From contig NC_090404.1 of NCBI RefSeq assembly GCF_036365525.1, positions 43,471,544 to 43,535,543 of the forward strand: a DNA stretch of 64,000 nucleotides. Reading direction: 5' to 3'. Made by a program: the position numbers and the translations under genes. Positions 1 to 64,000 of this stretch are shown one piece after another. A model generated the notes under the pieces. That model was given only the letters and a program-made list of their open reading frames with translations. It had not been told where the DNA came from and searched no databases. Each line of letters begins with the position of its first letter. Within the stretch, counting starts at the first letter, position 1. Source of the DNA: Heterodontus francisci (taxonomy: Eukaryota).

Positions 1-704
1 GGATTCTCAGTAGGAACAGAGTGGGATGTATTTTGAGACAGGATGTCCCAGCTCTCCACCTTTAAAGGACAAGGTGAGGACCAGCTGGGCTGAGAGGTTT
101 TTCTTTTTGATATAACTGCAGTGCCTTGTTACCAAACTCACTGAGCTCATTATAGGCCGGGTGTGTTTGATTGGACAGTGTAGATGGATCTTTATTGTGT
201 ATGTAACCCATGCTATACCTGTCTTGGAGTTTTTACAGAGACAGTGTAGAGTGAGCTTTCCTCTGTATTCCAGCCAGAATCAGCACCTTCAGGAGAGGAA
301 CATAAGACCATCAATATAAAAGGAGTAGGTGAATTGCCCCTTCGAATCTGCTCTGCCTCTCAATAACATCATGGCTGCTCTTCTACCTCAACACCCATAT
401 CCCCATATTCATTGACATCCTTAATGTTGAAGAATCTGTCAATCTCTGACTATACTCAATAACTGCACATCACAGCCCGCTTGGGAGGGGGGGGGGGGTG
501 GAATTTTAATCCTTTCAGCAACTTTCTTCATATCAGCTCAGAATCTTCTCAAGGGCAATTCAGGATGGGCAACTAATTATGGCCTTGCCAGGGATGCCAC
601 ATATCCCATGAAAAAATAGAATAAATCCTAAAGACTGAACTCTCATTGTGAGACTGTGACTGCTAGTTCTAGACTCACCAGCCAGGAGAAACAACTTTAC
701 AGCA

Positions 705-2105
705 CAGAGTCATAGAGTTTTACAGCACAGAAACAGGCCCTTTGGCCCAATGCACCTGCACCGACCATCGAGCACTAATCCCAACTAATCCTAACTAATC
801 CCATTTCCCCACACTTGGCCCGTAGCTTTGTATGTTATGGCATTTCAAGTGCTCGTCTAAATAACGCTTGAATGTCATGAGTGTTCCTACCTCTACCATC
901 CCTTCAGGCAGTGTGTTCCAGGTTCCAACCACCCTCTGAGTGAAAATATTCTTCCTCAACTCCCCTCTAAACCTCCTGCCCATTACTTTAAATCTATGCC
1001 CCCTAGTTATTGACACCTCTGCTAAGGGAAAAAGTTTCTTCCTATCTATCCTATCAATGCCCCTCGTAATTTTGTATACCTCAATCAGGTCCCCCCTCAG
1101 CCTTCTCCGTTGCAAGGAAAACAACCCGAGCCTATCCAGTCTGTCTTCATAACTGAAATGCTCCAGCCCAGGCAACATCCTGGTGAATCTCCTCTGCACC
1201 CTCTCCGTTCCAAGCACATCCTTCCTATAGTGTGGTGCCTAGAACTGTACACAGTACTCCAGCTGTGGCCTAACCAGCATTTTATACAGCTCCATCATAA
1301 CCTCCCTGCTCTTATATTCTGTGCCTCGGCTAAGAAAGGCAAGTATCCCATATGCCTTCCTAACCACCTTATCTACCTTTGCTGCTGCCTTCAGTCATCT
1401 ATGGACAAGCACCCAAAGGTCACTCTGACCCTCTGTACTCCCTAGGGTCCTACCATCCATTGTATATTCCATTGCTTTGTTAGACCTCCTAAAGTGCATC
1501 ACCTCACACTTCTCAGTATTAAACTCCATTTGCCACGGCTCTGCCGATTTTACCAGCCCGCCTATGTCATCCTGTAGTCTAAGGTTTTCCTCCTCACTAT
1601 TTACGACATCCCCAATTTTTGTGTCATCTGCTAACTTACTGATCGTACCTCCTATATTCACGTCTAAATCATTAATGTACACTACAAACAGCAAGGGTCC
1701 CAGCACCGATCCCTGTGGTAAACCACTGGTCACAGACTTCCACTCACAGAAACAACCCTCAACCATCACCCTCTGCCTCTTGCCACTAAGTCAATTTTGG
1801 ATCCAATTTGGCAAATTACTCTGGATCCCATGGGCTTTTACTTTCTTAAGGTCCCACATGGGAGATTGTTTATCAAAAGCCTTACTGAAGTCCATGTAGA
1901 CTACATCAACTGCTTTACCCTCATTTACACCTCTAGTCACCTCCTCGAAAAATTCAATCATATTTGTTAGACACGATCTCCCCCTGACAAAGCCATGCTG
2001 ACTATCCCTGGTTAATCCCTGCCTCTCCAAGTGGAGATTAATCCAGTCTCTCAGAACTTTTTCCAATAATTTCCCTACCACTGATGTTGGACTCACCGGC
2101 CTGTG
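705..2105 (-). mobile_element. CR1-clade LINE, 5'-truncated (RT domain to 3' UTR/tail)
   Basis: Minus-strand ORFs 1791-2135, 1395-1769 and 795-1217 give consecutive CR1 RT motifs (RPVSPTSVVGKLLE, QHGFVRGRSCLTN, YMDFSKAFD, GLPQGSVLGP, ADDTK, RRLRGDLIEVYKI) broken by frameshifts. Confidence 0.95.
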
Positions 2106-2189
2106 TCCCAAATGGTTCCTCCCTCTTTTCAACATACCTCAGTTTCCTTTAAAGTTTTGTCCCTTGATGTTACAGTTTTTTAGTCTGTA

Positions 2190-2760
2190 TTTCCTCCAAA
2201 ACAGCTGGAAATGTGGCGGCCGTTAACCCCGGGCCTTTCACCGGGAGAAGCCCCGCAGCTGCTGCCCCGCTCGGTGCAAACGTGGCACCTGGAGCTTCTT
2301 ATTGAGGTTGTTGAGACCGACGCCGGGTGATTCTGAAGCCGGCCCGCCCGCCGGCTCCACCGCTCCTGTTGTACGCTTATTGAGCGCAAAAGTGCCCGCC
2401 ATCATTCACACTGCGCATGCTCCAAGTGCTGTTCGACACTGCGCCGGCGCACTGGTTTTCTGTCTTGTGAATAAGGGACATTCTCAACCGCGGGATACCT
2501 TGGGTAAACACTCCGTCATTGGACCCCAACCGAGGGGTGGAGCCAGAGGCAAGCACGCGACAGAGTGGTGAAGAGCAGCAGCGATTGAGTGGGGAACTGA
2601 ATGCGACGATTGAGGCTGCGATCGTGGCCATTGAGGGGATTTCGGTTTATTTCGCTGTTTTGTGTCAAATTGTCGATGAGGCTGAATTTGCGCTTGTACC
2701 AGTAGTGCGCCACCTAATGGTTGCATTTCAGCAAACGCGCGTCCTAAGTAAGTAATATTT
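2190..2760. promoter_or_regulatory. CpG-island-like promoter region
   Basis: Locally GC/CpG-rich in an otherwise CpG-depleted window; NRF1-like TGCGCATGCTC near 2412, GC boxes, YY1-like GATGGCGG on the minus strand at ~2397-2404. Confidence 0.6.
2242..2405 (-). CDS. Candidate first coding exon of an unidentified gene (MMAGTFALNKRTTGAVEPAGGPASESPGVGLNNLNKKLQVPRLHRAGQQLRGFS...)
   Basis: ATGATGGCG start inside the CpG island, open frame to a possible donor CG|GTGAAA at 2241; no protein homology recognised. Confidence 0.3.
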
Positions 2761-3544
2761 TAAGTGGTGCATCAATTGCTGCAGCTCCAATTGACGGGAT
2801 GCGATCATTGAGAAGGATGGCCTGAACCAATGACACCAACAGGTGGACTCGGAATTCTTGAAAAGTTTTGAAATTTTTGTCAATATTTATTGTTGGAATT
2901 TCATTCACATTCCAGTTTTTACACTGTTTATTCTGATCAAACAAGTCTTTATTTTGCTGAGTCGCTACATATAATGTAAATACCCTAGCTGTACAATCTT
3001 CTACCGAGGCAGTTAGATAAAGGAGGTGCAGTTTTGCTACCGCCATATAAATTCCTGGTTAGACCAGTCCTGGAATACTGTGTACAGCTCTGGACATGCC
3101 AATTTATAAAGGATACACATTGCCCTTGGAAACAAGGCAGCACGGATCCACCAGACTGTTTGCAGGTTTGGTTGGTTAGATTATGAGGCATATCCCTTAT
3201 AACAGTGAAACAACTGTTGGATTCCACCTGGTGCCGCACCTTCCTCTTAATTTCAAGGTGGAGAACGAAATTGATCAACAAAAGCCCAAGGGTGCAATGC
3301 ATTCGCCTGAATCATTAATAACATCATTCCCATCTTCCACTTCTTAGCTGCATCTCCTTTCAAACGTTACAATCCATCCTACACAGTATTTGGTCCAGGA
3401 TTAAATAATTAATGTTGATATATTAATATTTAGGCCATCATTTTAAGTGAGATTCTCATCAATATCCAAAACAAATTGAGTTGTAAACCTGATGTGCAAA
3501 CAATGGAAATCATGTCAGTATGAAAGACCAATCTCATGATTCAT

Positions 3545-4130
3545 AGCTGTACCCAACCAGCTCGTGCTTGCAAAACTCAAAACACAGTGTCCAACATTAG
3601 ATGTGATTCCGCAATTGTGCAACGTTTGCTAAATACTCCGCAGTGTGCTAAGAATTATGCTGACAACCAACTTAATATTGTCAGTAGGGCTCGCAGTGTG
3701 GCCCATTTGCGCGTACTGGAAGCTACATATATTAATACACAGGGCCCTGTTCTTTGCAGATGGAAAGAACATGTACAAACATTGCGCCTGTTTCAGTGGA
3801 ACAAAATGAGTGGCAGCCGTTTGCTGGTTCATTCCTTGGGGCAATGCTTTGACCAATCAACGTCGAACTGCCTGGTTTAAATTTCAAACAAAGCTTGACA
3901 GTAAACTATCAGTCACCGCAAGCTGGTGCATTCTCCATGGCAAAGCCTCTACCAATCAGAGTTCACTTGCTAACCAATCAGCACTCTCTTCTCATACCAT
4001 ATAAGTTGTTGTTTTCCCTTACATTGGTTATTCTTGTGGATTGTCCCGATGAGTGTATGATGAAAAGCTTTGACATCACGTCTCTATTTTCAGCAATTTT
4101 CAAGTTCTGTACAACTAAGCAACTAGAAAC
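3545..4130 (+). mobile_element. Penelope-like retroelement 3' fragment (GIY-YIG endonuclease C-terminus and pseudo-LTR)
   Basis: ORF 3536-3880 SAIVQRLLNTPQCAKNY...IVSRARSVAHLRVLEATYINTQGPVLCRWKE matches the PLE endonuclease C-terminal pattern; it is followed by repeated CCAATCA motifs and a degenerate hammerhead core. Confidence 0.8.
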
Positions 4131-4134
4131 ACCG

Positions 4135-5285
4135 AATTGTTGCAGTGCAGAAGGAGGCCATTCGGCCCATCGTGTCTGCACTGGCTCTCTGAAGCAGCAA
4201 GTCCCTCAGTTCCATTCCCCTGCCTTCTCCCCATAACCTTGCATATTCTTCCTTTTCATATAACTGTCATATTCCCTTTTGAATGCTTCAATTGAACCTG
4301 CCTCGACCACACTCTCAGGCAATGCATTCCAGACCTTAACCATTCGCTGCATGAAAAAGTTTTTCCTCATGTCACTTTTGCTTCTCTTACCAAATACTTT
4401 AACTTCGTGCCCTTTCGTTCTCGATCCTTTCACGAATGGGAGCAGTTTCTCTCTATCCACTCTGTCCAGACCCCTCATGATTTTGAATACCTCTATCAAA
4501 TCACCTCACAGCTTCCTCTTCGCCAAGGAAAACAGTCCTAACTTCTCCAATCTATCTTCATAACTGAAATTCCTCATCCCTGGAACCAATCTCGTGAATC
4601 TTTTTTCTGTACTCTCTCCAATGCCCTTACATCTTTCCGAAAGTGCGGTACCCAGAATTGGATGCAATACTCCAGCTGAGGCCAAACCAGTGTCTTTTGA
4701 ACGTTCAACATAACTTCCTTACTCTTGTACTCTATGCCCCTATTAATAAAGCCCAGAATACTGGATGCTTTATAAACCACGCTCTCAACCTGTCCTGCCA
4801 CCTTCAATGACTTATATACATATACACCTAGGTCCCTCTTCTCCTGCATCCCCTTTAGAATTGTCCACTTTATTCTATATTGTCTCTCCATGTTCTTCCC
4901 ACTTAAATGAATCACTTCACATTCCTCTGTATTGAACTTCATCTGCCAACTGTCTGCCCATTCCACCAACTTGTCTTGTCCTTTTTGAAGTTCTACACTA
5001 TTCTTCACACAGTTCACAATGCTTCCAAGTTTTGTATCTTCTGCAAACTTTGAAATTGTGCCCTATACTGCAAGGTGTAGGTCATGAATATAATCAGGAA
5101 AAGCAAGGGTCCCAACACTGATCCCTGGAGAACTCCACTACAAACCTTTCTCCAGCCCGAAAAACATCCATTAACCACTATTCCTCGTTTCATGTCACTT
5201 TCGTACCCATGTTGCTACTGTCCCTTTTATTCTTGAGCTCCAAGTTTGCTCACAAGTTTGTTGTGTGGTACTGTATCAAATGCCA
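4135..5285 (-). mobile_element. CR1 LINE 3' fragment
   Basis: ORFs 4574-5017 and 4206-4499 (WQMKFNTEECEVIH, ILGFINRGIEYKSKEVML, VWNALPESVVEAGS). Confidence 0.93.
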
Positions 5286-5365
5286 ACTATTTTAAACTAT
5301 TGTTACCCCATTTACAATCGTACATCATCAGCATTGGGTTTTGCCTGGAAAGAAACATAATTATA

Positions 5366-6270
5366 TGTTATGTCTGAGGCGGGAGGAGTGCACTGTTCAT
5401 TGAGGTTCCACTTCTCCATGGGTCACAACATATGTTTAATTTTTTCCCTCTTAACTGGTACAGTCAATCACAGATGCTATTTTTCTCCCAGAATAAAACA
5501 CACAAATCAGGTTTCTTTAATAAGCAACAAAAATATCAGTTTATTATAAAATGAAATGTCTTACTCAGTAATGAAGTAAAGCATAAACCCATAGATTGAA
5601 ATATCAAAGTTCCCTTTTTACCGAAGCACCTCAAACCCAGACAAACACATACACCCATTAACCGGAATAAATAAAGGTATTTTTTGTTTTTATAGCTCTT
5701 TTACAGGCAAAAGAAACACTTGGGCTGAAAACCTGCTTGTTCTTGAAGGAATAAAAGATTGAGATATGTTGTGTTCCAAAACTGGCATGCAGTCTGGCCT
5801 CCGGGGGTGGGTCACCGGGATCTTTTAGAACCGTTCTTTTCAGGCAGCATTGAGAATTAATTTAGCTGGTTTTTGTTCAAAGACAGGAGACGAGATGAGT
5901 TGACACAGTGGACTCAGAACAGTTCAAAAGGGAAACCAACCTTTTGACCGCCATCAATCCTGGCCTGTCACTTCTTTGTAAACAACTTCTCCAGGTCTTC
6001 AAAGTTGTCTCTTGTTTATTGAGCTGGAAGTCAGCTGGTTTCCCAGAAAGGCTTGTTGTTAGTGCTGGAAGTCAGATGGCTTCACGGAAAGGCTTGTTTT
6101 CCTCAAAAGACCTCTCAGCATCACTTTTAAAAGAAAAATATTCCCAAGGACTGTTTTTCAAAGCCTTTACATGACTCCCCTTTGAAAACCCCCAAGTTTA
6201 GCATTTTTTCAATCTTTCAAAAATGAACTCTCAAAGAGAAATAACAACACACAGAGGCACTTTTGTAACA
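5366..6270. mobile_element. Probable solo LTR / LTR-type repeat
   Basis: Bounded by inverted termini TGTTA...TAACA, non-coding, ~900 bp; no TSD seen. Confidence 0.4.
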
Positions 6271-6759
6271 GCAGCAAGAGAAAATGATCAGAGTAACAAT
6301 CGAACACAGGATAACTGTCAAAATACACACAAAAGCTATGTCAAGAAAGCTGTTAAGTCTCGGTCTCCATCAAGCTACATTGTGACAAGATCAGGTCGAA
6401 TCAGCAGACCACCTTGTACGTTTCAGAGACACTTGATTCATGTTTAACTATATATTTTAAAGTTATTTCATTCCATCATGTGCATAGTTGTCTTTTGTGT
6501 ATCTCCATGTTTGGAATGGAGGATGTTGTGATATCACTTTGCCAGTGTAAATCTATACACAGCATCACAGAAACTGATGTCACAACAGCATGTGATCAGT
6601 TAGTTGGAGTTGAAGAAGACACCTGGTCACACGTGTAAGACAAGCTCTCCTGTAAGTGTGTTCCAACAGCAATAAATAACTCACAGTTTATGGACATTCA
6701 AATGAAGATTGCTGGTTTCCTTATTGCTATATTTAAAAGCAATAAACAAAAGACCACCA
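6271..6759 (+). mobile_element. Gypsy LTR retrotransposon 3' end with 3' LTR (6524-6759)
   Basis: IVTRSGRISRPP motif typical of Gypsy pol/integrase C-termini, purine tract GGAATGGAGGA, then a TGTTG...CA LTR with AATAAA; the LTR resembles the one at 14312-14556. Confidence 0.65.
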
Positions 6760-8150
6760 GGGAATTGACACACGTGCTTTTCCTGTTCCTTCACGTCAGT
6801 CTATTTTCACCACAAACATGTTTCTTGTGCAAAATGGCCTGTTTGGTTTGAATGGAAATGATTTATCCAGCCAATGACAGCATCGAGTGATGAAGGCATG
6901 AGCATAAAATAGACAGTGAGATGAAATAGTACCACAAGCTGCGGAGATGCAAGTTTCAATTTCTAAAATGGACCAAGCTAATTAATATGGCTCCTGTGAA
7001 ATGTGCAAGGCAATCGTACACCAATAGAACCAACTGGCTCACATCAAATTCTGACACTTTCATGTGGCATCTCCTTCTGCTTCTGTCACTGTCTTTCCTC
7101 CAGCTCCCGCTGCTTCTCCAGCTCCCAGGCGAATTAGCTGCTTGATGTGAACACATCGAATTCATAAAACACAGGTTTCCCTGGAAAGCAGGAAGTGAGA
7201 ATGAAAGATGCAGCCTATTGAGAAGCGATAAATTGTGCAGTTAACTGGATAAATACGCACCAGAATCTTATATTCCTGCTTCTTCCAGATACTGAATACA
7301 TGAATGTTCAAGATTTGTTCCCATTAGCAATTATCCAGTCACACACTTCCTCCAATCCTTTACACGTTGCTTAGATTTCAAACTGTGCATATTTTCTCAC
7401 AGGTTTTCAATGTGAAGAAAGCAGAGCTATGAGAAGCTAATGTTGTTCAGCAGATGTAGTGAAAGAAGATACCAAACAGGCCGATGATAACAGTGAATGT
7501 TTTGTTGAGTTGAGCTGCAGTAAAGGGTTGGCACCACTTAAAATGTCATTCAGCAGGTCGGGTTCCAAATCTGGTGATAAAAATGATAAGAACATTTCTC
7601 GCTGCATTTCCTCAGTGTCATGAGGTCAAAAGACAAGGAAACAAGTTAAGAAAGTGTATTTGACTGAAATGGATTGTAAGATGGCAGAATGACAGTGAAG
7701 GCAGCAGCAGTGGTGTTGAGAAACAGACAATTATAGAAAGGTACAGCACAGAAGGAGGCCATTCGACCCAGTGTGGTTTTTTGACAGCGCTGTTGTGATT
7801 GGTTGATCAGGAGTGATATTTGTGCCAGTTTGAACAACAGGCAGAAAAATCTATCCCATCACCATTTTCCTTGCCCCATCATCCCTTTTATCAGTCCATC
7901 ACTCCATGTTCTAACTTCTCACAGCCCTTCACGTGTTCACTTTCATTCTCCTTGCTCTGTCTCTGTAATTGTCATTGAACTGTTACATCTCTGATCGCCC
8001 CACCAGCTTTGATGAATAATCACTGACCTGGGGCTTTAATTGTGCTTCTCTCTCCACAGCTAACGCTTGAGATACTGAGAATTTTCTGCTTTTATTTAAC
8101 ACGTAAGTCATGTTTATGAGAGTCGTCATCGCAGCAAGATCTTATATTTT

Positions 8151-8220
8151 TTCCATTCAGGAATCGAACCGAGGCCATGGTAGTATAAGCATTAAGTCCT
8201 AACCACTCGACCACGAGTGA
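8151..8220 (-). pseudogene. tRNA-Glu-derived pseudogene
   Basis: Reverse complement TCACTCGTGGTCGAGTGGTTAGGACT...GGCCTCGGTTCGATTCCTGAATGGAA aligns with vertebrate tRNA-Glu (TCCCTGGTGGTCTAGTGGTTAGGATT...GGCCCGGGTTCGATTCCCGGTCAGGGAA); stems and anticodon degraded. Confidence 0.65.
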
Positions 8221-9687
8221 AGCCCCCTCAAGTTAGCTGCTTTTCCAATTTCTTCACTTTCAGCAGGAAATTCCTCTGATTCTTTGAAGATTCGAGTTCT
8301 GCCGTGGTCATTTTACACAAGAAATCTGGTTCAATGTAATGAAACCAAACCACATCCCCACTCATTCACTGAAGGTTTCAGTTCCTTCAAAACCTTGCAA
8401 GGATCTTTCTTAAAATACTTGTTAGTGGTTGTCTTCAGTGTTTGTTTCTCATCCATTTTTACCTTTAGTTTTGTTTCTAACAAATGCACAATATCTAATT
8501 GACAATGATAAATGTGAACATTTCCAATTAGCAAGATGAGCTTTGCATCAAACAGTTCAATGGATTGAAACGAATGCCTGCTTGAGTGGTGAACAAGTCA
8601 GTGATCTCCTCAGACAGCCAACTCAGGAAAAATTACAAAAAATCTCGCTGTGAGCTGGGTGTGAACTGGCACATTCCATCCACTTTAATTTTTCAAACAA
8701 GACAATTATGTGGTATTTCACCAGATGCCTTTTGAAAGTCCATTTACACAACATCAACCACACTACCACTAGCCTCATCAACTTTCTCCGTTACTTCATC
8801 AAAAAACACGTATCATGAGAAAAGCAGCAACTGCCAGTAAAAAAAAAACCCAGTTCCTCTGTTCCCATCCCTTGTCTAAGAAGATTCCCCAAAGAAATAT
8901 AATCAACAACCCGCCGCTGTCCTTCCAAAGGCCAGCCCTGCTTTTGTAGCGTGTGTCTGCCGAGCGGTCACTCAGACCTAAATGTACAGACTGAGTTCAA
9001 GGTCCAAATGAACATTGGTGTGAATGGAACATGTGCAACCTAGAAACAGCGGTGGTAACTGAGCCATATTAAAGGCTTTAAGAACATGAAACTCAATGAA
9101 TACTACAGTCAGCTAAGCTGCAGTAAAATGAAATGGAAGCAAGTCAATATTAATAGTGGAAGGAATAATCTGAGAGAAGAGGCGGGTTTGAACGTGGAAA
9201 GTGAAGCACAGGCGTCTGTAAGGGCGATGATGTAAAAGGAGTCAATAGTTTTTTTTTCATCTAGAAGAAATACATTTTCATGGAGTAAAGTTTGGTTATT
9301 TGCTGCATTCCATTAGCAGGTGCTGTTATGTATTGATTGCAGTATAGGTCCAGTAGAGAGTCGCAGGAGTTTTTGTAGTGCTAAATAATAACTCGTTTAT
9401 TATATACATATAATTATTTACACTCTCCACAAGCCTGTCCAGCTAGTACACCTCGTGCTGCTTCTACCTTCTTCCAAGCCGAACTCCCAAGTGACTATAA
9501 CATCAGTAACACTAAAGTGGGAGGGCTTCATTCCCGCTGTCTGAACATTAACTCTTTCAGGCCCTTATACTGCAGGTGCAGCAGCAAGTTTAAGAAATCA
9601 AGTAAGCTCTGTCTTGATTTGGTTTGACTCGGTGTTGCTGCGACCACAATACAGTGTATTCATCAGTCACAGTCCCATCGAATCACA

Positions 9688-10032
9688 GGGGCGGCACAGT
9701 GGCGCAGTGTTTAGCACCGCAGCCTCACAGCTCCAGCGACCCGGGTTCAATTCTGGGTACTGCCTGCGTGGAGTTTGCAAGTTCTCCCTGTGTCTGCGTG
9801 GGTTTCCTCCGGGTGCTCTTGTTTCCTCCCACATGCCAGAGACTTACAGGTTGATAGGTTATTTGGCCATTATAAATTGCCCCTAGTATGGGTAGGTGGT
9901 TGGGAAATATAGGGACAGGTGAGGATGTGATAGGAATATGGAATTAGTGTATGATTATTATAAATGGGTTGTTGACGGTCGGCACAGACCCGCAGGGCCT
10001 GTTTCAGTGCTGTATCTCTAAACTAAACTAAA
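9688..10032 (+). mobile_element. tRNA-derived V-SINE (HE1-like), near full length
   Basis: tRNA head GGCACAGTGGCGCAGTG...GGGTTCAATTC, V-core (GGAGTTTGCAAGTTCTCCC...GCGTGGGTTTCCTCCGGGTGCTC), CR1-like tail and (CTAAA)n end. Confidence 0.9.
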
Positions 10033-10166
10033 TCAGTTGTGATAGTCTGACACAGATCACTGCAATGCTCGTTAGAGAAATATATAATATCTCTCCACAA
10101 AAGCTGCTGAAAAATTCCAACATTTTCAGCTTTTATGTTAGTCTTTGCACTTTATAACATGATGTA

Positions 10167-10247
10167 TAGTAGCATTGGGATTGGAACCCCCATCCCTCAA
10201 AGAACCAGTACAGAAACCCACCTCTTGAAACCACACTAACACAGCTT
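10167..10247 (-). pseudogene. Highly degenerate tRNA-Leu/Ser-like pseudogene
   Basis: Reverse complement ends GGGGTTCCAATCCCAATGCTACTA (B-box plus a Leu-like acceptor 3' strand); length fits a long-variable-arm tRNA. Confidence 0.3.
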
Positions 10248-10366
10248 CACTTGCAGTACTGATGACTGGTAATTGAAAGCGAGCTTTCTTGTTGTGTGCT
10301 CTCTGAGTCCAGTGTTTTGTAATGAGAATGAAGGAAATAAGAGAGTTTTCCAAGTCATGTTCTAAT

Positions 10367-10514
10367 GACGATATGACTGAGAGGTTCAGTCGGCGGACCA
10401 CGAATCCATTATACCCTGAATTGCATCCACATTGTTATTGTGTTTAAGACTTGATGCGTTTCTTCCTTTTGTCAACACATACAAGATTCCTGCATCCGAG
10501 TCCCATCCTTCCCC
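10367..10514 (+). pseudogene. tRNA-Ser(GCT)-derived pseudogene, interrupted
   Basis: 10367-10418 GACGATATGACTGAGAGGTTCAGTCGGCGGACCACGAATCCATTATACCCTG aligns without gaps to the tRNA-Ser(GCT) 5' part (GACGAGGTGGCCGAGTGGTTAAGGCGATGGACTGCTAATCCATTGTGCTCTG); a possible 3' part CCGAGTCCCATCCT lies at ~10496. Confidence 0.55.
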
Positions 10515-12199
10515 AGGCCGCAGTGGGGGAGTTATACATTGCTGCCTTATTCTGTTTGCTCAAATCTACAATGCCATAATTTCCACTCAAACTGTTCCTT
10601 GCACGGAGGTGCAGAGTGTAAGATCTGAGCTATGTGAAGTATCAAAGTGTATAATTGTGTCCTGGCGAAAGGAATTTCTCTCCACAGATGCTGGCTGATC
10701 TGCTGAATGTTTCCAGCATTGTCAGTTTTTAATTTTATGCTTTCATGATAACAGTTTGTTTTTACTTACCTCAAGGGTGCAGCTCCAGGTACAACTATTC
10801 TGTGCTCTTCTCACACACAAGTTTGCTCTTTATTTTCCAGCACACGCTGTAAAGTCAGCCGTTTTGATCACACCAGTCTGTGCCATGGCTTTCAAATGCC
10901 TTTTCTCATAATTTCAGGGAGTCCAAGTGTTTCTTAGTGAATCCAAAAGAACACATGGATCACTGAGGCTGTGAGGGAATATAAGGGGTTAATACTTATT
11001 CAGGGGATCTGAAATATATGAGTGTGTACCAGTGAGAGTAAGGGACTCTCAGAGTATATCAAAGAAATAGAGCGTATTAGAGATCATGAGCTTAAGGAGA
11101 ATCAAAGTGTCTAAGTAATTCTGGAGATGTATCGCATCGGGTAAATAATGCTTGGGATGTATCGGATAGAATAATGAACACCCAGGATGATTCAGATATG
11201 ATAAGGAATGCTCAGGAAACATCAGTTTGGGGTTAAGGACATTCAGACATGTACAGAATAAACTCACAGGTAATGACAGCAAAATGACCACAATATTGAA
11301 TAATGAATTTACCTCTGTTGTGGGACAACTCAACCACAACACGAGGAGACTCGGGCACAGATTTAATCGAGGTAATACTCCAACTTTACATCCAGGAGCA
11401 CAAAATTATAATCACTGCACCACCACTGTGTTCAAACAACGGATGATTGATATGATTGACATTAAACTTTAATGAAAACAATGGTGATTGATTACATATT
11501 CCAATGAGCACATTTCCTCAGTCTTATCAATACACATACCAGATATCTCCAAACTGTTGTCAACTGTTTGTCTTTTATCTCTTTGTTTCCCCCTTATACC
11601 AACATTCCACAGAAATGGTTGATTTCAGGGGCACGAGGCCCCGCCCCCCCTCCCCCCTCCGGCTCTCGCCTTGATCCCTTATCCTAACCTTCGCCCCAGC
11701 AGCTTGTTTGTTCTATTCTATTCCAAAACTGATCATTAAATTCAGCTGAGATGTATTTCTAATTCTCACTTTGTTTCTACTTAAGGAAGTATTTATCAGT
11801 TCCCACTCCAGATGTCTCTAGCCTGGGTCTATTTTTTGTTTCACATTAATCCAAACATTCCATAGTTGAATTTGTTTATTGTAAAGTCTGTACAGATCCC
11901 AGCCTTCAACCTTTACTCCCTAATCCTGGAACAGCTTGTCTGTCTTTCTCCCATCCTTATTTATTCGGCTGGGCTGCCTTTCTAATATATTGCTTAATTC
12001 TGCTTAACCCTTTCACCTCTATATTTGTCAGGGACACTAACAGGGTAGACATGACGTTGCAAGATGAGAGCAACAAAGCAATGAAGACATTGATGATAAA
12101 AAGGGAGAGATCGTTCACAATTCAATAAACTAGAGAAAGTAAAACCTCTGTGCTCGATGGTACAAAGGAGGAGATGGCAGAGGCACGATATATAAATGG

Positions 12200-12390
12200 A
12201 GAGACTTGCATTTATATAGCGCCTTTCATGACATCAGGACATCCAATGAAGTACTCTTGAATGTAATCGTTGTTGTAAATTAAGAAACGTGGCAGCCAAT
12301 TTGTGCACAGCAAGATCCCACAAACAGCAATGTGGTAATGACCAGATCATCTGTTTTCCTTTTAAGTGATACTGACTGAGGGATAAATGA
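12200..12390 (-). mobile_element. DeuSINE-like (SacSINE1/AmnSINE-related) 3' fragment
   Basis: Reverse complement of the tail GACTTGCATTTATATAGCGCCTTTCA...GCAGCCAATTTGTGCACAGCAAGATCCCACAAACAGCAATG; matches copies at 31866 and 45712. Confidence 0.75.
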
Positions 12391-12744
12391 CAAACCCTCA
12401 CTTCTCACCATTTCTGCAAGAGACAGTCAATTAGACCAGTTTTAGAAACCGTGCTGGACAGGTAGATCACAGATAGATTTTGAAATATTTCACTCTGATG
12501 GCTCAGAATCGAGCAACTCCTTTTCCTCTTCAGTAAAGAGACACCGGCAGGCGGCTCCCAGACACAGCTCAGGCCGGGACCGGCAACTCTCCACCAGTAG
12601 TAGCTGGATTAGGGAGCAGGGCTCCTGAGCTGTTGTTGAGGTGGTTTGGCTGCTGCTGCTGCTTCCACCTCTCACACTCTGAGAGCCCCGGTGGTGATCT
12701 GTACTGAGCTCAGTCCCAGGGCTGAGCTTTACCTTCTTCGTGTG

Positions 12745-12814
12745 GACCTCATGGTGCAGCAGTAGCGCATCTCACAACAGACAGAAACCACGTGGTAAAG
12801 TCACGTGGGGGTCA
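12745..12814 (+). pseudogene. tRNA-Trp-derived pseudogene
   Basis: GACCTCATGGTGCAGCAGTAGCGCATCT...CAGACAGAA...AAGTCACGTGGGGGTCA versus tRNA-Trp GACCTCGTGGCGCAACGGTAGCGCGTCT...CCAGATCAGAA...AATCACGTCGGGGTCA; CpG-type decay. Confidence 0.7.
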
Positions 12815-12937
12815 CAGAGTTTCCGGAGGGACTGGTTCCTGTATTCGGTGCCGGACATCAGGAGTTGAAATCCAACCAAACTGCTGAGAAAGGAAGGGCT
12901 TTGGTGACGTGCCCAAAAGGGTACCCAACTCAAATGA

Positions 12938-13019
12938 TAGCAGCAGCGGGCCTTGAATTCATGCTTCTGCACAGACTGATACTACAACACAGCACATTAG
13001 ACTGCTCGGCCACGCTGAC
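12938..13019 (-). pseudogene. tRNA-Leu-derived pseudogene
   Basis: Reverse complement GTCAGCGTGGCCGAGCAGTCTAATGTGCTG...CAGTCT...TTCAAGGCCCGCTGCTGCTA; 82 nt, Leu-type D arm and long variable arm. Confidence 0.6.
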
Positions 13020-13225
13020 ACCATACGGCACTTCTGGCTAAGAAAATGTTGTTTGTTGATTAAAAGGGTGCTTTTCTTCAGAATTATCTGTGAATCGAGG
13101 CCTTTGCATTGCAAGATGGAATTTCCAAGCAGAATTTATTCAAACAGCAGGCAAGCGGTTGTATTGTTGAATTGGTCATCCAGGGATCCTGGATAAATCG
13201 ACTTTGATAAGACCATTGAAACATA

Positions 13226-13299
13226 GTTTGGTTAGTTCAGTTGGTTGAAGCATTGTACTTGTGACACCAAGGCAGTGGTTTGAATCCCTGTGTAGGCCA
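13226..13299 (+). pseudogene. tRNA-Ile-derived pseudogene with downstream T-run
   Basis: GTTTGGTTAGTTCAGTTGGTTGAAGC...ACACCAAGGCAGTGGTTTGAATCCCTGTGTAGGCCA versus tRNA-Ile GGCCGGTTAGCTCAGTTGGTTAGAGC...ACGCCAAGGTCGCGGGTTCGATCCCCGTACGGGCCA; 74 nt, followed by a Pol III terminator-like poly-T. Confidence 0.7.
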
Positions 13300-13344
13300 A
13301 TCATTTTTTTTTTCAGGATGATGTGAGCTGTTCGCCTCTGCCCA

Positions 13345-13678
13345 GAAGAGATGGTGGTGTACTGGGGACCTGGGTTCAAATCCTGCCATGGTAGCTTGTA
13401 CTGTTTATATTTAACAAATTAATATGAAGCTAGCCTCAGTCATGGTGCCGTGAAACTGTTACCCATCTGGTTCACTAATGTCCTTCCGTGAAGGAAATCT
13501 ACTGCCCTTATCAGCTCCAGACTACATGTGACTCCAGACCCACAGCAATGTGGTTAACACCAAACTGCCCTCTGAAATTGCCAGACAAATTATTCACATA
13601 TCAAGGGTAATGAGGGATGGGCAACAAATGCTGGTTGTGTCAGTGATGCCCGCATGCTATGAAAGAATTTTAAAAAAG
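13345..13678 (+). mobile_element. tRNA-derived SINE sharing its 3' tail with the LINE at 28570-31050
   Basis: B-box GGGTTCAAATCC, core CATCTGGTTCACTAATGTCC...CCAGACCCACAGCAATGTGGTT, tail CAAGGG...GGATGGGCAACAAATGCTGG...GATGCCC.CAT; a second copy at 56647-57050 (-). Confidence 0.8.
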
Positions 13679-13789
13679 TTTGAGTCCATTAGGAAATTAC
13701 ATTGAATGTTTTTCTGGCTTACCTCTGTACAAATTAACAAATAACTGATTGCCACCCAGGAGATTTAAGGTTCTAAGATGTTCAATTTT

Positions 13790-14090
13790 ATATTCATATT
13801 CGTGATCTGAGCACCGCTGGCCCATCAATGATTGCTCTTGAGAAGTTGGTGGTGAGACACCTTCTTGAACTGCTGCAATCCATGTGGTGTAGGTACACCC
13901 ACAGTGTTGTTAGAGAGACAGTTCTATGATTGTGACCCAGTGACAGTGAACGGTGATATAGTTCCATGTCAGGATGAGGTGTGGTTTGGAGGGGAACTTG
14001 TAGTTGGTGGTGTTCCCATTCATCTGTTGCCCTTGTCCTTCAAGGTGGTAGAGGTCACGGGTTTGGAAGGTGCTGTCGAAGGGGGCTTGT
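13790..14090 (-). mobile_element. 3' fragment of the CR1/L2-group LINE family seen at 28570-31050
   Basis: Reverse complement of the HHLQVPLQ...WNSLPN...HGLQQFKK...HHLLK region. Confidence 0.8.
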
Positions 14091-14311
14091 CTTTATGGGT
14101 GATAATGAAGTGAAAGCTGTAGACTGCAAAAAGATATCAATGGACGAGTGACATGGGCAGAACAGTGGCAATTGGAATTCAAACCAGATAGGTGTGAGGT
14201 GATCCATTTGGGGAAGGCTAACAAGGAAAGGGAATGCACAATAAATGGAAGACATCTAGAGGAACAGAGGGACATTGGAGTGCATGTCTACAGATCGCTG
14301 ATGGCGGCTGT

Positions 14312-17140
14312 TGTTGTCATGCGTCTTTGTGTGGGTATGTCCATCACTTATATACATCATCAGGGAGGGTATGATGTCGTCTGTCACGTGACACAGTAGT
14401 TGGAATGTGTTTGTTGGCCAAGAAAGCCACAGTAGCAAGAGCTCTCCAGCAATATTTGTATATTTCAATCTTCAAATAAAGAACTCACAATATAGTTTAC
14501 CAGTCCTACCTGTGTGATTGGTGAGTTTACGTTTGAAGGATAGAGGAAACACAATATGGTCGCAGTGAATGACTTGTTGAGGATTTTGAGCTTTAATGGC
14601 ACATTGGGAGAGTATCAGATTGAGCTTGGGACTACAGCAGCATTCTGCAAGGGGAGCAGAAGCTGTCAACAGAGCTCCTAGATGATGGCAAGTAAAAGTA
14701 CTGCAGGCAGCCAGATCTGTAACACATTGAAACTTCATGCAGAGAAAAGCAGGAAAGCTTCTTCCTACCTACGAAAGCATGGAAAATCCTGGAAATGTCA
14801 GCAAGATGTCGATTAAATTCCCGTGTATGAATTGGAAAGCTGCAATCCTCTTTCCAAATTTTTCAGACAAAGGGTAGAGTTATGGTTCCTTGATTTGGCT
14901 GCATCAGAACCAGATAAACTAGCAGTCAAAATTAAGATAGCTACTGGAATCGAAGGTCTTCATAGGCTGCAAACCTCAGGTTTATCAGATGATGATCAGA
15001 GAGAAAATATGGGTCAAACTAGAAGACCAACTCCGTATGAAAGTCAATTTCAGGATGTCAGTTGCAATTGATGTCATATCGGCAGCAACCAAAAGAGTCA
15101 ACAGCCCAATTTGTCAGTCGCTGGAGGGACAAAGACAGGGACTGTGACTTTTCTGACGCTGAGTGATCTGAAAGAATTACAGAGTTAATAATAGGATCGG
15201 CACCCATTGAAGCTTTTCAAATGACCTCCTGGAAAATCCAAAGGTCTTGAAATTGAAACTTTATTAAAAGACGGGCACAAATACAAAGCTATCCTTACAG
15301 GCTGACAGAGTTTGCAAACATTATGTACACCTTCAAATACTGTCACAGTAGCCAAGGTGGGAAAATCGAACAAGCTGTGTAGAAGATGTGGACGTATTCA
15401 TCTACCAAGAAGCTGTGCAGCATACCAGGATCACTGTAAAGAATGTGGTATTAAAGGACATTGGGCACACCAGTGTAAGAAACACAGCTCAGAAGTTGTG
15501 GCAAGAAGTCACCAGAAGCAACATAGTGGAAAATATATGTAACACTCTGGCAGAAACACATAGCCTACCAGGTATAGATGCCAGCATACTTACAAAGTCG
15601 CCAACAGAGAGCAGAAAGCATGGAAAATGATGATGGGCACGTTCTTACAAAGGAGACGGGGCAAACATTTCACATTGTAAACATTACCAGGTCCATAGCT
15701 ACAATCATACCACTGGAATGATTTTCAAATATTACTATTGTGTGTCCCAGGAAGAATGGAGAGCACACCTTGAGGGCCAAAATTAACACCAGTGTAAGTG
15801 CCAATATGCTTCCTCTAAGAATACTGAAGGATATGTATCTTCAACATTGGAAGGCAATGGTATAACCATCTACAGGTAAGCCAAATGCATATTATGGATA
15901 ATCAATTCATTGTATCAGTACAATAACACTGAAATACAGCTACATTTAATCATGGTCGTCTTTTATCTCTTTGAAACATAAGGTCCAGCAAAAGCAGGCC
16001 TATCAGCATGCAGAGACCTTAAGCTCATTACTATTCATGGGATCAACAAGGTGCCAGTGGGTATATCAGATATCAAGAACCAATACCACTGAGTCAGTCC
16101 TCAGTTTGAAATCTAAATACCCAGACCAGTTCGATACAATCAGTAGTTTTAAAGGGAAAGCAGTCTTACACCTGGGAGAGGATGCAATTCAGTCAACAGA
16201 CCCTCTGATAATACGCAGCAATCAGATCCAAGGCAAGTTAAAATTGAACTGGACAAACCGGAGCAATACAGTATTATCAGTAAAGTACAACAGCACACGG
16301 ACTGGCGCAGTTCGATTCCGTTTGTGGTAAACAAGGACAGAACAATTAAGCTATGTCTAGACCTGAGACATCTTAAGGAAGCATTGAAAAGATGCCCACA
16401 CAAGATTCCAATTTCAACGTTGAAGGAGTTGAACTCGAAATTTATCTCTGTGAAATTGTTCTTCAAGTTGGATGCGGTGATTAGTCATGGTCTGTTCATC
16501 TGGTAGAAAGCTCACAGAAGTTGACAACATTTCGGACGCCATTCAGAAAGGTACTGTTTTCAAAGATTGCTTTTTGGAGTATAAATCAGCCAGGACTTGT
16601 TCTAACTGGACATGGAATAAATCACTGGAGAGATGCTGGGATGGATTTGCATCACTGATGATATTGCCATGGTTGTCCGGATGAAGGAAAAACACAATCT
16701 CAATTTACAGCTTTTAATGAAAGCAGCACGTCCTGAAGGCCTTGTCTTCAATAGTCAAAAATGCAAGGTGACTGTGCATAACATTAACTTCTTTGGCTCA
16801 ATATATTCAAGCGATGGTATTTGTCTGGATCTTAGCAATTTAGAGGGCATACATTTCATGCCTATTCCAGAACACAGAGAAAATCTCCGGCATTGTCTGG
16901 GATTGTTTAACTTCTTTGCACCGTACATTCCCAAATGTACACAGAAGACAACGTTGCTCCGGGAGTTATTAAGGAAGGAAGTACCAGTCATATGGTAACA
17001 GGAACATCGGCACATGTTTGAGGAGATAAAGTCACTGTCACAGGTATTGTCGTTTCTCCAGTGATACTACCAAAGGAAAGAAACCACCTTGGAGATTGAC
17101 GCATCGCAGAAGGGGCTCGGAGTTTATAATCTGCAGGATG
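14312..17140 (+). mobile_element. Degenerate Gypsy LTR retrotransposon (5' LTR, PBS, gag, protease, RT, start of RNase H), 3'-truncated
   Basis: LTR 14312-14556 followed by a TGG-initiated PBS; gag zinc knuckles CRRCGRIH...CKECGIKGHWAHQC; protease-like INTSVSANMLP; RT CLDLRHLKEALKR and ITDDIA (YxDD position), FNSQKC, LGLFNFFAPYIP; RNase H EIDASQKGLG. Many stops and frameshifts; inserted in a CR1 fragment. Confidence 0.88.
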
Positions 17141-17742
17141 GTCAGGGAGCGTCTGTAAAAAGAGGAGAAATGGGGACTGGTCAGGGAGCGTCGGGAAATG
17201 GAGGAAAATGGGGACTTGTCGGGGAGCATCTGTAAATGGATGAGAAATGGGGATTAGTCAGGGGGTGTCTGTAAATGGAGGAGAAATGGGGACTGGTCAG
17301 GGGGTGTCTGTAAATGGAGGAGCAATGGGGACTGGACAGGGGGTGTCTGTGAATGGAGGAGAAATGGAGACGCTCAGAGAGCGGCTGTAAATGGAGGAGA
17401 AATGGAGACTGGTCAGGGGTGTCTGTGAATGGAGGAGAAATGAGGACTGGTCAGGGGGTGTCTGTAAATTGAGGAGAATTGGGAACTTGTCAGGGGGTGA
17501 CTGTGAATGGAGGAGGAATGGAGACTGCTCAGAGAGCGACTGTAATTGGAGAAGAAATGGCAACTGGGGAAGGATCATCTGTAAATGAAGAAGGAATGGT
17601 GGCTGGGCAGGGACAGTCTGTAAAGGCAGGAGAAATGGAAACTAGTCAGGGTGCATTTGAAATGGAAGAAGAAATGGGGACTGGTCAGGGAGCATCTGTA
17701 AATGGAGGTGAAATGGAGGCTGTTAAATGAGTGTCTGTAAAC
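17140..17742 (+). repeat. 39-bp minisatellite, ~15 copies
   Basis: Unit GTAAATGGAGGAGAAATGGGGACTGGTCAGGGGGTGTCT (period e.g. 17271 to 17310). Confidence 0.92.
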
Positions 17743-17872
17743 AACCTTCACCAGCCCCTCCAACCCCCAACCCCGCTCCGCCTCCCTACTCCCCTCCATA
17801 GAACACTTCATATCAATTCTCAATCCGTCATTGACCTAAATACTTCCAGAGGAGAAAGACATCATGGTAGAT

Positions 17873-18810
17873 GTGAACCCAGCCAGAGTCAGTAGCTTCA
17901 GGGGAGGAGAGGGAGAGAGGAACCTGTGAGTGTAGAACTGAACCCAGCCAGAGTCAGCGCCTTCAGGGGAGGAGAGGGAGAGTGGAACCTCTGAGTGCAG
18001 AACTGAACCAAGCCAGAGTCAGCACTTTCAGGGGAGGAGAGGGAGAGAGGAACTTGTGAGTGTAGAACTGAAACCAGCCAGAGTCAGCACCTTCAGGGGA
18101 GGAGATGGAGAGAGGAATCTGTGAGAGTAGAACGGAAACCAGCCAGAGACAGCACCTTCAGGGGAGGAGAGTGAAAGAGGAATCGGTGAGTGTAGAACTG
18201 AACCCAGCCAGAGTCAGCACCTTCAGGGAAGGAGAGGGAAAGAGCAACCTGTGAGTGTAGAACTGAACCCAGCCAGAGTCAGCACCTTCAGGGGAGGAGA
18301 GGGAGAGAGGAACCTGTGAGTGTAGAACTGAATCCAGCCAGAGTCAGCACCTTCAGGGAAGGAGAGGGAGAGAGGAACCTGTGAGTATAGAACTGAACCC
18401 AGCCAGAGCCAGCACCTTCAGGGGAGGAGAGGGAGAGAGGAATGTGTGAGTGTAGAACTGAACCCAGCCAGAGTCAGCACCTTCAGGGGAGGAGAGGAAG
18501 AGCGGATCCTATGAGTGTAGAACTGAACCCAGCCAGAGTCAGCACCTTCAGGGGAGGAGAGGGAGAGAGGAACATGTGAGTGTAGAACTGAACCCAGCCA
18601 GAGTCAGCACATTCAGGGGAGGAGAGGAAGAGCGGATACTGTGAGTGTAGAACTGAACCCAGCCTGAGTCAGCACCTTCAGGGGAGGAGAGGGAGAGATG
18701 AATGTGTGAGTGTAGAACTGAACCCAGCCAGAGTCAGCACTTCCAGGGGCGGAGAGGGAGAGAGGAAACTGTGAGTGTAGCACTAAACCCAGCCACAGTC
18801 AGCACTTTCT
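17873..18810 (+). repeat. 65-bp minisatellite, ~14 copies, highly homogeneous
   Basis: Unit GAGTGTAGAACTGAACCCAGCCAGAGTCAGCACCTTCAGGGGAGGAGAGGGAGAGAGGAACCTGT (period 18253 to 18318). Confidence 0.95.
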
Positions 18811-19429
18811 GATGAATCAAAGGTTTGTTCCTGCCTGAAACTGTAACTGAAGCTGGTCAGTTGATATTAATGAGGATGGTCGTTGTTGGGGGTGGGGGAG
18901 GGGCTGTGTGGGGGCATGACATGGGGTGTTGTTGGGGAGAAGGGGGACTACATGGGAGATTCAGTTGTGCAACTTTTAAGTTTCAGGTAATGAGATGGGT
19001 TTAGGTTTCAGCACAGGGTGGAGGGAGAATGTGATGGATGGAAATTTACAGTTTTGGGAGAACATGAGAGGAAGAATGTTCCATAGAAACTGGAATTGTC
19101 TGTTCTGAATTTCTACCCTGGACTTACTGTGATGACTTTTGTCATCCTTCCCAAACACGGGACAATTCATTTGTTTCAGCTCCATGGGGACTCACTGGTG
19201 TTCCACCAGGTTAGTGGTCACTACCTAGTTTCACATCTGAATCTGCCCTGCAGTCCCTTCCCTGCCCCATTCCCCGCCCATCCTCAAAAATGACTACTGA
19301 CCAGCTTCAGTTACAGCTTCAGGCAGGAGCAAACCTTTAATTTTCAGAAGGTTCTGATTCTGACTGTGTTAAGTTCTACATGCACTGGTTCCCTCTCTCC
19401 ACCCCCACACCTACTCTCTCCTTTAACAG

Positions 19430-19860
19430 GAGATTAGAAGGTGGGAAGCTGATACCAAACATCTCACCAAGATCAGACAGAGTCACCCGATTCCTCAGGA
19501 CCTGATTAGTATCGTCCTTTGAATGTGTAAGGAAAAAGCACAGCAGGGAGAAACTGGAAAAGTCACTGTGTGGATGAGGCTTTAGCCAATCACCTGGCCT
19601 GTCAATTCTCACTCCCTGGAGAAATGGCTTTAATATTGGGACTATGGGAAGAGATTTGTTCCCCGTTTCAGTTGGAAAATAATTGATGTGACCCAGTGGA
19701 GAGAGGCTGTTCATCTGATCCCAGTGTGGGAAGCGAGTTAAATAATAATCCAACCTGCCAAGGTACCAGCGAGTTCGCTAGTGAATGCAGAGATTGGATT
19801 CTGCTGTTATTGCTGCTGTTAATCACATCCAGGAATGAACCATGTTCATTCTGACAGGTG
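19430..19860 (+). pseudogene. Decayed C2H2 zinc-finger gene terminal exon and 3' UTR
   Basis: Polypyrimidine tract and AG acceptor at 19428-19429; relict finger/linker motifs HSREK..CG*GFSQ, SGERLFI*SQCGKR...SNL.RYQRV with multiple stops. Confidence 0.65.
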
Positions 19861-20329
19861 GGGGTTGTTTCTGCGATTGTTCATAAATCCAATAACTGGG
19901 CTGGAGATTGAGGTTTATTTTTTCTGGATCTGTGTCAAATACAGCAAAATGTGAAAGGTTAATCTATGAAACTCTTACAATACTGTAAAGTACCATGAAT
20001 GCGGCAGATTTCTCTAAAGCAAATGGGAAATAAATTTAATGTTTGTCGCTGGCTATTTCATTTGTATTACTCTGGGAAATAGACCGCATGAACACAGTGG
20101 CCATGTAGTACTGCCTGAGACCAGCAGATAGAGCTGTCTCTTCTTTCAACTCCTGAAAAGTGTGTGACCGTGTCCGAGAGCTGGGTGAGTGAGTGCAGAT
20201 CGGGTTTTAACACATTGCAGCTCAGAGAGAGATCAAAATCTGCCCAGTCCCTGTGGCAGGTCAGGGTCAGACACTGGGCAGACTGAATTTCAGAGGGACA
20301 TCAAAATTTTCCCTCTCCCCGAATTGCTC

Positions 20330-21330
20330 AGGAACACGATCCCCCTACACTACACAGCACTTCAGAGGAGGCATCACAAATTGTACCCTCCCTGGGTCAG
20401 ATCAGAGTCAGACACTGAACACACCGTACCCTCCAGGATCATCACAAACTGCCCCTCCATGGGTCAGCTCAGGGTCAGACACTGAACACACTGCACCCCA
20501 CAGGAACATTGCAAACTGCCCTTCCATGGGACAGCTCAGGGTCAGACACTGAACACACTGCACTCTACAGGAACATCACAAACTGCCCTTCCATGGGACA
20601 GCTCAGGGTCAGACACTGAACACAGTGCGCCCTCCAGGATCATCACAAACTGCCCCTCCATGGGTCAGCTCAGGGTCAGACACTGAACACACTGCACCCC
20701 ACCGGAACATCACAAACTGTCGCCTCCCTGGTTCACTCAGGGGTGCAAACAATACATTCTGGACCCCACGATGAATTGACAAAATGTAGCCTCTCTTGGA
20801 CAGAACTGGGTCAGACTTTGAACATACTGCAACCGACAGGGACATTACATACTGCCAAAACAATGAGATAGCTAAGGATCAGACACCGAGCACACTGTAT
20901 AGCACAGGGACATTGCAAACTGCCCCCTCCCGGGAACAGCTCAGGGTTAGACACTGAACACACTGCACCCCACAAGCACAACACACTGTCCTTCCCTGGG
21001 ACTGCTCAGGGTCAGACACTGAACACACTGCACCCCACAAGCACAACACACTGTCCTTCCCTGGAACAGCTCAGGAACCGACACTGAACACACTGCACTC
21101 CACAAGCACAACACACTGTCCTTCCCTGGGACTGCTCAGGGTCTGACATTGAACACACTGCACCCCACAAGCACAACACACTGTCCTTCCCTGGGACTGC
21201 TCAGGGACAGACACTAAACACACTGCATGCACCAGTGACATCAGTAACTGTCCCCTCCCTGGGACAGTTCAGGGTCAGACACTGAACACACTGAACCTCA
21301 CAGGAACATCACAAACCGTCCCCTCCCTGT
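20330..21330 (+). repeat. ~66-67-bp minisatellite, ~15 copies (diverged in the middle)
   Basis: Unit CAGGGTCAGACACTGAACACACTGCACCCCACAGGAACATCACAAACTGCCCCTCCATGGGACAGCT (period 20471 to 20538). Confidence 0.9.
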
Positions 21331-21779
21331 ATATCTCATTGGTGGAGGTACTGTAGAGGAACGCCAACTGTTCCTCACCTTCTACTCAAGAATCCTCAAT
21401 CTGATTCATGCAGAGTTCACCCCTATTGGCTACAGCCTGAAAAGATAGACAGATCACGGGGGTTTAACAGAACCTGCGGACCTCCCACAGACCCCACTTC
21501 TTCGGCTAACAGACCTGGGACCCTGGATTCTAGGTCTCCCCACGTGTGAAACATCCTCCACCCCCGCTAAGACTAAAGACCCTGCAGGTTGAGCCATAGC
21601 CCTGGTCATTGGGCAATTGATATCCTCATAGGAGAACCAATTCCTCTTCCAGCCCAGAGCCCCCAGGTCCACCCCACTATCACTGTGATGTGCTGTGATT
21701 TACCGTTTCCTACAATAGCTTTCCTCCCTGAAGACACTGGCTATGGCTGGTGCAGAAATACTTAGCAATCAAGTTGGTT

Positions 21780-23230
21780 TTATTTTTTGCAACAGTAATG
21801 CAGTGAGTTAATGAAGGTAATAAGTTTGTTGTGCATCTGAACTTTCCAAAGGTGTATGATGAAGGACAACATCACGGACTTGTCAGCAACATTGAAGCTA
21901 AGGAGATGAAAGAAACAGTGGAAATATGGATACAAAATTGGCTGAGAGCCTTAAGGCAGAGAATACTTCGAATGGTTGTTGTTGAGACTGGAGGGAATCA
22001 TACAGTACTGTTCTCTACGGGCCTATGTCTAGACCATTCTCGGTTTGCTACATATTAATGACCTGGACTTGGACATGCAGGACATAATGTTAAACTTGGT
22101 AGATGACAAAATCTCATAAAAGTAATAAATAGTGAGGAGGAAGTTACAGATTTCAGGATGACATGGGCAGATGGTAAAATGGGCTGATAAGTGGTGGATG
22201 AAATTTAACACAGAGTAGCGTGAAGTAATACAATTTTGTGGATGGGTTTAATAGCAGCAATAACAGCAGAATCCAATCCCTGCAGTTACTAGTGAACTCG
22301 CTGGTATCTTCACAGGAAGAATGAGAAGAGGTAATATGAACTAAATGGGACAATTTTAAAGAGATTGCCTGAACAGAGAGAGCTGAGGGTGTGCATATAC
22401 AAACCTCTGAAGGTGACAGGACAAATTCAGAATTACTGTTTAGGCTCTAACAGGTGAATTGTGTCCAATCTCGCATACCACAGTTTAGAAAGGTAAGGGG
22501 CAGGAGGTTTGGAGGGATTTGAGGGGGAAAAAATCACCCAGAGGGTGGTTGGAATCTGGAACACACTGCCAGAAGGGGTGGTAGAAGCAGGAACCCTCAC
22601 AACATTTAGAAGTATTAAGATGAGCACTTGAAACGCCATAGCATTCAAGGCACCGTCCATGTGCTTGAAAATGGGATTAGATTAGTTAGGTGCTTGATGG
22701 CCAGCACCGACACGCTGGGCCGAAGGGCCTGTTTCTGTGCGGTATAATTCAATGACTCTATGGGAAAGGATGTCAATGCCTTCGTGAGTGTGCCAAGGAG
22801 ATTTACTAGGATGGTACCAGAGATGAAGTATTTCAGTTATACAGAGAGACTTGAGAAACTGTAATTGATCTCCCATGGGCAGAGAAAATTAAGGGGAGAT
22901 TTAATCAAAAAATGTTGATAGTGTGAAGGAGACATTGCTTCCAGTGGCAGGAGGGTCAGTAACCAGAGGACAGAAAAGAAACAATGGCGACATAAGGAAA
23001 GATTCTTTTACCCAGTGACTTGTTGTGATCTGGATTGCACTGAGTTAACTATGGTGGAGGCAGAAGGTGCAATAACTCTCATTAGGGAATTGTATAAATA
23101 CTGGCAGAGGAAATGTCTGCAGTGCTCTGGGGAAATAGTAGTGGAGTAGGATTAATTGGATATAATTGGATAGCTCTTTCATAGAGACAGCACACCCTCG
23201 ATTGACTATATGGTCTCCTTGATTACTACA
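21780..23230 (+). mobile_element. Old CR1 LINE fragment with a nested younger CR1 3' end (~22490-22760)
   Basis: Degenerate RT (WIQNWL, YINDLDL, WWMKFN) and CR1 3' UTR; the nested piece matches the 3' end of the 705-2105/51210-52570 subfamily. Confidence 0.8.
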
Positions 23231-23588
23231 TGATCCAATGTTTCTAAGATTCATGTGAGACGTTGGTTGTTACAGAGAAGCCTGCCTACCACCCCCTCCA
23301 CCCCTCGAGGAATTGAATCCTGATGATGATAACTGCATTTCTACACTCTGTTCTGCCCATCCCCCACCACCCCGTGTAGTCAGTTGTCACACAGTCCTGT
23401 GGATGTGCTTTGGACTGCAATCCCCCGATGTTCCATTGCCCTCACGGGTATTCATCGCTGAAATCTGATTTGTGAGAGCTGTACTACCGGAAGATTCCAG
23501 GACTATTTGCGTATTCTCCCTCGTACCCACGTAGTGTTTACCTGAACTCTCTGTGGCTGTGATTTTTCAACTTCTGGAACACAAGATC

Positions 23589-23921
23589 CTGGCACAGTGG
23601 TGCAGTGGTTAACACCACAGCCTCGCAGCTCTAGCAGCCCGGGTTTGATTCTGGGTACTGCCTGTCCGGCGTTTGCAAGTTTCCCCTGTGACCACGTGGG
23701 TTCTCGCTACGTGCTCTGGCTTCCTCCCACAGCCAAAGACTTGCAGGGTGATAGGTAAATTGGCCATTATAAATTGTCCTAATAGAGGTAGGTGGTGGGG
23801 ATGTGGTAGGAATATGGGATTAATGCAGGATTAGTATAAATGGGTGGTTGATGCTCAGCACAGACTCGGTGGGCTGAAGGGCCTGTTTCAGTGCTGTATC
23901 TCTAAATTAAACTAAACTAAA
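23589..23921 (+). mobile_element. V-SINE (HE1-like)
   Basis: Collinear with the 9688-10032 copy; (CTAAA)n tail. Confidence 0.9.
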
Positions 23922-24110
23922 TCAACAACTTTCAGCCTCCAGTATGTCCTGCAATATTTCCAGCCACTCCTCAAGTTCAGAAATCCTGAGCTGTAACGGG
24001 AGTGGCCAGAGAGACTGCCGGTGCATGCAGTTTCTGGGACACATGGAGTGTCCTGAAGTTCCCATTTGGCAGAGGATGTAAAGGCTTTCAACTGCCCTGC
24101 CATATTTCCA
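23922..24110 (-). mobile_element. CR1 ORF1 fragment (zinc finger/coiled coil)
   Basis: ORF 23922-24113 ...LQLRISELEEWLEILQDILEAES resembles the CR1 ORF1 coiled coil that follows the Cys motif. Confidence 0.5.
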
Positions 24111-24195
24111 CAATTTACTATCTACCTAGTGTAAATCAGCCACGCAATTATCTGGCCCTAGATCTTTCCAAGCATTTTAAACTCATTCATTACGG

Positions 24196-24437
24196 ATTCT
24201 TCTCCTCCTTCTTCTTTGGCCTCCTTATCTCGAGAGACAATGGGTAAGCGACTGGAGGTGGTCAGTGGTGTGTGGAGCAACGACTGGAGTGGCTATAAAG
24301 GCCAATTCTAGAGTGACAGGCTCTTCCACAGGTGCTGCAGAAAAATTTGTTTGTCGGGGCTGTTACACAGTTGGCTCTCCCCTTGCGCTTTTGTCTTTTT
24401 TCATGCCAACTGCTAAGTCTCTTCAACTCGCCACACT
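24196..24437 (-). mobile_element. RTE-clade LINE 3' end
   Basis: Reverse complement encodes KRQKRKGRANC...FFCSTCGRACHSRIGLYSHSSRC (RTE C-terminal zinc finger), then a short UTR and (AGA)n-type tail. Confidence 0.85.
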
Positions 24438-24659
24438 ACAGCATTAATATGGTTCGATCTTCAAAGTATCGGTGCAAATATTGCCAAGGTATCTGAAGTC
24501 TGCCTGATGCTGACAATTCAGAGGTGCTTACTGTCTGTTCGCTCAGCAGTTCATACAAGGAATTATTGTATTTATTCTGCATCACTGCCTGTCTGTGTGT
24601 TTTTAATTGCATTAAGCGAAATATGACAATATGTTTTGCTAAATTTCCAAAGGTGACAT

Positions 24660-25430
24660 TTTTTTGTTCATTGGATGTGGGCGTCGCTGGCAAGGCCAGC
24701 ATTTATTGCCCATCCCCAATTGGCCTTGAGGAAGTTGTGGTGAGCCACCTTCTTGAACCACTGCATCCCTTGGGGTGTAAGTACACCCATAGTGCTGTTA
24801 GGAAGAGTGTTCCAGGATTTTGACCCAGCCACAGTGAAAGAACCGCGATATAGTTCCAAGTTTTGATGTCGGTGGCTTGGAGGGGAACTTGCAGGTGGTG
24901 GTGTTCCCATGCACCTGCTACCCTTGTCCTTATAGGCAGTAGTGGTCGCAGGTTCGGTCAGTACTGTTAGGGAGCCTTGTTGCGTTGCTGCAGTGCATTT
25001 TGTAGATGGTACACATTGTTGGAACTGTGCGTCAGTGATGAAGGAAGTGAATGCTGAAGGTAGTGGATGGGGTGCCGATCAAGCGGGCTGCTTTGCCCTG
25101 GATGGTATCGAGCTTCTTGCGTGTTGTTGGAGCGACATCTATCCAGGCAAGTAGAGAGTATTCCATTATACTCCTGACCTGTGCCTTGTAGATGGTGGAC
25201 AGGCTTTGGGGAGTCTGGAGGTGAATTACTCGCTGCAGGATTCCTAGCCTCTGACCTGCTCTTGTAGTCATGGTATTTGTATGGCTCCTCCACTTCAGTT
25301 TTCGGTTAATGGTAAACCCCAGGATGTTGATAGTGGGGGATTCAGCAATCATAATTTCAAGGGGAGATGGTTAGATTTTCTCTTGTTGGAGATGGTCATT
25401 GCCTGGAACTTGTGTGATGCAAATATTACT
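24660..25430 (-). mobile_element. CR1/L2-group LINE 3' part (same family as 28570-31050)
   Basis: ORFs ESPTINILG...YKAQVRSIMEYS...LDTIQGKAARLIG and SWNTLPN...HHNFLKANWGWAINAGLASDAHI. Confidence 0.9.
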
Positions 25431-26599
25431 CTGGGCAGGGAGTAACCTGCTGGGTAATGGTCCGTTTGAGTGGAACAAGCTCCATCATAATGTCACGCAT
25501 TTTATGAGTTCCTTTCTCACACGGATAGGATTTTTGAGACCAGTTTACTTGCAGGTTGGGCCTTCATATATTTGATAGTCAGATGACACACAACACAGTC
25601 ACTGTGTTAAAATCACCCTAACCAACTGACTTTGAGACTCCTAGTTTAAACCCTCTACTCAGTTAACATTTGTAATCTTAATTAATACATATTTGAATAG
25701 GCATTTGCCACTGAGTTAGTGGAATGGTTTACAGCAGCCAACTTCATCAACGGCGTCTGTTCTAATAGAAAAGGCTGCCAGTGAATGATCAGAAGCAACA
25801 ACATTCGGCCAGGTTGGGCACTCTGCAGAAAGATAGGAAATGGTACAGTTGAGATCAGAAATCAATGAAGACAGTTTCATTGTGCCCTGATATGCATGTG
25901 GTTTACAAATAGTATTTTCACTCTGTTATTGCTGCCACACTTCAGGTGCAGCGATTAGTTCCAGATGTTTCAGCATTTCTCAGCATTAAACATAATCACT
26001 TGACAGTGAATGAGAATCAATCAGTCATAGCTGACTGGAGTTACCTGGAGGTCAGACCTGGTCGGGAAAGCGGGTTCCGATCTCTGAAAGGAATTGTTAA
26101 ATTAATTGGATCTTTGTGACAATCCAGCTTTTTTTGGGCCATTCTTTTCCTGGTTCAGGCCTAGAAATTACCAATTGATTGACTGCAGCTTTGCAATGTG
26201 CTATAATATAACTTGCCTTCACTGCCTCCGTGTTGTTAGTTTCTGATCTTCAAAAGGTGCACAACACAGACTCAGTTACAATTCAGTAGCAGAGCAGACA
26301 TGATTATCCTCAATTACAAACATTAAATCACTTATTCCAATACCAGTTTGACTCTGTATTAAGAGATGGTGTCAGCACTGTAACTGTATTGTTAAAATGA
26401 ACACTTTTTAACTTGCAGTTAACATGCCGCCCCAATTCCTTGAACTGTTTCTTCACATGTTAAATTTCATCGTCATTGATACGGATGCCTTTTGCTCAAG
26501 GGAACCAAACACTGACGAGACAACCTAAGCAGTTCGCAACTTCTGCAACAACTCTATCCGAATCTACATTTAACTCATTCTCACTGACAATATCACAGA

Positions 26600-28150
26600 T
26601 CATACGAATATACGAACATACGAACATATGATCTAGGAGCAGAAGTAGGCCATTCGGCCCCTCGAGCCTGCTCTGCCGTTCAATAAGATCATGGTTGATC
26701 TGTTTGTATTCGAATTCCACTCTCCCATCTACCCACAATAGCCCTTGATTCCCTTGTCTATCAAGAATCTATTTACTTGCACTTTAAAAATATTCAATGA
26801 CTTCGCCTCCACCACCTTCTGAGACGGAGAGTTCCAAAATCCCATAACCCTCTGAGAGAAAAATATCCCCATCTCTGTCCTAAAAGGTCGACCCCTAATT
26901 TTAAAACAGACTGACACACAAGAGGAAACAGCCTCTCCACATTGACCTTTTCAAGACCGTTCAGGATTTTATAAACTTCAACCAAGTCTCCCCTCATTCT
27001 TCTAAACTCCAGTCAAAACAAGCTCAGTCTGCACAACCTTTCCTCATAAGACAGCCCACTCATTCCAGGGATCAATCTAGTAAACCTCCTCTGAACCGCT
27101 TCCAATGTATTTACATCCTTCCTTAAATCAGGACACCAAAACTGCACACAGTATTCGAGATGTGGGCTCACTAATGCCTTGTATAACTGAAGCATGACAT
27201 CCTTACTTTTATTTTCAATTCCTTCCATTTTAAAGGATACCATTCCATTAGCCTTCTTTATTACTTGCTGTATCTGCATACTAACTTTTTGTGACTTACG
27301 CACTAGAACACCTTGATCCTTCTGCACGTCAAAATTCTGCAGCCGTTCTCCATTTAAGTTTTACTCTCCCTGCCAAAGTGAATAACTATACATTTTCCTA
27401 CATTATACTCCATCTGCCAGATTTGTTCCCACACATTCAGCCTATCTCTGTCGGTCAGCAACCTCCTTATATTCTCTTCACAACGTACTTTCCTACCTAT
27501 CATTGTGTCATCTGTACATTTAGCTGCCGTGCCATCATTTCATTCACCCAAGTCATTGATATAAATTGTAAGAAGTTGAGGCCCCAGCACAGACCCCTGC
27601 AGGACTCCACTCTTCACGTCCTGGCAATCAGAATAGAACCCATTCATGCATATTCTATGTTTTCTGCTCGCCAGCCAATCTTCTATCCATGCTAGTATGT
27701 TATCCACTCCACCATGAGCTCCTACTTTTCACAATAACATTTTATCTGGCTCTTTGTCAAGTGCCTTCTGGAAATCCAAGTACAGTACGTCAACGGGCTC
27801 CCCTTTACCCCCAGCGTTTTCCACTCCTTCAAAGAACTCCAACAAATTTGGGAAACATGATTTCGCTTTCACAAAACCATGCTGATTATTCCTGATTCTT
27901 TTGAATTTTTCTAAGTTCTCAGCTACAATCTCCTTAATAATCGCTTCTAACACCTTCCCCACAACAGACGTCAAGCTTATAGTTACCTGTTTTCTGTCTC
28001 TCACCACAACCCGCTCCCTCACCAACCACCACTCCCCCCCCCCACCGCGCCTCCCACCCCCTCCCCCCTGCCACTTCTTGAATCGAGCTATTTTCCAGTC
28101 TAATGGAACCTTTCCAGAATCGAGCCAATATTGAAAAATTAACACCAACA
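26600..28150 (-). mobile_element. CR1 LINE, 5'-truncated, with (CATACGAA)n tail
   Basis: ORFs 27729-28223, 27013-27327 and 26794-26997 with RT motifs (SLTSVVGK, QHGFVK, LYLDFQKA, HLEYCVQFW); octamer tail repeats at ~26600-26630. Confidence 0.93.
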
Positions 28151-28569
28151 CATCTACTGGATCATGCTGCTTTACAACCTGGAGATCAAAGTTCACTCTA
28201 TATCTATTTATAATATAATACAATTCTCATACAGAGAATATGTGATCCAAAATAGTTCACTATATTTGCTGAAAGATGCAGTGGGATGGAAGATGTCTAT
28301 CTCTTAAAATGAGACACTCTCAATGATATGCCAAGGGACGTGTTAAGGGTTGGTTGACAGTTGCATTTTTGACAGTGATAACCCTATCCCTCTGAATGAC
28401 ATTTATTTCATTGTCAACACTATTGACTTACCATGAAATATAACCATATGATTTATTGAACTGGTTGCCTGTTATTATTTTGCTACCAGGTAGTCCTTTC
28501 TGTTCACATGAACTCTGTGCTAGTAGAGTGTGTTTGTACTCTTCCAACAAAACGATATGCTGCTACTAA

Positions 28570-31050
28570 CAATGGCTCCAGATCCACAGCAATGTGGTTG
28601 ACTCTAACATGCCTTCTGAAACGGCCCAGCAAGCCACTCAGATGCATCTAACCGCTATTATGTCAATAAACAATGGAACAAGATGGACAACCCAGCATCT
28701 AACTAGGCACTGGCAAACCCAGACCTGTCGATGCTGCAAAGTCCTCCATCATAACTTCTGGGCGCTTGTGCCAAAGGTGGGAGAGCTGTCCCACAGACGA
28801 GCCCAGAAACAGCCTGACATAGTCATACTCACAGGATAATAGCTTCTGGACAATGTGCAAGATACCACCATCACTATCCCTGGGTCTGTCCTGCCCCACC
28901 GTCAGGACAGACCCAGCAGAGGTGGTGATACAGAGATAGACAGTTGGGAGGGAGTTGCCTTTGGAGTCCTCAACATGGACTCCAGACCCCATGAAGTCTC
29001 ATAACATCAAGTCAAACATGGGCAAGGAAACCTCCTGCTGATTACTACCTACTGCCCTCCCTCGGCTGATGAATCAGTACTTCTCCACGTTGAACAGCAC
29101 TGAGATGAAGCACTGAGGGTGGCAAGAGCACAGAATGTACTCTGGATGGGGGACTTCAATGACCATCACCAAGAGTGGCTCGGCAGCATCACTGCTGGCC
29201 GAGTCCTAAAGGACATAGCTGCTACACTGGGTCTGTGGCAGGTGGTGAGGGAACCAACAAGAGGGAAAAACATACTTGACCTCGTCCTCACCAATCTGCC
29301 TGCCGCAGATGCATCTGTCCATGTCAGTATCAGTGGGAGTGACCAACGCTCAATCCTTGTGGAGACAAATTCACACCTTCACATTGAGTGTACCGTCCAC
29401 CATATTGTGTGACACTACCACCGTGCTAAATTGGATAGATTTCTAACAGATCTAGCAATGCAAAACTGGGCATCCTTGAGGCGCTGTGGACCATCAGCAG
29501 CAGCAGACTTGTACTCAACCGCATCTGTAACCTCATGGCGTGGCACATACCCCACTCTACCATGACCATCAAGCTGGGATTCAAACCCTGGGTCAATGAA
29601 GAGTGCAGGAGGGCATGCCAGGAGCAGCACCAGGCATACCTCAAAAGGAGATGCCAACCTGGTGAAGCTACAACCAAGGAATAATTACATACCAAACTGC
29701 GTAAGCAGCATCTGATAGACAAAGCTAAGTGATCCCACAACCAACGAATCAGCTCTATGCTCTGCAATCCTGCCATATCCAATCGTGAATGGTGGTGGAA
29801 ATTAAACAACTAACTGGAGGAGTTGGCTCTACAAATATCTCCATCCTCAATGATGGAGGAGCCCAACATATCAGTGCAAAAGATAAGGCTGATGCATTTG
29901 CAAAAATCTTCAGCCAGACGTGCTGTGTTGATGATCTATCTCGGCCTCCTCCTGAAGTCCCCAGCATCACAGGAGCTAGTCTTCAGCCAATTCTATTCAC
30001 TTCGCATGATATCAAGAAATGACGTGAGGATCCTGCAAAGGCTATGCGCCCTGACAACATTCCTGCAATAGTAATGAAGACCCGTGCTCCAGAATTTGCC
30101 CCGCCCCGAGACAAGCTCTTCCAGTACAGCTACAACACGGGCATATACCCGGCAATGTGGAAAATTGCCCAGGGATGTCCAGTACACAAAAAGCAGGACA
30201 ATTCCAACCCAGCCAATTACCACCCCATCAGACTACTCTCAATCATCAGTAAGGTGATGGAAGTTATCATCGACAGTACGATCAAGCGTCACAGATGTGC
30301 CAGGCAATGACCATCTCCAACAAGAGAGAATCTAACCATATGCCCTTGGCCATCACTGGCATTACGATCGCTGAATCTCCCACTATCAACATCGTGGGGG
30401 CTACCATTGAACAGAAACTGAACTGGAGTAGTCATATGGCTACAAGATCAGGTCAGAGGCGAGGAATCCTGCGGCGAGTAGCTCACCTCTGGACTCCCCA
30501 AAGCCTGCTCACCATCCAAAAGTCACAAGTCAGGAGTGTGATGGAATACTCTCCAGTTGCCTTAATGGGTGCAGCTCCAACAACACTCAAGAAGTTCGAC
30601 ACCATCCAGGACAAAACAGGCCTCTTGTGTGGCACCACATCCACAAACATTCACTCCCTCCACCACTGATGCACAGTGGCAGCAGTGTGTACCATCTACA
30701 AGATGCACTGCAGCAACGCACAGGTGCTTAGACAGCACCTTCCAAACCCACGACCTCTACCACCTAGAAGGACAAGGACAGCAAATGCATGGGAACACCA
30801 CCACCTGCAAGTTCCCCTCCAAGTCACACACCATTCTGACTTGGAGCGAGATCGCAATTCCTTCACTGTCGCTGGGTCAAAATCCTGGAACTCCCTCCCA
30901 AACAGGAATGTGGGTGTCCCTACCCCACATGGACTGCAGCAGTTCAAGAAAACAACTCACCACCACCTTCTCAAGGGCAATTAGGAATGGGCAACAAATG
31001 CTGGCCTAGCCAGCGACACCAACATCCCATGAATGAATTTTTCAAAAAGT
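28570..31050 (+). mobile_element. Near full-span CR1/L2-group LINE (APE endonuclease plus RT with internal deletion), pseudogenised
   Basis: APE motifs (PDIVILT, HRQDRPSRGG, TTYCPPS, WMGDFN, REPTRGKNILDLVLTN), RT start (GIYPAMWKIA...NYHPIRLLSIISKVME), a jump at ~30295 past the RT core to ESPTINI...QVRSVMEYS, and the 3' end HHLLKGN* with tail. Confidence 0.9.
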
Positions 31051-31865
31051 CTCCAAAGGAGACAAGAGAATTTCTCCAAACAGGGTTTCCATGGTGGATA
31101 ATTCCAACCACTACCGCTCGACATCCAATCCCAGCACTAACAGGTTGAATTTTATGGACTGAAAATATTTTAAGCCACTGGAACAGTTTTCGGGTCCTCA
31201 CCCCTTTTTGTGCCTTCTGGTTCAAACTTCCATAACGCAGCCAATTGACAATCTGCCTCCGGGGTCATTGTCCAGTTAGGGATAGTGGGTAGCCTGAGGA
31301 AGCAACGGGTCGATTGAGCGCTCATATTACAAGCATGGCGTACAGCCTCCACCGTGTCTGCATTGAGAGTGCTGCAGAGGGGAATGTCACAGGAGCTGGA
31401 AGGACTAATGGAGGCACAATCAGTCTGAAAGGAGCGGTTAGCACAGCATCACCCACAGCACGATCAGTGACATCAGTCTCCAGGAGCTCCTCACACAAGG
31501 CAAGCCTCTGTCAATGGAAGAAATCAGTCTTGCCACATTTTGCCATTAAAGGTTAGAATGCCTTGAACTCTCAGGCTGCTTTGTTCATGCAACCGCCTCC
31601 TCTGAAGACGTTCTGCTCTGGGATATGTACGATGCTGGGAAAATTGCAATGTCGATTGGGGATTGCGGTTAATTGCCTAATTGTCCACCTCCATTAGCTT
31701 CCGGCCGCTGCAGGCTGTGTTGCTGATATTGGAGTCAGCCCGCCCTGGGTAAAGCGGCCAGGTGCGGGAACACATCGGCAAAACAGACGGACGCCTTTTT
31801 CACTAATGTTGCTCGTCTGGACTCCAAAACTGTCTCCCAGGGGCTTGTAAATTTATCTCTAAAGA

Positions 31866-32258
31866 TCCAGCCATGGCTCAGTGTTAGTACCGACACTTCT
31901 GAGTCAGAAGGTCAGGGATTCAATACCCACTTCAATCATTCCAGTACAATACTGAGGGAGGGTCATCCAAATGTGGCCTTTAACTGAAGCCCTGTCCACT
32001 TCTCAGGTGGGTGTCAAAGATCCCGCACCGCTATTTTGAAGAGAAAGGCATTTTTCACTGTGTCTTGGTGAATATTTATCCTTGACCAATCACAGAAGCA
32101 GATTATCTGGTCGATTATCTCATTGCTCTTTGTGGGGCCTTATTCACATATTGGCTGCTGTGTTTCCTATAGTGCAACACTTCGAGAAAAGAACAGCATG
32201 ACCGGTAAAGCCATAGTGATTTCATGAAAAGCGTGATATAAATTCGTGTCTTTCTTTA
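31866..32258 (+). mobile_element. DeuSINE-like SINE
   Basis: tRNA head GCCATGGCTCAGTG...CTGAGTCAGAAGGT, Deu-type core CTCAGGTGG..GT.AAAGATCCC, tail GAAAAGCG..ATATAAAT. Confidence 0.75.
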
Positions 32259-33290
32259 TGAGCATCCGAATTAGGAGTAGGAGTAGGCCATTCAGGCCCT
32301 TTGAACCTGTTCCTCCATTTAATCAGATCATGGCTGATCAGATTGTGGCCTCAGCTCCACTTTCCCACCTGCCTCCGATAGCCTTTGACTCTCTTGCTGG
32401 TCAAGAATTTATTTACCTCAGCATTAAAGATATTCAATGACGCTGCCTCCACCGCTCTCTGGGGAAGAAAGTTACAAAGGCTCGCAACCCTCTGGAGTGA
32501 AAACAAAATCTCCCCATCTTCGTCTTAAATGGGTGACCACTTATTTTTAAACTGTGTCTCCTAGTTCTAGACTATTTCACAGGGGGAAACGTCCTGTCAG
32601 CTGCCACCCTGTCAAGTCCCCTCAGGGTCTTATATGTTTCAATAAGATCACCTCTAATTCTTCTAACCTCCAATGGATACAGACCCAATCTGTCCAACCT
32701 CTCTTCATCAGATAAACCCGACATCCCAGGTATCAGTCTAATGAATCTCCTCTGAACTGCCTGTAATGCATTTTATATCCTTTCTTAAATAAGGAGACCA
32801 AAACTGAACGCAATACTCCGATGTCCTCCAACCAATACCCCATACAACTGTAGCAAAACATCTCTATCTTTATATTCCACCCACCTCCCCCCCCCCCCCC
32901 TTGCACTAAACAACAGCATTCAATTTGCCTTCCTAATCATTTGCTGTCTCTGCATATCAACCATTTGTGATTCATATGCCAGGACACCCAGATCCCTCTG
33001 TACCTCAGAGTTCTGCAATATCTCTCTATTTAAATAATATGCTGCTTTATTATTCTTCCTGCCAAAGTGGATAAGTTCACATTTTCCCACATTACTCTAC
33101 GTTTGCTAATTTTTTGCCCACTCACTTCACCTATCTATATTCCCTTGCAGACTCAAGTCCTCTTCACAACTGATTTTCCAACCTATTATTGTGTTATGAG
33201 CAAATTTAGCAACCATACATTCGATCCCTTCATCCAAGTCATGGATATAAATGGTAAATAGTTGAGGTTCCAGGCCTGTCGCTTTTGCCA
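32255..33290 (-). mobile_element. CR1 LINE 3' fragment
   Basis: PQLFTIYIHDLDEGIECMVAKFA and CR1 3' UTR (GTAGGCCATTC.GCCC.TTGA.CCTG). Confidence 0.88.
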
Positions 33291-33444
33291 CATGCTGGAG
33301 AGCATTGTTTTCATTATCAATAACATTCACACTGTTCTCAAGACAAATAACCACTGCATGAATCTATCCCTTATACCAATGCAGGTAGGCAATCCATACG
33401 AATTAGTACTAATCCCATTCATCCATTACCTGCTTTTTCACAAC

Positions 33445-34140
33445 CATAGAATTATACAGCACAAAAAGAGGCCTATCAGCCCATGATAGCTATGCCAGCT
33501 TTCTGCGAGAGCTAACCAGTTATCCTCACTCAATTGCTCTTTCCCCATAGCCCTGCAAATATTTCCTTTTAAGCGATTTCCAATTTCCTTTTGAATGCTC
33601 CTATTGAATATGTTTGAGCCGCATGTCAAGCAGCACAAACTAAATCATAACAGCTCACTGTGTAAAAAGGTTCTCCTCACCTCTCCCTTCAATCTTTTCC
33701 ATTTATCTTAAATCTGTGTCCTTTGGTTTCCGACCCTCTTGCCAGTGGAAACTGTTTATACCTACCTACTTTACTAAAAACCCTATTCATTTTAAACACC
33801 TGTATTAAATCTCCACTAACCGTTTTTCTAAGAAAAATCCCAGCTTCTCTATTCTCTTTACATAACTGAATTCCCTCATCCCTGGCAAATTTCCGTGGCA
33901 TCATCTTCATCCTTTCTAAAGTGCAGCACCAGGAATTGAAAACAAGACTCCAGCGAAAGCCTAATCACTAACTTATAAAGATTTAGCAGAACTTGTTTGT
34001 ATCTGTACTCTATGCCTTTATTAATAAAAGCATCTCGTTTGCTTTATGAATGGCCTTCTCAACTTGTCCTACCCTTTACAAAATTGTGTGTGTGAACCTC
34101 CAGGTCTCTTGTCCTTGTTCCCTCTTTAAAATTCATCTCC
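33445..34140 (-). mobile_element. CR1 LINE 3' fragment
   Basis: GDLIQVFK...FPLARGSETKGHRFKI and CR1 3' UTR. Confidence 0.8.
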
Positions 34141-35595
34141 TAACGTTATGACAACAATCTCCAAAACACCCCCAGCAGTGTCGCACAACAGTGTTTCTAT
34201 CATTTATCGATTTGCCATTATTAACCATATATCAGCCTTCGTGGAGATGTCAGTCCTGATATCTTTGCACTGCACCTTTCGTTGTTTCCTGTTAGCTTTT
34301 CATCTCCATCAACCCTCTCCAAGTTTGCATGGTTGAGAAGTAAGTTGATCAGATATATCAATTTTAGCTGCAGCTGTTTGAACTGCTCAACATGGGCCGG
34401 GTTCACCCCCAATTTACATAATGTCATGTTTTGATGCCTGCAGGAAATCAGAATTGAGAAGTTAGTTAGAAGTACTTCCTCACCTAAAAAAAAATCCGAA
34501 CAGAGATCTGTACACCAATCAATATTCAGCTAAAGTGAGAACAGTTGATCGACAGACGACAAGATTTATTAATATGTAGCGTTACAGGTGTGTCTTTAAG
34601 TACAAATACTTATTCAGGATCTAACTTTTAGATGGAAAACATTATTAGTTTGCTGCAGAATAACGCTCAGCTCGTAGAATGCCAGTCACTGAGCCATAAC
34701 TGAGCATTGGTCCCATACCAGCCATCTGTAGCATTTGGGTAGATTGTGACCTAGAGCCGAATAATACCAGTAACTGGTGCCAATAAACTTTGGAAATGTT
34801 GGTGCATGGCGGGCTGTCTGATTTATGTGAAATGCTTTGAGCTATTTATCAAACTTGCTATTACTTTAATAGTCATCAGTCCGTATTCTCTACCATTAAA
34901 ACTGATAGATCCACTTTAACTGCTTGCTGAGTAAACTTCTAATTGGTTTAACTTCGAAATATGTTATTCACTTTTCTCAACCATTGTCCAAGAAGAAATA
35001 GCAGAAATGAAACGTGTAACAAACGACAATTCTAACTTTTGTCCGACTTTATTCGACCTTAACATCTAATACTTTGAGAACAAATTCTGGCTGAGAGGTT
35101 TTGAGAGGAATTGAAACACGGGGATCTGAATTTGGATCTTGCAGTCTCAGCTTTAACTTGGAATGTGTAATCTCCAAACAGGTCAAAGTCGGACTTACTA
35201 TAAACCCAGTGATAAGGACAGAAAATAGAACAGCTTGAGATATATGACATCATCTTATTCCGTGCCTATTGCAAGTCGATTAATTCATTGTGGAGATTGT
35301 TCTGAACGATGACTGATGTGAGGAAAAGATTATTATTACTAGTTGGTGATATGGAAATGGGAAGGTAAAGGTGATCACACACAACGACTCAGTTAGTTCC
35401 TTGTTTTAGTTCCCTTATGATACGGAAATTTCAGGTTATAAGTGACACGGGGGCGAACCCCGCCTGTGTGCTGCGGTGAAAACCGTCAACATTGATTGGC
35501 TCAACTCAAGCCAGTATTTGCTTGTTAAAAACCATTAGGATCGAAACTACTTCGATGCTATTTGTGTATCTCAATTTATTCTGCTATATTATAAA

Positions 35596-35597
<2 letters not shown>

Positions 35598-35633
<36 letters not shown>
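35598..35633. repeat. (TA)n microsatellite
   Basis: Perfect alternating TA run. Confidence 0.95.
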
Positions 35634-35636
<3 letters not shown>

Positions 35637-37204
35637 CCCATGAAAATGGAGAAATAAGTGTCATTATCCGTAAAATAAAGAACTTGCATTTCCATGGCAC
35701 CTTTCACCACCCCATGACATATCAAAGTGCTTCACAAGCAATGAATAACCATGTTGATATATATTGTTTAAGGTTAAGAGGTTACATGGTGGCTCACTTG
35801 GACTTGCATTCCCTCATTTACATTCCCGGAGCAACATTCAGAAATCAAAAGTAATCGGTGTAACTTGACCACTCTAATGAATATTTCTGAAGTAAAGGTC
35901 CTTATCTTTAGCCATGAGGCCAGCGCCCTTGCACCAGGTTCCCTGCTTGGCTCATGCATGGAAACTGATTAGTTGTAGTAGGGATCCAAGAACTGGGAGA
36001 GGCCACATGGAACCCCAGTCCAGCCAGGGTTAGAGTGCTGTGGTGCATGTGGGAAAACTCTGCATAAATATTGCTTTGGACTGATGTGACTGTTGACACT
36101 GGTGTTCGGGGTGAACGCTGCAAGGAATGGTCCTAACTATGGTAGTTAATGTGTGTCAATTTAATGTTAGTGCCAGTGTGATCAGAAAACTGAGGGGATT
36201 AACAATACTGAGCATGAGCCTGCAGAATGTGTCAGTGATACTGACTGTGGGATTAGTCATGAGAGTGTAAATGTTAATGTAATAAGTAAAAGTGATAGAG
36301 GAAGTTTATCCTCTAAGTCATCCTTGGAAATCTCAACAGTCTCTGGTAAGTTTGAAAGATTTTGCTTCCACTTCCCTGTCAGAAGACGATTCCAAAGATT
36401 GGTCATTCTTTCTGTATAGAAGCTCAATCTTACATCAGTCCTGAACGTCCCTTTTCCAGTGTGTACCTGCATCTTATGTACCTGCAATCACAGTTGAACT
36501 TGAATTCGAGCTTGTATTTAACCTTTCCTATTCCACTTATACATTCTCCTCTTTCAAAGACCAAATAATCCAAGACTTCCTGACCTTTGCTCATAAGCTA
36601 GCCCTCTGAGGGTAGCGATGCTCTCAGAGACCCGTCCTTGCTCTAGTCCCAGGGCTTGGCTCTTTCTATTGCTCAACTGGGGCCAAAACTGAAATCTATA
36701 TCCATGGCAGGGCCTGAAGGTTCACTATGTCACGTCAACGTGATAGTCTTTGAACTGTGCCTTTGAACTGAGGTAGCGATGCAGCTGAGCATCCAGTCTC
36801 CTTCTTAAAAATGGCTCTGTTATCTACTATGGTTCCAGGGTCATTGTTAATCTTTAGCAGCTGCCTGCTGTGGGAACGAGAGTCCGCACTGCCTGAATAT
36901 CTCAATGTTCTGAGTGACCCGTAGGACTGGCACACAATGAGTTAAAACAGTTTGCTGCTGAACACAGAACTGCAAGGCTGAATATCGGATTGTCAGCCAT
37001 GTATACATTGTCTGAAAGGAAGCACTCAACAATATCTTTAAGGATCTAGAATATACCTATGAGAAATGGCTCTGAGCTAATTAATGTCACATCAACATGA
37101 TAAAGGGTCAGTCAGAAGGGATTGAGCACAAAATCTATTTTCGTCTGTACATGTATCTTTGTTTAACTTTGTTTCTATCACCTGCATTAGAACTGATGCT
37201 AATC

Positions 37205-37312
37205 AGACTGTTCTGATGGAAGATCATCGATGTGAAACGTTCACTCACTTTCTCTCTCCACAGATGTTGCCTGACCTGCTGAGTATTTCCAGCATTCTTT
37301 CTTTTTAATTAG
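37205..37312 (+). repeat. Short Penelope-pLTR-like repeat with degenerate hammerhead core
   Basis: CTGATGGAAGATCATCGATGTGAAACG followed by TCTCTCTCCACAGATG.TGCCTGACCTGCTGAGTATTTCCAGCATT; related copies at ~8010-8100, ~10670-10735 and 40120-40310. Confidence 0.55.
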
Positions 37313-40300
37313 CAATTAAGGCTTTAGTGTTACAATATCTACTGCTGTGGACTCAGATATTTGTGGAAGATGTTGAGACCAGGGATAACGAAGAGCAGCT
37401 CGCAGCAGCCAGGAATCACGATCCAGATAACAGAATATTAAACTGCAGCATGCGAAATTGACAAGAGACCCAACAGGCAGATGAATTAGAGAGACCCCTA
37501 CCACCCACACGCTGTGAAGTGGATGGAAGGACAGCAGGAGTTGGTATTAGCTTGGCCAGTGGAGACTGACACTGATGATGTCTAGTGGTGTTCGGAAGTT
37601 TCTCCAGGAACAAAGGTTGATAAGGGGACTTTGGGACAGGACGCATGGCTGCGGATTTCTTCTGCACCCGCTTTAAGTTCCCTGAATTCGGGTTCCAAAT
37701 TCAAGTGGTTCGAGTGGCGAGGTTTGATATGGACGAGGAACAATCCGGTGCCTTTTCAGCTCCTCAGAGACTTGCCACCCCACGACAGTTCACCCAACCC
37801 CAAGGTAATGCGGGGAGAGGGAGGAACATGTGTGGGCGAACAAGGCAACAGCAAGGACATAAAACTTCCATTCTTTATAGTGGTTGGGAAGGGAATGCTA
37901 ACTTTGGTGGTTTGGGGGATTCCTTTCATAACAAAATGAGGGAGAGAGTTACAGGACATGACAAGAAGAAAAGAGATCATGCAGGAGGACATGCAATTAA
38001 AATATTAACAGAGTTTATATCAGACTTTTCCGAAAAAAAGAAACCTTGGCTGCACACTTGGGGCATAAGAAAAGAGCAATAGAAAAGAATTGGGCATTGA
38101 AAAAAAAACACAGCAAGTGCTAAAGGTGCCGTGAGGAAGAAATAGGCAGCAGGATTCTGTGGTTTTATCTTTTCTTTAAATAAGTGGTTTCAATTTTGCT
38201 TTTAGTTTCTTAGAATATGTATTTGTATGGAGAGGTTTCCTGACCTGCAAATGAAAGTCTTACAAGTGTCTTTGTTGTAACTCCTTCTTGATGTCAACAC
38301 CACCCACTGTTCTGTTCACAGAGCGAAAATGCCTTCAATACATTGTCATCTTGTTTTTAAAGTTGGAAGCATTAAGAATTTTAATTTACTTCCTTCCTGT
38401 AAGTGTGCTTGATAATCGCTTGCTCCATCGATGTAGATGCATGTACATTATTTGTAAGATACTCGAGTCATGCATTTGGAATGATAGGGCTTGAGACTTA
38501 GGAATAGCCATAAAATTTAGTAATTTGAGTCTGTAACCCATTATAGGGATCAACATTTCTAAGTTGCATGGAAATATGAAAGTATGAATTTGATTGTTCA
38601 ACATGCTTATTTCAATAAAAGATTGTCTATCCAGAATTGTGGAGAATTTTGGATTACATTTTAAGCTAAAAATGCTGCAGTGAATTTATTTGACTGACCT
38701 TTACCGTTTGCACGATAGAAAATATGGGATTTTAAGAATGGTTTCAAAACTTGCAGAATGGGTTTGAGATGTTGAAGTATTGCAAAAGGCAATTATAGTG
38801 GTTGCCGAGGATGAACTGTCAGGACCCGATTTTAACTCACTCAAAATCGGGCCTGGGAGCCCCCGGCTGGGTCTCCAGTGATCCCTTGACATTTTATTGT
38901 ATATTATTAAACCTCTCCCATATACCATAGAAAAGTATTCAGAACTTTACAGGAGGCAACAGGCCTGGGTGAGGACGCAGACTGCAAATTTGAGATTTTG
39001 AATTAGTAGCACAGATCAGGAATTGAAAATTGGTTTAAGTGAATAAAGGATAAACTAATCTGTGATGGAATCAGGGAGAAAATGAAAAGATTATGTTCCC
39101 TTTCTCCTGCTACAAGATACAGGAGTTTTTGTAGGAGTCCTACAGCCTATGTTTATTTTAAAAAGCCTGTAGGAACGTTTGGAACCCACAAGCTTTGGGA
39201 AGCTCCGCCCTCTTTAACCCTTTTTCTAAGAATGTTGAGGTTTCATTTCACTGTGAAAGCTAACGTTTTCTTCAGTTATATTCAGCATTTCACTGTCATT
39301 TGGAAATCAATGCAAGGAAAGAAAAAAATGACATAATTTACTTTTATTTTAAGCACGTGATTTTATCTTTTATGTAATGTGTTTCCTTAATAAAATATCC
39401 ATTTGGATTAAATTGGAACGATTGAGGATTAATTAACCTGTTAAATTGTGGAAACCATATTTTTATTGTGGCCACTGTGTTATTCTGGTTGTTTTAAATT
39501 GTGTGGTAGGCTTCCTGCATTACAAGAGGAACTACACTTCAAAAAGTACTTCATTGACTGTAAAGTGCTTTGAGACTTCTGGTGGTCGTGAAAGACGCAA
39601 CATAAATACAAGTTTTTTTTTCATTCTGAATATGACACTGTCACTTAAACAATTGCCATTTCTTTGTGAATTCCTGGCTAATGCTAAGGAGTCAGTGATC
39701 TGAGGTGATTCTGATTGTTAAATTATCTTCGTAGTTCTGGAATGTGTGAAGAGGAAAAGGGAACAGGTGGGGATGTTACTGCTATTGAGCAGTATGATAA
39801 CCATCTGAAGACATCTTGTAGTTGGATTGACTACAGAATTGTTTTACAGAATACTTAAATTAGGTAGTGGGCTTGTTAATGATTCATACTGATTTAAACT
39901 GATTTATAGTTCCTAGGGATGGATAAAAATGTAATATTTAAATAAAAGAAGCTGGAATTTATTTTTATATGTAATTACATCAGGATCTTTGTGAAAGCTG
40001 TAAAGCCAAAAAGCCATTGTACAAGTAAAAGATTTTGCATTTTATTTGGCATTTAAAAATACTTGAAAGCTACGAGAAACTGTGTAATACAAGCTGGCAT
40101 TGATTAATGATGCAAAATATATACAGAAAATGCTGGAACTATTCAGCAGATTCAGCATATGTGGAGAGAGAAACAGAGTTTTGAAAACAGAGGGCAGCAT
40201 GTTGAAATGTCAAGTCTGTTCCTCTCCCCACAGACGCTGTCAGAGATGCTGAGTATTGTCTGCATTTTTTGTTTTTATTTCAGATTTCCAGCACCCATAC

Positions 40301-40445
40301 TATTTTGCGTTTGTATTGTTGATAGATGATGTCTAAGTTTGTCTTTCTTTGAAATGCAAAGAAGTTAACTTCACAAGCATTTGTTTATTTTTATTCTTTT
40401 GCTTACCAGTTTTACTTGATTTGCATTTAATTCACCATAATTGAA

Positions 40446-43115
40446 TGTAACTTTATATGGGGATTAGGTGTTGTGTATATATAGTGTTCCAGTTAAGTGG
40501 GCGATGGAGTGGCTTGTTCCCACTGTTCACCTCCCAACTGACCACCGCAAGTGTTTTTATTACCGAAGTAAGGCTCACAGGTCTATAATTACCAGGGCTG
40601 TCTCTACTCCCCTTCTTGAACAAGGGGACAACATTTGCTATCCTCCAGTCTTCCGGCACTATTCCTGTCGACAATGACGACATAAAGATCAAGGACAAAG
40701 GCTCTGCAATCTCCTCCCTAGCTTCCCAGAGAATCCTAGGATAAATCCCATCTGGCCCAGGGGACTTATCTATTTTCACACTTTCCAAAATTGCTAACAC
40801 CTCCTCCTTGTGAACCTCAATCCCATCTAGCCTCGTAGCCTGAATCTCAGTATTCTCAACAACATTTTCTTTCTCTACTGTAAATACTGACGCAAGATAT
40901 TCATTTAACACTTCCCCTATCTCCTCTGATTCCACACACAACTTCCCACTATTATCCTTGATTGGCCCTAATCTAACTCTAGTCATTCTTTTATTCCTGA
41001 TATACCTATAGAAAGCCTTAGGGTTTTCCCTGATCCGATCCACCAGTGACTTCTCGTGTCCTCTCCTTGCTCTTCTTAGCTCTCCCTTTAGATCCTTCCT
41101 GGCTATCTTGTAGCTCTCAAGCGCCCTAACTGAGCCTTCACGTCTCATCCTAACATAAGCCTTCTTCTTCCTCTTGACAAGCGCTTCAACTTCTTTAGTA
41201 AACCACGGCTCCCTCGCACGACAACTTCCTCCCTGCCTCACAGGTACATACTTATCAAGGACACGCAGTAGCTGCTCCTTGAATAAGCTCCACATTTCGA
41301 TTGTTCCCATCCCCTGCAGTTTCCTTTCCCATCCTACGCATCCTAAATCTTGCCTAATCGTATCATAATTTCCTTTCCCCCAGTTATAATTCTTGCCCTG
41401 TGGTATATACCTGTCCCTGCCCATCGCTAAGGTAAACCTAACCGAATTGTGATCACTGTCACCAAAGTGCTCACCTACATCTAAATCTAACACCTGGCCG
41501 GCTTCATTTCCCAGTACCAAATCCAATGTGGCATCGCCCCTGGTTGGCCTGTCTACATACTGTGTCAGAAAACCCTCCTGCACACACTGGACAAAAACTG
41601 ACCCATCTAAAGTACTCGAACTATAGTATTTCCAGTCGATATTTGGAAAGTTAAAGTCCCCCATAACAACTACCCTGTTACTCTCACCCCTGTCGAGAAT
41701 CATCTTCGCTATCCTTTCCTCTACATCTCTGGAACTATTCGGAGGTCTATAAAAGACTCCCAACAGGGTAAGCTCACCTCTCCTGTTTCTAACCTCAGCC
41801 CATACTACCTCAGTAGACGAGTCCTCAAACGTCCTTTCTGTCGCTGTAATACTCTCCTTGATTAACAATGCCACACCCCCCCCCCCCCTTTTACCATCTT
41901 CTCTGTTCTTACTGAAACATCTAAATCCCGGAATCTGCAACATCCATTCCTGCCCCTGCTCTACCCATGTCTCCGAAATGGCCACTACATCGAGATACCA
42001 GGTACCAACCCATGCTGCAAGCTCACCCACCTTATTCCGGATGCTCCTGGCGTTGAAATAGACACACTTTAAACCAGGTTCTTGCTTGCCAGTGCCCTCT
42101 TGCGTCCTTGTAACCATATCCCTGACCTCACTACTCTCAACATCCTGTACACTGGCACTACAATTTGGGTTCCCATTCCCCTGCTGAATTAGTTTAAACC
42201 CCCCCGAAGAGCACTAGCAAACCTTCCCCCCCCCCCCCGCCCCCCAGGATATTGGTACCCCTCTGGTTCAGGTGAAGACCATCCTGTTTGTAGAGGTCCC
42301 ACCTACCCCAGAAAGAGCCCCAATTATCCAGGAAACCAAATCCCTCCCTCCTGCACCATCCCTGCAGCCACGTGTTCAACTCCTCTCTCTCCCTATTCCT
42401 CGCTTCGCTATCACGTGGCACGGGCAACAACCCAGAGATAACAACTCTGTTTGTTCTTGCTCTAAGCTTCCACCCTAGCTCCCTAGTTCATGATACACTT
42501 GTTGAATCTTCTTGAAGGAAAGTATCTTTAAAGTTACAGGCTTGGGTGTTTGTAGTTTTCTGGTGGTTTAGACTTTAGGCTGGATGTGCTGGCCACTTTC
42601 AGTTCTCTGCTGCAACCAGTTGAAGAGCAGAATTCGCAGTCGGGCTCTTTCCTTGTTTTTTGCTGGTCATCTTTTCACAGACCTTGGCCGAACTGCTTTT
42701 CTGTGATGTTCTCATGATCTCTCACCCTTCGCCCTCCACAGAGCCACCTTTCCAAGGTACGAATCTCTCACATTAACCTCGGTTCGAAGACTCATGACTC
42801 CCTCCCCGCTGTGACCACACAATGCGCCAGTATGTGGCGACTTCATACCTTTTTCGTTTCAGAAGAACCCATTCAATTCAAGAATGTCACTTGATGTTTT
42901 TGGGACACCTCTTAGCCTGGAATGTATTCTTTTGTCCTTAACAAACAGTGAGGGCTTGAATAACCAGGCCAAGTCAGCTGACCTTCGGCGGCCATTTTGC
43001 AGTGCATTGTCCACTTATTAAAAGAAAAGCCATTTTTTATAACTTTTCAATTTGATTCTGTATTTTCATCGTTGCAATTCTCGTGAAAGTTGCAATAGTT
43101 TAAGTACTTGTAACG
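40446..43115. mobile_element. LTR-like repeat split by the CR1 fragment (arms ~40446-40559 and ~42486-43115)
   Basis: TGTAAC start and GTAAC(G) end, non-coding; loosely similar in layout to the 5366-6270 repeat. Confidence 0.35.
40560..42485 (-). mobile_element. Young CR1 internal fragment: ORF1 esterase C-terminus plus uninterrupted ORF2 APE endonuclease/linker, no RT
   Basis: ORF 40453-42117 (554 aa): YFNARSIRNK, VAISETW, GGGVAL, FYRPP, MGDFN, LDLVL, SDH, ending at NYRPVSLTSV; ORF 42194-42430 carries DGLHLN (SGNH esterase of CR1 ORF1). Confidence 0.95.
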
Positions 43116-45711
43116 GTTTTGGTGGCACTAATGACCAGATACAATAAGTATATGCGTCTGCAAGTTGACTATTATTGCGATAATAAATCCTTTCTAATTA
43201 TGCGGTGTGGTTATTTGCAATTATATCTGCACAAAGTGGTCATAGACCAACAGAATTTAAAATGGTATCTGGGGAACCCGAGTGTGCAGCAACCCTAATT
43301 GTGCCATTTGGAAGAAAGGAATGTGGAAGTAGAGAACAGTGTTTCAACCGTTGAGTATTTGAATCAAGCAATTATCAACATCACACATGAGGATGTCTAT
43401 ACAACTTTAAATCAGATTGGACATGTCAGCTGGTCAGAGTCTTTGTTCGGATGCAAACCGACAGCTACAACTGTGATGAACATAATAACACAACGGGTGC
43501 TGTTTCAGTCAATTATGTTTGTAATTTTAATTTACTACAAATGACGTGTTTGAAAACATGGATGACAACTGGCTAATCATTTTGAACGGGCCAAAATGAC
43601 AGTATAAATGTTACCCAGATAATTGCTGCTGGAAAGGTCGGAAAAGAATTGGCAGAGTATGAGAACGAGAATGAGAACGAGCTATTTGAATAGCTTCATG
43701 TCCTGTACAGCGTGTAGGACGATCACACATTTAAGTAAAACCATCGCACATTGAGCTAAACAACGTTCTGCTGAACATGGCACTGAAAGGCTGAATATGA
43801 GATTGTAAGCCTTGTACTGTATAAGGGGGCGCAGAGAACGGACATCTCCCACAAATAAAGGGGATAATGCAATGTCTGAAAGTAAGCACTCAGAATTTAT
43901 GTAATCATCTGCAGCATGCTATCTGATCACTGATGCCTATGAGAAAAAGCACTGAGCTAATTAAGACAATGTAACTATGATACTGGGATAGTTGAAAGGA
44001 ATTGAATTAAGTGTGAGTAAATCACTGCAGGGGCCATTCTACTGGGATGGTGAAGTGTGATGTCTCAATAACGACTTGATCTTTCACTTGTATAACTACA
44101 AGTGTGGGTCCACTTTTCTGTTAGCGAGTTGCTGTCTATCAAGTCCGTATCTACTACAGTTTACTTTCAGTGTCAATTATGTGTATTGCATTTCATATGT
44201 TGTAATCCTGTCCACGATAATATATTATTTAAAATATTCGTGTAACCCACGGGTTGTGCATTTAGATTGTTCCTTTAATCTGCAATTTGGAAGTTATATT
44301 ATTTTCTGAATTGGGACCATGTGTAAAATGTAACAATACCTGACTCCCAGCCTTAGGGCACTCCACTCATCTTCTAGACCTTAAATCAGACACAAACTCG
44401 CACCAGCTACTTACCCTCTGTCAACAAATTGCTTCCTCATCTTCTGGTTTACCGATGACAACAACGGAAAATAAAGCTGAGACAGATGTTAAACAGGCTG
44501 CCGGATTGTTACTACCCAAGCTTCAATCAACAATAATGGGGAAAAAACCCTTCCCTTGGTGTTTTAATTCAGTGCCACAGCCTTTGCTGTGGACTTCATG
44601 GAAAGCTCTGCGGACGTCGAGTATAGTATAGTATTAGTATATTTAGCAGATTTAATTCCATTGAATGCATTGCAGTAAATACTAGGTGCTGTGTATAATG
44701 AGCGGTCAGTCCAATAGTGCCCGTTTCGTGCCACATCCTGACATGAACTCCTACCTCCCAGAGTGTCACCAGAACAGTTTTCTGAAATGTCGAGGACAGG
44801 GCGCAGGCCATATTAGATTTAGTGATGAACAACAAGCCAAAATTAACTAAGAAACGGTCATTGGAAATCTTATCAATGGCTTTAGTGACCACAATACGAT
44901 AGCTTTTGATATTAAGTTTCAGGAGAAAGATGTGGCATAAACCAAGGTTTTAACTTTAAGTCAGTCTGAAATCAGAGGAATGTGGAGGGCTAAGCTCTTA
45001 ATGGGCAAACCTGCAGAAAAAATGGGAAGCATTCAGACAAAGATTTAGAACAATAAAAGATCAATATATACCCCGAATGAGCAACCTTCCACTTACATTG
45101 TGTAATAATCATGGCCAACATATGAGTTAAGACACAGTATAAAAGTAAAGGAAGCTGTGAACACAAATGTCAAGAGAAATGGCAATCAGGAGGATTGGAT
45201 GGAATATAGAAAACAACACAAGGACACAAAGAAAATATTAAAAGCCGCAAGATGGAAATACGAAAACACTTGCAAATTTTATATAGGCAAATAAAAATGC
45301 TTGTCTTTATAAATATGTTAAGTGTAAGGGAGTGGCTGAGTGAGATATGGACTAATTAAAGACAGACACAGGTGATTCTGTAATAGACAAGAAGGTAAGG
45401 ATCTATTTATTAAACAAGTACATTGTGACAGTTTTCATGGTCGAGGAAGAGGGTAAAATACCAGCGAGAGAAGGGAACGAAAATAAATCAAGTGAGAACT
45501 TTACTACATTCAGTAATGGTCAAATGATGGTAATTGTGAAAATAATGGAACTTAAGATAAATACATCTCCGACACCTGAAGTTTTCCATCCCAGTGTATT
45601 AAAATAAGTAGCTGAGAACATTGCAGAGGGTCAGATACATCTTCTCAAAGTTATCATCATCTAGGAATTGTGCCGTTAGACAGGAAAATTGCAAATTTCA
45701 CTCTGTTAAGA

Positions 45712-46120
45712 GTGTCAGCCTCAGTTGGTAGCACTCTCATCACCCAGAGTTGAACATAGAAATCTAGGCTGACACGCCAGTGCAGTACTGAGGGAGTGCT
45801 ACACTGTTGGAGGTGCTTTATTTGGATGAAATATTAAACCAAGGCCCTGTCTGTCCTTTCAGGTGGATGTGAAAGATGCCAGGACATGATTTCTAAGATG
45901 TACAGCAGGGAAGTTATCCCCTGTGTCCTGGCCAATATTTGTCCTTCATTCATCACAAAATGTAGACAACCTGATCATTATCACATTGCTGTTTGTGGGA
46001 GCTCGCTGTATGCAAACTGTCTGCTACTTTCCCAACATTGCAACACAGCAACAGTTCTCCATTGGCTGTTGAGGCGTCCTGAGGTGGTGAAAGGTTCTCG
46101 ATAAATTCAAGTCTGTCTGT
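45712..46120 (+). mobile_element. DeuSINE-like SINE
   Basis: CCAGTGCAGTACTGAGGGAGTGCT...TTAAACC.AGGCCC...CAGGTGGA.GT.AAAGAT...GTCCTGGCCAATATTT...CATTGCTGTTTGTGGGAGC core and tail. Confidence 0.85.
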
Positions 46121-46432
46121 CTGTCTTTCACTCACTCACTCACTCACTCATCTCGAGCCGTGGTGCAAAACGGGCGATTTGAATGGCTGTTCCTTGCATG
46201 CAACACCTAAAATTCAGTTCCATTGACTGGCTGGTATAGCTCCGGTATTGCGCTACAACCCGCTATAAAATTCTACCACTAAGTATCTACAGGCCTGTCA
46301 GATATCCGTTACTTTTGTGGAAGCTGCAACAATTTATTATCAGGGCCAGAATGACTGAATACCTGAACAAATAGCAGCTCATCAGAGAGGGAACCAACTT
46401 GGCTTTATCAAGGTTAAGTCTTGTCTGAATAA

Positions 46433-46769
46433 TTTATTTTATTTTATTTAGAGATACAGCACTGAAAAAGGCCCTTCGGCCCACCTAGTCTGTGCCTACC
46501 AACATCCACCCATTTATACTAATCCTACATTAATCACATATCCCCAATCACATCTCCAGTATTCTCCTACCACTTACCTGCACTAGGAGCAATTTACAAT
46601 GGCCAATTTACTTATCAACCTGCAAGTGGGAGGAAAACAGAGCACCCGGCAAAAATCCCACGCGGCCACAGAAAGAACTTGCAAACTCCGCATAAGCAGT
46701 ACCCAGAACTGAACCCAGGTCGCTGGAGCTGTGAGACTGCAGCGCTAACCGCTGCGCCACTGTGCCAAC
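46433..46769 (-). mobile_element. V-SINE (HE1-like)
   Basis: Reverse complement of the 9688 copy, from tail TTTATTTAGAGATACAGC to head GCGCCACTGTGCC. Confidence 0.9.
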
Positions 46770-46919
46770 CAGCTGATATCCTGTCTAGTTGATATTTTTT
46801 GATAAGGCGGATAAGGGAAATGTCTATGGATATTACCTGAATGGATTTCCCGTAAGCATTCGAGAAGGTTCTGCATATGGAATTGGAGTAGCCTTTTGAC
46901 ATAGATTGAAAATTAGTTT

Positions 46920-49090
46920 CCTCATTTCGCCTCTCGTTCTTTTGTCAATCATCTGATATATTTCCCATGGTTACTGATCGTTTTAACATTGGAAACACTT
47001 TCTTCTTATTTACTCTACCAAAACCTTTCATGATTTTGAACACTCTAACAAATCGCCTCTTCACCTTTTCTGCTGCAGACAGAACAATTCGACGTTTCCA
47101 ATGCCTCAACATTACTGCAATCTCTCATGCATGGTATTGTACTGTCTACAAGGCGTTGACATCCTTCCTAAAATGTGGTGACCACAATTGAACAGAATAG
47201 TCCAGCTGAGGCCTAACCAGTAATTTATAAATGTTTTGCACAACTTCCTTGACTTCTATTCTATTCTTCCATTAATAAAGCCAAGACCAGATATACATTT
47301 TAACATTTTTAACATGTCCTGCCTACCTTCAAAGATTTGTTTAGATACAACCCCAGGTCTCTTTGTACCTTCTCCCTTTTAATATTGTACCATTAATTGC
47401 ATATGACCTCTCATTCTTTCTATCACTTTGTGTCACTTTATACTCTTCTGCATTAAATTTCATCTGTCATGTCTCTGCCAATTTCACCAGTCTGTTTATG
47501 TTCTTTTGATTTCCACTATTATCCTACTCATTGTTTGCTGCATTCCAAGTTTCATTTCATCTTGAAAATTACACCCTGGAAAACACCAAATATTATATTA
47601 TATGTGTGTGATATATATATATCTATATATACTTCCTAATATCGATTCCTTCTTCCAGTATATATATAGAAAAACAGCCATTCACCGATACCCTCTGCTT
47701 TCTGCCACTTCACAAAATCTGTACCCATGCTGCCACTATCTCTTTAATCCAGGAGTTTCAATTTTGCTAACAAATCTCTTATGTGGTAATTTGTCAAACA
47801 TCTTTTGAAAGCAAATATACACAAAATGAACCACAGTACCCTCATCAACGTCTCTGTTACTTCATCAAATAACTCAATTCTGTCAATGAAACACGATTTG
47901 TCTTTAACAGATCGTTGCTGCCTTTAATTTACTAGACTATAACTTTCAAATATGAATTAGGTTTGTCCTGGATAATTGTCTGTAAAGGTTTTTCCACTAC
48001 CGATGTTACACTGAAGGGCCTGTTGTTGCTGGGTTTATCCCTCTCCCCTTTCTTTAAACAGGAGTATAACATTTGCAACACTCCAATCCTCTGGCACTAC
48101 CGCAATATCCAAAAGTATAGGAAGATTGTGGCCAGAGCTTCCACAATTTCCAACCCAAGATGCATTCTCATCCGGATAGAGTGACTTTTATACTTCGAGG
48201 ATTGCCACCATGTAAAGTACATCCCCCTTATCTAATATTTCCTATCCAACATCACTACTGCCTCCTCCCTTATAGATTGACAGGTTCTTCTCTATTGAAG
48301 ACAATTGCAAAGTATTCATTAATTACCTTAACCATGCCCTCTGCCTCTCTAACCAGCCTCACCATTCCTTTGACTATCATTTGACTGTTTGGGTTTATAA
48401 AAGATATTTGGGTCCCCTTTTATGTTAATCGCTAATGATACTGGCCTGCCTTTCTCCCCTTTTTAGATTCCCCTGTAATTTCTATATTCAGCTTCATTCC
48501 CCACTTACTTTGAACATTACATTTGCCACAAGTGCTCGTTTTCTGTCTCATTTTAACCTCTATATCTTTGTTCATCCAGAGGACTCCAATTTTTTTTCCA
48601 CTTCCTTTCTCCCTAATGGAATATACCAACTCTTTGAAGGCCTCTCATTGTTCAATTGCTGTTTTGCCTGCTCGCTTTTAATTCAGATCAACAAAGGGCC
48701 GCTTTTCAATTCATTGAAATTAGCCCACCTCCAGTTGAGTATTTTATACTTTATTATTCATTGTCCTTTTCCACAAATATTCTAAACCTTATGATATTGT
48801 GACCACTGATCCACTACTGCTCTCCCACTGAAACATGCTCCACTTGCCCCATTTCTTGTCAAAGAACCAGTTGCAACGCTGCTTCTTCCTTGTTGAGTTG
48901 AAAATACAGTAATCAAGAAAGTTCTCTTGCACACATTTCATAAATTCCTCGCCCTCTTTATCCGTTATATTGTTACTATCCCAGTCTATATTAGGCGATT
49001 TAACGACCTCTTGCTCTCCATTCAGTAGTACTTGCATGGTTTTGTAATTGCCTGAAAATTTGCTCTGAATGTTGGAAAGCATGGAAAATT
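46920..49090 (-). mobile_element. Old CR1 LINE, long degenerate copy
   Basis: Scattered EN motifs (PNIDWD, FMKCVQENFL) and RT-region remnants on the minus strand. Confidence 0.75.
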
Positions 49091-49331
49091 AGGAACTGTA
49101 GAGATTTGGGAGTCAAGCATAGAATTAAAACAAAAGTTATTAGACAGGTGGAGAAAACACTTAAACTAGTTAATAGAACATTGGCCATTTCTCAACAGGG
49201 CTGAAATATAAAGGGGTGGGGAGAAGACATTATTCCTTAGTTTTACAGACCCTTGCAGGAAGTATTGGTGCACCGGGGAGAATAGCTATAGTAAGCGTTT
49301 AAAATACATATCCACATATTACTACTCATTG

Positions 49332-52300
49332 TGTAATGGCTAAACTATGTCAGACCTGGGGTATTGGAGACAATAGTCTCCAAGTGGGACCAGTAGGAAA
49401 ATATTAGTCGATTATTTAGCATCATGATACGTTAACAGTCTTAGAAGGAAGATGCAAGCACTGTTGTTTTGATAAAACCAGGGCATGATGGGATACGTGG
49501 CAATGTTTATGGAAAGCTGCACAACTTAGAAGTCTAATTGCCTTTACATCTGTGTAAACATAGCGTCCTTGAGACAAAGCAGGAGACACAGGATATTATA
49601 GACAATGAAATACCAAGCCTCAAGAATGGGGAGGAGGCAACGGGGGATGATTGGTAAGAAAATATACTTAGTTTATTGATCAAGCTGCAGCTTTGGAATG
49701 TGTTGGGGGCAGGGGGTGGGGGCGGTATGTGGACAAATGAGTAATGGTTATTGTACTCTGTAAATTTGTATTACAGACTCTGTTTCATTGAGAAGCCTCT
49801 GGATGTTTCACCTGACACTTCTCCCTTACTCCCTTTATTTATTTTAATCCTGTGGACTTGAGACATGTTATTTTCTCCACAGTAATTTGGGGCAGTCGGC
49901 AGGATCCCCAAGGCTCAGTCATGGTGCCCGGTCGAATGTTGGCCTCAGAGAGTGGGTGAGTATATTTACTTTACCACCCATTCGATAGGGAGGTCGGCGT
50001 TCGGGATAGGAGGCTAGCGGGCCAATTTGAGGATCCGAACCAAAGGATAGGCCCATGGGTGGAGTAACCTAAGGCAGCGCAGCGCCATTATCGTGATACG
50101 TCGGGTAAACGAGGAGGTAATATCGTTCTCGGGGTTAACCAAGTGAAGGGTAGTGAGGGGTCCGCACCCACACAAAATAGTAAGTAAGAACCTTCAGAGA
50201 GCAAATGAGAGGTCCGTTTCCCACGTAGGAACGATCGTACGGGAGCGAGAGGTCCATACCCACACAAATAGTAACAATAGTCAGACTATAAAACATCAGC
50301 CATGGCAAATAAGGATCCAGAGTAGGAACCTAAAGGGTCGCTCACCGAATTTCTGGCAGCCAAAAACAAGGAGAACTTTAGATAAAATGAGCAGGAAGGT
50401 TGGGATCCCTCGAGGACCCTGATAAGTGGAAAGAATGGTGGAAAGAACAGACAAAACGCAATAAGTATATTATGCAAGTGCTATCTTACCACGTGTCAGT
50501 CTGGAAAGTCTGAATTAGCTCGGCTAGCTCAGGAAAAGAGACAGGTCACACGTGTTAGAAGGGTGAGAGCTGAGGTGGGAAAGTGAAAGGTATCAGGCTG
50601 AGGTAGGAGGGACAATTTAAGCTGGATGTTTTAGTGAAATTTAAAAGTCATCAAAAAGAAGTTATTGTTTCTTTGTTCGATTCTGCATGAATGCTGGAAG
50701 CTTCCAATGTCTGTGTAGTTGTGTGATGTGGAGCTGACGTCGTTAACTCTTTGTTGTCCAGCTTAAGTGTTGAAAGTATAAGTCTGTTACTTGTTCTCTT
50801 GTTTTATTATTGCAGATGTATATTTTTGTGGGAACCTTGAGTCATGTTTTAGGTGTAAACTAGTTGATGTGTGTTTTCCATCGGCTGGGAACTGGGAATT
50901 TAATGCAGATTTTTGGTACTTTGAATTCATAACCCATTACAGGAATCAATTTTTCTAAGTTGTTTGGAATTGAATAGTGTGAAGGTGATTGTTGAGTGTG
51001 TTCGGTTTCAAGTTAAGACTGTGCACCCGGAAATGGGCTATAAAAATTTAATTATATTTTAAATTAAAGTTTTTATTTTTATTTTAAAAGTTGGTTTTGC
51101 AGCTGTGAAAAGGCAATGAACAATTTTCTAAGAGATAAGCTTCAGTCTTGAATGTCTGAAGATGTCTGGCAGATATCCAATTTGAAGTTTAAAACACTAT
51201 TTTAATTGGATCTAACATCAGTGATTGAGAAAATATTGGAACAAAATTCTGAGGGACAGGATTAATCTCCACTTGGAGAGGTAGAGATTAATCAGGGATA
51301 GACAGTATGACTTTGTCAGGGGGAGATCGTGTCCAACTAACTTGATTGATTTTTTTGAGGCGGTGGCTAGATGTGTAGATGAGAGTAAGGCAGTTGATGT
51401 AGTCTACATGGACTTCAGTAAGGCTTTTGATAAGGTTCGCATGGGAGATTGGTTAAGAATGTAACAACCCATGGGATCCAGGGCAATTTCGTAAACTGGA
51501 TCAAAAATTAGCTGAGTGGCAGGAGGCAGAGGGTAATGGTCGAAGGGTGTTTTTGCGAGTGGAAGGCTGTGACCAGTGGTGTCCCACAGGGATCACTGCT
51601 GGGACCCTTACTGTTTGCAGTGTACATTAATGATTTAGACGTGAATATAGGAGGCAAGATAAGTAAGTTCGCAGATGACACGAAAATTGGTGGTGTCATA
51701 AATAGTGGGAAGGAAAGCCTTAGATTACAGGACGATATTGATGGCAGGAGCAGTGGCAAATAGAATTTAATCCTGAGAAATGTGAGCTGATGCATTTTGG
51801 GAGGACGAACAAGGCAAGGGAATATATAATGGATGGTAAGACCCCCGGAAGTACAGAAGGCCAGAGGGAACTTGGCGTAATTGTCCAAAGATCACTGAAG
51901 GCAGCAGCACAGGTAGATAAGATGGTTAGGAAGGCATATGGGATACTTGCCTTTATCAGCCGAGGCATAAAATATAAGAGCAGGGAGGTTATGATGGAGC
52001 TGTATAAAACACTAGTTAGGCCACAGCTGGTGTATTGTGTACAGTTCTGGGCACCACGCTGTAGAAAGGATGTGATTGCACTGGAGAGGGTGCAGATGAG
52101 GTTCACCAGGATGCTGCCTGGGCTGGAGCATTTCAGCTATGAAGAGAGACTGAAATGGCTAGGGTTGTTTTCCTGAGAGCAGAGAAGGTTGAGTGGGGAC
52201 AGGATTGAGAGATACAAAATTATGAGGGGCATTGATAGGTTAGATAGGAAGGGACTTCTTCCCTTAGTCAATAACCAGGGGACATAGATTTAAAGTAAGA

Positions 52301-55172
52301 GGCAGGAGGTTTAGAGGGGATTTGAGGAAAACAATTTTCACCCAGAGGGTGGTTGGAATCTCGAAAGCACTGCCTGAGGTGGTAGAGGCAGGAATCCTCA
52401 CAACCTTTAAGAAGTATTTAGACGAGCACTTGAAACGCGATAATATGCGAGGATACGGACCAAGTGCTGGAAAATGGGATTAGAATAGTTTGGCGCTTGA
52501 TGGCCAGCACGGACACGATGGGCCGAAGGGCCTGATTCTGTGCTGCATAACTCTATGAGTGTATGACTCTATGGACGGAATTTTAAAATCGGTTCTTGTT
52601 TTATTTTGCAATTTAAATTAAAGGCATGCCTTAGTGACTGTTTTTAAGTAACAAATGTCATGAACTGGATATTGGTTTAAGGGAGAGAAGGATAAACAAA
52701 GGAGATATGGGAAAGATTCTGTCTGTTTAAAGTTTGTTTAAGTAGCTGGTGTTAAATCTTTTGTTTTAAGAATGTGAAATTTTAAAAGAGCACGTATTTT
52801 ATGTGTAGTTAATGAGCATTGGTTTGAATTAAGTTGTAATTATGAAGGTTAATGGACCTGTTATGTTGGGAAGACTGGAATTCCATTAATGGCCTTCCAG
52901 AGATAAAGCTCGCTCATAAATAACATTGGCAGTTTTGACTTTAAATTGTTTAGTGCTGCGAATTGGAATTTGGAATCATCTTTGTTGCATTAAAAATTGC
53001 ATGAGGTAGGAGCCTCTTACAAAATGTTAAAAGTTGGGAAACAATTGGAGTTTAATCTAAAACGCTGTCTTCCCTGACAGAGATGTTTTGAAGTTTAATG
53101 GGAAAATCAAATTTAGACAAACTAAAAAAAAAACAACATAAAAAAACATTCTAGTCAGTTTCTCTGAATATAGAGAAATATTCTAGGGAACAAATCAATG
53201 GAATGAAGAAAAACTTGTCACCCAAGCAACACTGTTATTTGACTTTGGAATAACTCTGAGATGCAAAATGTTACTGTCATTTAGAAAGTTACTTTTAAGA
53301 AACTAAAATGTCATCTAAGATAAAGAACAAACAAATAGACGAAGGACACAAAGGAAAAGGCAACTGTGCACTTTGTCATGAGCACACAAGGCCAAGAGGG
53401 TGGGTGCATGGTGCTAGCAGTCATGAGGAAAGATAAATGATCTCAGAAGGTCGGCAGTAAATAATTTGGGGTTGTTTTATCATTTTAGAGAACTGTCTTG
53501 AGCAGACATAGACAGGAGTCAGAGAAGGGTTAGGAGAAGTTAAATTGGAAGCACCACAGTAAATTAAAATGCTGTCAGAAAAGATGAAAAGGAAGGAAAT
53601 TTGTGTGTGCATAAGTTTCTGTTCGTGTATTATATTAGTGTACTGTGATTTCCTTGTCGGCCTGTGTTAGCTTTGTCTGTGTCATCAAACTAATGGTTTA
53701 TTAACCCTCAGTGGCCTGGTCTACATGATGTTCTAAAGTTTTGATATCTCCATAAGTTGATGACAAGCTGTAAAAGTACACACTTTGTTTTGGCAAGGGG
53801 AGTGAGAGAAGGTTTACATTAAGGTGAGGGGGGGGGAGGGGGGGTTCACAATAGGTAATGATACTCGGAACTGTCAATTCGATTTTTCCTGTGGTTGAAA
53901 ACTCGACCACCCTTTCCTTCCCCCATGCCTGTGAGAGGCTGCTGTTTGAAGTTTAGCAGATTTAAATGAAGGACCAAGACTACTGATGCATTTTATTTCC
54001 TTTCTTTTATTTCTTACATCTTAAGTTAAGATGTATGAGTATTACACAAATTGTGTGGATAATGTATGTGTGTAAGTCTTGATATGCTTTCTTCCCTCAA
54101 GGGTGCTTGTGCAAAAGGAGTGTCAGCACATTTTTTGAAAAGAAGGATGTCACAATGAGGAATATGAGTTGGATAAAAGGAAGGTGTCAACAAACTAAAT
54201 GTTTAAGTTATAAGATTCGATTTGAGATTTCTGGCCAAGAATCATATCCCGACTGTATTTTGATAAATGCGGGAATTTTAATTCAGATATAAATTCACGC
54301 ATGTGAGAATAGGGTAATGTTTAATGTCGGATACTGATAATTGGGAAATGTCTTATTTGTCTGAAAAGTATGAGCTTAGACTACTCCATAGCGCATGGTT
54401 TGTTCCGTCTTCATAGGTAAAGGGCTGGTGACATCATCACTGGTCCATCCCAGAACATTCGCCCCACCCACTTTCAGACCATCAGAAAGTTAACCCTTTC
54501 CACCAGCAGTTTAAGCTGACCATACAACTTTCAAAATCTATTGCAACAGCATTGCTGACAGCTTCAGGAATTTGATTAGATATCTGCAATGAATTGAAGA
54601 TGATGAATTAAATTACATTAATTTGAGTTGGCATTCTAACCTGAAATTTAAAGAGATTCCAGGAAAACAATAAAACCACACACAGTCTTGGTGGTTTCTG
54701 CTTGGACTACATATGAAAACAACATCACTGTGTGTCAGCTCGGAGGTTTGGTACAGGTATATCCTGAATAGAATACTCTTAAAGTGATGGGATCGATATT
54801 TTATTTTCCAGGAATGCCGCACAGGATGACACCACTCCCAGGGTCTCAAGTCAAACCACATGACTGACATTCTGTTTCTGCCAACAGGAGGGTCAGCAGC
54901 AGATCTCTCAACTATTTTGTTTCAGGTAAACCTCCAGAGCAATGGCAGCCCGGTGGGTAGCAGTAAAGGTGATCATCCTCCTGGTAACAGTGGCAACATG
55001 GGAGGCACCCACCATAAATATCCACAGAAGCACTTGCCTGCATTCAGGACAGTACTCAAAACTACTGAAAGGAGGGAGCAACTCGAGGGTGTCCAACACC
55101 GTAGTGAACATCACGGCAGGATGGACTAATCTGCCTCCATTTGTTTGTGAACTCAAAAGGAAGGACCTGTGA
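49332..55172 (+). mobile_element. Endogenous retrovirus-like element (5' LTR 49332-49881, tRNA-Ser PBS, degenerate internal region, env-like mini-ORF), interrupted by CR1
   Basis: TG...CA LTR; PBS TGGGGCAGTCGGCAGGAT at 49888-49905 (16/18 to the tRNA-Ser 3' complement TGGCGTAGTCGGCAGGAT); leader splice donor GTGAGT at 49956; acceptor TTTTGTTTCAG ending 54925 just before signal-peptide-like ORF 54942-55172. The 3' extent is uncertain. Confidence 0.6.
51210..52572 (+). mobile_element. CR1 LINE, 5'-truncated, same subfamily as 705-2105
   Basis: ORFs 51536-51763 and 51790-52176 (GVPQGSLLGP, FADDTK, RPQLVYCVQFWAP); (TATGACTC)-type tail. Confidence 0.95.
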
Positions 55173-55729
55173 CATGTTGGCTCAGGACCTGGTAGTTAAC
55201 GTTGTTTCAGATATTGAGGATATAAGATTTGGTACCCCCATCCCCCACCCCACCCCGCCACATACATCAGGCTATGAATAGATTAGATCTTATCAATATA
55301 CATGAGAAAAGACAGCAGCTGGTAGTCACTTATAAACACTTGATATCCTTGTATATTAAGCGGCATTTTAATTCATCTTTCCATTATTGTCACCACAACA
55401 TACCCCCAATACTGCTATTTATGCTTGTAGCTCACTAACCTTATTCACCACACTTTGTGCATTGTAATCCTGTCACTGCATTCTTCATCGTCCTTTTCAT
55501 TCTGCTCCCATCCAATACAGAACGATACTCTTCCCTGCTACTGTCTAACACTCTCACAATATGCACCTTAGTCTTCTTTTCTGTTGCTTTATTTTGGTGC
55601 CCATTCCCCTGCCAATCCAGTTTAAACCCTCGCCAATGACACAAATGAATCTCCCCGTGAGGATGTAGGTCCCAGTCCTGTTGTGGTGCGACCTTTCCCT
55701 TTGAATAGGAATAGTAAGTAATATTCACG

Positions 55730-56505
55730 ACACACAAATGCCAGGCAATGACGATCGACAATACGAGAGATTCAAACCATCTCTACTTCTTATCCAACAG
55801 AATTACCATCGCTGAATCCTTCAGTATCAACATCCTGGGGCTACCATAGATCACAAACTGATCTAGACCAGCCACATACATACTGTGGCTACAAGAGAAG
55901 GTCAGAGGCTGGGAATTCTGTGGCATGTGACCCACCTCCTGACTCCCCAAAGCCTGTCCAATATCGAAAAGGCACAAGTCAGGAGTGTGATGGAATAATC
56001 TCCATTTCCTTGGATGCGTGCATTTCCAACAACACTCAGGAAGCTCAACACCATCCAGGACGAAGCAGCCTGCTTGATCGGCACCCCATCAACCACATTC
56101 AACATTTACTCGCTCCACCATCAACATACAGTAACAGCAGTGTGGACTATATACAACAGGCACTGCAGCAACTCACCAAGTCTCCTTCGACAGCACCTTC
56201 CAAACCCACGACCTCTACAAACTAGAAAGACAAGGACATCAGACGTGTGGGAGCACCACCACCTGCAAGTTCCTCTCCAAGCTACACACCATTCTGATTT
56301 GGAAATATTACGCTGTTCTTTCTCTGTTACTGGTTCGAAATCCTGGAAATCCCTCCCTAACAGCACGGTGGGTGTACTTGCACCAGATGAACAGCAGAAA
56401 TTCAAGAATGCAGCTCACCATCACCTCTCAAAGGAAATAAGGGATGGTCGATAAATGCTGGCCTTGCCAGCAATGCCAACAACCCATGAGACAAGTAAAA
56501 AAAAA
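55730..56505 (+). mobile_element. CR1/L2-group LINE 3' part with poly-A
   Basis: ORF 56014-56454 LNTIQDEAACLIG...HHHLQVPLQ...SWKSLPNS...HHHLSK; tail GCTGGCCTTGCCAGC and poly-A. Confidence 0.9.
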
Positions 56506-56509
56506 AATC

Positions 56510-57880
56510 TGTGTCCCCTACTCCTTGTGCCATCAGATATGGGAATAGCTTTTCTCTTTCTGCACTATCCAAACCGATCAAAATCTTATCCACCGCTGTC
56601 AGATCTCCTATCAATCTCCTTTGCTCCAATGAGCACAACTCCAGCTTTTTTAAAAATTCATTCACGGGATGTGGGCATCGCTGGCTCGACCAACATTTTT
56701 TGCCCATCCCTATTTGCCCTTGAGAAACTGAGTGGCTTGCTGGGCCATTTCAGAGGGCATTTTAAGAGTCAATAACATTGCTGTGGGTCCAGAGTGACAT
56801 GTCGGCCAAACCGGATAAGGACGGCAGATTTCCTTCCCTAAAGGACGTTAGTGAACCAGATGGGTTTTTGCAACAATCGACAATGGTTTCATGGTCACCA
56901 TTAGACTAGTTATTTTTTTAATTCCAGATATTTTTATTAATTAAATTCAAATCTCACCATTTGCCATGGTGGGAATTGAACTCATGACCCCAGAGCAATA
57001 AATTGGGCCTCTGGCTACTAGTCCAATGACATTACCACGACACCACCACCTACCACTTCACCAACCTAACCTTGTCGTTAAGTTCCCTCTTCCCTAAAAC
57101 TATTCTGATAAATCTCATCTGCACCCTCTCAAGGACTCGAACATCCTTCCTAAAGTGTGGTGACCAGAACTGGATATAATTCTCTCGTTGTGGCCTAGCC
57201 AGAAGTTTATAAAAGTTCAACATAATCACCATGCTTTTATACTCAATGTTTCTATTTATGAAACTCTAAATCCCATTGGCTTTACTAATCACCCTCTCAA
57301 TACATCCTACCACCTGCAAAGATCGATACACCTGTACCCCCATGTCACTGCCCACTAGTGAAGTCTGTGCCATTTAGTCATATTGCCTCTCCTATGCCTT
57401 TTTTCCAAAATGCATCACATCACATCTCTGTATTAAATTCCATCTGCCACTTGTCTGTCCATTCTGCCCTCCTATTGATGTTCTGTTGCAGTTGATTGTC
57501 ATCATGTTCATTGTCTGTCACATTTCCACGTTTTGTAGCATCAGCAAATGTAGAAAGTTTTACTCTGTATTCTAATTCCCAAGCCATTTACGTATATAAA
57601 TAACAGTGCTGCTGGCTCTGAACCTTGGAGAACACCACTGCCTACCATCCACAACTCGATTTTTTCTGTCCTTGAGGCAATTTTTGATTCAAGCTGACAC
57701 TGACCCTTCTATTCCATGAGCCTTAGTTTTGGTAACCAGCCTTTTATGTGGTAATTTATAAAAGGCTTTCTTAAAATCCCCATATAGACAATATGCATTG
57801 CTTTCCCTTCATTAACCTTCTCAGTTACGTCATCAAAATATACAATTAGATTAGTAAAGTACGATCTGCCTTTTACAAAT
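56510..57880 (-). mobile_element. CR1 fragment containing a SINE insertion (56647-57050, -)
   Basis: QRRLIGDL, IQFWSPHFRKDVRVLERVQ; the inserted SINE is the reverse complement of the 13345 family. Confidence 0.85.
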
Positions 57881-59469
57881 CTAATGGACGGGAATCTGTT
57901 TGCAGCTGGTGAGATTGAAATGCACTAAAGAGTTGTAAAACCAGCTCCAACCAGCAGCTCCGGGTAATATATAACTACAGCCCAATGCAAAGCCAGGGTT
58001 TAACGACAACTGCTTTAAATGTGGAACACCCATCCTCTTTAGCCTAACATTGCAAAGTATCTGTGCAGAGAATGGAGCTCACGCAATGTTGCTTTGCCCC
58101 TGATCTTTGAGCTAAGGTGCAGGTGGCAATGTCTCTGACTCAGCCAGCTCAACATCAGCCCACCCGTGGTAATCTGACACTGCTACCTGTCGTATAACTG
58201 CACTCATTGACTCATCTCCGAGTTTTACTTCCTGAAAGTTATATGAGAATCTCAGACTATAAATAGCCGGGGACAAACCCGACCTTTGATGTTGCACTCC
58301 CACGCTAACAGATGGTTAATAATTTGCACTAGTATTGAAGATAGGAGCATAGGAAATGCGTCGCAGTGACATTCCTCTTTCCATTTCTTAATTGGAATGC
58401 TCACAAAAGTAAAATAAATTAAATAATGTCTGAATTAAATCAGCAAAAGTGGAAATGCTTCCAAATGCTCGAAATGCTAATTCACGAACTTCATTAACAC
58501 TAATATCAGGCGGTGATGTCAGGCAGAATGAATGCTTTTGGTAACAGACATCGAAATCAGACTGAATTAATATCAGTAATAATCAAATGGGAAATAACTG
58601 TCACACTGTGAATTCTACCTTGATCGATTAACACTTGCATGCTGCCAGGTTAAGTAAATGACCAAGATTAGGAATGACAATCCCTACTGGTTAACACCAC
58701 TTTTGATTTCTTGGTCATTCCCTTGGTGTGAATTCTATCACTGGACCCACATTCCAGCAAATATCGATCACAAATACATTTGTTTGAGAAGATTATCGGC
58801 AAATGTGCATCAAAGCATTTCCAGACAGTGGTTTAATGCCCATTAATTTCTGGGAAAAATAACGCGAAAAGGAGCGTAATTTCACGGTTTTCATTCGAAG
58901 AGCATGGGCACAGGGCAGCAGCAGAAAATGCACTTTTGACTTTTGCAGAGAGACCAATATTTGTAGGGTAACTTTTCAAAATAGGCACTGAGGGCTGATA
59001 GACTTGCCTACCATGAAGGGTTCAGAGAGAACTCGCCTCTGCCCTCAAGGGAAAGTTACACATATGCCTTCCAACGGGAACGTGGTTTGGTCCTTTTCAG
59101 GATGTAGTGCATGTTGCTTCAGTCAGAGCGATTGCAGCTGAGTCATTGTGTATTATCCATGAAGATAAACCAGGAGTATGAACTCCAACAGATGGTTGGA
59201 GAGCGCTTGATCAGATAAACACAACTAACAGCTGCTGGAAGACCTTTCGGATACGAAGATCACCTGCCCCATTAATCGTAAGGCACATAGTCGGATGAGT
59301 AATTCCCCTTCACCAGCAGGGATCCATAATCTGCTAGGTCATGTCACTGTTACACAAAGACAGCCAAAGTCTCAATGCGAAGTAACGAAATTCGATGATG
59401 ACATCGAATGAGGAGAATTATGGAATTCGCTAACACAATCAAAGTATTACACAGAGAGCTCTCCCGCTA

Positions 59470-61370
59470 TGAGTCATAGTCATTTACGACCATAATGAGG
59501 TCATTCTTCCCATAGAGTCCATGCCAGATTTCTGCAGATCAATCCAGTCATTCCCAGTCCCCTTGTAGACAAGCTTGGGTTGTTAGATTTTAGTTTAACC
59601 TGACCATTTTTATCCTGTATCCACTGGAATGATTAACAAGGTCAAGGAAGCCATTTTGTAATTAACACGTGACTAAAGAAGCTACCTTGTGCTCAGTGCT
59701 AACATTTGTATCCTGTACTGATTATTAAATTGCTACTCATCATGAAACCAATGATTATTAAAGTGATGAATCTTGATTGAGTTATAATTAATGAATCAAT
59801 CATCATTTTAGAAAGACTGGGTTTTTATTTCAAGTGTGTTAAATCTAGTTACTATGAGTTTCTGTCTCTGTGTGGGAAAAAGCAGTTTCAGCTAAATGTA
59901 TTCAAACAATGGACCTTTCCAGATCCCCGATAAAGTCCACTGGATGGCACATCAAGGCCTTCAATTGTCTGGCTTTAATCAATAGAAAACGTGTTTAATA
60001 TCAGAATCAGATTTTATATTAAATCATTTCATTCCACTCATGTCCGAGATTCTGAGACCAGGTGGCTGTTAGGAGAAGGCATCAATAAGAAACAATTAAA
60101 TTTGCCTAGCAACAGCTAGAGCCAATTATTGTTTTACACGAGCCTGACTCTGAGATGACCTGCTGACCACACGGGGGTTAAAAACAGGGGTCTTGTAAGG
60201 TTTCGTTGCGCAGAAACACTAGAAAACTTTGGAGATAGAGGCATAAATAATCAGCTAAGTTCTCCATCTGAAGAGGGATCTAGATGAATGAAGAGGACTG
60301 CATCACTTTACAACAAAACTCGACCAGTCCGTGCAACTGCTACAGCTGTAAAGTTATATTCCCAAGTTTGTTAAGTACTATTTCACCTCCAATCATTAAG
60401 TACTATTTTACTGTCAATAGAATTTCTGGACTTAATAATCAAGTATCCTGTTGCTTTAACTGGTAAAGGTATTTCCCGAAAAGATTGTCCACAATGGTCT
60501 TTCCAGACTTGAGAGAAATTTACATCCTCTGCAATGCCCAGGCCCTGCAAGTTTATTTCCTTCAAGTGACCATACAATTTCCTTCTGAAGTTATTGATTG
60601 TCTCAGCTTCAACCACCGCCGTGGGCAGTGAGTTCCAGGTCATTATCGCTCACTACGTAAAAGCCTTTTCCTCAGATTCTCCCTTCAACTCTTGCCCAAA
60701 ATCTTCACTCCATGCCCTTTAGTTCTTTTATCATCAATTAATGGGAACAGTTGTTCCTTGTCTAACTTATGTAAGCTTGTCATAATCTTGTCCACTTCTA
60801 TCAAATCTCTCCTCAATCTCCTTTGCTCCAAGGAGAACGACCCCAGTTTTTCCAACCTCACCTTTTAGCAGAATTTCATCACCTCTGGAAACATTTTGCG
60901 AAATCGCCTCCACACCCTTTCAAGGACCTTCGCAGCCCAGTTGTCGCCAAATCCGGAACTTTATAACGGCTCAGCATAACTTCCCTGTTTTTGTACTCTA
61001 TAGCTCTATTTATGAAGCCCAAAATCCCACAAACTTTACTAACCACTTTCTCAATGTGTCCTGCTCCCTTAAAACGCTTTAGAACTATGCCAATAAGTCG
61101 ATATTGTTTCATCCTATTTCTCCTGCCAAAATGCACAACCTCACACTTGTCCGTATTAAATTCCATCTGCCACTTATCTGCCCATTCTAGCAGCCCAGCT
61201 ATGTCCTGTGTAGTTGATTGTTATCATCCTCACTGTTTTCCACTCCTCCAGGTTTGGTGTCATTAGCATCTTAAAAATATTCTACTTTGTATTTCCTGAT
61301 CCAAGTTATTTATAGATAGCAAAAATAAAACAGTGGCCTTAACACTGACCCTTGGGGACACCATTAGCTC
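59470..61370 (-). mobile_element. CR1 3' fragment (split by the solo LTR)
   Basis: MEFNTDKCEVVHFG, ILGFINRAIEYKNREVML, WNSLPTAVVEAET. Confidence 0.85.
59564..60524. mobile_element. Solo LTR (~960 bp) inserted in a CR1 3' UTR
   Basis: TGTAG...TTACA termini; flanks CCCT/TCCT (near-perfect 4-bp TSD); removing it restores a continuous CR1 3' UTR. Confidence 0.7.
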
Positions 61371-61419
61371 AACCAGTCTGAATCGTCCTTTACCCCCGGG
61401 CATGTAAATATTTCGAATC

Positions 61420-62420
61420 ACATTTACCTGCTTTAATTCCACATCCCTTCAACCCCTTTCCTTTATGCAGTTATTCAATCTAATCGTGAATGTTGGCATA
61501 GTATCTGCTTCAATCACTAATCCAGGAAGTAAATTACACAGCCTGACAACCCTCTGTGTGAAGAAGTCTCTTCTGCCCTCAGTTTGAAATCCCTTACATA
61601 TAATATCCTGCTTCTAGATTCCTCAGCGACTGAAATCAGTCTGCTTCTATGTAACCTGTCCCATCTCCCCTATCCCATTTCTTCCTAATTTTAATCATGT
61701 CTATTATATGGACACATATTCGAAGTTGTTCAAACAAAAAAGGCTCCATTTTCAAGTATTTGCATTTCCTCATATCAGGCAACATCCTAGTACAACTTTG
61801 AAACCTCATTATCCATAATATACGGTTCGTCAGAATACTGCACATAATACTCTAATTGAAATATATGAAGATTTTATATAGGTTCATCATTATCTCTCGT
61901 TTTCTCTGTCTGTACCACTTATGATAAAACGTTGGGTCACATTAGCGTTTTAGAGCCTTAGTAACCTGAGGTGCTTCCTTTAATTTCCACTAAACCTTTT
62001 TCCTAAAATCACTCTGCCATTCCACAACACCAAGCTTACTTCAATTCAGAAGATAATTACCGTTTTATTTTACAAAAATGCATCAAATCATATTTACTGA
62101 TATTGACTTCAATTTGCCGATTCACCATTTTATCACTATCCCTTTGTTCTTCTAAATAATTATTTTGGCATTATATTTAAATTTCTTAACACTCTCTTTC
62201 GGCCTTGATCTAAATCATTGATGTAAGTGTTCCAAGAACATGAATCCTGTGGGATACCACTGCCCACTTCCCACCACTGTTAACATAATGAGTTCTCTGT
62301 TTTCACTCTTCTAGTCAATTTCAATCCAGTTTACTCTCCTCTCAATTCTAAACTTCTTAATCTTTACGTAATGTCAGCTGCAGTAACTTTTCAAAGACTT
62401 TCTTAAAATCTACATACATT
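61420..62420 (-). mobile_element. Ancient CR1/L2-type LINE fragment
   Basis: Degenerate GIPQD, YINDL and 3'-region remnants on the minus strand. Confidence 0.55.
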
Positions 62421-62854
62421 GCAAACTATGTTATGAAATGTCGAGAGATGACAACACAAATCAAAGCTGCTGGTATGTTTCTATTAATGCAGCGGAAGCC
62501 AAACTTGGGGCTCATGGTTACCACGGGGTCGCGGCTCCATTTGCCACAGCAAAGGAATTAGAGTTTTCAGTCGTAATTATTTGAAAGAGCGGTTTTTACT
62601 GCATTCGCTGTGTCAAGCTGATATACATGCATGGATGCTGTTACTATTATAGTATTAACATATCACCATTTCTTTAAACTGAGTAAGGATGGAAATGCGA
62701 TCAGCTTGAATGCAAACAAACCCAACACAGCTAACGTGAAGTCTGTTCTGTATAACTCTACTGAACTGTTCATGTTAATTGGATGCAGATTTTCCAGTGT
62801 GACTACGGATGTGGGAAACAAAATGCAACAGCCCATGGTGAGTTATACTCACTG

Positions 62855-62910
62855 CTCATGGTCTCTCAAGCCGCCCTATGCAAATCAGCCGAGTCTCCAC
62901 AGGTTTATAA
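62855..62910 (+). promoter_or_regulatory. Ig V-gene promoter: heptamer-like CTCATGG (62855-62861), GC box, octamer ATGCAAAT (62878-62885), TATA-like TTTATAA (62904-62910)
   Basis: Perfect Ig octamer in heavy-chain orientation ~20 bp upstream of the TATA and ~120 bp upstream of the leader ATG. Confidence 0.85.
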
Positions 62911-63004
62911 GGTCGGTGTTCAGACACACACCGTTACACAGAACAGTCAGTGCTGAGGTCTGGAGCTCACTTTGTTTAAATTGTTCCCTGCTGGTGAACA
63001 AACC

Positions 63005-63047
63005 ATGAATATTGTTTGGGTTTCGGTCCTTTTAACCTGGTTACCAA
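63005..63047 (+). CDS. IgNAR: IgNAR leader exon (MNIVWVSVLLTWLP + split Asn codon)
   Basis: ACCATG start, hydrophobic signal peptide resembling known IgNAR leaders (MNIFLLSVLLAWLPN), phase-1 donor A|GTAAGT at 63048. Confidence 0.93.
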
Positions 63048-63187
63048 GTAAGTGCTGTTTATTAAAGAGATTAAATGTTAATTGCATAAAACTGCGTGGC
63101 TGTGTGACATTGTGGAAATTGTCTTACCTTTAAACTCTTGTATTGTTTCAGACAAGCGATGTACTAAATATATTTTTCTCCATTCAG

Positions 63188-63475
63188 ATGCCTTCACTAC
63201 AAGAGTGGACCAAACACCAAGAACGGCAACGAGAGAGACAGGCGAATCCCTGAGCATTAACTGCGTCCTCACTGATACTAGCCATATTTTGTTCGGCACA
63301 AAATGGTTCTGGAATAATCCGGGTTCAACAGATTGGGAAAGCATAACGATTGGCGGACGATATGTTGAATCAGTCAACAACCAAGCAAAGTCATTTTCTC
63401 TGCAAATCAAGGACCTGACAGTTGAAGACAGTGGCACCTATTACTGCAAAGCGCAAACCATAGGAAGACGCAAAC
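63188..63475 (+). CDS. IgNAR: IgNAR variable (VNAR) germline segment, type IV/IIb-like (only the two canonical Cys)
   Basis: After acceptor CATTCAG (AG at 63186-63187) reads (N)[95 protein letters not shown]; diagnostic VNAR framework with the CDR2 deletion; in frame with the leader. Confidence 0.97.
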
Positions 63476-63513
63476 CACAGTTATGTGTCTGAGCTTTCAC
63501 CAATACAAAAACA
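63476..63513 (+). other. V 3' recombination signal sequence (23-type, 22-bp spacer)
   Basis: CACAGTT (63476-63482) + 22 nt + ACAAAAACA (63505-63513). Confidence 0.92.
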
Positions 63514-63702
63514 TTTTCCAATCTCCAAGGGAAGAAAATACGAATTGTTTCGCTCTTTTCACTGAAACTTAATTTGCAGCATTGATTCTGAGACTGGAGA
63601 TGATTTGCAAATAGCTGGTGACAGACCGCGCAGCAAAGACCCCCAAACGGGACAGTTGGATATGCAGAGCCGCTGTTGAACTTACATTTATGCAAGTAAA
63701 CC

Positions 63703-63785
63703 TGTTTTTGCACTGAGCTGTACCACTGTGTCGATACTTCAGTAACCACAGCAATCGAAGAGCTGGTTCCTGTCATACACAAACT
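63703..63785 (+). other. IgNAR D segment (63731-63746, TCGATACTTCAGTAAC) flanked by a 12-RSS and a 23-RSS
   Basis: TGTTTTTGC (63703-63711) + 12 nt + CACTGTG (63724-63730); CACAGCA (63747-63753) + 23 nt + ACACAAACT (63777-63785). Confidence 0.92.
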
Positions 63786-63974
63786 ATGAAAACACTATTT
63801 TCATTGGAACAAGGGCAATATTTCTCTGATGCTGAAGTATGAAGAGTAGATACTCAGTATTTTGGAGGGATAACACTCTTCATTCTCAGAAAACCTTGGC
63901 AAAATGTATTATTTCGGGAATCCGGATTGCAGCATGCATCTCGACCTGAGTCACTTGTATTGATGTACATGAGA

Positions 63975-64000
63975 CCTTTTTGCACTGATCTCTGTGACAG
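63975..64000 (+). other. 5' 12-RSS of the next D segment (cut by the window edge)
   Basis: CCTTTTTGC (63975-63983) + 12 nt ACTGATCTCTGT + GACAG... (heptamer incomplete); similar to the first D's 5' RSS. Confidence 0.7.

Follow-up and report, generated by a model that had tools for sequence, protein, structure and literature searches.

In cattle, the germline V gene IGHV1-7 carries an 8-bp duplication at its 3' end, encoding CTTVHQ, that fixes the start of the stalk of the ultralong CDR H3 (accessible text of PMC8508064, which cites Deiss et al.). In the shark antibody IgNAR, germline joining has been described for nurse shark type III and for bamboo shark IgNAR2, 5, and 6, in which D segments are fused, according to those portions of two reviews that were available (PMC4622739, PMC8692893). 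One of these, again in its accessible sections, associates type III with a CDR1 cysteine, a conserved tryptophan, and a D1-D2 fusion in nurse shark, and defines type IV (or IIb) variable domains by a V without non-canonical cysteines (PMC4622739).

An IgNAR cluster in the horn shark, Heterodontus francisci, appears to combine features of these systems in a different way. As in IGHV1-7, a short duplication at the 3' end of V would lengthen the germline V and fix the first residues of CDR3, so that the two genes, which are not homologous, would work alike; the shark gene has gained 17 nt, with a self-match at a lag of 17. Unlike in the cattle gene, the gain is of 17 nt and of six residues rich in basic side chains, and the duplication would enter the recombination signal sequence (RSS), so that part of the signal would have become coding. 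The shark antibody is also a single domain with a CDR3 of 24-27 residues and no knob, and a stalk fold for its stem is putative. With the germline-joined IgNAR clusters it shares a CDR3 that is partly fixed in the germline, but those clusters fuse their D segments and drop a rearrangement step, whereas this one keeps V, D1, and D2 free. The locus offers a traceable candidate for a recombination signal taken up into the loop that binds antigen. It also parallels IGHV1-7, CDR3 apparently having been lengthened in two distant lineages through a small duplication at the 3' end of V.

The window, by which is meant the whole 64,000-nt stretch of DNA analyzed, includes at its 3' end the 5' part of this cluster: octamer, leader, V, D1, and the start of the D2 RSS. 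Motif scans placed an Ig octamer (62878..62885, plus strand) upstream of the leader, where by analogy with known Ig promoters it would act as a promoter element, and a TATA-like motif at 62906-62910. The leader exon (63005..63047, plus strand, ATG at 63005) is followed by an intron (63048-63187) and the V exon (63188..63475, plus strand), and the reading frame is uninterrupted from the leader ATG to the end of V. Contigs from four of 15 listed public runs were aligned to positions 62900-64000 at 80% likeness (X2, DNA; X5 and X6, RNA-type; X9, organism B), with results drawn from 40 of 47 difference rows, 18 of 47 loose contig ends, and 32 of 1127 pieces. The RNA label of X5 and X6 was only a guess, and they are treated as RNA here because both show the leader-V splice (63047>63188, GT..AG).

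The V exon has the affinities of a NAR V segment, with two canonical cysteines and a short CDR2 region; in a search of the PDB, the best 30 matches were all shark VNAR-like chains (E ≤4e-24), the next match standing at 1e-14. The order of elements is that of an IgNAR cluster, in which leader, V, and a 22/23 RSS precede a D with a 12-RSS, here for V, D1, and the start of D2. As far as the V part alone can be read, the pattern is that of type IV/IIb, with two cysteines only and a histidine in place of the CDR1 cysteine of closely related genes. It is not that of type III, as V has neither a CDR1 cysteine nor a CDR1 tryptophan, and D1 and D2 are separate, each with its own RSS. No further NAR V or C exon was found by tblastn in window positions 1-62000, and none upstream of V. 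Several long open reading frames of positions 1-62000, of which the longest encodes 586 residues (40453-42213, minus strand), resemble by eye fragments of reverse transcriptase or LINE elements.

The germline start of CDR3 (63448..63475, plus strand) follows the second cysteine codon (63445-63447, plus strand) and comprises 28 nt that encode KAQTIGRRK plus one base, with four Lys/Arg and no Asp/Glu. It leads directly into the V RSS (63476..63513, plus strand), composed of a heptamer (63476-63482), a 22-nt spacer, and a nonamer (63505-63513). A preliminary description of this DNA had given the same 28 nt, the same KAQTIGRRK end, and a 22-bp spacer, and the coordinates and open frame agree with it. 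An exact consensus RSS pattern matched nowhere in the window; a loose scan matched 62 times, and only the V RSS and the 5' RSS of D1 lay within two mismatches of the consensus.

Beyond the V RSS, intervening DNA (63514..63702, plus strand) separates V from the 5' RSS of D1 (63703..63730, minus strand, 12-nt spacer). D1 itself (63731..63746, plus strand) is 16 nt long, and its 3' RSS (63747..63785, plus strand, 23-nt spacer) is a weaker match to the consensus. The 5' RSS of D2 (63975..64000, minus strand, 12-nt spacer) is cut by the window end, and D2 would start at about 64003; contigs of all four runs pass 63998 as loose ends into a 15-nt D2 followed by a heptamer.

Comparison with sister clusters reveals what is unusual about this V end. 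Positions 63341-63710 are covered in the DNA run by a 353-nt contig (X2 record 4, depth 23.3) that has nine other letters and a single gap of 17 nt at 63452. It reads as a short V whose last codons are K-A-Q, with two bases left over; beyond these, the RSS and the spacer as far as the D1 RSS are those found in the window, and the contig is colinear with the V-D1 stretch of the window, with three differences over 63476-63710. Independently of X2, the X6 run contributes a loose end (behind 63460) with a short V end that runs into the same spacer. Sister clusters therefore have 11 nt after the second cysteine, against 28 nt in the window V. Fourteen of the 15 amino-acid differences between the window V and the H. 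francisci IgNAR UTD43068.1 fall in codons at which the X2 sister contigs differ, and the short form is therefore the UTD43068.1 type of gene. The published clone Tn16, with KAQG followed by DTSV (PMC10141372, Table 1), corresponds to a short V end followed by one frame of the window D1. These sisters share with the window V an identical leader peptide, 74 of 89 V residues (83%, for UTD43068.1), and the same RSS, spacer, and D1; they differ in their short KAQ end, in the presence of the CDR1 cysteine, and in 14 replaced codons.

The long form has its own evidence. It is present without a gap in an RNA-type contig (X5 record 16, 63446-63982), and again in X5 record 15 and in loose ends behind 63474 and 63475, all of them RNA-type contigs independent of the window. 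Among the eight DNA-run pieces listed over the 28-nt spot it is absent, the contig listed there being of the short form; farther upstream, the window V's own alleles are found in DNA (X2 record 2, no differences, depth 10.6 of 27.8). The 28-nt V end is confirmed as real.

The origin of the additional bases is suggested by the sequence itself. The 17 nt absent from sisters (63452..63468, plus strand), delimited by the gap in X2 record 4, would be the first copy of a duplication, with 63469-63485 as the second. Positions 63452-63463 match 63469-63480 at 11 of 12, or 12 of 17 over the full length, against 8 of 12 at the next best lag in the range 6 to 30. A match of 11/12 at lag 17 occurs only once among 63,972 positions of the 64-kb window; among 20,000 local shuffles, 1 reaches it at lag 17 and 53 do so when all lags of 6-30 are allowed. 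The lag also equals the gap length obtained independently from the sister-contig alignment. Tandem Repeats Finder returned no rows at the 17-nt repeat. The matching 12 bases consist of seven coding bases and the first five bases of the heptamer, which would place a putative heptamer-like relic at 63459..63465 (plus strand), within the codons for T-I-G, with its CAC start now CAT. This first copy lies 39 bp from the nonamer, and no other nonamer occurs at 11-13 or 21-24 bp from it (5-8 mismatches). Since the last five bases of the first copy match at only one of five, a duplicated span of 17 nt and one of 12 nt with five filler bases fit equally.

We put at roughly four in five the probability that the V end was lengthened by a tandem duplication spanning the coding end and the heptamer. 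A short duplication would have copied the last seven coding bases together with the first part of the RSS; the earlier of the two heptamers, too far from the nonamer to be used, would have lost its CAC and become part of the codons for T-I-G. As the RNA contigs show, RAG cuts at the second heptamer, so that the six residues TIGRRK are added to the usual KAQ before V-D1-D2 joining.

Rearranged sequences indicate that this longer end is used. In X5, loose ends of two contigs consist of V up to 63475, uncut, six extra bases, and eight D1 bases, and that of one contig consists of V up to 63474, four extra bases, 9 of 10 D1 bases, and then eight D2 bases (D bases matched by eye). Joins of the uncut and of the 1-nt-trimmed extension thus both occur in RNA-type contigs; V-D1 joins at 63474/63475 indicate that the second heptamer works and that the whole extension can survive joining. 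These examples were drawn from the 18 of 47 loose ends listed and give no frequency of retention. Sister alleles account for 91-99% of RNA contig depth at 63208, 63340, 63381, and 63434, in two runs of one sample, and the long-V cluster may be a minor one in RNA, contig depth being a poor measure. Unrearranged transcripts were also observed. X6 contains unrearranged V-D transcripts in long and short forms, and the unrearranged long-V contig of X5 (63446-63982) has four differences near D1, one of which is the minor D1 variant; this contig may come from another allele or another copy of the long-V cluster, or be the product of merging.

The same residues begin the CDR3 of published horn-shark antibodies. 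The preliminary description had mentioned horn-shark vNAR clones whose CDR3 starts with QTIGRRK, and two such clones from H. francisci are indeed in print: T1 (type IV, CDR3 of 24 residues; accessible text of PMC9982792) and V13 (type IV, 27 residues; accessible parts of PMC6576789 and PMC5923400). Both were located by searching for the motif and are thus evidence of retention and not of its rate. They resemble the window gene in the start of CDR3 and in having no non-canonical cysteine, and differ from it in being rearranged products. A framework peptide of T1 matches the window V, and the same peptide is common to the sister type. From the motif and the type IV pattern, the long-V locus is likely to be the germline source of T1 and V13. 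The word "germline" is absent from the accessible main text of the T1 paper and of the library paper, and no paper on a germline origin of the motif or on this gene was found in a search of text that extended to few subscription journals and patents. Protein searches at near length (16 matches) and at longer length (6 matches of 53 candidates) returned none with the motif.

A germline origin of QTIGRRK would explain why independent horn-shark binders of unrelated antigens, TGF-beta and VEGF, share it: the motif would be inherited and not antigen-selected. It also bears on docking models and on library design with the T1 scaffold. More generally, in antibodies from the long-V cluster the principal binding loop can open with a germline-fixed segment of positive charge.

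Divergence of the window V from its sisters is not confined to its 3' end. The comparison uses X2 records 1, 3, and 4, for which all differences are listed and in which sister contigs are merged majority paths; the leader lies outside the count, as do positions 63711-63746, which hold D1 with a portion of its 5' RSS and have three listed differences. The exon has 21 differences in 269 nt, against five in 716 non-coding nt of the flanks (0.7%; p 1e-8). Within it, all 14 codons that differ up to the second cysteine (19 nt; 63190-63475) alter the residue and none is silent only, for which the probability by chance is 0.02; a conservative test of replacement versus silent changes, restricted to the exon, gives a borderline p of 0.05. 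Loss of the CDR1 cysteine, with histidine where sisters have cysteine, is one of these 14 changes. When five outgroup proteins are used for polarity, 10 of the 14 codons are derived in the window V, three in the sisters, and one is open, with organism B contradicting one of the ten derived calls (63434). Twelve of the 21 exon differences are adjacent, against a random mean of 3.0 (26 of 100,000 simulations).

We read these exon changes as suggesting that a young paralogue has been under selection, and the rapid decay of the relic heptamer would fit such a history as well. We infer that selection may have favored a cluster whose CDR3 loops are long, free of disulfides, and built on a fixed basic stem, much as cattle IGHV1-7 provides a fixed start to its stalk. 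A more speculative and rather doubtful reading is that the hypermutation machinery of the shark struck this V in the germ line and that selection then fixed the result, yielding a pre-matured antibody gene. A single burst would cover the 17-nt duplication, the adjacent changes, and a three-base codon change; tandem changes are a hallmark of shark somatic hypermutation (accessible portion of PMC4279169), and RAG is active in shark germ cells (PMC2193156, in the part available). Against it, there is almost no change in the intron and spacer, changes are also clustered by selection within codons, and the enrichment of differences at hotspots is weak (9 of 21 differences, compared with 62 of 269 sites). 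With the near-identical sister clusters it can be tested cleanly how a disulfide-free, basic-stem type of antibody arises, and whether changes like those of hypermutation enter the germ line of sharks.

Several other origins of the additional bases have to be weighed against tandem duplication. In an open-and-shut event, RAG would have cut V at its RSS in a germ cell, and the coding end would have gained untemplated bases before being rejoined to its own signal end. Such an event would place the gain at the coding end and leave RSS and spacer intact, as found here, and joining of the RAG type is on record for shark germ cells; the same source, in its accessible text, reports that germline joins show little sign of TdT activity (PMC2193156). 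Moreover, the added bases copy the downstream sequence at 11 of 12 positions, heptamer included, which is unlike untemplated addition and makes this origin unlikely. Germline capture of a rearranged cDNA junction was likewise considered, and rejected as leaving the heptamer match unexplained.

Less probable again, and hard to sustain, is the converse history, in which the long end is ancestral and slippage between the repeats removed 17 nt from the sisters. The footprint would be the same if direct repeats had recombined to delete one copy, and the V ends of outgroups are read from proteins and not from germline DNA; the contigs listed for organism B (X9) leave 63455-63475 uncovered. In these proteins, however, four Triakis cDNAs have only K/T-A-Q in common and are variable thereafter, a Cetorhinus model reads KAK, and none contains TIGRRK, pointing to a short ancestral V end. 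The preponderance of derived codons in the window V argues in the same direction, and a heptamer-like copy within V would in any case require a prior duplication.

A germline V-D join is expected to delete the V RSS and its spacer, leaving the 3' RSS of a D in their place. The preliminary description had offered a pre-joined D and a fixed extension of V as two options, and of these the extension stands, the 17-nt end almost certainly being a fixed part of V. If the additional bases were instead a pre-joined D, the RSS that follows them would be the 3' RSS of that D. Shark Ig clusters often contain pre-joined segments (PMC8692893, PMC5192425, PMC4622739, and PMC4279169, as far as their text was available), and the D segments of this cluster are read only as far as D2. 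The RSS and spacer of the window, however, are those of the unjoined sister V genes, which carry them colinearly. The V-D1 spacer is no more than weakly alignable to the D1-D2 spacer (161 identities, numerous gaps), and the two are therefore too unlike to be mistaken for each other. The next D in the window is the one that Tn16 joins straight to a short V, and the IgNAR fusions described in the accessible parts of the reviews are of D with D (PMC8692893, PMC4622739). A comparison proposed with the preliminary description, of the extension with D segments and of the spacer with V-type and D-type flanks, also speaks against a D: the longest run common to the 28-nt extension and D1 is 3-4 bases, and the spacer is of the sisters' V-D1 type. 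The join is thus refuted, short of a former extra D whose spacer was a near-identical copy of that of V, and its remaining probability is very slight; V, D1, and D2 are all free in the long-V cluster. Least probable of all is an assembly or somatic artefact, for which the short form of the listed DNA-run contig over the V end would speak, but against which stand the gapless RNA-type contig and rearranged loose ends with the long form, the presence of window V alleles in DNA, and QTIGRRK in two published clones.

Contig depths provide some indication of how many such clusters the genome contains. In DNA, with a total of about 28, they split 10.6/17.2 over V (63224-63370) and 10.4/13.5/5.0 over D1 (63681-63775), which would fit about three IgNAR clusters, depth being an unreliable guide to copy number. 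One X2 DNA contig leaves V at 63264 into unrelated sequence, perhaps from a truncated V copy elsewhere.

A horn-shark "type V" has been proposed, with CDR1 cysteines at positions 29 and 32 (accessible text of PMC6576789). At 63292-63294 in CDR1, the sister DNA contig listed has a cysteine at the first of these positions and a tyrosine codon at the second. The letter that would make a cysteine at the second position occurs at low depth in the RNA runs and is the main form in organism B. Type V may reflect somatic mutation of Tyr to Cys that recurs, or a gene copy masked where contigs were collapsed.

The arrangement of the D segments also hints at an older history. The V-D1 (63476-63730, 255 nt) and D1-D2 (63747-64000, about 256 nt) spacers are nearly equal in length, and their alignment, weak as it is, scores above all 200 shuffles; from this likeness, the D unit perhaps arose by an old duplication. 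In X9, from organism B, a loose end at 63731 shows a spacer of the V-D1 type leading into another D.
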